From: Octopus vulgaris
Taxonomy: Eukaryota
NCBI GenBank assembly: GCA_951406725.2
Contig: OX597814.1
Location: forward strand, 98,394,001-98,458,000
Reading direction: 5' to 3'
Length of the DNA: 64,000 nt
The number at the start of each line of letters is the position of its first letter. Position 1 is the stretch's first letter. A program made the position numbers and the translations under genes. This document shows positions 1-64,000 of this stretch, in pieces. The notes beneath the pieces were generated by a model. It did not search any database. It saw nothing but the letters and a program-made list of their open reading frames with translations, and had not been told where the DNA came from.

Positions 1-358
1 AGCAAACTACTTTCAACGGCACCGAGACACAATGAACCCCGTCTGTCGGTACTCTTGGAATCCGCATGCTACTGGCATTCGGGCCTACCTAACTGATCAA
101 CTTCTTTTATTCTTTAATATATACCTTCTCCAAACCAGCATAAACATTTTCTAATAATTCTGGAATCATCTTGACACCATTTAGTCCTTGAACAACAACA
201 CTATTATTTCAATCACTAATGATCTTGAGCGCAAACTTCGTCATATGGTTTTAGGGGAAAATAAAAGTGCAAATTTATTCTACAATTTTCTGTGATTTTA
301 ACGCCAGAAGACCGTAACCAGGATTGAGAACGTAAATTGATCAACAGATTTGGCTCAC

Positions 359-430
359 CTGGAGCTTGCTTTGTGCTCCTTCCTGATGTACTGGATATGG
401 AGCATCATTTGATTTTTCAGTAGCACATTC
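359..430 (-). CDS. Candidate 72-nt internal exon of an unidentified host gene
   Basis: Minus strand: pyrimidine tract and acceptor cttgctttttctatgctacatag|GAATG; donor CAG|gtgag. Length is a multiple of 3; open in two frames (ECATEKSNDAPYPVHQEGAQSKLQ or NVLLKNQMMLHIQYIRKEHKASS). Product not recognised. Confidence 0.4.
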
Positions 431-933
431 CTATGTAGCATAGAAAAAGCAAGATAGTTCACATCTAGTTTCTTAAATTGAAAGTAATTGTTCAAATAAT
501 ACTTGGTCGTGTACAGTAAACAGTTAAAATAAAAATATAAAGATAAACAATGACACACGTGTAAAGCACTATGAATGAATGTTAAATACAAATGAGATTC
601 TAGGAGTAATCTGTAAATATATATCACTATAGTACGTGCATTGAATTACGTAGGTAATTCTTGGTCCTCTCAGTATATATCAAGCAATCTGCGATAAGGA
701 GTGGTTATAATTATACGATTTACAATTTTCTAAATAATCTCATATTTCAATGTCTTGATACTGCAAGTTAGTTAAGGAGGTGATGACATTTATGCTTACG
801 ACTAATTTAGTTTAGAAGTTTGGTTCGAAAAGAACTTATGTTTCGGGTTTGTCTACGCGCACTTAAATGTCTGTCCGTGACTTACATTTATAGCTTTCTG
901 TCAACTGAAAATAAAAGCTAGAAAAAATATCTG

Positions 934-938
<5 letters not shown>

Positions 939-974
<36 letters not shown>

Positions 975-1039
975 CCGTATCACGTCCTCGCATTGCTGTT
1001 TTTTTCTCTTTTTTTTTTCTGTGTTTTCTTGTTTGGATT

Positions 1040-1117
<78 letters not shown>

Positions 1118-1130
1118 TGTGTGTGTGTGT
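939..1130. repeat. (TA)n/(TATG)n/(TG)n microsatellites
   Basis: Direct reading. Confidence 0.95.
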
Positions 1131-1363
1131 CTGTGCACGCACGCGTGTTTTTGTATGTATGTGGAAGTACATATATGTATATGAGTGCGTGGTTGGTGGC
1201 CGGCCCAGGATAACCTCAGTCCAATAATTAAAACAAGTAAAAGAATAAAAGAATAGCCAAAGATATTATGCGTTAAAACAAATTTTACAACTTTGAAAAT
1301 CAGAGAGTTTTTCAAGGACATCAGCACATTCAGCTTACAATCATCTTACTAAGTGTTTACCTT

Positions 1364-2165
1364 ACAGGGTGCATCAGTTTTCTTTGGGGTCATTTGCATG
1401 AATTTAGAAAAAAGGAACACAACTCATCAAAGAAAAGCTGTATTTGAAACAAATCAGTACAAATAATTTGGAGACTCCAATTCAACGAATCCACAGTTAG
1501 CTTTAATGACTGCTTCAACACGGGGTCAGAAGCGTTGACATGCCCGAATCAGATTATGTCTATCAATTTTGGACACGTGTTGGTTATACAGGACTTGAGA
1601 GATTGTATGGTGTCATAGAGGTGTTGATTGACTTGTCTCTCGACAACGCTCCATATGTAATAGTCTAGTAGGTTGCCTGGTGAGATCAGAAGCTACGTGA
1701 CTGGAAGCATGATCTTGGGCATTGGTACGCGTTCACACTTGGGTTGTCCGAGCCACATGAGACGGCGTAGAGTCTTGTTGGAAGATGTACCATCTTTCGT
1801 TGCATACTCTGTCTATCGACGGCCTCACAACTTTCTCCAGGAGTACTGTGTAGACAGCAGCGTCAACTCTTTAGTCATGTGAAAAAAAAGTTAGGAGGCA
1901 TGATATCTCTCTCGCTTCTGATAACTCAGAGAATCATCACAGTTGTTGGGAACTTAGAATGAGTGACTGTTGGGAACTTATTTGGGTCTCTGCATAACCT
2001 TCTACTGTTTCTGTGGTTTACCTTTTAGTCCTGATCGAAGTTTTCTCATCGGAGAAAAAACAAAGCATTCTAGCAGCTGCGTGTCTTCCTACGAAGCACA
2101 TCTAAGTCGACTGCGCAGATTGCAAATCAGCAGTCGGTGTATCCGACGATTTTAAAATGTGCACA
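1364..2165 (-). mobile_element. Decayed DD37D (maT/mori-type) Tc1-mariner transposon, 3' part
   Basis: Minus-strand motifs FFSDEK, YIFQQDSTPSH, SPGNLLDYYIWSVVER and ACQRF*PRVEAVIKAN; terminal ta|cagggtg at 1362-1370. Confidence 0.8.
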
Positions 2166-2169
2166 ACCT

Positions 2170-4010
2170 ATACTACTGGCCTACAGATGTGATCTGGATT
2201 AAGTTTGTCTGGATTAACCATTGCAGGTACATTCTGGAAATCCAGTCGTTACCTGTCAGATAGTTGAAAAGTCTGAGCATGTTTGTGAGACTTTCGCAAC
2301 CTCTCTCCAATTACTCATTCCCATAAAATCCAGATGTGTATATAAGATGCCATTCCGCCCCACCCCCTGTAGCAGTAAAGAGCAAGTTGTTCTGAGGAAA
2401 TAAATCTCTAGACACCTGAGGAATTCCGGGTGTCACTTCCCGTTGAAGCATAAATAGCTATATGCCCGAAACTATCCACCTTCACCACTGTTCACATCCA
2501 GGACCACCAACTTACTTTCTATGTCCAAGAAGACGGTCCGTATCAATAAATATAGACTCTTTCAAAACAACACATCATCTCCGCCTTTCAGTCCCGGTGA
2601 ACTTGAAAATAAATAGATCTGTTACCCACGGAAAATGGGGATGAAGGCTTGATGATCGGAGGCTCTGGTTTCGCTGTTGGCCAACACAGCTATACTTTGT
2701 GACCTGAAGACGTTGACCAGCAGGTACTGCTTCCAATATGACTCGAGATTACGTGTATTCAGACCATCTATTCTGAGTACGGCCATGACTGAGAAGAGAG
2801 AGGAAAGTGAAAAAGGCTTGTTTACCTTATTCCTATAGAGCGGCTGGTGTTTCGTTTCACTGACTTGCTGTAGGTGTTTCTTCTAGCACATGTTTGCATA
2901 ATATTTTAATAATAATCCCGCTGGTCTCCTACACCATCGGAGTATTTAAGTTTTAGGATGTTATATGTGTATTGTGATACCTGGATTAATTCTATGCGTA
3001 CTAAAATATCCTTGGTTAATGTGCTGGCAGAATCGTTAGCACACCAGGAGAAATGCTTAGCTGTCTTTCGTCCGTCTTCACGTTCTGAGTTCCAATTCCG
3101 CCGAGGTCGACTTTGCCCTCCATCCTTTCGGAATCGATAAAAGAAGTACTAGATGAGCTATGGAGTCTATGTAATCGACTTACCATCTCCCCGAAATTGC
3201 TGGCCTTGTGGCAAAATTTGAAATCAATATTACTTTTGGAGTGTGCCATCTAACTGTTGTGGAAGAAATTAGGTTCTCCCACAACAATAGTATCTGTGAT
3301 AGTGGTGGTGTCGAGGATAGTGGTGTCCATAGGACTGGTATAACTGCTGTTGTGGATGTGCTGGTGCATTGTTGCACAAAGCTATCTCCTACAGTTGTTC
3401 GTATCTGTCAGTTTTACGTGTTGTGTTTTTTTCTGTTTCTTTTTCTTTTCTCACTGTCCCCTTCGCCAGACGACAGATTTGAGTGAACACTAATGGAGAG
3501 GGGCATATTTTAGGGTCATTGCCTTTTTGTTTAATAGTTGTTTTTTTAGGGGGAAGGTATGTCTTCACATACCGATGTTGTTGGTAATGTGGTTGCTCAT
3601 GTGAGTAATTTTTGTTTTGTTGTTGCCGTAGGTGCTGCCTTCAGTCTGGTTGCAGCTAGTGCAGCCACTCGTTGCTTTTGTTGTTGTTTTGGTTGCTGCA
3701 GTTATTTGCCTTGGGGTTACTGCTGTTATTGGAAGTGCTGAAGTTGTGGTGTTGGCAAAAGCCTCCTTTCAGCTGTCATTGTCTCTTGCCGGGGTAGAAA
3801 GCCTTGACCTTGAGGTGATTAATGTTTTTACAATTGTAGCATCCAGGCTTCCTACTATCACATCCAGTTGCTTCCCTTCTGGAATCTCTATTAGGTCGGG
3901 GATTTTGTCTAGTGTCTCAGATTTCGCCTGACTAAAAGACTCCAATCCCATCCAAACCCGATTTTCTTCTTGGAATCTTTTTATTTCTTGCAGCGTGCTA
4001 GTCTTACAAA
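2170..4010 (-). mobile_element. Decayed Tx1-like (L1 group) LINE: ORF1 remnant plus ORF2 APE endonuclease start, interrupted by a SINE
   Basis: From ~2790: MAVLRIDGLNTRNL...SETR and FLDIESKLVVLDV, homologous to ORF2 at 22037. At 3769-4010: WMGLESF..KIPDLIEIPEGKQLDVIV, homologous to ORF1 at 20586. Confidence 0.75.
3020..3230 (+). mobile_element. tRNA-derived SINE, family B (Deu/Nin-type central domain)
   Basis: ctggcagaatcgttagc head, gagttccaattcc B-box-like, gtcgactttgccctccatcctttcgg core; many paralogues in the window. Confidence 0.85.
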
Positions 4011-4469
4011 TATAGCATCTACCAAATAATAAAAACAAACAAACAAACAAAAACGAAAACAAAACAGACAATAAACCCAATGATGCAGTTGTGTGCAATT
4101 AAAACTTGTGCATAGAGAACAAATTAGAACCAAAATTAAACTTTAATGCTTCTGTCATTTCAATAAGGTTTAATAATTACCATCCTGTACTCACATAACT
4201 GTTGTAAGCCTATCTCTGTATTATGAAAGAGATAAAAATGTCACAAAAACAAAATCCTACTCCCGTTACCTCCACAAAGAGAATGACATGACTTTTAATT
4301 CACACGTTCATGTTGCTCATAAGAGCAAATATTTCGTCCAGTTTTAATTCATTTTCTTTTTTTTTTGTCACGATGTTAGTTTCCGTGCCTCAATCATCAC
4401 AACTTGAACAAAATGTTTCCACTAAATATTCATATTCGAATACATTCATATATATATAGTGGATATAGG

Positions 4470-4872
4470 TGCAGGCGTGGTTGTATGGTTGAGAAGCTTG
4501 TTTCCAAACCACGTGGCCTTGGGTTCAGCCCCACTGTGCAGTATATCAAGCAAACGTCTTCTACTGCTGCACTGAGGCGACCAAAGCCTTGTGTGTGGAT
4601 TTGGTAGACGGAAAATGAAAGAAGCCCGTCACACACGCGCGCGCGTATATGTGTGTGTGTGACTTTGTATTTGTTTACCACCACCGCTCGAGAGCGGCAT
4701 TGGCTTGTTTACGTGCCTGTAACCTGGCAGTTTGGCTCAAGGCGCTTATAGAACAAATTACAGGCTAAAAAAAAAACCCTCACAAAATATAAATAGCGGG
4801 ATCAACTTGCTCGATTAAACCCTTCAAGGCATGGTCGCATCCCTATGATTGAAACATGTAAAAGATAAAAGA
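4470..4872 (+). mobile_element. SINE family A (bipartite, internal microsatellite)
   Basis: Matches copies at 9958, 37036 and 48195; gtaaaaga-type tail. Confidence 0.85.
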
Positions 4873-5494
4873 TATTCTAATACCAATCAATTGTAACTCA
4901 TATATACTTGGTTGGTGTTACGTTGGCTAACTTTCTATAAAAGAAAACGTACGAAATAGTAATCTTCCATATTTTATTGTATTAGCATATAGAATATAGT
5001 TATCGAACTTACTGGTGTTCATTAACGACTCGATATTCTAAATTAAATACGAGTGAATTTGTCAAAGAGATAGAGGAGATCCTTAACATCATAACGTTGA
5101 ATCAGAAGTAAATACCATTTGTAAGCGTTCAAAAGTTACCGTCAGCGATCCTCGTTAGTCTGAAGGAAAGCAACAATACCTGTAATCCTTCTAGATTCTT
5201 CTAGACTGACCGGTTTGAAAAATTATAGGTTGGTTAAAGCTGTATTAGTTCATAATTGCAATAATTATCTCTGCTGCTCAATTAAGTTAAAGTAGGAGCT
5301 GATTTAGTCTCATGAAGAAGTGACAGATCACTGTTTAAGTTGTGAATAATTAACCACGTTGCAGGAATACTGATGACCATGTTTATGTTGACGACGATGA
5401 TGATGATGATGGTGTTGATGGTCTCCTGCGGAAATATTTGGTAATTTATAAAGAAAAAAAATCGATGAAATAATGAGTAGAATAGCATCTAGCG

Positions 5495-5727
5495 AATCTT
5501 TAACTGTTTCAGCGGCCATACTGGGGCATCACTTTGAAGGGTTTAATCGAATGAATCGCCCCCAGTACTTATTTTAAGTCTACTACTTATTCTAGCGGTC
5601 TCTTTTACTGAACAGCTTACAGAGACGTAAACAAACCAGCACCAGTTGTCTAATGCTGGTGGACATACACACATGCGACATGCTTCCACAAAGCTTCCGA
5701 AGTCTCGATCTATCAAATCCACTCGAA
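5495..5727 (-). mobile_element. SINE family A, partial
   Basis: Reverse complement of the family A 3' half (cggccatactgg, tacttattct). Confidence 0.7.
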
Positions 5728-5744
5728 AAGATGTGAACTTTTAA

Positions 5745-5972
5745 AAGGAAACAAAAACTGTTCAAATCATAACGTCTAAATGTAACCACTCGACTTCGGA
5801 GGTCAAATGGGTATTGCGCCTCATTGTATCATTTTCATATTTTCATTCGTTCTTTTTATTTTTTCTTCTTCACTCGATTTCTTTCTGTATTTTTACTTCC
5901 CCGACTATGTATCCTGTATTATTTTGTAATGTCCCATCTATGTTTGGCCCCTTGTGGGTAATAGAAAAATCA
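5745..5972 (+). mobile_element. Isolated 3' end of a Tx1-like LINE
   Basis: Ends tgtcccatctatgtttggccccttgtgggtaatagaaaaatc, similar to the LINE terminus at 23808-23850. Confidence 0.55.
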
Positions 5973-6088
5973 GGACATTGGTGCTGCCTTGACGGAGGTT
6001 TGCCCTCTCTGAGTGCTTTTGTTTTATTTTTATTTTATCTTTACTTATTGTATTTTTTATTTTTATAATTTTTTGTGTAGTCTCATCA

Positions 6089-6265
6089 GGGCGACGAGCT
6101 GGTAGAATCATTAGCGCAACGGACAAAAATTCTTAGCGGCATTTCTTCCGGCTCTTTAGTTCAAATTTCTGTAAGGTCAGCTTTGCCTTTCATCCTTTTC
6201 AGGGAGCAATGAAATCGACCTACACTTCTTCACAAATTGCTAGATTTGTGCAAAATTAAAATGAA
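6089..6265 (+). mobile_element. SINE family B, degraded
   Basis: ggcgacgagctggtagaatc head and ctttgcctttcatcctttt core. Confidence 0.75.
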
Positions 6266-7232
6266 TTGTCGTTTTTGGTTGTTTTAATCTCATAAAAAAA
6301 AGATATGGATCCTCGTCGGTTTTAGATATGATTATTTAGTTGCTCGATCGATCTGACCACTAATTTTCAAAATTAGCGTGTAAATGGGAGAGTATTTTTC
6401 AAACACGTGTATCGTTAATGGAATTCTCAGGTTGAATCATCGTGGGACAGTATGTGACAAAGCCATGTTATTACTGGTATGGTTTTTCTCACAGATTCTG
6501 TGTATTCCATTTCTCATACAAAGCCTGGTTCTACTTGATCTTATGATTCAAGACACAAAGATTATTGCTCAAGATCTCATGCTGTGGGTTTGAACCTGAT
6601 GCCTCATGATTGCAAAGCGAGCTTCTTAATTATTCTACCATACTGTATCCACTTGTTCATCGAACAACACAAATGCACTGTATGTCCTTTTATTGACTTA
6701 GTCTCCCAAAAGTATGAATAGCTAAACCGAACCTTGACAGAATTTCAATTCAGTAGAGGGGCGAACGATATACACTGCTTCTATTCAGGCACCTTTATGT
6801 TTTTTGCAGCTCACCACCTAACAAAGTATAAGTCACAATTACAACAAGAACAACAACCGGCATTTTCGTGGCTGGAATAACTTGAAGGGCTAATTGTGAA
6901 TTAACCAGTACCCAAGAGAATTCGGTATGAAGTGACACACAAATACGTTTTATGTTTGTGTTAATTATCGCATCCAACGTATTCGGTATTTGCAAAATAT
7001 ATTATAATGTATTACTGGAAAGGAGCCAAGAAAGAATTAATCGGTGAAACTCAACAAACAATCTCTGTTTTATTTTGATCGTTTGTGCAGTTGGTGAAAT
7101 TGTATGTAGAATGGTGCTTGATTTTATTTTTAACGTCTATTTCTGGTGTACAATTCAGAGCTGCAGTTTTTCTGAAATGTGACAGAAGAGATATGAACGT
7201 TATCTCACAATTTCCACCGGCTGAATTGATTG

Positions 7233-7304
<72 letters not shown>

Positions 7305-7431
7305 GTGTGTGAGAGAAAGAGAGGAGCTACTAAAGAAAGCATTATATTCGTTCAGTACACATTAGCAAACAACCTCTTTTGTCTGATTTCTTCTCCTTCG
7401 TGCGTCATAAACCGTAGTATGCTTTACAAAG

Positions 7432-7515
<84 letters not shown>
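7233..7515. repeat. (TA)n and (CA)n microsatellites
   Basis: Direct reading. Confidence 0.95.
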
Positions 7516-7519
<4 letters not shown>

Positions 7520-8135
7520 TACTCGTATGCGTATTCTTGTATGAATTTACTTAATTATAAGAAAAATACGTACATTTACATACACTAGCACACGAAGAAT
7601 TATACATGCTCTGAAGATTTCAATTCTAACAATTAAACTTTGTCACTTCGTTTGCAGTATACTACTAATCTGTTGTAGGTAAAATACCAAAATAAATATT
7701 GAGATATGTACTATGAGTATATATGTGAGCTGTACAAAGACATCCATATTTAAATAATCATGCACACGCACATATATGCATGCATAATATATACTTAAAG
7801 GAAATAAATACAAAGAATCTGTGCAAAGGATATATGTATATAAGTCTGTTTATGTATGTTTGTGGAAGATTGTAACTGTGATTGTACATTTTAATGCATT
7901 GCATATACTGTAAACTCATATATATCGACAGTTTCTTCGTTTATGATCGCGATGACTATGCATGAATATACATGTATATACTTAAATTCACACACTACAT
8001 CACACAAACACATATACTCAACACATATCTGATGTAATTATTACATAAGCGTACAATCACACACGTATTGTCAAGGTGGTGCTTCGCCATGGCTTCAGTT
8101 AGCTGACAAACAAGTAAAAGAATATAATAATACAA

Positions 8136-8187
<52 letters not shown>

Positions 8188-8476
8188 CATACCCATCTAT
8201 GTTTCATATATATATATATATATATATAAATCATACCCATCTATGTTTCATACTAAATGCATACATACATTGGAAAGGCGTTAATAAAAAAGAAAAAAAA
8301 ACAAGAAGGAGAGACTCGCCTGTCGTTCTCTTGAGTCACTTTTTTTGCGTTCTTAATACAAGATATCTATAAAATTATTTTCTTTCGGACAAAATCATGG
8401 GATTACGTTTTTGAACGATGCGTACACTCTCACTCTTCGTATAGATACATAGATGATTTTAATTTAATACAGTTTC

Positions 8477-8557
<81 letters not shown>

Positions 8558-8561
<4 letters not shown>

Positions 8562-9850
8562 GTTGTCCGGAAGGTTCGTGCTGATTTATAGTAGCTTACC
8601 TTTAGACTTATTTTAGCACGTGGTTGAATCTATAACATGTGATTTGACTACACCTCCATTTAGAGTAAAGTTTAAGCTATCTTTTCGAGGAAGAAGATTT
8701 ATATTCCTATAACCTGTGTTAATTCTGTAACTCTTTAAAATGGAAGATAAGAAAGTTCATTTTCGGCACTTGATGCTTTTCTTTTTCCGTAAAGGAAAAT
8801 ATGCCTTACCAGCAACCAAAGAAATATGTGCAGTTAACGGTGATGTTTCTTTATCCGAAAGAACTGTATGGAAGTGGTTCGTAAGGTTCCGATCTGGAGA
8901 TTGTAGTCTTATTGTTAAAGCGCGATAAGGCAGACCATCCACTACAGATGATGACCAAATCAAGTCATTAATTGAGAATAACCCACATTGCACAATCCGA
9001 GAATTGACAGAAAGCTTCAACCTATCAAAATCCGTCGTTCATGAGCACCTGGTAAAGCTTGAGTATACAAATCGCTACGATGTTTGGGTACCACATGAGT
9101 TGAGTGAGAAGAACCTTTTGGATCGCATTTCCATCTGTGATTCGCTTTATAAACGGAATGAAAACGCGCCTTTTTTAAAACAAATTGTGACAGGTGATGA
9201 GAAATGGATTATATACCGAAATGTTCAGAGAAAGCAATCCTGGAATAAGCGACATGAGCCACCCTTAGCCACCCCAAAAGCGGGTCTTCACTCTAAAAAT
9301 GTCTTGTTTTGTGTCTAGTGGGATTGGAAAGGAATTCTGTACAATGAGCTTCTCCAAGTAACTAGACAATTAATTCTGAGAAATGCTGCACACAACTGGA
9401 CGAGTTAAAAGCAGCAATTCAAGAGAAACGTCCAGAATTGGCCAACAGGAAGGGTATTGTTTTCCAGCATGATAATGCAAGACCGCACCTTTCTTTAGGA
9501 ACCAGATAAAAATTGTTGCAGCTCAGCTGGGATATGTTACCCCACCCTCCATATTCACCAGATGCTACTCCTTCGGATTTCCACTTATTCAGGTCTCTGC
9601 AGAATAGTCTTAATGGTAAAAAAAATTTCAATTACTTGGATGACATAAAAAGATACCTTGTTGAATTATTTGCCACGAAACCACCTCAATTCTGGGAAGA
9701 GGGGGATTTTCAAGTCAAAGGAAAGATGGAGACGCATTTTGCTACAAAATGGTTCATATTTGGTTGATTAAAAATGTAATGACAAGTATTTATTGATCTT
9801 TTTCTTTCCTTTAAAAATCGGCAAGGCTTTCAACTTTCCGGACAACCTAA
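8558..9850 (+). mobile_element. Full-length mariner (DD34D) element, 1293 bp
   Basis: TIRs ttgggttgtccggaagg / actttccggacaacctaa with flanking TA, inserted in (TA)n. Confidence 0.95.
8740..9770 (+). pseudogene. Mariner transposase pseudogene
   Basis: Motifs WVPHEL, IVTGDEKW, FQHDNARPH, HPPYSPDATPSDFHLF; stops at 8926 and 9316 plus frameshifts. Confidence 0.95.
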
Positions 9851-9906
9851 TACATATATATATATATAATAATATATATATATAGGCGAGACTTTCCGGA
9901 CAACCA

Positions 9907-9957
<51 letters not shown>

Positions 9958-9958
<1 letters not shown>

Positions 9959-10120
9959 CGCGGAGTGACTGTGTGGTAAGTAGCTTGCTAACCAACCACA
10001 TCGTTCCGGGTTCAGTCACACTGCGTGGCATCTTGGGCAAGTGTCTTCTGCTATAGCCCCGGGCCGACCAATGTCTTGTGAGTGGGTTTGGTAGACGGAA
10101 ACTGAAAGAAGCCTGTCGTA

Positions 10121-10166
<46 letters not shown>

Positions 10167-10390
10167 TGTGTGTTTGCGTGTCTGTGTTTGTCCCCCTAGC
10201 ATTGCTTGTGAACCGATGCTGGTGTGTTTACGTCCCCGTCACTTAGTGGTTCGGCAAAAGAGACAGATAGAATAAGTGCTGGGCTTACAAAGAATAAGTC
10301 CCGGGGTCGATTTGCTCGACTAAAGGCGGTGCTCCAGCATGGCCGCAGTCAAATGACTGAAAGAAGTAAAAGAGTAAAGAGTAAAGAGTA
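9958..10390 (+). mobile_element. SINE family A, full length
   Basis: tRNA-like head (gtgtggtaag...gggttcagtc), ttgggcaagtgtcttc core, internal (TA)n/(TG)n, (aagagta)n tail. Confidence 0.9.
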
Positions 10391-10459
10391 TATATATATA
10401 TAAAATATACAAAAATCATTTTAATAATAATACAGAGTAACATCAATAATGATTTTATC

Positions 10460-10841
10460 GGGTAGCCAATACAGAAAATAAAAATCTTTTAGGTAAATTT
10501 TACGAATCATTTTATAATTATGTACATAATTATAACAAGGGATCAGCTTAAAGCATCACCCCACGCTGCTAAAAATAGACGTTACCACCTTAAAATCTCC
10601 GAGGAAAACACACTTAATGTGGACAAGTAAAAGAAAGATAATGAATCAAAACAATGGTTAACAGCAGTGTGTTTTTCTCGGAGATGTTAAGGTAGTGAAA
10701 AAAGACTTTAACGTCTATTTTTAGCATTTTAGCAGCGCGGGGTGATGCTTTAAGCTGAGCCCTTGTTATAATTATGTATATTATTATAAGGTTATACATA
10801 AAATTTACCTAAAAGGTTTTTATTTTCCGCACTGGCTACCT
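10460..10841. repeat. Imperfect long inverted repeat (~155-bp arms, ~50-bp spacer)
   Basis: ggtagcc..ttttaggtaaatttt..cagcttaaagcatcacccc..ctccgagga is mirrored by ctcggag..ggggtgatgctttaagctga..aaaatttacctaaaa..ggctacc. Confidence 0.85.
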
Positions 10842-11674
10842 GGTATGAGCGTGCGTAAGTATGTACATATTTGTCACGTTTGTTAGACTGTTTATATATA
10901 TTATGCACAACAGCGTGAAATACAAAAAATTGAAAGAAGTATGTATATTACAAAGACTAGGTGCAAGTGAAAGAAGAATGTATATTACAAAGACTAGGTG
11001 CAAGTGAAAGAAGAATAGAAACATTTCTTTATGCTTTACATTGTGTCTGAATGCTTGTTTACGTGACTGTCACGTTCTTTATCTCTAAGTTGACACGCTT
11101 GCAAAACAGTGGTTTGTTCAACATATGCTTTCAAAAAACATGATTTGCAGATATACCCTGTAACGTAGCAGTTCGACACAAGATTGTTATAGTAAATATC
11201 AAGATTTTAAAATGTAAGTACTGAGGTCGATATGACCAACTAAAACTCTTAAAAACAGTACTCCTGCATTATATTAGGACTGTAAAGCGTAATATAATGC
11301 AAATATATGTGTATGTGTGTGAGAAATTAACATCCATCTGCTGACATTCTGAATAATGATTAGTGATATTTCTACCATATAAATATAACTATAAATTTTG
11401 AAAGAATTTCACTGTCAAAAGTGAGTGGAAATGTAGTCATATATATTAGGAAAGTATAAATAATAGACTCATACATAAACATCAATTCTTTTTGACTTAA
11501 TTCTTTTAAACAGAACGTGGAATCCAAAGCATAGTTTCTCAACCATCAGAAAAATCCTATTCAAATCGCACACGACTGTTACAAAAAGAAGAATGCATTG
11601 GAAACTGCAATCGTAGATATATTATATATAAAAGTATAAAGAATAAAAAGAAAAGATCAAGAGACATTTCTAAG

Positions 11675-12495
11675 GAGCATAAGGTGGAGATTGTCGTGGA
11701 TAGACCTGCCCGGGATGGCGCAAGTTTGCGCCCCCACCCAAGTCTGTCTACGACCCGCGCCAACCTTTTCGCCAGCACCTTGGCCAAAATCTTTAACTCT
11801 GTGTTTAGCAGAGTTATGGGCCTAAAATTACTTGTCTCGTCCCCCTTGCTCGGGTCCTTTCTGATCCGTGTCACCCTTCCCCTCGGCTTGCAGACTTGGG
11901 AATTCTCCCGTTCTGCTGGCAGTTGGCATAAACGCTGGCATGCTGTTATATAATTCATAAGGTAGACCATCGAGACACGGAGACTTCTCCCCGGGGCATT
12001 CGCCCAGCACCTCGATTACTTCCTCTGCTGTGATTGGCCCTTCACAGCACTCAGCTTCCCGTACCGAGAGACGTGGGCCGCCAGACAGAAAGTCCCTATG
12101 GGCCTGACCATGATCCAGCACCCCACTCCTCCCGAACAACTAGGCAAAGTGCTTGTAAAGCGCCTCACACATCTCGTCTCGTCCATCGACCGAACACCCA
12201 TTGTCATCAACCAGAGACCTAATTGTGGAATCATTGCCACGCTGGGTTTCTACCGTACGGGCCCATCCGGCAACATTAATTCCCTCACGGCCCAATGCTC
12301 GAACTTGAACCCGAAATTCTGCACCCCTCATGTTTGGCTTTGAGGTGACGATCCAAGGCCGTTCTCACTGCCAAATTGTGGGATGCAGAGCCTAATCTGA
12401 TCTCCTCCTCTAAGTCCTTAACTAATTGCCCTTCTATTCTGGCCTTATCTAATCTTAGCTGACGGCTAAATCTAATAGACGGATGCAAGCTTCTT
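11675..12495 (-). mobile_element. Tx1-like LINE fragment, pre-RT and N-terminal RT region
   Basis: KSPCLDGLPYELY and NFRPITLLNTELKILAKVLAKRL motifs; frameshifted. Confidence 0.9.
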
Positions 12496-12710
12496 GCCAC
12501 ACAGTCACTCCTGCGCCTATATGTGTGTATTTGTTTTATGTTCACAAGAGTACTTCATATAAATACAGTGTATACATTTCATTGCTTTATATTCCACCAA
12601 TAGAGGCATATAGAACCTGAGACACAGAATAGGAAACAGTCACATTTTAACCTAACGTTCTCAGTTAAGGAAAGAAAAGTAACTAGCTTCACTGAAGATG
12701 ATTATCATTA

Positions 12711-13374
12711 TCTATAATAATAAATGGAAATTTTATGTGTTTGTGAATTTGTTACTTTAACTCCTTTGAGACTATCCAAGAGACCTTGATGAAACTTGAC
12801 ACGTGTGGGGGTGGCTTATGTTCATGCGGTCACTTACGCATTTGGAATTTTTTAAAAATCGATTTTTAATCAGCATCGATTTTTCAAAATTCGTAAAATT
12901 TCGGCATTTTTCGCACTCGCCATCGTGACATCAATTTGACGAAAAATGATTCATGGGTATAAAGAAACAGCTTATTAATTGTAATCTATTTAGCTTTTGC
13001 TAATTCTGCATTTCAATGCGAATTCTTTTGATTTGCTAAAACTTATTATTTCAATTCGTTGATTTAATTCCCCAGCGTTTCAGGTTTTGATTAGGTAAGA
13101 CCATTTTATTTCTCAAGCAAAATTTAGGCATTTTGCACACTAGTCATCGTGAAATCTGCCCCAAAGCGTAAAATTTCGCCATTTTACGCACATGCACAAA
13201 AATGACGACGATACCAGTTCGCTACGAGACTCTGCTAATTTTTTCGTCAAATTGGTCCTACCCATTATTTTAGATTTCAAATTTTCGAAAATTGTCAAAA
13301 TTTGACGAAAAATGTTTCATGGCTATGAACAGACATCTTATTAACCGTAACTTTTTACCGGGAACCTCAGCTAG
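12711..13374 (+). mobile_element. Non-autonomous Helitron-like element
   Basis: A|TC 5' end, CTAG|T 3' end with an imperfect subterminal hairpin, internal subrepeats (tttgacgaaaaatg). Confidence 0.7.
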
Positions 13375-13899
13375 TTTCTTATATTACGGGCAATGTTTTG
13401 GCAGACTCGGTTGAGCTAGAACAAAAATGTCTTGTAGTATTTGTTCCCGTTCTGAGATCAAATCCCACCGCAGTCAGCTTTGTCCTTTAGTCTTCTAAGA
13501 TCAATTAAGCAAAGTAGCGATCAACTACTACATTCGCTATAGTCGACTCTTTCTTTCCCTACAGTTTGAGGTCGGTCTTTTTTCTCGGAAAGTAATCGCT
13601 ATTTCTTAGCTTGTTCTTCGTTCGAAAAATGATAGTCGTGGAAAAGCACGTTGACTTAACAATGGCAATGTAGATTTTTTACACCAATAATACTAGTGAA
13701 TGTGCTGAAAGAAAGAGAAGTGGGGGAGGAGGAAGAAGTCGTTACCTATTGCTCACATACGTGCTGATTCTATATTCTTCATATTCTGACGCCGCTATTA
13801 TCAAATAATGGCCTCGGAGGTGATTGCTTGTATACTACCTCTACAAAAGCTCAACCGACATACACGTCTCTAACCCTATACACTCGCTAACCATATTGG

Positions 13900-14092
13900 C
13901 TTAAAATTTTGACACAGAGCCGGCAATTTCAAGGAAGGAGATAAGCTGATTACATTTACTCCAGTGTGCAACAGGTACTTATTTTATAGACCCCGAAAGG
14001 ATGAAAGGCAAAGTTGACCTTGGCGGAAATCGAACACAGAACCGCTAAACATTTTGACTAGCGTGCAAACGATTCTGCCAGCTCGCCACCTT
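13900..14092 (-). mobile_element. SINE family B
   Basis: ccccgaaaggatgaaaggcaaag...ctgccagctcgcc. Confidence 0.85.
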
Positions 14093-14328
14093 AACACTCA
14101 CCAACCATATTGTCACCACAATAACAGTTTCACACCTAATCATTACTCTTTAGATCGTCATCTCCAAGGAATTTTCTCCCAGCCTATGTTTTTCCTTCAG
14201 TCGTCGACATCAAAATGATTTTAAACCGCATGGATATCAAGAGCATCGGGGGGTGGGGGGAAGGCTTGGGAAGACTGATTAAGCCATTGCAAGTAGAAAT
14301 AAAAGAGAAGAAAAATGAGGAAATGGCA

Positions 14329-14390
<62 letters not shown>

Positions 14391-15289
14391 TGATGATGAT
14401 GATGATAAGAAGAAGAAGAATTAATTTTTATTTGAAAAATACGAAAATCCTTCTGTAGTAGTTCTGTTGTTCATAGAGAAACAAAATACATTGAATTACA
14501 TACAGGATACCACCACAGTATTATATGCTAATATATTTTGCATCATCCTGTGTCCGACGCCAATAGTTCCCCAGATAATAAAAAGGTAAATTAACATACA
14601 TCTCATAAATAAAAGTGAAAACTGCAGGGCATAGCTTGTGAAATGATTAAATATGCTACTACCCTAACAGCTAATGTCTGACATCAAATGTTTACATATT
14701 ATTGAATAATTCCATATGAATATACTGTTATAGTTTCTCCAATTTTATAATCGGTTTTACGCAAGCATTTAGGAAAATTGCTAACATATTTGATATAAAA
14801 GACTGGGAAGAAAGGAAGAAAAATAAACGGGAGGTTCTGTTCTGTTTATTATAACAAACATCGATACTATTAAATCATTGTTAAGGGCCGATTGATCGAG
14901 AATTGTTATTGTTCTGCATTGCACAGTCGAGTAATAAACCTTATCTGCGTTAATGAAAGACCAGAGATTTATTTCTTGTCAAACAGCGATAAGCGTAAAA
15001 AGGAAATCAATTTCTAGAACAATATTTTATATTTGTTCTTGAACTATCGAAACCAATTCTCTCTTTCTCTCCCCCTCCCCCACACAAACAGAAGTAAATT
15101 ATATATTTATATATTCTTTACGTATATCAATGAAATGTATAACGAAAGTTTTCTTTTTAAACAATATAGCTCAAGAAAAAATGCCTCCTGATGTTACCCA
15201 ATTGTTACGAGGAAAGAATAGTGCTATGCGATAATAAACGTATCGACGAATAATCGCAGCCCTCTGGTTATTAATTCCCCCAAAATTGT

Positions 15290-15600
15290 CGTCGTTATTA
15301 TCATCATCATCACCATCATCATCGACGTCGGTGGCGGCGGCGTAGTCATCGTCATCATCGTCATCATCGTCATCATCATCATCGACGTCGGTGGCGGCGG
15401 CGTAGTCATTGTCATCATCATCATCATCATCGTCGTCGTCGTCGACATCGGTGGCGGTGACGTAGTCATCGTCATCATCATCATCCTCATCGTCGTTGAC
15501 GTCGGTGGCGGCGACGTAGTCATCGCCATCATCATCATGATCGTCATCGATGTCAGTGGCGGCGACGTAGTCATCGTCATCATCATCATCGTCGTCTTCA
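15290..15600. repeat. Compound minisatellite, about five ~55-60 bp units of gtcggtggcggcgrcgtagt plus (TCA/TCG)n
   Basis: Direct reading. Confidence 0.85.
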
Positions 15601-15995
15601 AGAACAATAACCAAGATCTTCTAACAAGAACTATCACCGCCATTCGTTTTGACTTTCTCGCCATTATTGAGTCGTTTGTCGTAATTTTTTTATGTCATTA
15701 TTTATTACTTTTTAATTTGCCTAAGAAATTCAGAGAAAAGCAGACCTTTGGAATATGTGACTCAGCGATGATATAAATACTATTTAATTGTGATGGTGAG
15801 TATTGAAAAATGTAGTCCCCAAGTCAACTGACTGCGATTGTTATCAGGCTTCAATTTTGCAGTAAAAACCATTTTATTTCCCTTCCACCGATAAAAACAC
15901 TTGATTAACAGAAAAGAGCTGCTTACAAAAATGTGATGCAATGTATTTTCCCGCATAAGATAAGTAGACATTGAAGAATGCTCTATAAATATTCT

Positions 15996-16600
15996 TATTT
16001 CTTTATTGCCCAGAAGGGCTAAACAGCGAGGATAAAACCAAGGACAGACAAAGGGGATAAGTCGATTACATCGACCCCAGTGCGTAACTGGTACTTCAGT
16101 TATCGACCCCGAAAGGATAAAAGGCAAAGCCGAACTCGGCAGAATTTGAACCCAGAACTTAACGGCAGACGAAATACCTATTTCTATTTCTTTACTACCC
16201 ACAAGGGGCTAAACATAGAGGGGACAAACAAGGACAGACAAAGGGATTAAGTCGATTACATCGACCCCAGTGCGTAATTGGTACTTAATTTATCGACCCC
16301 GAAAGGATGAAAGGCAAAGTCGACCTCGGCAGAATTTGAACCTAGGACGTAACAGCAGACGAAATACCTATTTCTTTACTACCTACAAGGGGCGAAACAC
16401 AGAGGACAAACAAGGGCAGACAAATGGATTATATCGATTATATCGACTCCAGTGCGTAACTGGTACTTCAATTATCGACCCCGAAAGGATGAAAGGCAAA
16501 GTCGACCTCGATGGAATTTGAACTCAGAACGTAATGGCAGACGAAATATGGCCACGCATTTCGTCCGGCGTGCTAACGATTCTTCCAGCTCGCCGCCTTA
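15996..16600 (-). mobile_element. Trimeric family B SINE with Tx1-type tails and a 19-bp TSD
   Basis: Three units, each ending ...taaagaaata (minus strand); aatgctctataaatattct at 15977-15995 and 16601-16619. Confidence 0.9.
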
Positions 16601-18824
16601 AATGCTCTATAAATATTCTGTCGAGAAAAAATACAACGAAGAATTAAAGAAAACAAAAGGCAGATAGATATGGAAAGAAAAATACAGAGAATTGTAATCG
16701 AATGAAATAAAGCGTCCATTGAATTAGCAAGTATCTAAAGCACAAGGAAGTAGACTAGTTACCCGAGAACATTTCCTTTTCCTACCGTAGCTCGTTGGCA
16801 AAACTGGTTGGTCGTTTCATTTACACTCATGTTTTTCTTTCTTGTATTTCATACATTTTACTGAAGACCAAAAATTTTCTTTCCAGCTTCTCTGTGTGCT
16901 ATTTAAGAATACATCTAGAAGTTGATTGGAGTAACATTTTAGAAAACAAAATGGACTATAACGGAGCTATTTTAAGTCTTTAATCCTTTCACTGCGAAAT
17001 TAAATTTCCCAGATTTTCCAGTAATGATGTTAAATATCTACAAAAAAAAAAAGAAAAAGTAGAAATGGTATTTTCTGCAAGTCGCATTACTTCAATAAAT
17101 TCGACATATCTCAACAGAAAATAGATTCAAATATGACATTCGGTAAAATAAAATGAAAAATAAATAAATGAAAATAGATAGACAGGTATATAAAACAATT
17201 TTTTCTCAGTTGTTATGAAATCTTGAATAGATATATCTGCTTTTTGTAGTAAAAGGATTAAATAGTTTTGCTGCAATCATTAAAATTTCATTATGCTGGA
17301 AACGGAAGGGATAAACCTTATTTGTTGTGCGTCACCATCTCTCTAATATGTGTTGTTCCTAATGTAGTTGGCTTTTTAGATAACGATCAAGTCAAGACTT
17401 CCACAAATACAAGTAATATGCGTGTGCAAAGGACGTTGACCTCAACATCTTCACATCTCGCTCACGTTTGGCTAAAGTGCACAGCCACGTCTGTATAACT
17501 TATAACAAATTTACTAGTGATAACAGATCTGTCAGAACCTATAAGTTTAAAGATAATTCATATACCTAGATATGAAAATCAGGTTGAAAAAGTTGCAATT
17601 TTCTACGGCTTCAACCTGCTGAATATTCATAAGAACATACTTTCCCAAACTGTCTGTTAACGCTGAAGTTTTAATGTTTTGGATTTCCTGGAAAGGTGTT
17701 AGGAGTGGTGTTCTCTAAAGTGTCTTTATATTTTCTAAGTGTTTCCTTAAACAAGACACATAAATATAATAATAGATCTTAAATATAATCCCGTCTAAAA
17801 TTACAATCCAGTCTAAAATCTGATATCGTGATAACCGTTTTTCGGGTAGCAAATTCTTTTTTACTCTGAAATATTGACTGTCGACCAGTAGTGTAGATTT
17901 CTATTTTTACTGTTGTACTTCTGAACTTTAATATAAGAATTGAAGCAGACATATAATTCTTAAATTTGTGGTACAATGAAAATAATTATGTTACGGAAAT
18001 TTTTAAAATATGAATTGAAAATTTATTATCGACAAACAACTTATCTCTGCTTTTAAAATATTTCAGAAATTCAGATAGATAGTTTTGCAGATAGAATAAA
18101 GTGAAAGCTGCGATCTTACATAACATTATGTCAATTGCCAAAGATATCGCAGTGTGAATCAATATATTAGGAAAGTAGGATTCGGTTGTTTAAAATATCT
18201 AAGCAATATGCAATGTAAGATAATTTTGATGTAAAAGCAACATTAATGCATTGTCCTTAAATTTAGCAACTGGAAGGAAGTGTTAAGTTGGCCTTTGAAT
18301 AGCTAACGAATGGCCGAGAAAACTATCAAGTGGAAAGTAATTGAAAGGCGCGTATTGTAAATGCAAATGTTTTATGATTTATATGTATAGATATATATTA
18401 TAAAATGTGAGCCATAATAATAATCAATTAATGGTAGACCGGTGCAGCACAATAAAGATCCGGTAATTTTAAACATATTAATAAAAACAGATAGTCGTGA
18501 GTTCTTTTATTAACATAGGGTCAAATCGATTAACAGGTTATAAACTGTAACACATTAAACTTCTCTTTACGAAATACTGTAGAAAATGTTGATCTCGTTG
18601 GTTAATAGAACGATTGAAAATAAAAATTTTATGTGTACAGGAGGCGTAATATCTTGCTTAATGGTTCCGTAAACTATTTGAAAGTATTAAAGGGTATATG
18701 TGTACACACACACGCACTCACTCTATCTCTCTCTCTCTCACAAACACGTACATATATATATACATATTATATAGATGTTATTTTTTTTCTTTTATCTTTT
18801 GCTTATTTCAGTCATTAGACTGCG

Positions 18825-19090
18825 AAAAACCATATTTGCCTGTAGAGGGAATCCTTCAGCGAAGAGCGGTGCACATGCGTTGATAAGAGGCAATGACCTC
18901 GAAACCGGTCCGTATGTAGTATTCGTATCTTCGAGGGAGGATGACCTCCTTTGCAGGCAAACAAGCACACTGCGATGGTGTCAGCCCTTCTGGTGACGTT
19001 GATGATCGCCTGGGGCTAAAAGCATCAGTAACACCCCCACCACCCCGCCCTGTCCCTAGCCACATTCAGATGGCTGATCCCTCTTACGTT
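18825..19090 (+). mobile_element. Hammerhead-carrying non-coding element, family 1 (retrozyme/PLE-derived)
   Basis: Shares the HHR, gggaggatgacctcctttgca and cctggggctaaaa blocks with 62905-63247; flanked by a ~70-bp direct duplication. Confidence 0.8.
18873..18917 (+). ncRNA. Type I hammerhead ribozyme with U3-A8 variant core
   Basis: Stem I acatgcg/cgtatgt; core TTGATAA; stem II gagg/cctc; GAAAC-cg-GTC. Confidence 0.75.
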
Positions 19091-19603
19091 ATATATATAT
19101 ATATATATATACACATATTATATAGATGTTATTTTTTTTCTTTTATTTTTTACTTGTTTCAGTCATTAGACTGCGGCCATATTCTCACCAAAGCCCAGAT
19201 TCCTTTGTTCAGCATCTTCCGTCAACTTATCTTGCAGTTGTTGGAAGAATCCCGGTGTGCAGACGCAGTCAGAACGCCTGTCACGTCTCTTCCTGATGGC
19301 CGCAGCTTAGTAATTTTCGTTGTAGCTATTCACTTTACGTCCTAAAGCCTTTTCCACAGTGTTTGCAGATCATTGAGCAGCAGTTATGATATTTGCATTT
19401 TAGTACCCGGTGTAAGTCATTATGATACAGATAATTCTTTTCCACTATTCATATGGCTTCAAGTCTTCCATTTCAGTAAACTTTTTTCCAAGTTACAACT
19501 TTAATCTTCGTGTTCTCCAACGCTGTTAACTGGTCACCAATACATCTAGCTGTTCCTGAAAAAGGAGACATAAATATTCGTCAAATTTATCCAGAACATC
19601 CTG

Positions 19604-19624
19604 TATCTATCTATCTATCTATCC

Positions 19625-19686
<62 letters not shown>

Positions 19687-19750
19687 TTATCTATCTATCT
19701 ATATGTCTGTCTGTCTATTTATCCATCCATCCAGCCAGCCAGCCAGCCCC

Positions 19751-19846
<96 letters not shown>
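19604..19846. repeat. (TATC)n microsatellite
   Basis: Direct reading. Confidence 0.95.
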
Positions 19847-19847
<1 letters not shown>

Positions 19848-20191
19848 ATGATTGGCTGTCGTCGCTTCGTCCGTGTAAGTCTAAACTATTTCTCGTATTT
19901 ATAAATGTTTGTTTATATTGAATTTTTGTCATCAGTTGGTTAAAAACATCAGCTTTCGTGTGATTGAATGGGTTTTCCGAAAATTCCCTGCCTGCGGGTG
20001 TATTTTCGTTTCTTAAATTTCATAAAAAAATTTGTTTTCAATCTGTCCTGAAAAATGGCTACCTTGGCTGAAGCAGCCAGCGTCCCTTCGTCCTATTTAG
20101 ACATTAACTTCCCTGCATTGCCGAACACCGGAGGGAAGGAAGAAAAGATTTGTATCACATTCACACACACAGTTGAACAGCGTTAACAGAC

Positions 20192-20293
20192 ATGGACAAC
20201 AGCCTCCCAAGCAAGCAAATGGGAAAGGAAAGCAAGAAGAACGAACAAATATCTACTGCCACCACCGATGCCATCACCACTATCTCTACTACC

Positions 20294-20325
<32 letters not shown>

Positions 20326-21260
20326 CAACACAAACAGTCAAAGTAACTTTGCTTCAGTTTTGAGGCAAAGAAAACGTGTTGTTACATTTACGCCACAACC
20401 GTTAATGGAAACAAAACATCTCTTTATCTAAGGAGAGTGATACAATAAACCTAAACATAACGCATCACAATTTATTAACAAAAAACAAAAAAAAAAAACA
20501 ATCATATATAAGAAAGACAATCAATTTAAAAACGAGAAGACCCGAAAACATAAATCAACAAATAATCGAAAAATGTTTAAGGCCCATGTGGGCACATAAA
20601 AAAATACATAACAAGGGGCAAAATATTTGCCACAGGTTTGATTCAGAAGAGCAAACCAAAGTCTTTCCTACAGAATCATTTCAGTCTGAAGAAATACTAA
20701 TGATCCCAATGTACTTAGGGCGGAGGGTCACAAAAATAAAAATCAAGGATGTGCCTCTTGAAATTGAAGCACAACAGAACTGGATAGGCCAGTCTTTCGA
20801 AATCTTGATACAAGTAAATCAAGATACAATTGAAAATATAGCAGATTTTATAAAACTGCCAGCCGGTACCAATTTACATGTCGCCGTTGAAGGCAGAAAA
20901 TCACGCTGTCACTTCTGTAGAAGTAAAAATCACTTAAAAGTGGGTTGCCCAATATGCAAGGTGCAACAGCAACAAAAACAAGAAGAAGAAGAAGAAGAAG
21001 AAGTACAACAACAACAACAACCACAATAGCAAAAACAACCACAACAAGAAAGCCAAAAACAACTGATACCCACACCGCCATATGCACAGCTAATAAAACA
21101 GCTCCACCAAGAAATGAAAGAGCAACAGCAACCAACAAGCCAGTCCAACCAAAACGACACCCCCATCAGCGTCACAAAGAACAGAAACAACATCATCCCC
21201 ATCACCACCACCACCACCACCACCACACCACCACCACCACCACCCACCACCACCACTACC

Positions 21261-21292
<32 letters not shown>

Positions 21293-21794
21293 CAACTATA
21301 GAAGCACCAAATGAAGATGAGAAAAACAAAAGGATTTATACCCCACCCCTAAAAACCCATACACCAGATCCCAACTGTCACCAACTAACACAAACACCAA
21401 CACCAACAACAAAAACATTAACACACTAAGAAATAGACCCCAATACTCTCTCCTTACCACTTTCTGATTCCTCCGACATGTCGTCCGATGACAGCGACAT
21501 GGAGGAATGGCAAGTGGCCACAGAAGGTGAAAAAGGGGAAAAAAAGAAAAGAGAAGTGAAGAAACAACCATAACTGTATTGAAATTCGAGACGTCCAGCC
21601 TGCCCTCCAAAACCAAAACACCCGCACAAAACAAAAGCATTAAAACAAACACAGAAACACTCAATGAATCCCCAATGCTGACAGCAATAAACACAAATAA
21701 TCCAAACCTAATGCAATACATTCGGTCAAACACCAACATAACAGAAGACAATTTCAAAACAATCACCTACGCACAACACCACCACAACACATAA
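20192..21794 (+). pseudogene. LINE ORF1 (gag-like) remnant with CCHC zinc knuckle
   Basis: VAVEGRKSRCHFCRSKNHLKVGCP (CX2CX4HX4C); broken frames with low-complexity expansions. Confidence 0.8.
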
Positions 21795-22036
21795 AAATCC
21801 TACACGTGATACAAAACACACAACACATTGAAATCTCTCTACTCTGATGCAGTAGGGAGATTTCAAAAGTATTTATCAAAAACGAAAGTACAAAAACCCG
21901 AGGGAAGATTGTAAGGAGAACAACCAGCTTTCGAACAATAAGTGACTCTCTCCCTCTCTTTTCTCTCTCTCTCTCTCTCTCTCCCTCTCTCTCATTCTTT
22001 TCCTTTCTTGTGTAAAACACAACTTTCGATAGGAAC

Positions 22037-23557
22037 ATGCTTAGAATAGGTTGTATAAATGTGCGTGGTTTGGGGTCGCCTTGCATACAAGGCTGCCTGT
22101 TAAATGACATCAAGTCACAGAATTTGCATGTCATAGTCATCAGTAAGACCATACTTCACAACCCGCGGACCCCCCAGTACATGTTCGGCGGACAATTCGA
22201 CATTTATTTTTTTCCGTGTCTGCCGAGAATGAGAAGAGGTGGTACTGCGGAGATTTTCGGAAGAGTCTGGACCCCAAGGTAAGAGCAATATTCCTAGACC
22301 CCGTGGATAGGCTGGTCGTCTTGAGTGTCGATGCAGTAATAGGTGTACTTTTTGACTTATAACAGTTTACGAACCATCCTTAACGGGTCGACCGGATTTC
22401 TTTCGACATCTAGAGGTTTTCCTGGGAACGTCTCGACCTTTACTTTTAGTGGGGGATTGGAACGTTACCTTGGAAACGCATCTAGACTACGTAGGTAGAG
22501 ATAGGAGGGGATGTAAATGCCTCAAAGACCTGCTCAGACGTTTCCAATAGTCTGACAGGTACCGACTGTCCCACCCTACCATTACCAAACTGGAACGCAT
22601 ACTCTTCCGTTTTTTGTGAAAGGGAAGCGTTCTGATGGTTAGGCGATCCATTTGCTGCCAACACCCGCTAAATGGAGGGCTGGGAATGCCGTGGTTGATG
22701 ATGCGCAGACTTGCACTGGGACTGCGACATCTCCGGCGCTTCATAAACGACGTGTAGTCGCCGTTTGTGAGACGCGCTTTCCGCAGCTTGTCTCTTTGGC
22801 CGAACTGCAGTCATGGATCAAATAGAGACCGAGGCTAGGCGAATGGCACTACGAGTGCCGCCTTGCTCTCGAGCAACTCTGCCGTCCGGGACCAAACTTG
22901 TGCGACTTCAAATGCACGAAGGCGTTCTATAGAGGATTAGTTGAGGGGAGGTGCGACGACGTTCTTGGGGAGAGTTTGGGCGTCAACAGGGAACGCCTGA
23001 CCCGCCTCTTCAGGACCACTTTCGGGCTGGAACCTATGGACAATCACCAGAGATCCCTGGCCTGGTAGTGCAATCTGAAAGCATTGCCCGTTTGGAATAA
23101 GCTCTAGAGTCAGGGTTCGAGAAATACCGGACCGACTTGCCCGAGATGTGGCCAGAGCAACGAAACCGTTCTGCACGCACTCGTGCAGTGTCCAACCGCT
23201 TCAGACCCGTGGCCTTATGTCGAACGGCTGCTGTCACGTGTAGGACGAATTAAGTTATCGGCCGAGTCTATCGTGAATATTGCCCCGTCACCTTCCTTTA
23301 ACCGAAAAGTCAAGGCAGTTTTCATTGTACTGGCGACTATGGTAAAAGAATGTGTATGGTGGACACGTGCGAAAGGTTTAGAGACAAACACTTTCCTCTC
23401 TGGCCAATCGCTCATCAACTTTTTCAAGTACCACTTGAATAGAAAGGTGACAATAGAGCGGGAAGTTTTGACTCATGTAAGTTTCAATAAAAAGTGGAAG
23501 AATGTAGCAAGGATGGTATGCGTGAATGACGAAACTACTTTCAGCATGATTCTCTAA
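22037..23557 (+). pseudogene. LINE ORF2 remnant: APE N-terminus plus C-terminal zinc-binding domain
   Basis: MLRIGCINVRGL, LLVGDWN, post-RT HPLNGGLGMP, CPRCGQSNETVLHALVQC; stop at 23555. Confidence 0.85.
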
Positions 23558-23743
23558 ATCCAAAAGGGAGAGAGCAAGAACGCTTTGTTCTCATGTGTTT
23601 CTTTCCCTCCCTGAGGTTACCGTGGTCTTTTCCGTAGGCTTTCCTTTCTACAGATAAACCTAATCTGTTTTACATTTCTACTCCGCATTAGTTTGCTGTT
23701 TATACGTTCCAAACGCTTTCGATTCCATTTGATCGTATATTTT

Positions 23744-23779
<36 letters not shown>

Positions 23780-23847
23780 TCCTTCTTTCTAAAAGTTCTA
23801 CTTTGTATTGTCCCCTCTGTGTTCGGCCCTGTGTGGCTAATAAAGAA

Positions 23848-23965
<118 letters not shown>

Positions 23966-23968
23966 CTA

Positions 23969-24011
<43 letters not shown>

Positions 24012-24509
24012 TTACCTACGTACGTATGTACCTACCCTACCTACCCAACCACCCACCTATCTACCTATCTATCTACGATGACATATTTGATATAGAAACT
24101 AGCACCAACAGATGATGGAGAAAAGAATCAGGAATTTATAATGGTTAACTATATCATAATTCATAGTTAAAGTTCTAAATATAAAGAGAAGAAAAAAACA
24201 ATCAAAGTTAACTCGATAAATGTCAGACAGCCCTGTTTCATTCGATTAGATGAATTTATGTTATGAATCTTCTTGAATAAACTGAAATTAGAAGTTAGCA
24301 ATAGTAACTATTACAACTACTACAGCTTATAAGTGCTTCATCATCGCTACTATGATAATATTCAGCTCCATCATTGTAACTATCTTGAACAGGTCTACCA
24401 AAATGGTCATTAAAACCCCAATCATCATCACCACCACCACCACCACCACCACTACTACCACCACCACTACCACCACCACCATCACCACCACCATTGTCGT
24501 CGTTGTCGC

Positions 24510-24545
<36 letters not shown>

Positions 24546-25611
24546 CATCCTCATCATCATCAACAACGGTAAAAACTGCAGATATATAAGTCTGTTTCTA
24601 TGCCACTGAGAGTAGATCCTCTACGTGGTCACTCGTCTTGCTAAAAAACAACAGTGAAGTCTTCCTCAAATCTCAGTTCTACTATTATAAATGAGAAAGA
24701 AAACATTAAAAATAATATGGTCGAACTCACCCCTGTAAAGACAGGATGGTCACAGCTTTGATCAAAGATCTGTTTACTGAGGACTGACCTAGAGCAAACT
24801 AACAACGAAAGCAACATCAAATATAATAGAACAACACCATTATTTCATCCGTCACCGACAACTTGATTACTATCGTTACCGCCTCCCATTATCATTATTA
24901 TCAATGTCGCCGCCATTGTTGACGTTTTTATGGTCGCTGTCCGCGTCACGCATAACTGATAATCAAATAGATAGGATCAAATTTATTATTGTAACTAAAA
25001 CCAATGAAATCAACGTTGCAGAGAATGGCTGGCAACAGCTTGGTATGCAAGTTTGGATTTGGTGGGCGGTGCTATTAGCAAGTTGCTCTTCCCTTTCCCT
25101 TAAAGCTATAATTCATGGCTATTTGTTATACATTCAATATACAAATCAAATTTAACATCCATTGCAGACTTCAAGACCATTTCATGATCGTAGAAGTATG
25201 CGGAATGCTAAGTTAATAATTGATCAATTCAATAAAAAGAGAAAGAAGAGAAATGCCTAATAAAACCTCTTCAACAGTATGAATCAATGTTTGAAAGCAG
25301 AATTTATCAATTTACATTGATTCATTTTCATTAGACTCTAGGTCGAGTTCTGTAGCGCAGATATTTTACATCAGCCAATGATATATCTGATATTCTATCC
25401 AAGCTTGATGGATGAAAAATCATTGTTCATTCTGGAAGAATCTGAATTTTAAATCAACAGGAAATAGTTCAGTGTAGTGTAGTTTTTATTTTTCCGAGCT
25501 TTTACAAAGAAAGTGCAAAAGAATTGGTAATATTTTAAGCCAAAAATTAATGCAGAACTCAGGGATCTTATTAAACTATGTCAACTGTTGTTTATTAAAT
25601 GATAATAATAA

Positions 25612-25860
25612 ATGCGCCCTTTTAAAGTCTAGCCAGGCTCATGGGTCCGGTTTCCCGATTTCAATGGCATATATGTTCCCCAGCTGGACGGGACACCAGT
25701 CCATCGCAGCGTTAATCATTTTTGCCAGCTGAGTGGACTGGAGCAACGTGAAATGAAGTGTTTTGCTCAAGATCACAACGAGTCGCCCGGTCCAGGAATC
25801 GAAACCACAATCTTACGATCATGATGCTGACACCCTAACCACTAAGCCACGCGCCTCCAC
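25612..25860 (-). mobile_element. tRNA-derived SINE, family C
   Basis: Minus strand: ggaggcgcgtggcttagtggttag head, ggtttcgattcc B box, cttgagcaaaacacttcatttcacgttgctccagtccactcagctg core; tail shared with family D. Confidence 0.85.
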
Positions 25861-26728
25861 ATTGTAGGTAATACAAAAATCAATATAAACTGGCATACTG
25901 AAGTGAACATCCCAAGTAATTAGCTTTTAATTGTTTCGTTTATATGATTAATAAATGTATTAGAACACAATATATCGATTTTATCAATATCGCATTTTGT
26001 ATAATAATAAAGTACAACTTTCCAATTATCTGATTTTTAGAATTTTTACCTCAAAATACTGGAATACTTTGAATAGGGAAAGGAATACAAATTATACAAT
26101 AATACAAATTTAACTTTTAGCCTGCCTGCCTGGGGAAATTACATATAAGTTGAACTCCTGGAAACGGCTTTATTGTTTGGAAACTGGTGAGAAAGTTACA
26201 GGCGTATGGAGAATATCACCAATGTTAAAAGATTTTATTGCTAGCATGAAACTAATAAAGAAAGAATTTTTATCCCTCAATGCGGTGCTGAGCACTCATT
26301 CACATTGTTCGACATAAATATGTGTATAGGTGTGCGTCTGTGTGCGTGTGTGTGTAGAGGTAAGCTCCAAGGATCAAGGTGTAGGGAGATAATAAGCTTC
26401 GAGCAGTTTGTAGAAGGTATGAAAGACAACTTTCAGGAACAATAGTGGTTTATTGACGTAGAAGGTTGTAAATGTTTCACATATCGAAGTTCGATAAGCT
26501 GAAAAAAGTTATTTTAAAATTAACGGTCAGCAGCTGTGATTGCTTATATGCGAATAAAGGTAAAAAAAATTAGGGAATAGAGTAGATAAAATCCAGGCTA
26601 CATATGTTTCAGAGCTGGCAGAGGCTCGGAAGTAGTAATTATACAAACGAAGGGTAATCTGTTAGCTACTCGTCGGGCCAAAGATATCTGAATCAAATGA
26701 AGTTACATTGTCGTCAAGGGGGTTCCAT

Positions 26729-26770
26729 GTTAACTCGCAGGAGGTTCGGTCGAATCTCCTGCGAGTTAAC
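26729..26770. other. 20-bp near-perfect hairpin
   Basis: gttaactcgcaggaggttcg-gt-cgaatctcctgcgagttaac (one G-U pair). Confidence 0.85.
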
Positions 26771-27285
26771 GCAGAATAACATGAAATGAAGTGTTTCGTT
26801 CAAGAACACAACGCACCGTCCAGTACGGAAATCGAAATCAGTATTCCGCAACTGTGAGTGCAAAGCAAATGCGTGTGCGGATTTAAATGCGGATCACTAT
26901 TGAAATGCTTGTACATGTACGTTTACTTACATAGGAATTTGGATGCTACTATGCTCTAAATCATTTCCTTTTTGCTGACCATCACAAAAACACACATACA
27001 CACATACACACACATGTATATATGAAATTCTATGAGGATTACTTAATATAGATTTTGAAGTGTAAAGATGATTTGTTTTTAAAAAACTATTTCAAAAAGA
27101 ACATGCTATGAAATTTTTTATGAGGATGTTACCCACATACTAGACAAAAAACTTCTTCCCGAAAAAGGTTAGCGACATCCTCATAAAAGATCGCAGTTTA
27201 TTACAAAAAAAATGTCGCATTTTAAATTACTTGTTATTTCAGTCATTTAAAAACTCAATTATGTATACCTTTGCATTTAATCTTG

Positions 27286-27363
<78 letters not shown>

Positions 27364-27374
27364 ATCTTTCTAAC

Positions 27375-27594
27375 TGTGTGTGTGATTTGTATCTGTACTT
27401 GTCCCTGCTACCGCTTGCCAACCGATGTTGGTGTGCTTACACCCTCGTAACTTAGCGGTTCTGTAAAGGAGAGCAGTAGAATAAGTACCAGGTTTAGCAA
27501 AAAATAAAAATAAAAATAAAATAAAAATAAAAATAAAAATTCTTCAAGGTGGTGCCCAATATGGCCGCAGTCTAATGAGTGAAACAAGTGAAAG
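27375..27594 (+). mobile_element. SINE family A, 3' half
   Basis: gtaacttagcggttc, ataagtaccagg, atggccgcag. Confidence 0.8.
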
Positions 27595-27607
27595 ATAATC
27601 ATTGTTA

Positions 27608-28037
27608 AAGTGATAGTATGTTGTCAAATTAATATGACAGTCCCATTAAAGGGAAGAATGCTACTGTTATTTAGCCCTAGGGAACACCGTTTCCTGTTGG
27701 ACTTGACACATTTCCTGTGCCCTTATGTTTTTAAAGTAAAGACAAGCACGTCCACCCAGCTAAGCCAGCATCCAGAGTCATTGCTCATCATCAGTCTGGA
27801 ATAGCATGGCTTGCTAGCTGTCGAGATTTAGAAATGTGTTATTTCTATTTTCAAAAATCAGTGAATGTATTTCACTTGAAATTATATGTTTTCAAAGGCA
27901 GATTGTGTCAAGTCCAACAGGAAACAGTGTTTCCTAGGGCTAAATTACACTAAGACATTCAGTTGACAATATACTATCACTTTAGCGTGCTGCTACTGCA
28001 GAAATCGCTCTGAGAGATTTAGAAATGTATTATTTCT
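27608..28037. mobile_element. Diverged family 1 element, inverted structure, 13-bp TSD, broken HHR
   Basis: Inverted arms 27669-27710 / 27904-27945 contain ctagggctaaa; minus-strand CTGATGA (27788-27794) inside a long stem; ataatcattgtta at 27595-27607 and 28038-28050. Confidence 0.65.
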
Positions 28038-28063
28038 ATAATCATTGTTATGATAAAGTATGT

Positions 28064-28322
28064 GGGGGCGCAATAGCCCAGTGGTTAGGGAAGCGGACTC
28101 GCGGTCGGAGGATCGCGGTTTCGATTCCCAGACCGGGTGTTGTGTGCGTTTATTGAGCAAAAACACCTAAAAGCTCCACGAGGCTCCGGCAGGGAGTGCT
28201 AGCGACCCCTGTTGTACTGTTTCGCCACAACTTTCTCTCACTCTCTCTTCCTGTTTCTGGGGGGAACACATACGCCATAGAAACCGGGCCCATGAGCCTG
28301 GCTAGGCTTGAAAAGGGCGAAA
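28064..28322 (+). mobile_element. tRNA(Arg-like)-derived SINE, family D
   Basis: gggggcgcaatagcccagtggttaggg..gactcgcggtc..ggtttcgattccc; paralogues at 30190 and 56461. Confidence 0.85.
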
Positions 28323-28354
28323 AAAAATGATAAAGTATAGGAGTAATTAGTTTA

Positions 28355-28558
28355 ACCCTTTGGCACAAGGCTAGTAATTTCACAGGTGGTGGGGTACTTC
28401 GATTACATTGATCCTCCCAGTCCTCAACTGATACTTATTTTATCGACCCCGATAGGATGGAAGGCAAATTCGACCCCAGTGCGTAAAGTCGAACGAAATG
28501 CCGCCAAACATATGTCCGGTGTGCAAACAATTCTACCATTCTACCAGCTAGTTGCCTG
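28355..28558 (-). mobile_element. SINE family B
   Basis: tttggcacaagg tail and tatcgacccc core. Confidence 0.8.
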
Positions 28559-29361
28559 AAGTATGAAAGTAATTAAAGTCTTGAATGATATCAGGAATGG
28601 TACATACTTATTAAAGGAGGTGTTTGATGAGACACGACAGATGATTACTAGGCTTGCTTGGTTTTAAACAGAACCTTCTTTCTTTCCTTCTTTCTTTCTT
28701 TCTTTCTTTCATGCTTCCTTCCTTCCTTTCTTTCTTTCTTTCTTTCTTTCTTTTTTCTAACCTATTTCAATTGTTCTCTCATCATGATGCTCTCATACCA
28801 AGCATCGAGAAATTCCCAAATATGTTACAAATCTGTGAACTGGTCAACAATTAAAAAAAGTAAAAACAAAACAAACACAACCTTATGTAGTCTACTCTCA
28901 GGAATACTGAACGCCTTTGTGTATTGTGAATGACTTGCTCCTAGGTTACAATACACACACACACAAACTTACACATACAAACACATACACGCGCACACAC
29001 ACGCACGCACGCACACACGCAAGCACGCACATGTATTTACACACACACAAGCACACATGCACACATATTTACAGGTGGCGATGGGTAAATTGTCGCCATT
29101 TTGTATCTAAAATTTCAGGCACGTTCATTGTTTGGTTTTGATTTTGTCGACTACACAGTATAGTATGGTCAGTTGGGCACCTTTTTGAGAAAACACACAC
29201 ATACGCATACACACAAACACACACACACACACACTCATAAATACACACACACGCACACATACACACAACCAACGCACATATGCATGCAAGATTCCACAGT
29301 TCAAGCATTACACCTTCACAGTCAGTCTATGAACTTTTCAGCCTATTCTCGTACTAACGAT

Positions 29362-29725
29362 TTCAAATTTTGGCACAAGGCCAGCAATTTCGTCTGAGGG
29401 TTCATCAAGTCAGTTAATATCGATTCCAGTTTTCAACTGCTGTTTTTATGGACCCCGAAAGGATTAATGGCAAAGTCGACCTCGGTGACATTTGAACTCA
29501 GAACGTGATGATGAGGATGATGAGGATGAGGATAATGATGATGATAATGATGATGATGATGATGATGATTTCACAATTTGGTCTAAGTATTTTTGGAGCA
29601 AAATGTTAGTCAATTCTACTGATCTCAGTGCATGCCCAGAATGATGTAAGACAAAGCCGAACTCGTCAGTAATTGAACATAGAACGTAAAGAGTCGGAAG
29701 AAATGTCTGACGCGCTAATGATTAC
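29362..29725 (-). mobile_element. Two degraded family B SINEs around a (GAT)n tract
   Basis: caaagtcgacctcgg and caaagccgaactcg cores. Confidence 0.7.
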
Positions 29726-30189
29726 AACGCACAAATATTACAACGGCCCTGTGTGGATGCGTTTATGTTTCTTTGGACTATCTGTTGTGGATCGCCTTGA
29801 CAACTTATGGATGATAAGATTAGAAACCAGAATGTAAAATTTGGGGGGAGTTGTGAGGAAGGGCGTTCTTGAAGCATTGAGAAAGTTCAAGTGAAGCTAT
29901 GACAATACAAGAGGAGCGCACTCTCTATCTCTCACTCTCTCTCTTCGTCACACACACACACACACTTTATAGTGTTCTGCTTTTCCAAAGGAAACACGTG
30001 GGATAGAGAGTCACCGAAGAAGCCACGGGATGTCTGACGAAAGAGCTTCGACCAAGAAACTAAAACAACGATAGTAAAGCTGAAGTGAAGACGAAATATA
30101 TAGTGCGCAATAAGACCATTCCCAAGTATAACAATATTATATAGAATACGATATCTTTAGAGGCCACTAGTAATGTCATTTTTATTTAT

Positions 30190-30447
30190 TTATGCGCCCT
30201 TTTCAAGCCTAGATAGGCTCATGGGCCTTGTTTCACGGTTTTTGTGGCGTATGTGTTCCCCCCAGATGGACGGTACGCTAGTCTATCGCAGCGTTACTCA
30301 AGAAACAGGAAGAAAGAGTGAGAGAAGGTTGGGGTGGAGTACGAGCCTCGTAGAGCTTTAGGTGTTTTCATTCAATAAACACACACAACGCCCGGTCTGG
30401 GAATCGAAACCGCGATCCTTCGATCGCGAGTCCGCTGCCCTAACCAC
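30190..30447 (-). mobile_element. SINE family D
   Basis: Reverse complement of the 28064 family. Confidence 0.85.
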
Positions 30448-31229
30448 AATAATGTAAGTTAATATAAGTCTACTTAATGTAAGTTTACTAATTTAGTCAA
30501 CAGTCGAGAAGTCGCCTTGGTGTGGTGCGTAGCACGACTACACGGTTCACAGTACATTTGTTAGAAACATATTGACCGAAGGATGAAATAATCGAAAACA
30601 TTAGAAGATTCCAAATACATTAAAAGAGATACTGATAGACGATTATAGAAATAATTAACTTTTTTAATGATAAGAACAATGTTTTAATAATGCAGTGTAT
30701 TTAAAACTCATTTTCAGGGCGTGTTGAAAGGGTAAAGAATTATGAGAAAACAAAATGTCACGGGAAATACAGCGAAATTTAATCTCGGTGAAAATTTTTG
30801 AGCAGCTTAATGTAGTCTAAAAAAAAAATGGATAATAAATTATATTTTGAAGAAAATATATCTTTGGTTCTTTTTATGTGTGAATCGCGTGGGTTTATTC
30901 GCTACGTTTAATATCCATTACAATAAATATGTGACTAAGTTCTTCAACAATAATGGCAATAAAACACATGGCCACAATCTTTATGGGTGGAATAGAGTCG
31001 ATGAGCCAATTTATTTTGTGAATCTATGAAAAATGACGGTCAATGTGTGTATTTGGTCGCAAAACCTGAAGATATGGAACTAAATGCAGAAGATCTTGTT
31101 TTTCCACACATCATGAATTTATTGCCACTCCACTCATAGCCCTTGATTGGTCACACTATTCTGCAGCTAGCCGTAAGTAAAATACAGGTGACAGCAGTAA
31201 GCAGCGATGTGCATAAATACAAACTTGTT

Positions 31230-32308
31230 GCCAGTTCAAATGTGCTTGAAGCATATTCGAACCCGTAGGAAAGCTGCATTCAGATGATTTGCCACTCCCA
31301 GTTTTTTTACGAAAATTTGTTGAAACTTGTTGAAATGATGTAAATGAGAGACACTGCGAAAACAATCCTGACTACGTTCCCGAAACCGTGACAGAGCCGT
31401 TTAACCAAAATGAGCTCAATAATTTGGTTCGAGACTTAAATCTAAGCAAAAAATAAGCAGAACTATTGGCGTCCAGGCTCAACGAAAAACACCTGTTAGC
31501 AAAAGTCACAAAGGTAACATTCTATCGAAACAGGGATGCCGAATTTGTATCGTTCTTTATTGAGAACACGGATCTTGTTCATTGCAATGACATTGAGAGC
31601 GTTCTTCTTCCACTAGGCGTCCACAAATACGATCCTGGTGAATGGAGATTGCTCACTGATAGTTCAAAAGGAAAGATTGGCCACCCCGAGAGTTGAAGGT
31701 CAATGAAAAGAACGTTATTACTGCAACGCTAGTTCCGAAAGAAAACAATTATCTTCCTTCCCTTGCATATCAAATTGGGATTAATGAAACAGTATCTAAA
31801 ATCACTCGACAAAGAAAGTAAATGTTTTGAGTATATATGCAAATCGTTTCCAGGACTTAGCACCGAAAAACTCAAAGCAGGAGTATTTGATGGTCGTGAT
31901 ATCAGGAAATTCATTAAGGATGATGAATTTGTTAATTCAGTAAATGACTTGGAATTACGCTTGGACATCGTTTGTTGACATGGTGAAAGCCTTCTTAGGC
32001 AATCGCCGGGCCGAAAACTACAAGGAGTTAGTGGAAAAATTGTTGAAAAGTCTACAGCACACATGCGCTAATATGAGTATTAAGGTTTATTTTTTTACAT
32101 AGCTATCTAGATAAATTTCCGGATAATTGCGGCGGTGTGAGTGATTAGCAAGGAGAAGGATTCCATCAGGATATCAAAACAATCGAAGATCGCTACCAGG
32201 GACGGTGGGACAAACGAATGGTGGCTGACTACTGCTGGAGTATCAAAAGGGACTTAAATAACACTGATCATGACAGACAATCAACAAAGAGAAAATTTTT
32301 ACCATAGT
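31230..32308 (+). pseudogene. Decayed Chapaev3-type (CMC) transposase
   Basis: FNQNELNNLVRDLNLSKK.AELLASRL, WRLLTDSSK, LPLHIKLGLMKQY, QGEGFHQDIK..E.RYQGRW..ADYCWSIKRD; stops and deletions. Confidence 0.8.
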
Positions 32309-34155
32309 TCTTATGTTCACGAAGGTTTTATTTCTGCTGTTAGTTTATTTAATGATTTGATGAAAATACTTGGTCTTGGTATATTCAATCGTGTTATTTT
32401 TAAAGACTTAGGGTCTGATTGTTATTGCAAAAATAGTATTTCTCAATGAGCAGACCAATATTTGTTGGTTTAAATACGAATTGAGAGGTTTCTACGATTT
32501 TACTTTGCCAACGATCAATATCAAATATATAGAAAACAAATGAAAAAAGATACTTTTTTCCTCAAAAATGAGACACTTCTGTACAGCAAAAAACGGTAGC
32601 TAACCAAGAAAAAGTAAGGTCATTTTTAGATTCAGCGCCCTCAAATTAGCTAAAAATGATGTTTGGTGTCTCGATACCATTTCAATTTTTTTTTTTTTTT
32701 GTTGAATAGTATTATCAATAATTTATACCCATATTGAATTGGACGAGTTTATATGGTTGCATGTGCATATTTCAAGCGATTCAACATAAACAAACCACTG
32801 GTTTGAATGAACCAGCCACTAAGAAGGGTGTATAGAATAAAAATAGAAGAAACAAAGAATCGGAAAAAACTAACATATGACCTAAATGTTTTGTCTTTTA
32901 GTCTATAACATAAGTTATAGGCCCATTACAATTTCAAAACAAACCCCCAAAACTTTAAATCACTTTTCGTCAATGACGTTCTTCACTCAGTTGAGATGTA
33001 TTTTATTCTATCAGCCATTTAAATCAGGAATTGTAGACAGACACTGTAGTTTTATTGCACTGTAGTCTAGTTGTCTTCATTATGGCTGTAATCAACCAAG
33101 TCAGTGGCATTTCAGGAGTCAGACATCAGTTACTACAGAATTCAGCGGTCACCCGCACACATATGCTTACACGCACAGACATATTCACGCAGATGCTATT
33201 GATACTTTATATAGAATGGCCTCCTTACTGAGAATTTTAAAAAAATAGGCAAATTAATTTCTGAATGCGCAGACTTAATGATAATATATGTGCTGTTATA
33301 ACCACTGATGAAAAATTAAAGAATTCTCTATTCTTACATTCATCTCAAATGACTCAGTCAATTTTACAAACACAAAGGATATTTTGTTATAGATAAATTT
33401 ATGTAGGCATTCTGATACCCCGCCGGACATTTTGATTAAAGATACCAAAACTTAAAAGTCCGTATTGTTCCAGGTAAATAGCTCCTAATCGCATGAGCTA
33501 TATATTTTAGAATATATTACTTCGTGTAAAAGTCTTCACAAAATGAACTTCAGTTAGTAATCGGAATAATCAGTAACTCTCCAATAAATATTTTGTTTTA
33601 TATTTCTTGAAAGTTTTTCCAGCCTTAAGGTGGCATCTCGTAATAAGTTCAGAGTGTTTATTAATAAGTCTTTCTTCAGATAGTAAATTATATATCTCTT
33701 CTCAACAAAGATTACATAAATTATAGTTTCTCATCATACGAGCTTCCTGCCCGTACCACGGTTCAGGAAATGTTTTATTGAGTTTTATTTTCCGCCAAGT
33801 GCCGGATTAGGATAGGCAAAGAAGTATTGTGTCTCCTGTTTAAATCTTGAAGTGACGCAACCTGGTTATACTATCGATTTGTGAGAAAGTTCGTAGTTGC
33901 ACCCGGATATCTGTATCCGTATATTTCGGTCAGGACATAATATTTATATACAATGTTTTTACAGAGATAATCATTATCTAGAAAACAGGGACTTCTGTTA
34001 CTGCTATTACATCTAATAGAATTATTGGCATGCCGGACAAATTACTTAGCGGTATTTCGTCTATATTTACGTAATATGTTCAAATTCCGCCGACGTTGAC
34101 CTTCCTTTCAACCTTTTGGGTTTATAATAGAAAAAATTATTATTATTATTATTAT

Positions 34156-34310
34156 TGAGTGAGAGAGCAGTTCATGCCATCAAAGTGACACTGGGGTAAA
34201 ATATACGAAGCCCAATATACCCATCATGACTACCCGTCTGATAAAGGTACACCAGGCACATGCATCACAACCATATGTGCGCGACATGGTGATCTCATAT
34301 CAAGATAAAC
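34156..34310. mobile_element. Probable LINE 3'-UTR fragment embedded in (TTA)n
   Basis: 155-bp non-simple block bounded by (TTA)n; family assignment uncertain. Confidence 0.4.
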
Positions 34311-35435
<1,125 letters not shown>

Positions 35436-35568
35436 GCTGTTATTTTTATTCTCCATTTTTCAACTAACTATGTGATTAGCATTGTTACTAGTAGCCAAAT
35501 TATCACCATTATTTTTGCTATTACCATTATTCATTGTAATATTATTGGTGTTAATATTATGCTATCAG

Positions 35569-35785
35569 AAGGTGGTGAACTGGCAGAATTGTTTGCTCTC
35601 CAGGCAAAATACTTAGCGGCATTTCGTCCGTCTCTACACTCTGAATTCAAACGCCGCCGCCGTCGACTTTGCCTTTCATCCTTTCGGAGTCGATAAAATA
35701 AGTACCAGTGAAACACTAGGGTCGATATAATCGACTAGTCCCCCCCCCCTAAATTAGTGGCTTTGTGCCAAAGCTTGAAACCAAT
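35569..35785 (+). mobile_element. SINE family B
   Basis: Head, core and tail all present. Confidence 0.85.
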
Positions 35786-36587
35786 ATTATGACTACCAGT
35801 GTTTTTATCATTATTACAATTATTATCATAATAATCATTACTATATGTCGCAATATTTCTATGATCATGCGATTCCACACTAGATACACCAAGTATCATT
35901 ATTCTTTCATCATCTAGTATTTATGTCATCGTCTATATGAGCTGTCTATATTATTATTGCCAGTAAAATCATAGTTCTGTTTAAGTTTCTTATTAATCAA
36001 CTTAAAAATATAGTATTCCAAGTTGTAAGACATTGCTTAAGATAATTACACTGTGTGTCCGTTAAAGATGTGATATTCACTGCATTTGAGGAAATGCTTA
36101 TCCAACGCATATACAGGATTATACGTTTTGCTGATCAAGAGATCCATTTCTTGTCGCGTCTAACGATGTTTTGCTTATTCGATTGGATGAAACATTGGTC
36201 CGCCATTAGTCACCTAAGTTGAAATCCGCTGGGTGTATTTCCTCAATATTATCTGAAAGGCGATTTTATTTTGTCTACATTCCTTATGTTGTCAAAGAGA
36301 TAATATTTTTATGATTTGTATGGAGAAATTTGGAACCAATCCAATAGGAAATCAATTACCCCTTCGCTGAAATCTACAAAAGTTACGGGTTTAGTCTTCA
36401 GACTTTCAGGTCTCCGTAACAGCATTTTGCATACAAGAAAGAATAACTTCAATACAAAGTATTTATTTTTAATAAAGATCGTTTTTTTACAGTCAAAATA
36501 AAAAGTAACTTTAGGTAATTTGATTATATAATTTTCAATCACCATATTACAAATAGTTTTACAACCGTAGTCAAATTAAAAGAACTT

Positions 36588-36775
36588 TATTACATCCGCC
36601 TTAGCGAAGGCGGAAGTACTATTTTCGGTCGTGTTTTTTTTTTTTTTTGTTTGTTTGTTTGTCCGTGGATGGATTCGGTTGAAATTTTCAGGTATGTTTG
36701 GTCTTAATACTGGCACGAACTGATTCAATTTTGGGATCGATCCGATACTGAACAAGGATTCAGGATTATTTTTGA
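36588..36775 (+). mobile_element. HINE/DINE-1-like (Helentron-associated) non-autonomous element, 5' part
   Basis: ttattacatccgccttagcgaaggcggaag short inverted repeat followed by (GTTT)n. Confidence 0.55.
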
Positions 36776-37035
36776 CTCTTATACAAAGAGCGTATTTTAT
36801 ATTTATAAAGTTATTTTATGCTTCAGGCAATAAACCTAACAAGGAAATATTGTTTATGCTTCTTTATCTAATGAATTGAAACTAAGATAATAAACATATC
36901 TTCAAATTCTTATATCTTATTGATATAACTGTATGAAAGTTTGGAATAGGGTCACTGTTATAATTAGCAACAGTAACGATTCCATTTTCATACTGTCACA
37001 AGTCATTCGATCTAATTTTAAAGCATTTCAAACAG

Positions 37036-37390
37036 TCGCGTGGCTGTTTGGTAAGAAGCTTGCTTCACAACTATTGTTCCCAACCATAGCCCGGGTTCAG
37101 TCCCACTGCGTGGCACCTTGGGCAAGTGTCTTCTGCTATACCCTCGGGCCGACCAATGCCTTGTGACTGGATTTGATAGACGAAAACATATACATATATG
37201 TGTGTGTGTGTGTTTGTACACCCCCACCATTGCTTGACGACTGATGTTGGTGTGTTTACGTCCCCTTAAATTAACGGTTCGGCAAAAGAGACCGACTGAA
37301 TAAGTACCAGGCTTACAAAGAATAAGTCCTTGGGTCGATCTGTTCGACTAAAGATTGTGCTGCAACATGGCCGCAGTCGGATGAATAAAA
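37036..37390 (+). mobile_element. SINE family A
   Basis: Matches 9958. Confidence 0.88.
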
Positions 37391-40300
37391 GAATATACCC
37401 AGTAGCAAAATTATTTTTAGCGTCATCGACGGAAATAGGAGCGATTTCATTCAAATTAAGGTAGTTTTAACTGCAAAAAATGAATTATTCAAACCGGTCA
37501 AACATACCAATTATTGTCCTATCATATGTAGAGCTAAATGTCAATAACCGAAATAGTCTGGTACAAGCAATCGGTCAGATGAACAAGTGAAAAATTAGTA
37601 CGTTGACGTTCTTGACATTTTGCATACACGTATTTTGTTTTCCAAAATTTTGTACGGAATTAAATGTGGAATTAAGTGCAATATAACCTTTACAAAAGTT
37701 ACGTACGAGATACTAGCAATAGATGCGACTTTTTATGGGGCTATCTTCTAACATCACTGGTATTTTATCGATTATGAGAAAGTGAAATCTGTAACCGAAT
37801 GTATAATAAGCAAGCATTAGCTAATGTTTAATTTAGACATGATACAGATCTTCATCCCCAATAAATTAAATACACTTATTTAAGAGAATCTACAAGCAGA
37901 TAAATTTGTATATTAGCAGGGACAATGTGAGCACGGGAGTAAAATGTTCTAAATTAATGAAACCATGCAAAAGTATAGAGAAGACGAAGTGGAATATTAA
38001 GAACATCGGAGTTGAAGTTCATAGTTTCATTTAAATGTAATTTTACCTCCTCCACATTACGTACTAACTCCCACCAGAAAACGTTTTATGGAGCTTCCTA
38101 TATCGACTTCCTATGAAGTGAAAGATGGTGGATGATGGGAAAGAGATGAGTCATTTGTGTATGATAGAGATGAAGGCAGTCTAACAAAATTTTTAAAATT
38201 GCCGATACCTACCTTGCATACTCTTTCAAACGTAGTAAACCTGACATTTAGGAATACAGAAATATGCTCTAGTAGTGGAGAAAGGTGACTAGGATGGACT
38301 CTAACTTATATTAGTAAGAGTCAAATGGGCAGTAGTATCCCGCCAGCTCGAGAAATATGAAGGATAAATGGTTTGATTAAAAAATGGTTTAGATGGATAA
38401 ATGGTTTGATTAAAGACAAGATTTTCCTAATCTATCTTATAGCTCTGATAATCTAACACTTTTGAGATCTTGACGACCTAAAAGTCTCCCCCGCAATATT
38501 TATGACTCCTATAGTTTTTGACCAACAAAGCTGTGTTCCCCAAAGTGCACAAAATATATTTTTCTTAAACTCTGCGAAAAACATTCGGTAACATATCAGT
38601 TACACATGCGCATGAGAGGGTGTTATCGGGGAATAAAAATGGCTTTTCAAATTTAAGGACATCACCAACATGCTGCCGAATACCTTCTGGTCTTCCCTTT
38701 AATATTCTTTGCTACACTTTTTTCCACCTAAATACCCTGAATTTTATATAATTCGAAATTCAAATTCCAACTTCTACTCTGATATCTTGCAGTATCTGTT
38801 TCCTTCTATTATTTCTTGTAGTCAAATTTTCCCTACCACTCTAGTCTTTTTACAAGCAACACGTTTTATGAATTAAAACTAGTTGAGACAAATCTGAAAA
38901 AAGTATTAGGCCGTTTTTCTAAAAGGTATTGTCACGAATTAACTTTTATAAATTAAAAAAAAAAAATATTAAAGCATCAACGATAAAGCCAAGTCGAATT
39001 AGAAAACTGCCTATAAAATAACAATAGATGAATGAAGCCAGTTAGAAAGAAGTGCAGCAAATATGAGTCGACGGTTTTGAGGTAATATGAATTTGGTCAT
39101 ACTCGCATTCTAGAGAAACACTCTGAATACACCATGAGTCTCATCATAGATTAGATCCTCGATGACCATGGTGCCATAATGACAAACCCAAACATCAGAT
39201 GGTCACCTAGTGCTGTTCTTATAGATCAGGCCCGAAATGGGCTTGACGCCATTATCAGCTTGGTGATGCGCTGGATATTGTCACGTAGAATCTTGCAATG
39301 ACGCTGGGCGTCTCCCTTGCCTAGTCCTTTGCTAGCCTTGCCACATTCTGACGCCACGATCAGGAGGAGAGTGAGAGAAAATAATCAGAAGAATATCTGT
39401 AAAGTTACGTATTTTTTTTAATTACCCAGAAAATAACAACTTTTAAATTAAAAATGCTTAATATTTTAAAAAATATTTTGAAGTTTGTTTGTTCCACCGA
39501 TATTGAAACGAATATGATTTTTAAAATCATTTAAATAGAAATCATATTTTTATATATATCATAAAGTTTTCAATGAAAAATTTTAATTTTCCGTATTTGC
39601 GCTTAAAAATCCTCTCCCTACATATGATTTATTAAATTCACAGCTTCAAAATTTTCCACTTGTGCATCTAAGAAATCGCTCCATGTATATCCAAGAAGAT
39701 TCTCATAGAAACTGATGAAAAGTTGGAACCAGTGCAATGCTACCCTCTTTTACTCATTATTTGAGTTTATTTGCAAAGCTTTCAAAGATACAAAATCGAT
39801 TAGTAACTATTCTCAAATTCTGCTTTACACATTTTTCTACCGTTCTAAATTTAACGCGGTATTATTATTAGATTTCTCTCATTTTGATAATTCAATAGAG
39901 CTAAATTTATTGTACTTTGTTTTCTAAAATAAGAGATAGATGGCTTAAAGACTAATTTTGTGTTTCCTCTCATTAACATTTGACCACTTTTTGTCCCTTC
40001 TGATTTTTCCAGTATACCAATTTTCACCAAGTTTGCTGAATTAGATTCCTTTCTTTGGGATAATGCATTTAAGTATCATTAGAACGAAAACAGAAATAAG
40101 TAAAATATTCTGTTTAGACGTTGCCTCAATGAATTACTCTCCTGTTTTTAAGCATATATTTTGTCAAGACATTTTACAGGACCAATTTTCAAAAAAAAAA
40201 AAAAAAAAAAATTCAAAATATAGCGGCACGCTGTTCTTTTAAGCAAACTAATTTCCATTTAATTTGATCAAGAATTGAATTAGTTACGGAACGGAGAACT

Positions 40301-40555
40301 GATCACAAAAGCGTAAATGTCGACCTCAAACATATTATTCCCTCACTGCAGTTTCTGAATGATTTAGCCGTGTTTAGTGCGCATAGAAGCGCAAATCACT
40401 TCAGGAATTTGTTCTTAACAAAACATAATATATATCAAAGCGGAAGCATGTCAGGCTGTTGAAAAACTGCAGCGACAATGTTCAGCTCGTATCGATATGT
40501 ATGTACATAATATTTTTTCATACATACATACATATACATACATACATACATACAT

Positions 40556-40640
<85 letters not shown>

Positions 40641-40644
<4 letters not shown>

Positions 40645-41095
40645 GTGCGGACAGTACTTGAGGATACATGCATTGTTAGTCACTATTTTATTTGTCTAAT
40701 GTTTATTGAACTTCTTTTTCAGAAAATAACAATGACAGGCTCTGTGCTTACTAATGAAATGAAAAGTCATGCTCTCATTGTGGCTTTAAAGGCTAAGCAT
40801 GGTTATCTAGAAATGTCTCGTTTTCTGAAAGTGGCAATATCTTTTGTATTTTAGAGAAAGACGATAGAAGCTTATTACCTGTATCAACACGTAAGAAAGG
40901 CCCCAAACGCTCTGATTCTATAAGGACACCTGAATTTATTCAGGAAGTTACGCAAAACATTGAAGACAATCTAGGAAAACCAATGAGGTCAATTGCAAAA
41001 TAATTTCTTGTGTCAGGAAAAAACAAACAGAAATGTTGAGCATGAAGACATCAGATACAAATCTTACGTAATAAGAAGAGGTCAGTTCATATCTA
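40641..41095 (+). mobile_element. DD37D-type transposon 5' fragment
   Basis: cagggtg terminus; MKSHALIVALKAKHG..RFLKVA, RSDSIRTPEFI, HEDIRYKSYVIRRGQF. Confidence 0.75.
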
Positions 41096-41463
41096 CTGCA
41101 TGAAACCTTCTAACGGTGTGTATGCTTTTAGTATGCTACACAAATGGCGATTGTAATTTAGCATTGTTTCCATTGCGTATATTGGGATCTTAATGAATAC
41201 ATTTGTATTGTACACATATAATAATTGATTGTCTGCCTTCATCTCAATTAAAGTATTTAAAGTATCTTATTAATGGCGATGGGTGTTTACTTGAATATAA
41301 TTTTGCAAGGAGTAATGCGAATGTTTCAATTGCTATTGTGGTTATTTTTAATTTTAAAGTGGTGCTTTTCAAATCAAGTCAAATATAGGTTAAGTCATAA
41401 CGTGCGTTGCATTGCGTATGTGCATATTGCTTGAGTGGTGTTGTGCATACACAACCACATATA

Positions 41464-42050
41464 CGAGGGAAGGGGCTGAAAAGTTTCTGGCTTTCGGTGA
41501 AAAAAGTAGAGACAGGTAAGCTAATTTACCTTTTTTATTTTTTATATTTTGCTTGTTTCAGTCATTTGACTGCGGCCATACTTTCAGGTTTAGACGAATG
41601 TATCGAGCCCAGTGCTTAATACTTTAAAGCCTGGTATCTGCTCTATCGGTTACTTTTGTCGAACAGCTGAGTTATAGGGACCTAAATAGACCAGCACCAG
41701 TAGTCAAGCGGTGGTGGGGAACAAACACAGACACAAAGACACAGACAACGACGCAGACACACACACACGATATATATATATACGACAGGCTTCTTTCAGT
41801 TTCCATCTATCAAATCCAGTCATAAGGCTTAGGTCGGCCGGAGGCTATAGTAGAATACACTTGACCAAGATGTCACGCAGTGGGACTGAAGTTGAAACCA
41901 TGTGGTTGGGAAATTCTCCTCTCAGATTCACATACTTATAGCAGCGGTCCTTCAGTCTCTCTAAGCATTGTAAAAGAACTCAGAAGCTTAGGCCTGCAAA
42001 CAGGCCTTTTGCGATACCCTTAAATCCAGGAACTATTCAGTAACCCCTCG
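41464..42050. mobile_element. Mariner-type MITE with a nested SINE
   Basis: TA|cgaggg..gctgaaaagtttctgg and ccaggaactattcagtaacccctcg|TA. Confidence 0.75.
41540..41912 (-). mobile_element. SINE family A nested in the MITE
   Basis: Reverse-complement family A match. Confidence 0.85.
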
Positions 42051-42209
42051 TACGTTCAGATTAAATAATACGAATTTATGATTTTATATAGCTATACACA
42101 TATTTATTCACATAGATAGTTACACAGAATATTATATAAACTCACCAGCAGATAACTGGTTAATGTATAATACATTAAAACACGCCTATAAATGTCTCCT
42201 CGGGTAGGT

Positions 42210-42625
42210 ACTCTTTTATTCTTTTATTTCTTTCAGTCATTTAATTGCGGCCATGCTGGAGTACCGCCTTTAGTCGAACGAATCGACTCCAGGACTTATT
42301 CTTTGTAAGTCTAGTACTTATTCTATCGGCCTCTTTAGCCGAACCGCTAAGTTACGGGGACATAAAAATACCAACTTCGGTTGTCAGGCGATGGTAGGGA
42401 GACAAACACAGACACACAAAAATATACATACATACATCATATATATATAAATATATATACATACATACACGACGGGCTTCATTCAGTTTCCGTCTACCAG
42501 ATCCACTCAGAAAGTTTGGACGACTCGAAACTATAGTAGAAGATACTTGGCTAAGGTACCACGCAATGGAACTGAACCCGGAACCATGAGGTTGGGAAGC
42601 CAGCTTCTTACCACACAGCCAGGCC
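42210..42625 (-). mobile_element. SINE family A
   Basis: Reverse-complement family A match. Confidence 0.88.
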
Positions 42626-42628
42626 AAC

Positions 42629-42952
42629 ATGTATGTATGCACACACAAACACATATACATGCATACATGCATACATACATACATACATACATACATACAT
42701 ACATACATACATAAATACATACATACATATATACATACACACATACATACATACATACATACATACACACATACATACATACATACATACATACATACAT
42801 ACATACATACATACATACATACATACATACACACATACATACATACATACATACATACATACACACACATACATACATACATACATACATACATACATAC
42901 ATACATACATACATACATACATACATACATGCATACGTACATACATACATAC
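42629..42952. repeat. (TACA)n microsatellite
   Basis: Direct reading. Confidence 0.95.
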
Positions 42953-43569
42953 ACAGAAGTTCTAAATGACCGCTATATCTGGAACTTCAAAAGTCTGCAA
43001 GAACTTCTTAAGTTTTAAAGGATGGCGGTTAGATTATTTCCCAACCTTGCAACCCAGTCGGTGGCCGGTAAAAGTTTACTTTAATTTAAAAAAGGAAGGA
43101 AAACACAGACAGACACACAGACACACGTGTGCGTATGTTCATATGAATGCATGTGTGTATATATATATGCATGTGAATGTGTTTGTGTGTGTGCGTTCCG
43201 TGTGGCGGTTGATTTCTGTTGTTCGAAGAAAAGAATTCAATGGCCTATCAACTGAATGACCTGCTCCTGATTTAATATGTAAGTTTTTGTCACGTACCTT
43301 TAACATAATTGTCAGGCAACGTCAGCGTGATATGTACGTGTGACAAGGGTGTAACTTTTTTGAGTACAGTTGCAGTCCATTCAATGTATACAGTTTTCCT
43401 CTGCGCAATCTTAATTTCATTTACAAGGTATGGGTCGACTTGTGATTATAAAAAAAATGCCATTTGTCCAAGAGAGCATTTGGTCAGATCGAAGTCCAGG
43501 ACATTGTAGTTGCGGAGCAAAGTTCTTAACCATTCTGACATACTGCTACTCCTCCCGCAATTACATATA

Positions 43570-43700
43570 CAGGGTGTCCCAAAAAAATGTATACACACCT
43601 TAAATAATTGTAAATTTGTTATTCTTTGTAAGCCTAGTACTTATTCTATCGTTCTCTTTTGCCGAACCACTATGTGTATACATTTTTTGGGGACACCCTG
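43570..43700. mobile_element. 131-bp Tc1/mariner-type MITE
   Basis: TA|cagggtgtcccaaaaaaatgtatacaca ... tgtgtatacattttttggggacaccctg|TA. Confidence 0.9.
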
Positions 43701-43777
43701 TATATATGTGTGTGTGCATGTGTGCATGTGCGTGTGTGTGTGAGTGTGTGTGCGAATATGTGTGTGCGCACATTTAT

Positions 43778-44150
43778 GTGTTTGGCTAAGAAGCTCATTC
43801 TCAACGACATGGTTCCGAGTTTAGTCCTACTGCGCTACAACTTTGTCAAGGTTTTCCTACTCTAGCCTCAGGCCAACCAATGACTTGTGAGTGCATTTTG
43901 TAGTCGGAAACAGAAAGAAGCCATCGTATGTATGTATGTATGTATGTATGTATGTATGTATGTATGTATGTATGTATGTATGTATGTGTGTGTATGTGCT
44001 TACGTCCCCATAGCTAGCGGCTCGGTAAAAGAGAAAAAAGAGAACGATAGAATAAGTATAAAAATGAAAAAAATAAGGAGAGGGGCGATTCGTTGAACTA
44101 AAAGTTTTCGAGACAGTGTCCCAGTACGGGTAATTTGATTTAGTCATTAA
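43778..44150 (+). mobile_element. SINE family A, degraded
   Basis: Head and core similarity with internal (TATG)n. Confidence 0.75.
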
Positions 44151-44190
44151 AATTCCCACACATATTGTATTGACCAATCTATCACAATTA

Positions 44191-44808
44191 AGGCGGCGAG
44201 CTGGCAGAAACGTTAGCACGCCGGGCGAAATGCGTAGCCGTATTTCGTCTGCCGTTACGTTCTGAGTTCAAATTCCGCAAAGGTCGACTTTGCCTTTCAT
44301 CCTTTCGGGGTCGATAAATTAAGTACCAGTTACGCACTAGGGTCGATGTAATCGACTTAATCCGTTTGTCTGTCCTTGTTTGTCCTCTCTGTGTTTAACC
44401 CCTTGTGGGTAGTAAAGAAATAGGTATTTCGTTCGCCGCTACGTTCTGAGTTCAAATTCCACCGAGGTGGATTTTGCCTTTCATCCTTTCGGGGTCGATA
44501 AATTAAGTACCAGTTACGCACTGGGGTCAATGTAATCGATTTAATCCGTTCGTCTGTCCATGTTTGTCTCCTCTATGTTTAGCCCCTTGTGGGCAATAAA
44601 GAAATAAGAAACGTTAGCAAGCCGAACGAAATGCTTAGTAGTATTTCGTCTGCCACTACGATCTGAGTTCAAATTCCACCGCGGCAGACTTTGCTTTTTA
44701 TCCTTTTTGGAGTCAATAAGTTATGTACTAGTTATGTATTGGGGTCGATCTAATCGACTTGTCCTCTCTCCCAAAATTTCGACCCTTGTGCCTAGAGTAA
44801 AAAGAATC
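44191..44808 (+). mobile_element. Multimeric family B SINE (two Tx1-tailed units plus one standard unit)
   Basis: Same unit junction (aaagaaata|ggtatttcg) as 15996-16600. Confidence 0.88.
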
Positions 44809-45299
44809 AACTTAAATATATTTTATCGTTTACACCCAACTCTGAAACTTAGGTCCCTAATAGCATAATACGCATTCTGGCTAGTCCAGCTAACAGAAAA
44901 TTCCAAGTACTCACTCCATACACTGTTGCTCTTTCCACCATTCTGCTATCTCACTTAGCATCCCGTTGCCCTAACCACGCAATGACTGGTCACTTCTTTC
45001 TTCATATCTTCCTCTTACTTGAAAACTTCATACATCTATCCCTCGTCATATTTGTTGGATTCCATTTGCCTATTGTTATGACCTTGTATCCTCCGTCTCT
45101 CTTTCTTTAAGCTCACTCCTCGACTTCTCCCGCAACGAGTATATCTTTATTTCCTACACACGTTCTTATCTCACCCTCCTCCGATGGAATAGATTGTTAC
45201 TAAAAATATTGGCGGTCGGCCACCTTACGAGGAAATGTAACATCTGCGCGTCTGTTCTTGAAAGTGTCGTGTTTACCTGCGCACCTTCTTCCTTCCCAT

Positions 45300-46130
45300 C
45301 CAGGTTTGGATTTTTCTTATCTTGACCTGCTTCGCCTATTATCTAATATCAATAATATGGACTTATCTATAATCATTCCTCGAGAATACCAGCTTATACC
45401 AAACTACTACGAACATCCCTCAACTGATCTTTTAGTGTCCTATGACATAAACTTTTGTAGTAGTCACTTAGTTTTGTCAATGTCATAATCTGACCTGATA
45501 CTAGTTTGTCTGCTTAAGTCTTTATTCTATTATACATATACCAGCTCCATTGAAACCCAGCCTATAGCCAGTTTTTATTATGCAGCTATAAAATTCCCTG
45601 CTGTTTCTATTGCAGATCAAGTGGAAGATTTAGGCGGCAAGTCAACCGGAGCACTATTATCTTACGTCAGCAGAATTATTATTACTTGAAATATACCTAA
45701 TGCGATGAATTACAACCACTATATGATTGTCAGAAGTGGCAGTGTGGTAAGTAGCTTGCTTACCAACCACGTGGTTCCGGGTTCATTCCCACTCCGTGGC
45801 ACCTTGGGCAAGTGTTTTCTACTATAGCCTCGGGTCGATAAAAGCCTTGTGAGTGGATTTGGTGGACGGAAACTGAAAGAAGTCCATCGTATATACGTAT
45901 ATATGTATGTGTGTGTATATGTTTGTGTGTCTGTGTTTGTCCCCACAACATCGCTAGACAACCGATGGTGGTGTGTTTACGTCTCCCGTAACTTAGCGGT
46001 TCGGCAAAAGAGCCTGATAGAATAAGTACTAAGGTTCCAAAGAATAAGTCCTGGGGTCGATTTGCTCGACTAAAGGCGGTGCTCCATAACTACCGTCCCG
46101 GCTATAATCCTAGAGCCCTAGTAATCCGTT
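45300..46130 (-). mobile_element. Decayed Penelope-like element remnant, interrupted by a SINE
   Basis: Minus strand IVVVIHRIRY..LRDVRSSLV*AG, resembling the PLE post-RT region; 31/32 inverted match to 47779-47810. Confidence 0.5.
45733..46087 (+). mobile_element. SINE family A
   Basis: Matches 9958. Confidence 0.88.
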
Positions 46131-46407
46131 ACAGCACTTAACTAGTTTTCATAATCATTTAGATCACCTGTGAACTAAACTCCCATATTATATATATATA
46201 TATATATAAACATAGACTATATATATGTATATATATATATATATACATGTATGTATATATATATATATATAAAAATAAATATAAGAGAATGCTCATTCTA
46301 GCACTAGAAAATCCAAAAGGTTTCAACCACAAAAATACATGTTTCCTATGAAAGTCAGTACGATTGTTAGCTCACACGAACAGGGCAAATAAAAAATAAC
46401 AAAAATA

Positions 46408-46502
46408 CAGATTATTTTGGGACAATTGTTTCGCTATTAATGAATTAAATGTAATTTTACTTACAAAAAACCCACTTGTAGCTCCTCAGCCAAAACTATC
46501 TG
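46408..46502 (-). ncRNA. Type I hammerhead ribozyme (antisense copy)
   Basis: Reverse complement of 46679-46773. Confidence 0.85.
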
Positions 46503-46678
46503 GATGAAATCCACTCAATCACACGCCAGATTTTACCATAACGATAAATACACGCGTGGTTCAATTGATTACATCCGACGTTATAATTCAAATGCCCTTA
46601 CCAACAGCGCGCCAAATTGAACCACGCGTGTATTTATCGTTATGGTAAAATCTGGCGTGTGATTGAGTGGATTTCATC

Positions 46679-46773
46679 CAGATAGTTTTGGCTGAGGAGC
46701 TACAAGTGGGTTTTTTGTAAGTAAAATTACATTTAATTCATTAATAGCGAAACAATTGTCCCAAAATAATCTG
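46679..46773 (+). ncRNA. Type I hammerhead ribozyme with extended stem II
   Basis: Stem I cagatagttttgg/ccaaaataatctg; CTGAGGA; gcta...tagc; GAAAC-aatt-GTC; predicted cleavage after 46760. Confidence 0.88.
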
Positions 46774-47213
46774 TATTTTTGTTATTTTTTATTTGCCCTG
46801 TTCGTGTGAGCTAACAATCGTACTGACTTTCATAGGAAACATGTATTTTTGTGGTTGAAACCTTTTGGATTTTCTAGTGCTAGAATGAGCCACATAGTGA
46901 CCATTCTCTTATATTTATTTTTGTATAAAATATTATAATATATTATAAAATATTATAATAATCCAGGTTTCTCGAGGCACTGGGCCACTTGGTGTTGAAT
47001 AGATATGCTATTAAATTAGTATCTAATTCTCTCACCCTTATTAATTAATTATAATTATGCTACATTTATTTCTAAATGTAGTATTTGTTTCCGTGAAAGT
47101 TTGGCGCGCTGTTGGTAAGGGCATTTGAATTATAACGTCGGATGTAATCAATTGAACCACGCGTGTATTTATCGTTATGGTAAAATCTGGCGTGTGATTG
47201 AGTGGATTTCATC

Positions 47214-47308
47214 CAGATAGTTTTGGCTGAGGAGCTACAAGTGGGTTTTTTGTAAGTAAAATTACATTTAATTCATTAATAGCGAAACAATTGTCCCAAA
47301 ATAATCTG
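47214..47308 (+). ncRNA. Type I hammerhead ribozyme (second tandem copy)
   Basis: Identical to 46679-46773; predicted cleavage after 47295. Confidence 0.88.
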
Positions 47309-47579
47309 TATTTTTGTTATTTTTTATTTGCCCTGTTCGTGTGAGCTAACAATCGTACTGACTTTCATAGGAAACATGTATTTTTGTGGTTGAAACCTTT
47401 TGGATTTTCTAGTGCTAGAATGAGCCACATAGTGACCATTCTCTTATATTTATTTTTGTATAAAATATTATAATATATTATAAAATATTATAATAATCCA
47501 GGTTTCTCGAGGCACTGGGCCACTTGGTGTTGAATAGATATGCTATTAAATTAGTATCTAATTCTCTCACCCTTATTAA

Positions 47580-47630
<51 letters not shown>

Positions 47631-48194
47631 GTATGTATATATATATATATATTATGTGAATATATATATATATATATATATATCAAAAGGATGTATTATA
47701 ATACTATTCCACATATACAAAAACAGCCATACTAACAATCCAACATACCCCTTCTCCGTCCTAGATACTACGCTGGGAATATAGTGGGTGTAATTCATCG
47801 CATTAGGTATCATTCATGACTGACTTGATCCTATTACGTAAGCCAACGAAAAAGCATTTATGTTTAATGTTTCAATAACTGATTCCGGATGTGTCAACCA
47901 CCCATAAAGCTGTAAAAGTGATTTAAAAAAAAAGAAGTTGACTAACTAGCGAAAGTTTTTGAAGGAGAGATGCAGATCCCCAATTTATCAATTTTTTGTG
48001 GGTGTATTTTCTTAGCTGTTTTTCTTAGTTGTACTAGGTTTATACCATCGTCTAGATTCCTACAGCTTAACACTTTTACAGCTTTACACTAAACAAGTAC
48101 TCTAGAAGTTATCTAAGATTATACCAGAATCCCCACAAAATTTTTTCTCATATAACTATACAGACCTACATGCACTCATAAAGAATACTATATA

Positions 48195-48625
48195 GGCGTA
48201 GGAGTGGCTGTGTGGTAAGTAGCTTGCTTACGAACCACATGGTTACGGATTCAGTCCCACTGCGTGGCACCTTGGGCAAGTGTCTTCTACTATAGCCTCG
48301 GGCCAACCAAATCCTTGTGAGTGGATTTGGTAGACGTAAACTGAAAGAAGCCCGTCGTATATATGTGTATATATATATATGTATATGTGTGTGTATATGC
48401 TTGCGTGTCTGTGTCTGCCCCTCCCCAACATCGCTTGACAACCGATGATGGTGTGTTTACGTCCCCGTAACTTAACAGTTCGGCAAAACAGACCGATAGA
48501 ATAAGTACTAGGCTTACAAAGAATAAGTCCTGGGGTCGATTTGCTCGACTAAAGGCGGTGCTCCAGCATGGCCACAGTCAAATGACTGAAACAAATAAAG
48601 GAGTAAAGGAGTAAGGAGTAAGGAG
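48195..48625 (+). mobile_element. SINE family A, full length
   Basis: Head, core and (ggagtaa)n tail. Confidence 0.9.
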
Positions 48626-49427
48626 TATGCAAATAAATTGCAAGACTCCTTTCCTTTTTCTTCTTTTTTATTGTCTTTTTAATTGAATCATATTTTATTT
48701 TTGTTTCCCTTTTCATACATTAATATATACACACCTTCAATATCAGCCCCACTTTAGCAAAATGTGCGGAAAAGAATTTTAAGAAATTTTGTAAACGAAC
48801 AGTAAGCAAACCCTCCCTCCATATAACACGAAGGTTAAAAACCCTATATACCAATTAAATTGCTTTTAGAACAATGAACACCTAAAGAGAAACATATAGA
48901 CATACAAACTTTGCCCAAATCAAAGCGTACAAGAGACAATATTCTATACTAACAAAGCATTGACCTGCTTAACTAATAACCCCTACTTCACAAATTGGAA
49001 CAAGAAATACCCTAAATAATGATAATAATAAGTAAAAAAAAAATCAATCTAAATTTACCACCAACTACAAACGTTTGCGAAAAAATTGACATACCCAGCT
49101 ACTACGGGTTTAAATACTGGACATTGTAACTTTGACTTTTATAAGTTCAAGGCAAAACGATTAAACCCAATAATTTCAAAAGCAACAAAATTACTGTCAC
49201 ACCTTGTACCTACTTAAGAAAAGAGAAACACTTACACAGTTGTTTACAATGTTCCACATAAATGAATAAATTAAAAACAATAACTTAATCCCAAATTTAA
49301 TCAATAAAATTTCCCTCCATAACAACCAACTATAATATCCTAATGAATACTCTAGTCCAACCCAAAAACCCAAGGAAGATTTAAGGTCAGCTGGGACTGT
49401 ATAAAGGGAAGACAAATTCTAATGCAT

Positions 49428-49472
49428 CAGAGACCGATGACGGCTTAGCTGGTCGAAACTTCGAAGTCACTG
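49428..49472 (+). ncRNA. Degenerate hammerhead remnant
   Basis: CCGATGA-cggcttagctggtc-GAAAC-ttcgaa-GTC; palindromic loop III; U4 mutated. Confidence 0.55.
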
Positions 49473-49689
49473 TCAACAACATTAATACATATTTACTCTA
49501 CAGAAGCATAGAGTAATCCATCAGATTAATTCAGAAGTCTTCTTATTATAACTGAACATAAGACCAGACATTAATATATATATAACGAAAACAACTAGCA
49601 TCATAGCATCAGAATTTTGAAATATCTATAAAACCGTCATTATTTTTACCTTTTTTTTTATTTATTATTAGTGTTGCTTAATATGTTTT

Positions 49690-50834
49690 GCTAAAATTAC
49701 TGTTTCATTTCAGATATCATCAGAAAAAAGGTTATTAAAATCCATTAAAATGACAAATCTGTCGGACTTTCAAAGTGATCAAATTGTTGGTACTCGTGTG
49801 GATGGTAGGCGCTACCGTAATGAAAACACCCGAAATATTTGGTGAATCAAGAAGTACTGTCTCGAAATTAACGACAGCCTTTGAGAAAGAGGGAAAAAAA
49901 CCTCCTCGTCGAAACAAAACACCAGAAGAAAACCAAAACTTTCAGATAGAGACAGTCGGACTCTTACATGAATTGTTAGAAAGGATCACGAACTAGCTCC
50001 CCAAAATTACTGCAGAACTTAATGACCACCACGAGAACCTAGTTTCCAGAAAAACTGTTCGCTAGGAGCTGCACAAAACCGGGTTTCACTGGAGGGCTGC
50101 AATCAGAAAACCACTACTTTCAAAAACAAACATTGCAAAGCGTTTAGAGTGGAGTAAAAACCTACAGAATTGGTCCTTAGAGCCGTGGAAGAATGTATCT
50201 TCTCGTTCGAGTCATCCTTTACCTTATTTCCGACCACTGGCCGAGTATACGTGTGGAGACAGCCAAAAGAAGCACTTGACTCTGACAGCCTTTTTCCAAC
50301 TGTTAAACAAGAAAGAAGAGAATCTGCTAAGATCGCGGGGTGGGCTATATCTTGGAAATCAGCCGGCCCAATGGTTTCCCTTGATCGCAGAATTAATAGT
50401 CGAGACTATTTAAGCATTTTATCTGATCAAATTCATCAGTTGCGGAACTGTGTCTGGAGAGAAACGCAATCTTTCACGATTATAATTCACTAATTCACAC
50501 AGCTAAAGTTGTTACTGAATGGCACCAGGAACATTCTAATGAAGTTAAACATCTTAGCTGGCTACCACAGTCCCCAGATCTCAATATTATTGAATATTTA
50601 TGGTGCATTTTAGAAAAACAAGTAAGGATTCGATATCGTCCACCATCATCATTACAAGAACTGGAGACTGTTTTAGCTGAAGAATGGACAAATATTCCTT
50701 TGGAAACAATTCAAACTTTGTACGAGTCCATATCTAGTAGTATTCACGCTGTAATTACTGCCAAAGGTGGTCCTACCGTATATTAAAATAAATTTGTTTG
50801 AAATTATTTAGGTGTTTCCAATATTTTGTTCAAC

Positions 50835-50839
<5 letters not shown>
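49690..50839 (+). mobile_element. Decayed Tc1 (DD34E) transposon, 5' TIR not seen
   Basis: MTNLSDFQ, ESSFTLFPTTGRVYVWR, WLPQSPDLNIIEYLW, AVITAKGGPT; 3' TIR attttgttcaacccct then (TA)n. Confidence 0.9.
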
Positions 50840-50893
<54 letters not shown>

Positions 50894-52174
50894 TATGTAT
50901 ACACTAGACAGAGTCAAACGTATTTTTCATATTCTAAACTTTAATTAACAGTTCAAACAAATTACATGTAAAAGCATTTATTCATCAAAATATATCCTGT
51001 CATATTCTATGGTCTGTCGCCATTGTTGTACCAGAAGCCCAATTCCTTGGTTATAACACTTGACTGGTTTGCAGACAAAGATCTCTTTTTGCACCCATTT
51101 CATACCACATCCACATTGTTGAACCGTCACCTGTACAAGAAATGAGCTATGGCTCTGAAAAGACAGAAATCTGATGGACTGTAGGTAATGTGAGGCAGCA
51201 CTTCCAACCCCGCAAGTGTATATGTTATAAATGAAATTAAATAATAAGAAATTCAGCAATGATTAGACAGGTTAATGAGATAACATGGAGATATAAGTTG
51301 CCAAAAATCATCACCGAAAATCCGGAAAAACTTTTGAATCAATCTGGCACGTGTAATTATATATATTAAATCTGCAGAATTTACAGAGGATTTCAAGAGC
51401 CGAGAATTTCGTACATTGGCACAAGAATACTTTATACTGTTTTGTGGTGTAAGACTAGTGTTTCGAATAATTCAACTCCATTCCATCTATGTTTCTCTGT
51501 CACTAAATTTAGTTTGTGTGTAAGCATGCACTTATGTTTTGCCCAGTTAAAAACTGCTATTTATAAATAAATACTCTTTAGATAACCTGTTGGGAACACA
51601 TTTACTGGAGACTAAGACAGAAAGCTTTCTATTTAAAAAGATGATGTTTCTGTTGAAGCCAGACAATCCTAGGAAATCTAAAACCTTTACTCTACATTAC
51701 TATGAACTGTGTTCAATGAAATCACTACAATATCTCTAAGTCGCAGCGTTAAATAAGTGGCTGTATTCATATCACTAACGAAAACTCGGCAGCAACAGGC
51801 CGATGAAAATTTATGTGAGATAATAATAAATTGTCTGTGTAAGAATATGGAAACTCTATATGAGTTATTTGAGTAGAGATCAAGCAGTAAGAAAACGATT
51901 AAAAGATTTGGGACAAATGTGTATAGAAAATCTTCGTGCAATGCTTATTTAGTTTTGTCGCGTTGTGCTTCTTTTTGGAAATATAGCAGCAACAGGATGA
52001 GCACTAAGAAGATCCACAGTATCGAATACTGCAGAAAATCACATTAATTTATAGGACCATTTGAAATATCGGAACCGAATAAATTGTAATTTCTTTCGCC
52101 TGATTTCCAATTTGAGTTATATAGTACGAAAAAACAATTTTGTATTTGTCTTCGTTTTCACTTTTAATAAAACA

Positions 52175-52622
52175 CTAGCAGTATAGCCCGGCGTTGCTCG
52201 GGTTTGTTTTTTAGTTGCGCTTAAAACGGCAGACTTCGATGTCGCGTTAATACAGTTTTGACATAGTTTCAATCTTTTTTGAAAAGTAAAAATTTTGCAT
52301 TATGTAGCTTGTTATTCTCTTTAAGTGAACATTTTTCTGGTTGAAATACACCGAAAAATGGCGACACAGCAGTCAAAACAATCGTAAAAAATAGGGATTT
52401 TCATAGAAAAAAAAAGCACCTTTTTGATGTAAATAATTTTTGGTCTTAACATGGTCCGATTTGATTTTTTTCTTCTACGGAATGAAGAGCAAGCCTTCTT
52501 CTATCATACTCTCAATTTTGGTCAACTTGCGCCGCAGGGTCTCGCAGGAGATAGTGTTAGTTGAAGGCTACCAAACCTGCCACACACACACACACAGACA
52601 ACTTCAGCTTTATATGTATAGA
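52175..52622 (-). mobile_element. Non-autonomous Helitron (Lep1-like architecture)
   Basis: Minus strand A|TC start, (TG)n, hairpin cccgagc-aac-gccggg, CTAG|T end. Confidence 0.88.
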
Positions 52623-54025
52623 TTATTAAATTAGAAGTAAATATTAACGATGTCAATATATTTAGAACAATATAATTGCATTGATGTTGTCGTCAATTAA
52701 GGTGTTGCGCATTGCTAATACAATTATATACCAATCTGCTGAGCGATAATAGTTGAAAGAAACTAAAACACTAGATTTTATCTAAAAAAAACTAAATCAA
52801 TTTCAACCGATCTGAAAGAATTTAGCGTGTGCAAATTAGCGGCTGGAGATATGAGAACTAACATTTTAAGATGAGTAGAAATTTGGCGCATGAATCATTT
52901 GAAGAGTCGGAGTTTATCCAAGTTAAAAGCGCTCCACAAATATTTGTAGATGCATACTTACTTCTAAGAATCCAAGAATCAAATAAAATAAAAAATAAGT
53001 TCTCAACGGACGATCAATGCTGATTTTAAGACCTATGTAGGCTTGTAAAATCCAGCAAAACTGTTTAGTCACAGTTACTATAAGAATTTTGATATTGTTT
53101 TATAGCAGGATCCAACGCATTTTGTAAAAAAATATTCGTAAATACAAACAACATTATTTCTACTAACAGGATAAAGTTTGTGATTGAAAAACAAAAAACA
53201 AATAAAGTATAACAACCGAAATCGTTATTTCTACATTCTTAACTGCGTATATTTAGATATGCCAGAGATTAATTTCCTGTGTATTTTAACACATCTACCT
53301 AACCCTGTATATTTATCTAACCTTTAATGTATCGCAAGCTTTAGTCAACTTATCTACCTGTTTCACCATTCACGTGTACCAAACTGATTCATTATTTAAT
53401 AATAGAATATACTTCTAAAGGTACAGATTCTACTCAGTGTCAAAATTATTAAAAATTATGTAAATAATAGTTTCTATAATGAAAGCAACTACCAAATTCC
53501 AGATTTATGGCACGAAACAAATGTGAGATAAATATCTTTGTATAGCATATTGTAGCTTGCATTTTCAGAGAATCTGGTACCTTTGAATTCTGCACGTTTG
53601 AATTCGTAACCCTGATTTGTTACTCTATCTATTTTGCAGAAGTAGGACTATAACAATCAAATCAAGCACATTACATGCCTAGTTGTTATTTCAAATTCTA
53701 GGAAAGGAAAGATAATGTGAACTACAAAGAATCTTGGAGCCAGAATTAAAATTTAAATCTACTGATCTTAAGAAAAGAAACAGTTAAATAACATTCAAGT
53801 GTAAAATTCGGAATATAAACTTTTATTTAAAAGATGCCATCTTAAACTATACAAACTTGAATGTTACTATGTAACAGAGAACAAAAGCAAACTGCTAAAT
53901 GAGCTTACAAAATTCTTCTTAGAATGCACTACTTATGTAGGATATGATGTCAGAACAGGTCAATCCTCTTCGTTTTAGTACCGCAGTAACTTTCAACTAT
54001 CAAAGTCTAGGGCATCGTATTATTC

Positions 54026-54064
54026 GACTGATGGGAAGATTCACATTGAATCTTCCCATCAGTC
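54026..54064. other. Perfect 18-bp hairpin with 3-nt loop
   Basis: gactgatgggaagattca-cat-tgaatcttcccatcagtc. Confidence 0.9.
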
Positions 54065-54224
54065 TTGATCTAGCGTGACCCTACTTGATGTTCTGTTTAT
54101 AGAAACTCAGTTAAGTTATTAAAACCATTTCATAGTCCTTGAGAGTTGAAGAGATATGTTGTCAAAGAATTTTAAGATACGAATCCGTTTACATAATGCT
54201 GTGGGTATTTCTTCTATTTCTTCT

Positions 54225-54438
<214 letters not shown>

Positions 54439-54442
54439 GTTT

Positions 54443-54600
54443 CAGATTTTGCTACAAGGGCAGCAATTTTGTGGGGTGAGTCGATTACATCGATCCCAGT
54501 GTTCATCTGGTACTTAATTCATCGACCCCCACCCCAAGAGGATGAAAGGCAAAGTCAACTTCGCGGGAATTTGAATTCAGAACGAAGCGACGGGCGAAAT
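54443..54600 (-). mobile_element. SINE family B
   Basis: ggatgaaaggcaaagtc core. Confidence 0.8.
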
Positions 54601-54609
54601 ATTATTATC

Positions 54610-54664
<55 letters not shown>

Positions 54665-55720
54665 TCCTTATTGGCACGATGGTCTTTGCCATGTCCACTT
54701 TGATGCATTCGAGAAACGCATCTGGTATCTGTCATCCTGTTGGAAACAACTACGTTTGCGAAGAACTTTGTTAATAGCCAAATTTTCTTATGTTTTTGTA
54801 CTCAGAGTGTATTTACTCTCCTATCAATATTTCATCGGGATAGAACCCGTAAGCGTGAAGGGCTTCGAATTTCACTTTATTTGGAGAAGGGACGGTTACT
54901 CTTCACTAGAGATGGGCTCCGTTTCACAGGTGATGATATCTTAATTAGCAAAGTAGACAGGGTAATTAATTTTTTTCCCCTGCAACTTAAGATTTTTCCC
55001 GGAATCGCATTGTGTACTTATAACTCCACCCATATTACTTCACAAAGGTGATATCTGCTATGCTTCTAAATGGTTCACCTATTTTATGTAGCATCTTATA
55101 ATGCCGCTGAATTTCAATTTGTCTCTGAGCCTCGTATCATTGCAAAACATCAGGAAGACAGTGTTCTATATTTTGTCTTTCTGTGTATAAAATATTCATA
55201 TACGTGCCAGAGCTTCCTTTAACTGGTCCTTTTAAGAATTTGAAAAAAAGACTCTTCTCCTTTCATGACGATTCTCCTAAATGAATTCTTTGTGCAAGGT
55301 GATGGAGTATATCAACGCAATTTTGCCACTATTCCATTTAATCAAGGTATCCTTGGCCGGAATACTAGCCTGCGGTATACAGCTCGCTTGGATATTTAAA
55401 AACTTCCCAGGTTCCGCTCTCTATGAAACATGTAGCCCGGATCTTATCTATTCCATGTCTTAACTCTTTTTATTCTTATTCGCATACCCGACAACCCTGG
55501 TCATCAACCGTAAAATATTAAAAAAAAAACTTTTTTCGGTTCATCGTACTTCGATGCGAAAAAAATCGACAACCTTCCGTCTCAATAACCCAGTATTGTC
55601 CCTGAAAATTGTATTTTATATTTACTACGGATTGCTTGAAGGTAACTGTCTTTCTACACCTTTATCTTATTTATATATACATATATATACATACACACGC
55701 GCGCACGCATGTACACACAT

Positions 55721-55753
<33 letters not shown>

Positions 55754-56339
55754 AAGAATTTTATCTCGTGGAACAGTGCTGAGGAGGCAGGGCTCGAAGC
55801 CTACATAGTCATTTATAAAGTCACGGAATGAGACGAAATGAATTTGACAGACTAACGAATTAATTGATCGATTGATTAACTATTTGATTAGTGATAAAAC
55901 TGAAGTGAAACGTAATCATTGCGTTCTTATTGGTGCTACTGCCTTTCCAAAATATAACAGCTTCGAATTATTTTAGGAGTTAATAGTTGGTAATGATAAA
56001 ATTTATCTCAGTCAAATATGTGACAATTGAGTGTAAGAGTATCTCAATTGAAAGAATTCCTAAGACGTTCTTATTTACATTCCTGGCGTAAAGAAAAATA
56101 TCTCATTTAGGTTTTTACGCAATATAATATAAAGATGGTAACGGTGAGCAGAAAATAGAATACAAAAGTATTTGTTGACTGGATTTTAGGAAAGCGAACT
56201 TATTTTCTTTGCTCAGGCAAAACAACACTGACGGGGAGATGACACCGAGGTTTAAAGAATATACTTGAGATTTCACCTATATGGAAGAAATATTAATCAT
56301 TAATGATTTCCTGACATGTTAAGTGAACAACGTGTATCA

Positions 56340-58400
56340 ACTCATTAAGCATTCTTATTGAATTAGTGTCTTACGCTTATCTTTTCTAAAATTAACTTTT
56401 CTAAAGAAGCGAATTTCTAAACTACATTCATTGCTTTCTATCATTCACCTACGGCAGGAGTGGAGGCACATGGCCTAGTGGTTAGAACAGCGGGATCGCG
56501 GATTCGAATCTCAGACCGGGCGATGTGTGTGTTTATGAGCGAAACACCTAAGCTCCACGCGGCTTCGGCAGAAGGTAATGGCAAACTTCTACTGACTCTT
56601 TCGCCACAACTTTCTCTCACTCTTTCCTCCTGCATCTTGCAGGTCACCTGCGACGGACAGGTGTCCGATCCAGGTGGGGAACCTATACACCAAGGAAACC
56701 GGGAAACCGGCCCTTATGAGCCAGGCGTGGCTCGAGAAGGAACAACCAACGCCAGGGGATAAATATATTCTTAAGGTCAATTACTCGCGCACAATTTCTG
56801 GCCTCATCACTAATTCATTTCCCAACCAAACTAAATGCAGTTCTCTTTAGCAATGATGGTCCATTGCTAAGCTACATTTTGAGATAAAATAATAGAAATT
56901 TGGTTCATTAAAAAAAAGTTAGGTCAAAATATATTAGGTTAAAAATGTGAAAATAAGGCGAAAAATGGACTTTATATAAAAATATCTCAGTTATTCTAAA
57001 ATCAAATTATAGATTAATTGAGTTTAAAAGAACGTGCTCATTGAAAATAATCTTCTAGTGAAAACCTCGTCAAAACGTATTAGCTAGGAAACAAATAGTG
57101 TGGCTTCAAATGGCGAGAAAACCGGTAAAATTAAATTGAATCAAAATAACTCAGCTATTGTAAAGGAAAACTGTACAATAGTTGTATTCAAACGAAAGAA
57201 ATCTACGAGGGAAATGTTATGGTAAAATCCTCGTCAAAAAGTTTTAGCTACAAAAAAAGTGGCGTGGATTTAAGTGATGAATAAATAGCAATCTTTTTAA
57301 CAAATTACGATGTTAGTCATTTTAAAGTATTTAGCGTTATAAAAGACGCCATCTAATGTCATGGGTCTCTTTTTTTTTCTGTTTTCTTAAGGCATTTAAC
57401 CGATCTTCTTAGCTATTATCACTGCTCTTCTGTGTTTGAGATTTCCTTTATTTTTTTGTAATATACAAACTCACTCCGCCCTTCAAAGTTATTCTTAAGG
57501 TCAAATTTTAGTTACCAGATTTTCTGGGCTTCATCATTAATTCAGTTCTAAAAACAGATTGAAAGCAGTATTCTTATCATTCACCTACGGCAGTGATTAA
57601 ATATACTCTTAAGGTCAACTTTTACTAACTTACGCACACTTCTATACTTCATTATTAATTTAGTTCTCAACCAAATTGAATGTGATTCTTTCAGCAATGA
57701 TGGTTCATTCCTAAGCTACATTTTGAGATTAAAATGATAGAAATTTGGTTCGTTGAAAATAGTTAGGTCAAAAATGTTAAAATAAGGTGAAAATCTTAGT
57801 TATTTTAAAAGACAAGTATAGATTGAGTTTAAAAGAATTTACTCATTGAGAAGAATCTTCCAGTGAAAACCTCGTTGAATGTATTTGCTGGGAAAAATTG
57901 TGTGGCTTTAAGTAAGGAAAAAATGGTAAGTAGCCACCACAATTTATTTTGAATCAAAATAGTTCAGCTATTATGAAAGAAAACTATTCAACAGTTGTGT
58001 TCAAATAAAAAAAAAAGCTCTATGAGATGAATGTTATGGTGAAAATGTCAAAAAGTATTAGCTACAATTTGTCCTTTTAAGACATTTAGCAGTGTGAAAA
58101 GCGGTATCTGCTGTTTATGAGTCGCTTAGCTTAATCATACAGCGTGCTTAACTGGAGTTTGGGAGCTACGATCCTCAATGCCCTGTAGCGCCTTGCTGGT
58201 TACTTTTTCCCGTTTACTAAGTGTATTTAACCAATCATCAACGCTGTTTTGACAGGTATTCTGCGTTCGTGATTTACTTCAAATGGAAAAACTCTATGGG
58301 AAGAATCTTATGGTGAAAACATTGTCAAAAAATATTAACTACAAAGAATTTGTGTGGCTTAAAGTAACGAAAAATGGTGATAATTTTTAGAAATCAAAAT
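56340..58400. repeat. Old diverged tandem duplication (~0.85 kb unit) with internal subrepeats
   Basis: tatcattcacctacggcag at ~56439 and ~57576; cttaaggtcaa..ctaagctacattttgagat blocks recur. Confidence 0.75.
56461..56750 (+). mobile_element. SINE family D
   Basis: tggcctagtggttag head, aaacacctaagctccacg core, ggaaaccggcccttatgagcc tail. Confidence 0.85.
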
Positions 58401-58834
58401 AATTTTGTTTTTTTAAGAGAAAAGTAATATTATTTGAATTCCAATGAAAGATTTCATGGAGACAAATATTTTGGAGAAAGCTCCGCCTAAAAATGATAAG
58501 CATGAAAATGTTATGATTTTTGAGATTTCATATTTATTTTTAGACTTATTATACGTTAAATATGTACATTTGAAAAACATTAAAATAAAAAAATTCATTC
58601 ACAAAAAAATTAATAATTAATTAGAATGTAACATAATTTTATGATAAAAATTGTTCAAAATATATAGTTATTTGTAACAGATTTGCTGCTATTAATTCTG
58701 TTTTTTTAGGTGTAAACAAAATTTCTAAGTTGTATATAAAAATATTTCCAATAATAACCTTTTTTCAATTATTAGGATAATTTTATTAATCATAATAATA
58801 GAAGCGTCACTTGGTAAAAACAAAAGATGACTAG

Positions 58835-59717
58835 AATGAAAAATGCGGACACAGAACCAGAGAATATTTTTAAGTGTTGAACCTAGAAAAGTATAGAACT
58901 AACGATAATTAAGCTTGGAAAAGTACAGGACAAGAGGATAATCATTTTCAGAAATTGTTCATCGAATGGAGTGTGCACTGTTTTATTTTTATATTTTACT
59001 TTTTATAGCAAATTTTCTTATTTAAAAGTTTCTTTGTATTAAACCAAAATTTTTGTCTTATTTTTGGTATTATATTATCTTTTAAATTATATTTTCTTAA
59101 CAAAAACTCATTATCCAAAAATTCTTGATCACAGATATTGTGTGATAAATTTAAATTTATGTAGAATATATAATTGAAAAGGATAAAAAAAAATAGTAAA
59201 AAAATGTTTTAAGGAAACAAAAGAACGAATTTTTTTTAAAGTTTGCATTATCAGGTAACAAAGTATTTTCTGTTTACAGTTAGAAAACTATTTTAAAAAT
59301 TAAACTAATGAACAAATTGAATGCAAAATATAGAAACGGCCCTCTAGCTTATCCTAAAAGCTTGGGTGTTATAATAATCAATTTTGCTTAAATTGCTATT
59401 ATGTGATTGTTTAAATATATGAAATTGTTATATCAAATTTTTAATGTAAACCTGTAATTTGTAAACTTTCACTGAAACTGAAAATAAACAACTTTTTGAG
59501 TATTTAAATTTAAACTTTGAAGTAAGATTTAAAAATATAAAAGTGCATTTATTACTACTTTAGTTTCTAAATTCTAACTTTAGCAGCAATATCTTAAGTT
59601 TTTTTTTTGTTTGTTTGTTGTCCTGTACTTTTCCACGTTTAATTAATGAATGTTCTGTATTTTCCAGATTCAAGACTTAAGAATTTTCTAGGATTCTGCG
59701 TCCGCCTTGTTTATTCC
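58835..59717. mobile_element. MITE with ~100-bp imperfect TIRs (possibly MULE-like)
   Basis: gcggacacagaacc..tggaaaagtacaggacaa versus ttgtcctgtacttttcca..gattctgcgtccgc; AT-rich interior. Confidence 0.65.
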
Positions 59718-60024
59718 AATTGGTTTAATTTATCATCACATTATATACTCGAACCAACTGCATCTTTTGCGAAGTCATTTTTTTTATAAGCGCGAATAGT
59801 ATGTTAGATAATTAACGAAAAACAAAATGAGTGAACAAATAAATATATATTTAAAGATTATCATCACATTTATGCAATTAACAACTTACAGGAAATTTGG
59901 TCCTTCATACTAATGAACGAAATTATACATATCCGACTCAAAAATATAATTTAGAGAATAATGAAAATTTCCGGTCAACACTTGAATAAAGTAATTCAAA
60001 AGCACTTAACATAATTAGATATTG

Positions 60025-61130
60025 GATTCAAATTTTGGAATAATGCCAGCAATTTCGGGTGAGTGATAAGCCAATTACAACGACTCCCGTTGCCAGCATG
60101 TATTTGTTTTATTGACGCAGAATAGATGAAAGACAAAGTCGACCAGAGCGGAATTTGAACTCAGAACATGAAGATGGAAGCAATACCGCTAAGCATTTTG
60201 TCCCGTGTATTAACGATTCTGATAGCTAACCACCTTACAATACTTAATTTAATATTAAATATTGAATATTAGATTAAATATTAGATTAAAGTGGCGAGCT
60301 GGCAGAATCGCTAGCATGTCGGACAGATTAGCATCATTTTGTCCGTCTTCCCGTTTTGAGTTCAGATTGCGACGAGGCTGACTTTGCCTTTCGGGATCGA
60401 TAAAATAAGTACAAGTAAAGTGCTGGGTTTGATGTAATCGGTTCACTTCCCCCCTTGAAATTGCTAGGATTGTACCAAAATTTGAAACTAACATTAGATT
60501 AAGGCGGTGAACTGGCAGAATCGGTAGGATGCTGGGCGAAGTGCTTAGTGGCAGTTTGTTCGTCTTCAGGTTTTGAGTTCAAATTCCAACGAGGCCGACT
60601 TTGCATTTCATTCGGTTGGAGTCGATAAAATAAGTAACAGCTAAGCACTGGGGTCGATGCAATCGGCCCTCACTACTCCCCAGAAATTGCTGGCCTTGTG
60701 CTAAAATTTAAAATTAATTTTAGATATTATCACGCGGGGCAATATCTAAGCGGCGTTTCGTCCAGCGTTAGGTTCTGAGTTCAAATACTGCTGAGGTTGA
60801 CTGTATCTTTAATTTTTTCGACGTCAATAAAATAAGTGGCAGTCTAACTCCGAGGTGAACATTATCAAATAATCTCAACCCCAATCTTGCTAGCCTCTTG
60901 CAAAATTAAAATCATTATGAAGGCAGCAAGCTGGCAGAATTGTTACCGTGTTGGAAAAAAACGCTTAGCAGCTTTTCTCCCGGCTTCGCATTCTGAGTCC
61001 AATTGCACCGGGGTCGACTTTGCCAGTTTCGAGTCGATAAAATAAGTACCAGTTGATCACTGGATTTAATGAAATTGACTTGCTCCACTCTCTCAAAACA
61101 TCCGGCCTTGTGCCAAAATTTAAAACCAAT
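60025..61130. mobile_element. Cluster of five family B SINEs (one minus, four tandem plus)
   Basis: Plus heads at ~60290, 60502, 60735 (truncated) and 60921; minus copy 60025-60237. Confidence 0.85.
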
Positions 61131-61236
61131 ATTAAATATTTTATGTATTTGGGTTTAACATGTTAATTTAATAGGGTTGACATCATTAAGTTTACATTAT
61201 CAGCACCTTGGTATATACAGATGCAGATATACAGAC

Positions 61237-61320
<84 letters not shown>

Positions 61321-61721
61321 GATGGATAGATAGGGAGAGTGGGATTTTCGTTGATCCGTTCATGCGCGTTGCTAATTAGGTGATTAGGTTACTTTGCCGA
61401 ATGGAGATGGGCTGATTTTCGAGGATAGATGGTAGGTCAAAAACATCAAAGTCTTTTATTAAATTTCTTGTCATTGTGTGACTCAAATTTGTGCTCACTT
61501 GACATGTCACCAAACTGTAGAAAATACAATCTATGAAATTATTTTGGAAGTCTTTGAAATGTGAGTGTGCATGTATCTGTGAGCGTTTAAGGGTATGTTA
61601 GGGAGTGTGTGTATTGTGAGCTGGTTGTTTAAGTGAAATTTTCCAGTTATTTTAGTAACAGTAATGAGTAAATCATTAATAATAATAATCAATGATAATC
61701 TAGTTGGTTCATTTGAGAAAC

Positions 61722-61990
61722 TACCGTATCTTCCTGTCTATGAAACGCATCGGTATTTAAGCCGCAGGGTCGAGTTTTGGGGGAAATTTTGGTTTTATCC
61801 CCACATAAAGTACACAGGTGTTTAAAAGGCTCCGGTGCTTAAAAGACTTATAGAGCTACGGGTCCGCAGCTAACTTTTTTATTGTTGACGTGTATGCAGT
61901 TTCAAAATGCTTCCGAGAAAGAGTTACACAACTGCCTTGAAGTTAGAATTATCAACTAAGAAAAAAATGATAACAGAGCCACAGCAATAC
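61722..61990 (+). mobile_element. pogo/Tc2-like transposon 5' fragment
   Basis: ta|ccgtatctt..ctatgaaacgca..taagccgca terminus; MLPRKSYTTALKLE, Brinker/CENP-B-like N-terminus. Confidence 0.6.
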
Positions 61991-62027
61991 AGTACAACAT
62001 AAATGAATCCAATCAAGAATACAAATA

Positions 62028-62762
62028 GGGTTTGCGTTGTGCTACATGAATGTATCAAGGGCTGAATATAAAAAGTACAAGGAGAAGAAGTTAGACGAAA
62101 GCAGAGCAAACGGGAAACCAGATGAAAACTTAACGGACGGGAAATTAGACAAAAACACGATACACGGAATATTCGAGTCAATGACACAAAATATCAAAAA
62201 CGTGTCGCGCCAGTTCCCATTGATACTGCTCAATATTGCCGGCGCCAGTGCTTTTTATTATGCTACTGAGAAATGGCTATATGCAACGAAAAAATAACAA
62301 TTATGCATATACCACAGATACAATAGAAAGAGCTTTGCCGCTATCGAACTAGGTTAGTGGGGTTGCGCAAAAAAAGAACTGGAGTAAGTCGCAGAGAACA
62401 CAGCGGGAGCCGAAGTCAGCAATTCTTTGTTGTATTTATATAATGTCTTGTTTGTTTCTGTCTCAGTACTCATTCGCTAGCTTTTTCTCAGTAGTTTAAT
62501 AAAAAGCACAGACGTCAGAAAAATTGAGCAGTATCAATGGTAATTGGCTCGAAACTGCCATGATATTTTGCGTCTATATTTTGCCATAATATCTTGACTG
62601 AAGGAAGCCCAGCTGCAAATATTCTGTATATCGTGTCTTTGTCTAATTTCCCGTCCGTTAAGTTTTCTTCTAGTTTTCCGTTTGCTCTGCTTTCGTCCAA
62701 CTTCTCCGTGATGTATTGTTTCTGATCAACATTTGATACAAACATGTAGCACAACGCATACC
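62028..62762. repeat. Fold-back structure with ~255-285 bp imperfect arms and ~200-bp spacer
   Basis: tgcgttgtgctacatg..gaaaacttaacggacgggaaattagacaaa..ctactgagaaa is mirrored at 62478-62762. Confidence 0.85.
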
Positions 62763-62767
62763 TTGTT

Positions 62768-62808
<41 letters not shown>

Positions 62809-62812
<4 letters not shown>

Positions 62813-63247
62813 TGACGTATATTTGCCATTTCAATATGGCTACCCCTAAGGGTGGATGCTACTGTAGTTTTTAGCCCCAGGAGGACACACTCCTCCAGCT
62901 GGCCGTCTATGGCCAGCTGGAGGAGTGTGTCCTCCTGGGGCTAAAAACTACAGTAGCATCCACCCTTAGGGGTAGCCATATTGAAATGGCAAATATACGT
63001 CACGATGTGTTACCGCTACTGTATATAACTCACTTTGATATTTATCATTGTTTGATTTCACTTTTTCAATATCAGCGACAGTGGACGCTGGAAAAAGTAT
63101 AAGTATTTGTGAAGGAAATCTAATTCTCGGCGACAACTATGATTGTCACACGCTGACGAGAGGTCAATACCTCGAAACTCGAGTCCGTGTGTATCATAAG
63201 TTGAAGACGGGAAGGATGACTTCCCTTTGCAAATACTGACAGGACAC
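62809..63247 (+). mobile_element. Family 1 HHR element with a perfect 96-bp 5' inverted arm, in (TA)n
   Basis: 62809-62904 is the exact reverse complement of 62911-63006; forward unit 62905-63247; (TA)n on both sides. Confidence 0.9.
63147..63191 (+). ncRNA. Canonical type I hammerhead ribozyme
   Basis: cacacg-CTGACGA-gaggt-caat-acctc-GAAAC-tcga-GTC-cgtgtg; predicted cleavage after 63185; stem I extends caactatgat/atcataagttg. Confidence 0.92.
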
Positions 63248-63748
63248 ATATATATATATATCGGAATAGTATTCGTTTACTTAATGATTTCATGTATAAC
63301 AGTTACACTGTGACACAGCATTTTCAGTCATTCAAAACGCACAAAAGGTGTGAAATTTAACTTTCCTTTCTTTCTTGGTGTGTCAAAAGTTAAGTTTTTG
63401 TGTGCAACTTAGTCACAGTCCTGCAGTAAAGTCGTCGGCAGCTTTTATGTTTCTTAATGGCTAGACCTGTTCCATTATAATGTCACTGTTGTATATATAT
63501 ATACATATATATAATATTGTGTGTATAAAGAGAGAGAGAGAAAGGGAGAAGGATATGTATTTAGGTACACCTCGTAAAGCTGATTAAATTGACTATACTC
63601 ACCATTGCCCACTAAAATAACAATAGAAATGTAAAAAAAAAAAAACATACACACACAGGTGCTTAAAAAATGCATGCAAGAAAATATAAATATATGTGCA
63701 GCTGTATACATTTAAATTCTTTGCCCGATGACAAGGACAGAAACAGAA

Positions 63749-63842
<94 letters not shown>

Positions 63843-64000
63843 GGGTACGCAGAAATTCCGGGATGTTGTCCGGTGTACTGAAAGACCGTTGGGAGTGAGG
63901 CAACCCTCAGCTTCTGTCGAAGCACGTCTCTAGGAGAAGGTCACTCTGATATAAAAACAGATATGCAGGGAATGGTATTGGACATTTTGGGGATCTTCGG

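Follow-up and report, generated by a model that had tools for sequence, protein, structure and literature searches.

The window analysed here is a 64,000-nt stretch of the Octopus vulgaris genome (contig OX597814.1, positions 98,394,001 to 98,458,000), in which a two-armed insertion lies between (TA)n-rich arrays at 46185-46283 and 47585-47683, with a tandem arm of 974 nt and an inverted arm of 346 nt joined head-to-head inside (TA)n. In the numbering used throughout, unit position 1 corresponds to window position 46615, and the predicted ribozyme cut falls after unit position 146. The features of the locus are as follows.

46185..46270, no strand: left (TA)n-rich target microsatellite, read from the sequence
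46271..46616, minus strand: inverted arm (A arm), unit positions 486-535 then 1-308, with its site A end at 46271
46409..46503, minus strand: antisense type I hammerhead, predicted cut after C 46421
46615..46616, no strand: head-to-head junction, a 2-nt overlap (AA) shared by both arms
46615..47588, plus strand: tandem arm (B arm), a full unit (46615-47149) followed by unit positions 1-439, with its site B end at 47588
46678..46772, plus strand: sense hammerhead 1, with stem I, core CTGAGGA at 46692, long stem II, GAAA and a one-pair helix III; predicted cut after C 46760
46761..47295, plus strand: predicted 535-nt cut-to-cut monomer, a candidate circular RNA, 32% G+C
47213..47307, plus strand: sense hammerhead 2, predicted cut after C 47295
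47430..47457 (also 46895-46922), plus strand: site A motif, unit positions 281-308, the putative first priming site, read through in the B arm
47458..47588, plus strand: 131-nt "tail" from site A to site B, its last 44 nt being the site B motif, without subfamily variation
47585..47683, no strand: right (TA)n-rich target microsatellite

At an offset of 535 nt, positions 46615-47053 match 47150-47588 with zero mismatches, and the inverted arm is the reverse complement of 47100-47457 apart from a 12-nt gap between 46290 and 46291, a form private to this locus among the loci compared. The hammerhead cores (CTGAGGA..GAAA..GTC) place C17 at 46760 and 47295 on the plus strand and at 46421 on the minus strand. 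An initial annotation of this DNA had described two sense hammerheads 535 nt apart, copies identical save for a 12-nt gap in the inverted arm, and an array within (TA)n, all of which agree with these alignments; the antisense hammerhead that it placed at 46408-46502 is present, though its span is 46409-46503. It had also seen no similarity to a second hammerhead family in the window (family 1, 62985-63250), and this stands, as 93 of 300 shuffles score equally high. The minimal hammerhead of family 1 is itself flanked by a perfect 96-bp inverted repeat with a 6-nt loop (62809-63006 and 63153-63185), and the sequence at 62065-62260 recurs by eye as an inverted near-duplicate at 62520-62760. Elsewhere in the window, fragments at 8929-9318, 11557-12015, 20406-21029 and 23108-23557 resemble a mariner transposase and LINE ORFs.

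An Rfam scan of the window returned nothing at gathering score, and the hammerheads are therefore identified from their core motif together with folding. Stems I and II form (z -2.76 for 46670-46780, z -0.93 with wider flanks), while helix III has just one pair, C-G, closing a palindromic AAUU loop. Among 203 ribozyme copies, 188 retain the core and stem bases, variation being limited to N7 (three states) and a CCGA variant. Stems I and II are kept in the predicted fold of the circle (pair probability at least 0.96) and in that of the linear monomer, and the predicted fold of the 535-nt monomer brings its two ends together (z -6.5). A transcript reading through the whole locus is predicted to form a duplex of ~345 bp, the inverted arm on a sense copy, in which one of the two sense ribozymes is lost; the monomer could then be released only from transcripts that begin within the array, and the window locus may accordingly be a poor source element despite its intact ribozymes. 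The earlier suggestion that read-through would free an exact 535-nt monomer is borne out for the cut-to-cut distance and is consistent with the predicted meeting of the ends; it is weakened by the predicted burial of one sense ribozyme in a whole-array transcript and by the weak helix III. In published work, an axolotl hammerhead with a weak helix III cleaves well only as a dimer (PMC7229834), and eight of nine Xenopus retrozyme dimers gave no cleavage in vitro (10.64898/2026.07.22.740005).

Across the 2.8-Gb genome, a ribozyme 30-mer has 2,072 exact matches (control 0), and 852 site B ends are followed by TA (control 0), which amounts to at least 852 insertions. Fetched copies are 88-100% identical to the window unit, and the longest arms reach ~11.5 and 13 units. 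Read as a circle, the unit has no stop-free frame longer than 66 codons, in keeping with the absence of an ORF noted initially, and the unit lacks the reverse transcriptase (RT) plus GIY-YIG ORF of an autonomous EN+ Penelope-like element (PLE). At the loci examined, none of the arms runs on into a PLE ORF in sense orientation; the possibility raised earlier, that the unit is the terminal repeat of an autonomous PLE, therefore gives way to a non-autonomous unit. The family is a non-autonomous, dispersed, ORF-less repeat. Its tandem units with a type I hammerhead, lack of coding capacity and dispersed copies with target duplications (at non-TA targets, 12 nt in L018 and 16 nt in L090; at the window locus the duplication is not resolvable in (TA)n) make it likely a non-LTR retrozyme by the features that sequence can test, cleavage and circles being predicted. 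The window copy is a very young retrozyme insertion, its arms being identical and other loci also having 0 differences, as expected from the recent activity first proposed; the class is already known, and the family adds one member to it. A literature search covering few subscription papers and no supplements found no description of the 535-nt family or of fixed two-site ends in retrozymes.

Some loci show additional features. One insertion, with the same junction and flanks, occurs at four places on contig C1 (L231, L233, L234 and L235), carried by a larger repeat or duplication, and the unit numbers of L233 and L235 differ. In L147 (5256-6767), the B arm has many internal deletions and the A arm is intact. 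In L005, L155 and L002, retrozyme ends lie tail-to-tail with PLE 3' ends, with a short run of TA between them, which a common (TA)n target would lead one to expect.

The main result concerns the ends of the copies. Sense 3' ends lie at site A (~308) or site B (439), 131 nt apart and nearly always against (TA)n, and these fixed ends do not coincide with the ribozyme cut; the window copy has A on the left and B on the right. Among 70 two-armed insertions, de-duplicated and with both outer ends in view, 66 are A+B, in one the A end is paired with an eroded B, another three each show a single non-canonical end, and none is A+A or B+B. This count was read by hand and excludes duplicate loci, edge-cut loci (such as L232, L237 and L244), L078 with its N gap, and single-armed copies, while the four loci sharing one insertion and its flanks entered once. 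Many loci were found by B-containing queries, which fix one end and leave the other free; where loci were picked by position alone on contig C1, ten of ten are A+B (p 0.001). The two fixed 3' ends and the A+B rule had been missed in the initial annotation, which did recognise a Penelope-type insertion signature, now seen in the inverted 5'-truncated arm, the tail at one end only and the 66 of 70 A+B insertions.

The autonomous PLEs of the same genome follow a comparable rule, as inverted pairs combine a copy with a tail and a copy without in 5/5 cases for a 717-aa family and in 5/5 for a 775-aa family, so the stretch between A and B appears to be the retrozyme counterpart of the PLE tail. A one-sided tail has been published for autonomous PLEs (PMC8557442). 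In vitro, the PLE tail maps to two reverse-transcription start sites, both internal, with both strands cut and a dimer predicted (PMC11167929). At L100 (1501-2760), a young B arm stands head-to-head, with no spacer, with a 5'-truncated, frameshifted Neptune-like PLE piece that reaches its 3' end, a junction that is also a loose end in run X17. This could be a chimeric co-insertion that names the partner or an insertion beside an old copy; the PLE piece seems to carry a tail, which would break the A+B rule.

The geometry of the arms was examined in 56 clean two-armed insertions. In L1 twin priming, both target strands prime cDNA and an inverted 5' part is left, the arms abutting without overlap and the second site arising by chance. 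Only 1 of the 56 B arms stops near site A, which excludes twin priming of the L1 type. Neither arm can lie within the other in 12 insertions judged clearly, or 21 judged strictly, and simple fold-back copying is excluded for these. Both arms cross a cut site in 34 of the 56, and at least one arm exceeds one unit and runs into another in 35; in L146 and L147 both arms are multi-unit. In unit coordinates, 18 insertions have the 5' ends of their two arms no more than 40 nt apart, where permutation gives 9.4 (p 0.003), a closeness that is not predicted by a circle and may reflect end joining or a shared RNA end.

Further evidence on the template comes from the cut site and from sequence variants. 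Genome-wide, only seven cases have arms breaking at the cut site, compared with 2,072 read-throughs; a cleaved linear monomer is rejected as the usual template, and such monomers must rarely serve as one. Three of the seven have both arms terminating no more than 3 nt from the cut, which hints that cleavage occurs in vivo, but the excess of 5' ends at the cut is weak (7, with 2 and 3 at the two positions used as controls; p 0.07). In L163, 1 nt is missing at the cut; considered as a ligation scar, this loss occurs in only one of its two ribozymes and is therefore not a feature of the template. Across 282 segments from 70 loci, median divergence is 0.34% within loci, 0% between opposite arms and 3.75% between loci. 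At 32 subfamily sites, 36 haplotypes occur among 56 loci, and 30 of 1,725 locus-site cells are mixed (1.7%), where the background is 0.8% and random draw would give 60%. In 7 of 32 multi-unit arrays, a variant is fixed in all units and absent from every other sampled locus; as ~70 of more than 850 loci entered the haplotype test, such "private" variants may exist in unsampled sources. Near-uniformity of haplotype among the units of an insertion, together with read-through of the cut, favours a circular template. Some arrays are mosaic, such as L069 with a 4-unit higher-order pattern and L145 with recurrent variants, which indicates that local duplication shapes arrays too. The L069 array (1668-7833) spans ~11.5 units with its 4-unit haplotype pattern repeated, through local duplication, an assembly effect or a multimeric template.

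Contigs of four runs that were guessed to be RNA, from three studies, cover the whole unit in all 29 bins, and in 3/4 runs they contain the head-to-tail junction; contigs of this kind cannot separate a circle from a tandem. Three A>G changes in them (46766, 46775 and 46860) have no counterpart in 217, 219 and 247 genomic segments, respectively, and their clusters of A>G or T>C were seen at none of the loci compared, a pattern that hints at A-to-I editing of double-stranded transcripts. A search for a promoter of the snRNA type found none, the U1/U2 upstream box (ATCAGT-type) being unmatched in the unit with 30 loci compared. In L249-L278, the ATCAGT box lies ~55-60 nt upstream and is common to U1 and most U2 genes, and the upstream DNA of some U2 copies is unrelated.

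Three young autonomous PLE families with intact frames, encoding proteins of 781, 775 and 717 aa, are candidate partners. The 781-aa and 775-aa proteins have RT and GIY-YIG matches, and the linker of the 781-aa protein fits the Neptune CX2-5CxxC motif. The 717-aa protein has no Pfam match and carries a CxCX5C motif, which one study assigns to the Hydra PLE type (PMC8557442). Tails in autonomous families are 30, ~40 and ~75 nt long, with ~30 and ~75 nt in the 775-aa and 717-aa pair. When the unit was compared with seven PLE 3' regions (the three families and relatives) by blastn and local alignment, only AT-rich matches were found, the best being AT-driven and equalled by 6 of 300 shuffles, uncorrected; short look-alike motifs near the ends were not significant. 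In Xenopus, 24 of 57 retrozyme families are described as having pseudo-LTR (pLTR) homology to a resident PLE (10.64898/2026.07.22.740005). In the 781-aa family (L061-L066), an upstream open frame, 330-380 codons long and without a Pfam match, overlaps the ORF, and the 3' region holds a motif resembling a hammerhead, whose core has T at position 3 and A at position 8. The very young 775-aa family and the equally very young, Hydra-type 717-aa family (L067, L141-L144, L201-L230) have CCGAAGA hammerhead-like cores.

The reading preferred here, with a probability of roughly 0.6, is that this ORF-less hammerhead family, with two fixed ends and mostly in (TA)n, is a retrozyme for which a Penelope-like enzyme acts in trans, with a predicted 535-nt RNA circle as the template. 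Tandem transcripts initiated within an array would self-cleave, probably as ribozyme dimers, and be ligated to circles; circles, ligation and a proposed PLE link are described for retrozymes in earlier work (PMC7229834). A GIY-YIG endonuclease would nick both strands of a TA-rich target, the two 3' ends would prime on a single RNA, one at each of the sites A and B, and each reverse transcriptase would circle the template for 0.1 to 13 turns before the two cDNA ends were joined head-to-head via microhomology. For the window copy, the A-primed run would have been 358 nt and the B-primed run 974 nt. A more specific form is held only tentatively and may well be wrong: an asymmetric Penelope RT dimer would act on one ribozyme-made circle, its subunits starting at A and B on opposite target strands and performing rolling-circle reverse transcription, with the enzyme recruited by structural mimicry in place of pLTR homology. 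If true, a rolling-circle RT dimer would provide one mechanism for the Penelope tail, the inverted arm and the tandem arrays of retrozymes.

The same element and two-site priming could instead operate on an uncleaved linear multimer transcribed from an existing array, with any circles as a by-product. This is unlikely but deserves serious attention, as it accounts equally for read-through of the cut site, and long homogeneous source arrays exist (L146, 14 segments with no substitution). In the only PLE tested in vitro (PAc), ribozyme cleavage is unneeded and uncleaved RNA is the main substrate (PMC11167929), and the close 5' ends in 18 of the 56 insertions look as if both arms had run off one RNA end. 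However, new variants arise in single units, so a linear multimer should often yield mosaic daughters, while only 1.7% of cells are mixed; moreover, without a step that re-expands them, arrays would only shrink. An improbable alternative is a single priming event, with fold-back self-priming, either on the first cDNA or with an antisense template, producing the inverted arm, as proposed for Adineta PLEs (PMC3846280). Fold-back would give the same haplotype in both arms as well as close 5' ends, the window geometry fits it because the B arm contains the A arm, and the contigs of the guessed-RNA runs hint at both strands. Yet the second arm would have to sit inside the first, which at least 12 insertions (21 by the strict measure) contradict unless two templates are invoked, and fold-back alone offers no reason for the second end to lie always at the other fixed site.

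It is very improbable that an autonomous PLE has gone undetected and that the unit is its stump (pseudo-LTR), with tandems produced by later unequal crossover. Vertebrate retrozymes are reported to derive from pLTRs (10.64898/2026.07.22.740005), higher-order duplication has occurred locally in L069, and the close comparison covered three PLE families; ancestry of the unit from a pLTR is possible. Against a stump, an arm longer than one unit continues into another unit in 35 of the 56 insertions and both arms are multi-unit in L146 and L147, while the three PLE proteins, compared with 146 (redundant) loci, gave unlinked fragments only. Least credible of all is an assembly chimera as the source of the fold-back or tandem in the window. 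The locus is spanned by no read or contig (raw DNA runs X21 and X22 placed 3 and 12 reads on the stretch, each run with one small overlap with the unit), and its exact local assembly is therefore backed solely by like architecture at many other loci. Nevertheless, its arms end exactly at the family sites A and B, the private 12-nt gap sets them apart, a like layout with different junctions occurs in 66 loci, and the head-to-tail junction is present in contigs from three of the four independent runs.

In comparison with metazoan non-LTR retrozymes, as described in two reports (PMC7229834; 10.64898/2026.07.22.740005), the family shares dispersed tandem repeats, one type I hammerhead per unit, the lack of an ORF, a low G+C content (32% in the 535-nt unit) and co-occurrence with PLEs, and its one-pair helix III with a palindromic tetraloop resembles that of axolotl HHR_Amex1 (PMC7229834). 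The initial annotation considered the unit longer than typical metazoan retrozymes, which is true of expressed circles of 170-400 nt (PMC7229834) but not of the vertebrate range of 51-972 bp (10.64898/2026.07.22.740005). The family differs in the 46-nt stem II insert of its unit, in having no detectable homology to the pLTRs tested, and in its fixed A/B ends and two-armed insertions, of which no description was found in the accessible portions of those reports. With EN+ Penelope-like insertions as published (PMC8557442, PMC3846280, PMC11167929), it shares partial tandems, a head-to-head inverted arm, a tail at one end, target duplications of ~10 nt and a (TA)n bias as in Neptune, Hydra and Naiad; unlike them, the 535-nt unit has no RT or endonuclease, its arms can span many units, and its tail is 131 nt rather than the published 30-40 nt. 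The proposed priming from both strands and the inverted 5' part also resemble L1 twin priming, whereas the second site of the 535-nt family is fixed. The family is one more member of a known retrozyme class, with useful mechanistic data. The re-entry of retrozymes into the genome (10.64898/2026.07.22.740005) and the formation of tandem and inverted PLE insertions (PMC8557442) are both stated as open in their respective sources. One genome here supplies a 535-nt RNA whose two start sites are mapped, young insertions in the hundreds and three enzymes as candidates, and with them a small substrate for assaying in vitro whether both strands are primed, each at its own site, on a circle. The integration step becomes testable through the strict A+B rule and the haplotype data, and there lies the value of this family.

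Follow-up and report, generated by a model that had tools for sequence, protein, structure and literature searches.

The window, the whole 64,000-nt stretch of DNA analyzed here, holds near its end (62809-63248) a single insertion of a young, ORF-less hammerhead repeat with a unit of 352/353 nt, a non-LTR retrozyme that we call family A and whose unit is numbered from window position 62910 (u1). TA runs lie on both sides of the insertion. Its first part is a perfect inverted match of 62911-63006 over 96 bp in a BLAST comparison of the window, which makes the focal copy two-armed; this inverted arm ends at a short fixed site, S, adjoining a (TA)n run, and the forward arm has an atypical 3' end and lacks the second fixed end, T. 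The motif, the hammerhead, its GTC triplet (63183-63185) and the small hairpin all lie where the original prediction had placed them (Table 1). Elsewhere in the window, perfect inverted repeats of 326 nt and 276 nt occur at 46291-47425. The frame at 8929-9318 (+) resembles what we take to be a fragment of a mariner-type transposase, and the frame at 11557-12015 (-) resembles what is presumably a fragment of a LINE reverse transcriptase (RT).

Table 1. Retrozyme copies in the window and the parts of the focal copy.
Feature	Position	Strand	Basis or remark
Family A inverted arm, unit u2-u97	62809..62904	-	96-bp perfect inverted repeat; arm map L002
Family A forward arm, 344 nt, u348 to u339	62905..63248	+	Arm map (L002, class inverted Sx)
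Motif CCTGGGGCTAAAA..CAGTAGCA	62934..62958	+	Present in all three families (A, B, C)
Fixed 3' end sites: S at u94-97 (63006), T at u139-145 (about 63049-63052)	63006..63052	+	End mapping, 115 insertions
Type I hammerhead, canonical metazoan	63147..63191	+	Rfam RF00163; motif scan
Small hairpin GGGAAGGATGACTTCCC	63209..63225	+	Fold z -2.7
Family B copy: a single, 5'-truncated arm with the S end of its own family; unit about 361 nt	18826..19089	+	Sequence comparison
Two-arm inverted insertion of family C (unit about 349 nt)	27608..28038	.	S end 27608 (minus arm), T end 28038 (plus arm)

The hammerhead scores 32.2 bits against Rfam Hammerhead_1 (E 1.6e-6 in a search with 251 bases), just below the gathering score of 34, and it is absent from the Rfam hits of the whole-window scan. 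Its helix I has 6 bp, its helix II 4-5 bp, and its helix III is short with a palindromic loop; these sizes agree with the canonical metazoan form as described in PMC4209133, where ribozymes with a short helix III and palindromic loop are thought to act as dimers. The predicted cut falls at 63185/63186 (u276/277). Exact matches in the genome number 412 for the 41-nt hammerhead core and 648 for a 35-nt motif, and the reversed control gave none in either case. Between families A, B and C, helix I covaries, and so does the C3-G8/U3-A8 pair. Cleavage and circularity of the family A RNA are predictions; in the vertebrate study of Li, Clavereau and Pollet (bioRxiv 10.64898/2026.07.22.740005), one of nine predicted Xenopus dimers is reported to have cleaved. 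Rfam microRNA matches on the palindrome were under threshold and were discarded.

A genome search with 62910-63245 returned 2590 candidates; among the 40 scored, many are 99% copies, and the arrays have a period of 352 or 353. Arms reach 2125 nt, or six laps, of pure unit. As originally predicted, there is no ORF: the longest ATG frame in three natural multi-lap arms has 25-38 aa. A 160-aa antisense frame in L010 was rejected, since it is missing in three other arms. The G+C content is 0.429, below the limit of 45-50% for non-LTR retrozymes, the circular monomer has a predicted fold z of -6.6, and the arm maps show no LTR-like layout. The 3' part of the motif pairs with the tail, the stretch between S and T, in the predicted fold; this helix is present in the best fold of family A and in two of three family C copies folded, and it is not in the best fold of family B, where just complementary 7-mers are left. 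With tandem units of 352/353 nt and copies from dimers to multimers, family A falls within the definition of a non-LTR retrozyme, whose units measure 150-450 bp. Older A-like subfamilies (L207-L225, L159, L164, L169) are abundant at about 80% identity; they have a mismatch at the base of helix II, and S and T ends where ends were seen.

Sequencing runs with matches to the unit come from 11 studies and carry 8 organism codes. A contig from organism B agrees with the unit over 382 nt apart from 5 differences, and the family is therefore not confined to the Octopus vulgaris genome assembly. Contigs came from four runs, some of them spanning the predicted cut site, and they fit RNA or DNA, circle or multimer, alike. 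The class of retrozymes to which the family belongs is already published (PMC7229834), and bioRxiv 10.64898/2026.07.22.740005 makes the case for a Penelope origin; our search of the literature on octopus and cephalopod retrozymes found no paper on family A, and the supplement of PMC7229834 may name such species.

The original prediction treated the copies near 18825, 27608 and 62809 as one family in different circular permutations. The hammerhead does lie upstream of the motif in the first two, as it had noted, and the non-coding, retrozyme-like character of the repeat has held. The three copies are, however, not one family. In the window BLAST, a stretch of just 28 bp links families A and B, and no match joins the copy at 27608 to the focal one; when whole units are aligned, identity is about 67% over 312 nt between A and B and about 78% over 71 nt between A and C. 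Each has its own genome-wide family, with 1425 candidates for B (array periods 359-361) and 2151 for C (335-349). By sequence comparison, the window copies represent three related families (A of 352/353 nt, B of about 361 and C of about 349) whose units are homologous, and they have one circular order in common: hammerhead, hairpin, motif, short end, tail. The block order of the focal copy differs because its forward arm runs from u348 to u339 and has an atypical end. The argument from permutation is not supported, since three families were compared and 3' ends are fixed; families B and C have the same two 3' end types, S and T.

The focal inverted arm, the U3-A8 core in family B and the two-arm state of the family C copy go beyond what had been noted before. 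In the family B copy, the U3-A8 hammerhead at 18880 has the core TTGATAA, the same as in the commonest forms of that family, and the predicted cut lies at 18910/18911. Around this copy is a 76-bp direct repeat with 93% identity (18749-18824 and 19100-19175), which far exceeds the other target duplications in length. The family C copy carries a hammerhead remnant (27794-27774) that has lost 13 nt of its core, and it is flanked by a 12-bp target duplication (27596-27607 and 28039-28050).

Evidence on how family A inserts comes from the anatomy of 115 insertions. This is a non-random sample, drawn from the top BLAST matches, the first listed pattern matches on contigs 1-3, a subfamily pattern census and two extra loci; 23 overlapping loci of the same insertions, the segmental duplicates L017 and L077, and the older, poorly aligned L257 and L258 were excluded before counting. 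Outer 3' ends fall at S (u88-98) or T (u137-146), about 44 nt apart and far from the ribozyme cut. Of these insertions, 56 are inverted with two arms and 59 have a single arm. In the inverted class, 48 insertions pair one S with one T end, none has S+S or T+T, and eight, including the focal copy, have a single non-canonical end; at even odds, 48 S+T pairs out of 48 have a probability of 7e-15. The single-arm insertions end at S (42), at T (13) or at an odd position (4). The genome-wide mapping of ends thus divides the original expectation of variable start points: 5' ends are free, and 3' ends are fixed at two sites.

TA runs abut 149 of 171 3' ends. Target duplications are not discernible inside (TA)n; at the non-repeat sites of L004, L113 and L131 they measure 7, 8 and 11 bp. 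Where two arms meet, they do so head to head, mostly with an overlap of 0-8 nt or a short templated insert. The 5' ends are scattered round the unit, and the interval around the predicted cut (u272-282) holds 6 of them against 5.0 expected. This site is crossed by 130 of 161 canonical arms, and twice by 54; 218 of 219 crossings are free of indels, as are 1949 of 1982 passages through control windows. The stretch between S and T, which is found at one end only, is a Penelope-type tail of 43-46 nt in families A and B and of about 57-59 nt in C.

These features very probably mean, in line with the original prediction, that the retrozyme is inserted by Penelope-type machinery, because two internal ends, a one-sided tail, inverted arms and (TA)n targets match the Penelope signature. 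Craig et al. (bioRxiv 10.1101/2021.04.23.441226) give a tail of 30-40 bp at one end, inverted 5' copies and a bias for (TA)n as features of Penelope-like elements. For a lizard element, PMC11167929 reports that the Penelope protein cleaves and extends both target strands, and that reverse transcription begins at two internal RNA sites which delimit the tail. The same signature occurs in the octopus genome itself. It contains young autonomous families with RT and GIY-YIG domains (Pfam), whose copies have (TA)n at their ends, some with a tail of 34-38 nt and some without one; in the inverted autonomous copies L172, L239 and L242/243, a short end is paired with a tailed end in 3/3 readable cases. 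Mobilization by some other enzyme, whether a LINE RT or a rolling-circle system acting on DNA, appears highly unlikely given this shared anatomy, which includes internal ends 44 nt apart, and given that the repeat has no poly(A) or simple 3' tail of its own. In favor of such an enzyme, LINEs are among the candidates named in PMC7229834, and the 55 autonomous loci compared yielded no partner with a shared end sequence.

That comparison covered 35 GIY-YIG loci and 20 further ones, from four families, and 150 of 6136 GIY-YIG candidates were scored; within it, the end sequence of the retrozyme was not found in autonomous elements, and its predicted 3' fold is unlike theirs. One young autonomous Penelope-like family (L156-L163, L172-L175) has a 781-aa RT+GIY-YIG frame with a CxxxxCxxC linker; as Craig et al. 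(bioRxiv 10.1101/2021.04.23.441226) define the types, this is Neptune/Nematis. Many of its copies are intact, partial tandems in (TA)n occur, and a further open frame upstream reaches 479 aa and matches nothing in Pfam. Terminal repeats of Penelope-like elements were read for hammerhead-like cores in L145-L163, L226-L245 and L293-L304. Three Penelope-like families have TTGA.AA (U3-A8) in place of CTGA.GA, as does retrozyme family B, and a fourth has the core CCGAAGA. Descriptors that require C3-G8 would therefore miss the U3-A8 cores.

The original prediction itself named one reading that would count against it, namely that all copies are truncations of one ORF-bearing Penelope-like element. 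Hammerheads do occur in Penelope terminal repeats, and at L015 and L120 the retrozyme directly abuts Penelope coding DNA. Nevertheless, arms of up to six laps consist of pure unit, in none of the 115 insertions does an arm run on into a shared ORF, the neighbors at L015 and L120 belong to different families with unrelated ends of their own, and the hammerhead is canonical rather than of the minimal Penelope type. We consider this explanation extremely improbable. Two candidate joint elements were rejected. In L164, the A-like copy that follows a Penelope-like ORF at a distance of 600 bp belongs to an older subfamily and inserted separately, and L120 is best read as an insertion at the end of an older element, with about 60-100 bp of target lost.

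At L015 (1369-1384; also L246), a retrozyme arm meets, head to head, the arm of a young Penelope-like element that is tailed and truncated at its 5' end; there is no TA between the arms, and the short insert at the junction matches u1-9. A co-insertion of the two is possible, but Penelope pieces also adjoin L001, L104, L177 and L235 via the shared target. In L015 (2070-2180) and in the opposite flank in L246, another repeat lies against each side of the TA run, its two copies mirroring each other, and it may represent a further TA-targeting family.

A second line of evidence concerns the template. Opposite arms of an insertion agree in 256 of 256 comparisons at seven subfamily sites in 54 insertions, where 89 mismatches are expected if arms were independent; comparisons from one insertion are linked to each other. 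The distribution of rare variants has two modes: 31 are found in all laps that cover the position, as against 0.04 expected under independence, 8 are partial and about 215 occur in a single lap. Sixteen of the all-lap variants are private to one insertion, and in 10 insertions they are found in both arms. For example, L109 has a private variant in 6/6 laps and L137 in 5/5 laps, in both arms each time. In a subfamily census by exact pattern, 6 of 44 insertions have a private all-lap variant with no further carrier among the copies fetched; one variant that was checked genome-wide was not private and occurs in three insertions with different backgrounds. The homogeneity of laps and arms and the private all-lap variants therefore call for a step from monomer to multimer. 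Each insertion likely copies one monomer, and the source of the arrays in a circular or multimeric RNA, which had been deduced from block permutation, is supported by this homogeneity instead. Shared variants could also stem from one source locus that is absent from the assembly.

Might the arrays have formed in the DNA, after single units had inserted, through expansion and homogenization by unequal crossing-over or gene conversion? Such a process is proposed for vertebrate retrozymes in the Discussion of bioRxiv 10.64898/2026.07.22.740005; a few variants found in two of two laps could reflect local duplication (L119), and the insertion pairs L016/L017 and L072/L077 are segmental duplicates. 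However, about 215 single-lap variants remain unconverted in the same arrays that carry the all-lap ones, variants are common to inverted arms over four to six laps (L109, L137, L275, L284), and both arms can be multi-lap with a fixed end each. The bimodal variants and the two-armed arrays make DNA-level expansion very unlikely.

Rolling-circle copying of one circle is the simplest step from monomer to multimer, and we think that the template of each insertion was probably a circle. An alternative explanation keeps the same Penelope-type enzyme and start sites and has it copy a linear template, an uncleaved multimer or 1.x-mer, on which the RT jumps by homology. Homology-guided jumping on redundant linear RNA fits the DNA-level data equally well: it predicts seamless laps and no pile-up of 5' ends, and both are observed. 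Partial tandems occur in autonomous copies as well, and in the lizard element of PMC11167929 hammerhead cleavage is dispensable, unprocessed RNA is the main substrate and no RNA-seq reads are reported to start or stop at the cut site. Against a linear template, copying of a multimer alone cannot spread a new variant to all laps, the subfamily census contains no parent array with the private variants, the hammerhead has stayed intact and canonical in its 412 exact copies, and units of mussel, coral and axolotl accumulate mostly as circles according to PMC7229834. A linear template thus seems to us an unlikely, though by no means negligible, explanation.

Returning to a circle as the template, the enzyme is likely a Penelope-like RT/GIY-YIG protein that, on balance, we expect to start from the two ends of a staggered (TA)n cut and to copy a single circular RNA. 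In this cycle, a multi-lap locus would be transcribed, the hammerheads, probably acting as dimers, would cleave at GUC, and ligation of the monomer would follow. The enzyme would then nick both strands of AT-rich DNA, and S (u94-97) and T (u139-145) would be the two internal starts of reverse transcription, one for each outer end. Rolling-circle synthesis with strand displacement could carry the arms across the cut site, with all laps sharing one haplotype. Finally, the two 5'-truncated cDNAs would be end-joined head to head; single-arm copies may have lost one arm.

The all-lap variants may also differ in kind from the single-lap ones. A>G changes make up 7 of 26 distinct all-lap variants and 16 of 217 single-lap ones (Fisher p 0.005), and one A>G variant is found in three insertions, each with a different haplotype background. 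Tested by strand, the excess lacks significance (7 A>G against 3 T>C, p 0.35), and decay of CpG sites among single-lap variants may be all that the contrast reflects. A more speculative reading, which we regard as rather doubtful, is that each insertion records one RNA circle as two Penelope RT active sites have read it, together with any changes that arose in the RNA. This reading is suggested by private all-lap variants that have no parent in the subfamily census, by the A>G excess and by the recurrent A>G. If true, A-to-I edits or RNA-copying errors in ribozyme circles would be written back into the germ line. The A>G excess echoes the heterogeneity of mussel circles that is left unexplained in the account of PMC7229834.

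For the copying of animal retrozymes, rolling-circle copying of a circle and a Penelope helper have so far been put forward as proposals (PMC7229834; bioRxiv 10.64898/2026.07.22.740005), rolling-circle copying among them in the former. Family A offers hundreds of near-identical insertions with base-exact predicted starts at u97 and u140, a strict pairing of ends and one haplotype each. The copying step is therefore testable with the 352-nt RNA and the young 781-aa Penelope-like protein from the same genome. The metazoan non-LTR retrozymes described in PMC7229834 from coral, Mytilus (350-390 bp) and axolotl (331/353 nt) resemble family A in their tandem units of about 350 nt, canonical type I hammerhead, G+C content of 43%, lack of an ORF, strongly self-paired predicted circle and target duplications of more than 4 bp where visible. 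For those retrozymes circular RNA and cleavage were shown, whereas for family A both are predicted. Conversely, fixed internal 3' ends, inverted two-arm insertions and insertions of one haplotype, all seen in family A, are not described in the parts of PMC7229834 considered here.

The vertebrate retrozymes of Li, Clavereau and Pollet (bioRxiv 10.64898/2026.07.22.740005) likewise co-occur with EN+ Penelope-like elements and exist as monomer, dimer and multimer copies. The taxa named in the portion of that study considered here include no mollusc. Its Penelope link consists of terminal-repeat similarity and co-distribution, whereas the link for family A is the anatomy of its insertions; in family A, no similar terminal repeat was found among the autonomous loci compared, and the variants argue against local expansion in the DNA.

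Among EN+ Penelope-like elements, Poseidon PAc (PMC11167929) has two internal starts that bound a tail at one end, as family A probably does. Craig et al. (bioRxiv 10.1101/2021.04.23.441226) provide Neptune, Nematis, Naiad and Chlamys (MRC1) for comparison; EN+ elements and family A have 5' truncation, inverted 5' copies and a bias for (TA)n in common, and head-to-tail multicopy forms are found in non-autonomous EN+ elements and family A alike. Family A differs from EN+ elements in having no ORF and a canonical instead of a minimal hammerhead, and the tails of 43-46 nt (A, B) and about 57-59 nt (C) exceed the 30-40 of EN+ elements. The origin of the inverted structures and of the one-sided tail is called undefined in the passage of Craig et al. 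(bioRxiv 10.1101/2021.04.23.441226) that treats them. Family A offers an explanation for both, in that the two target strands would prime on one RNA.
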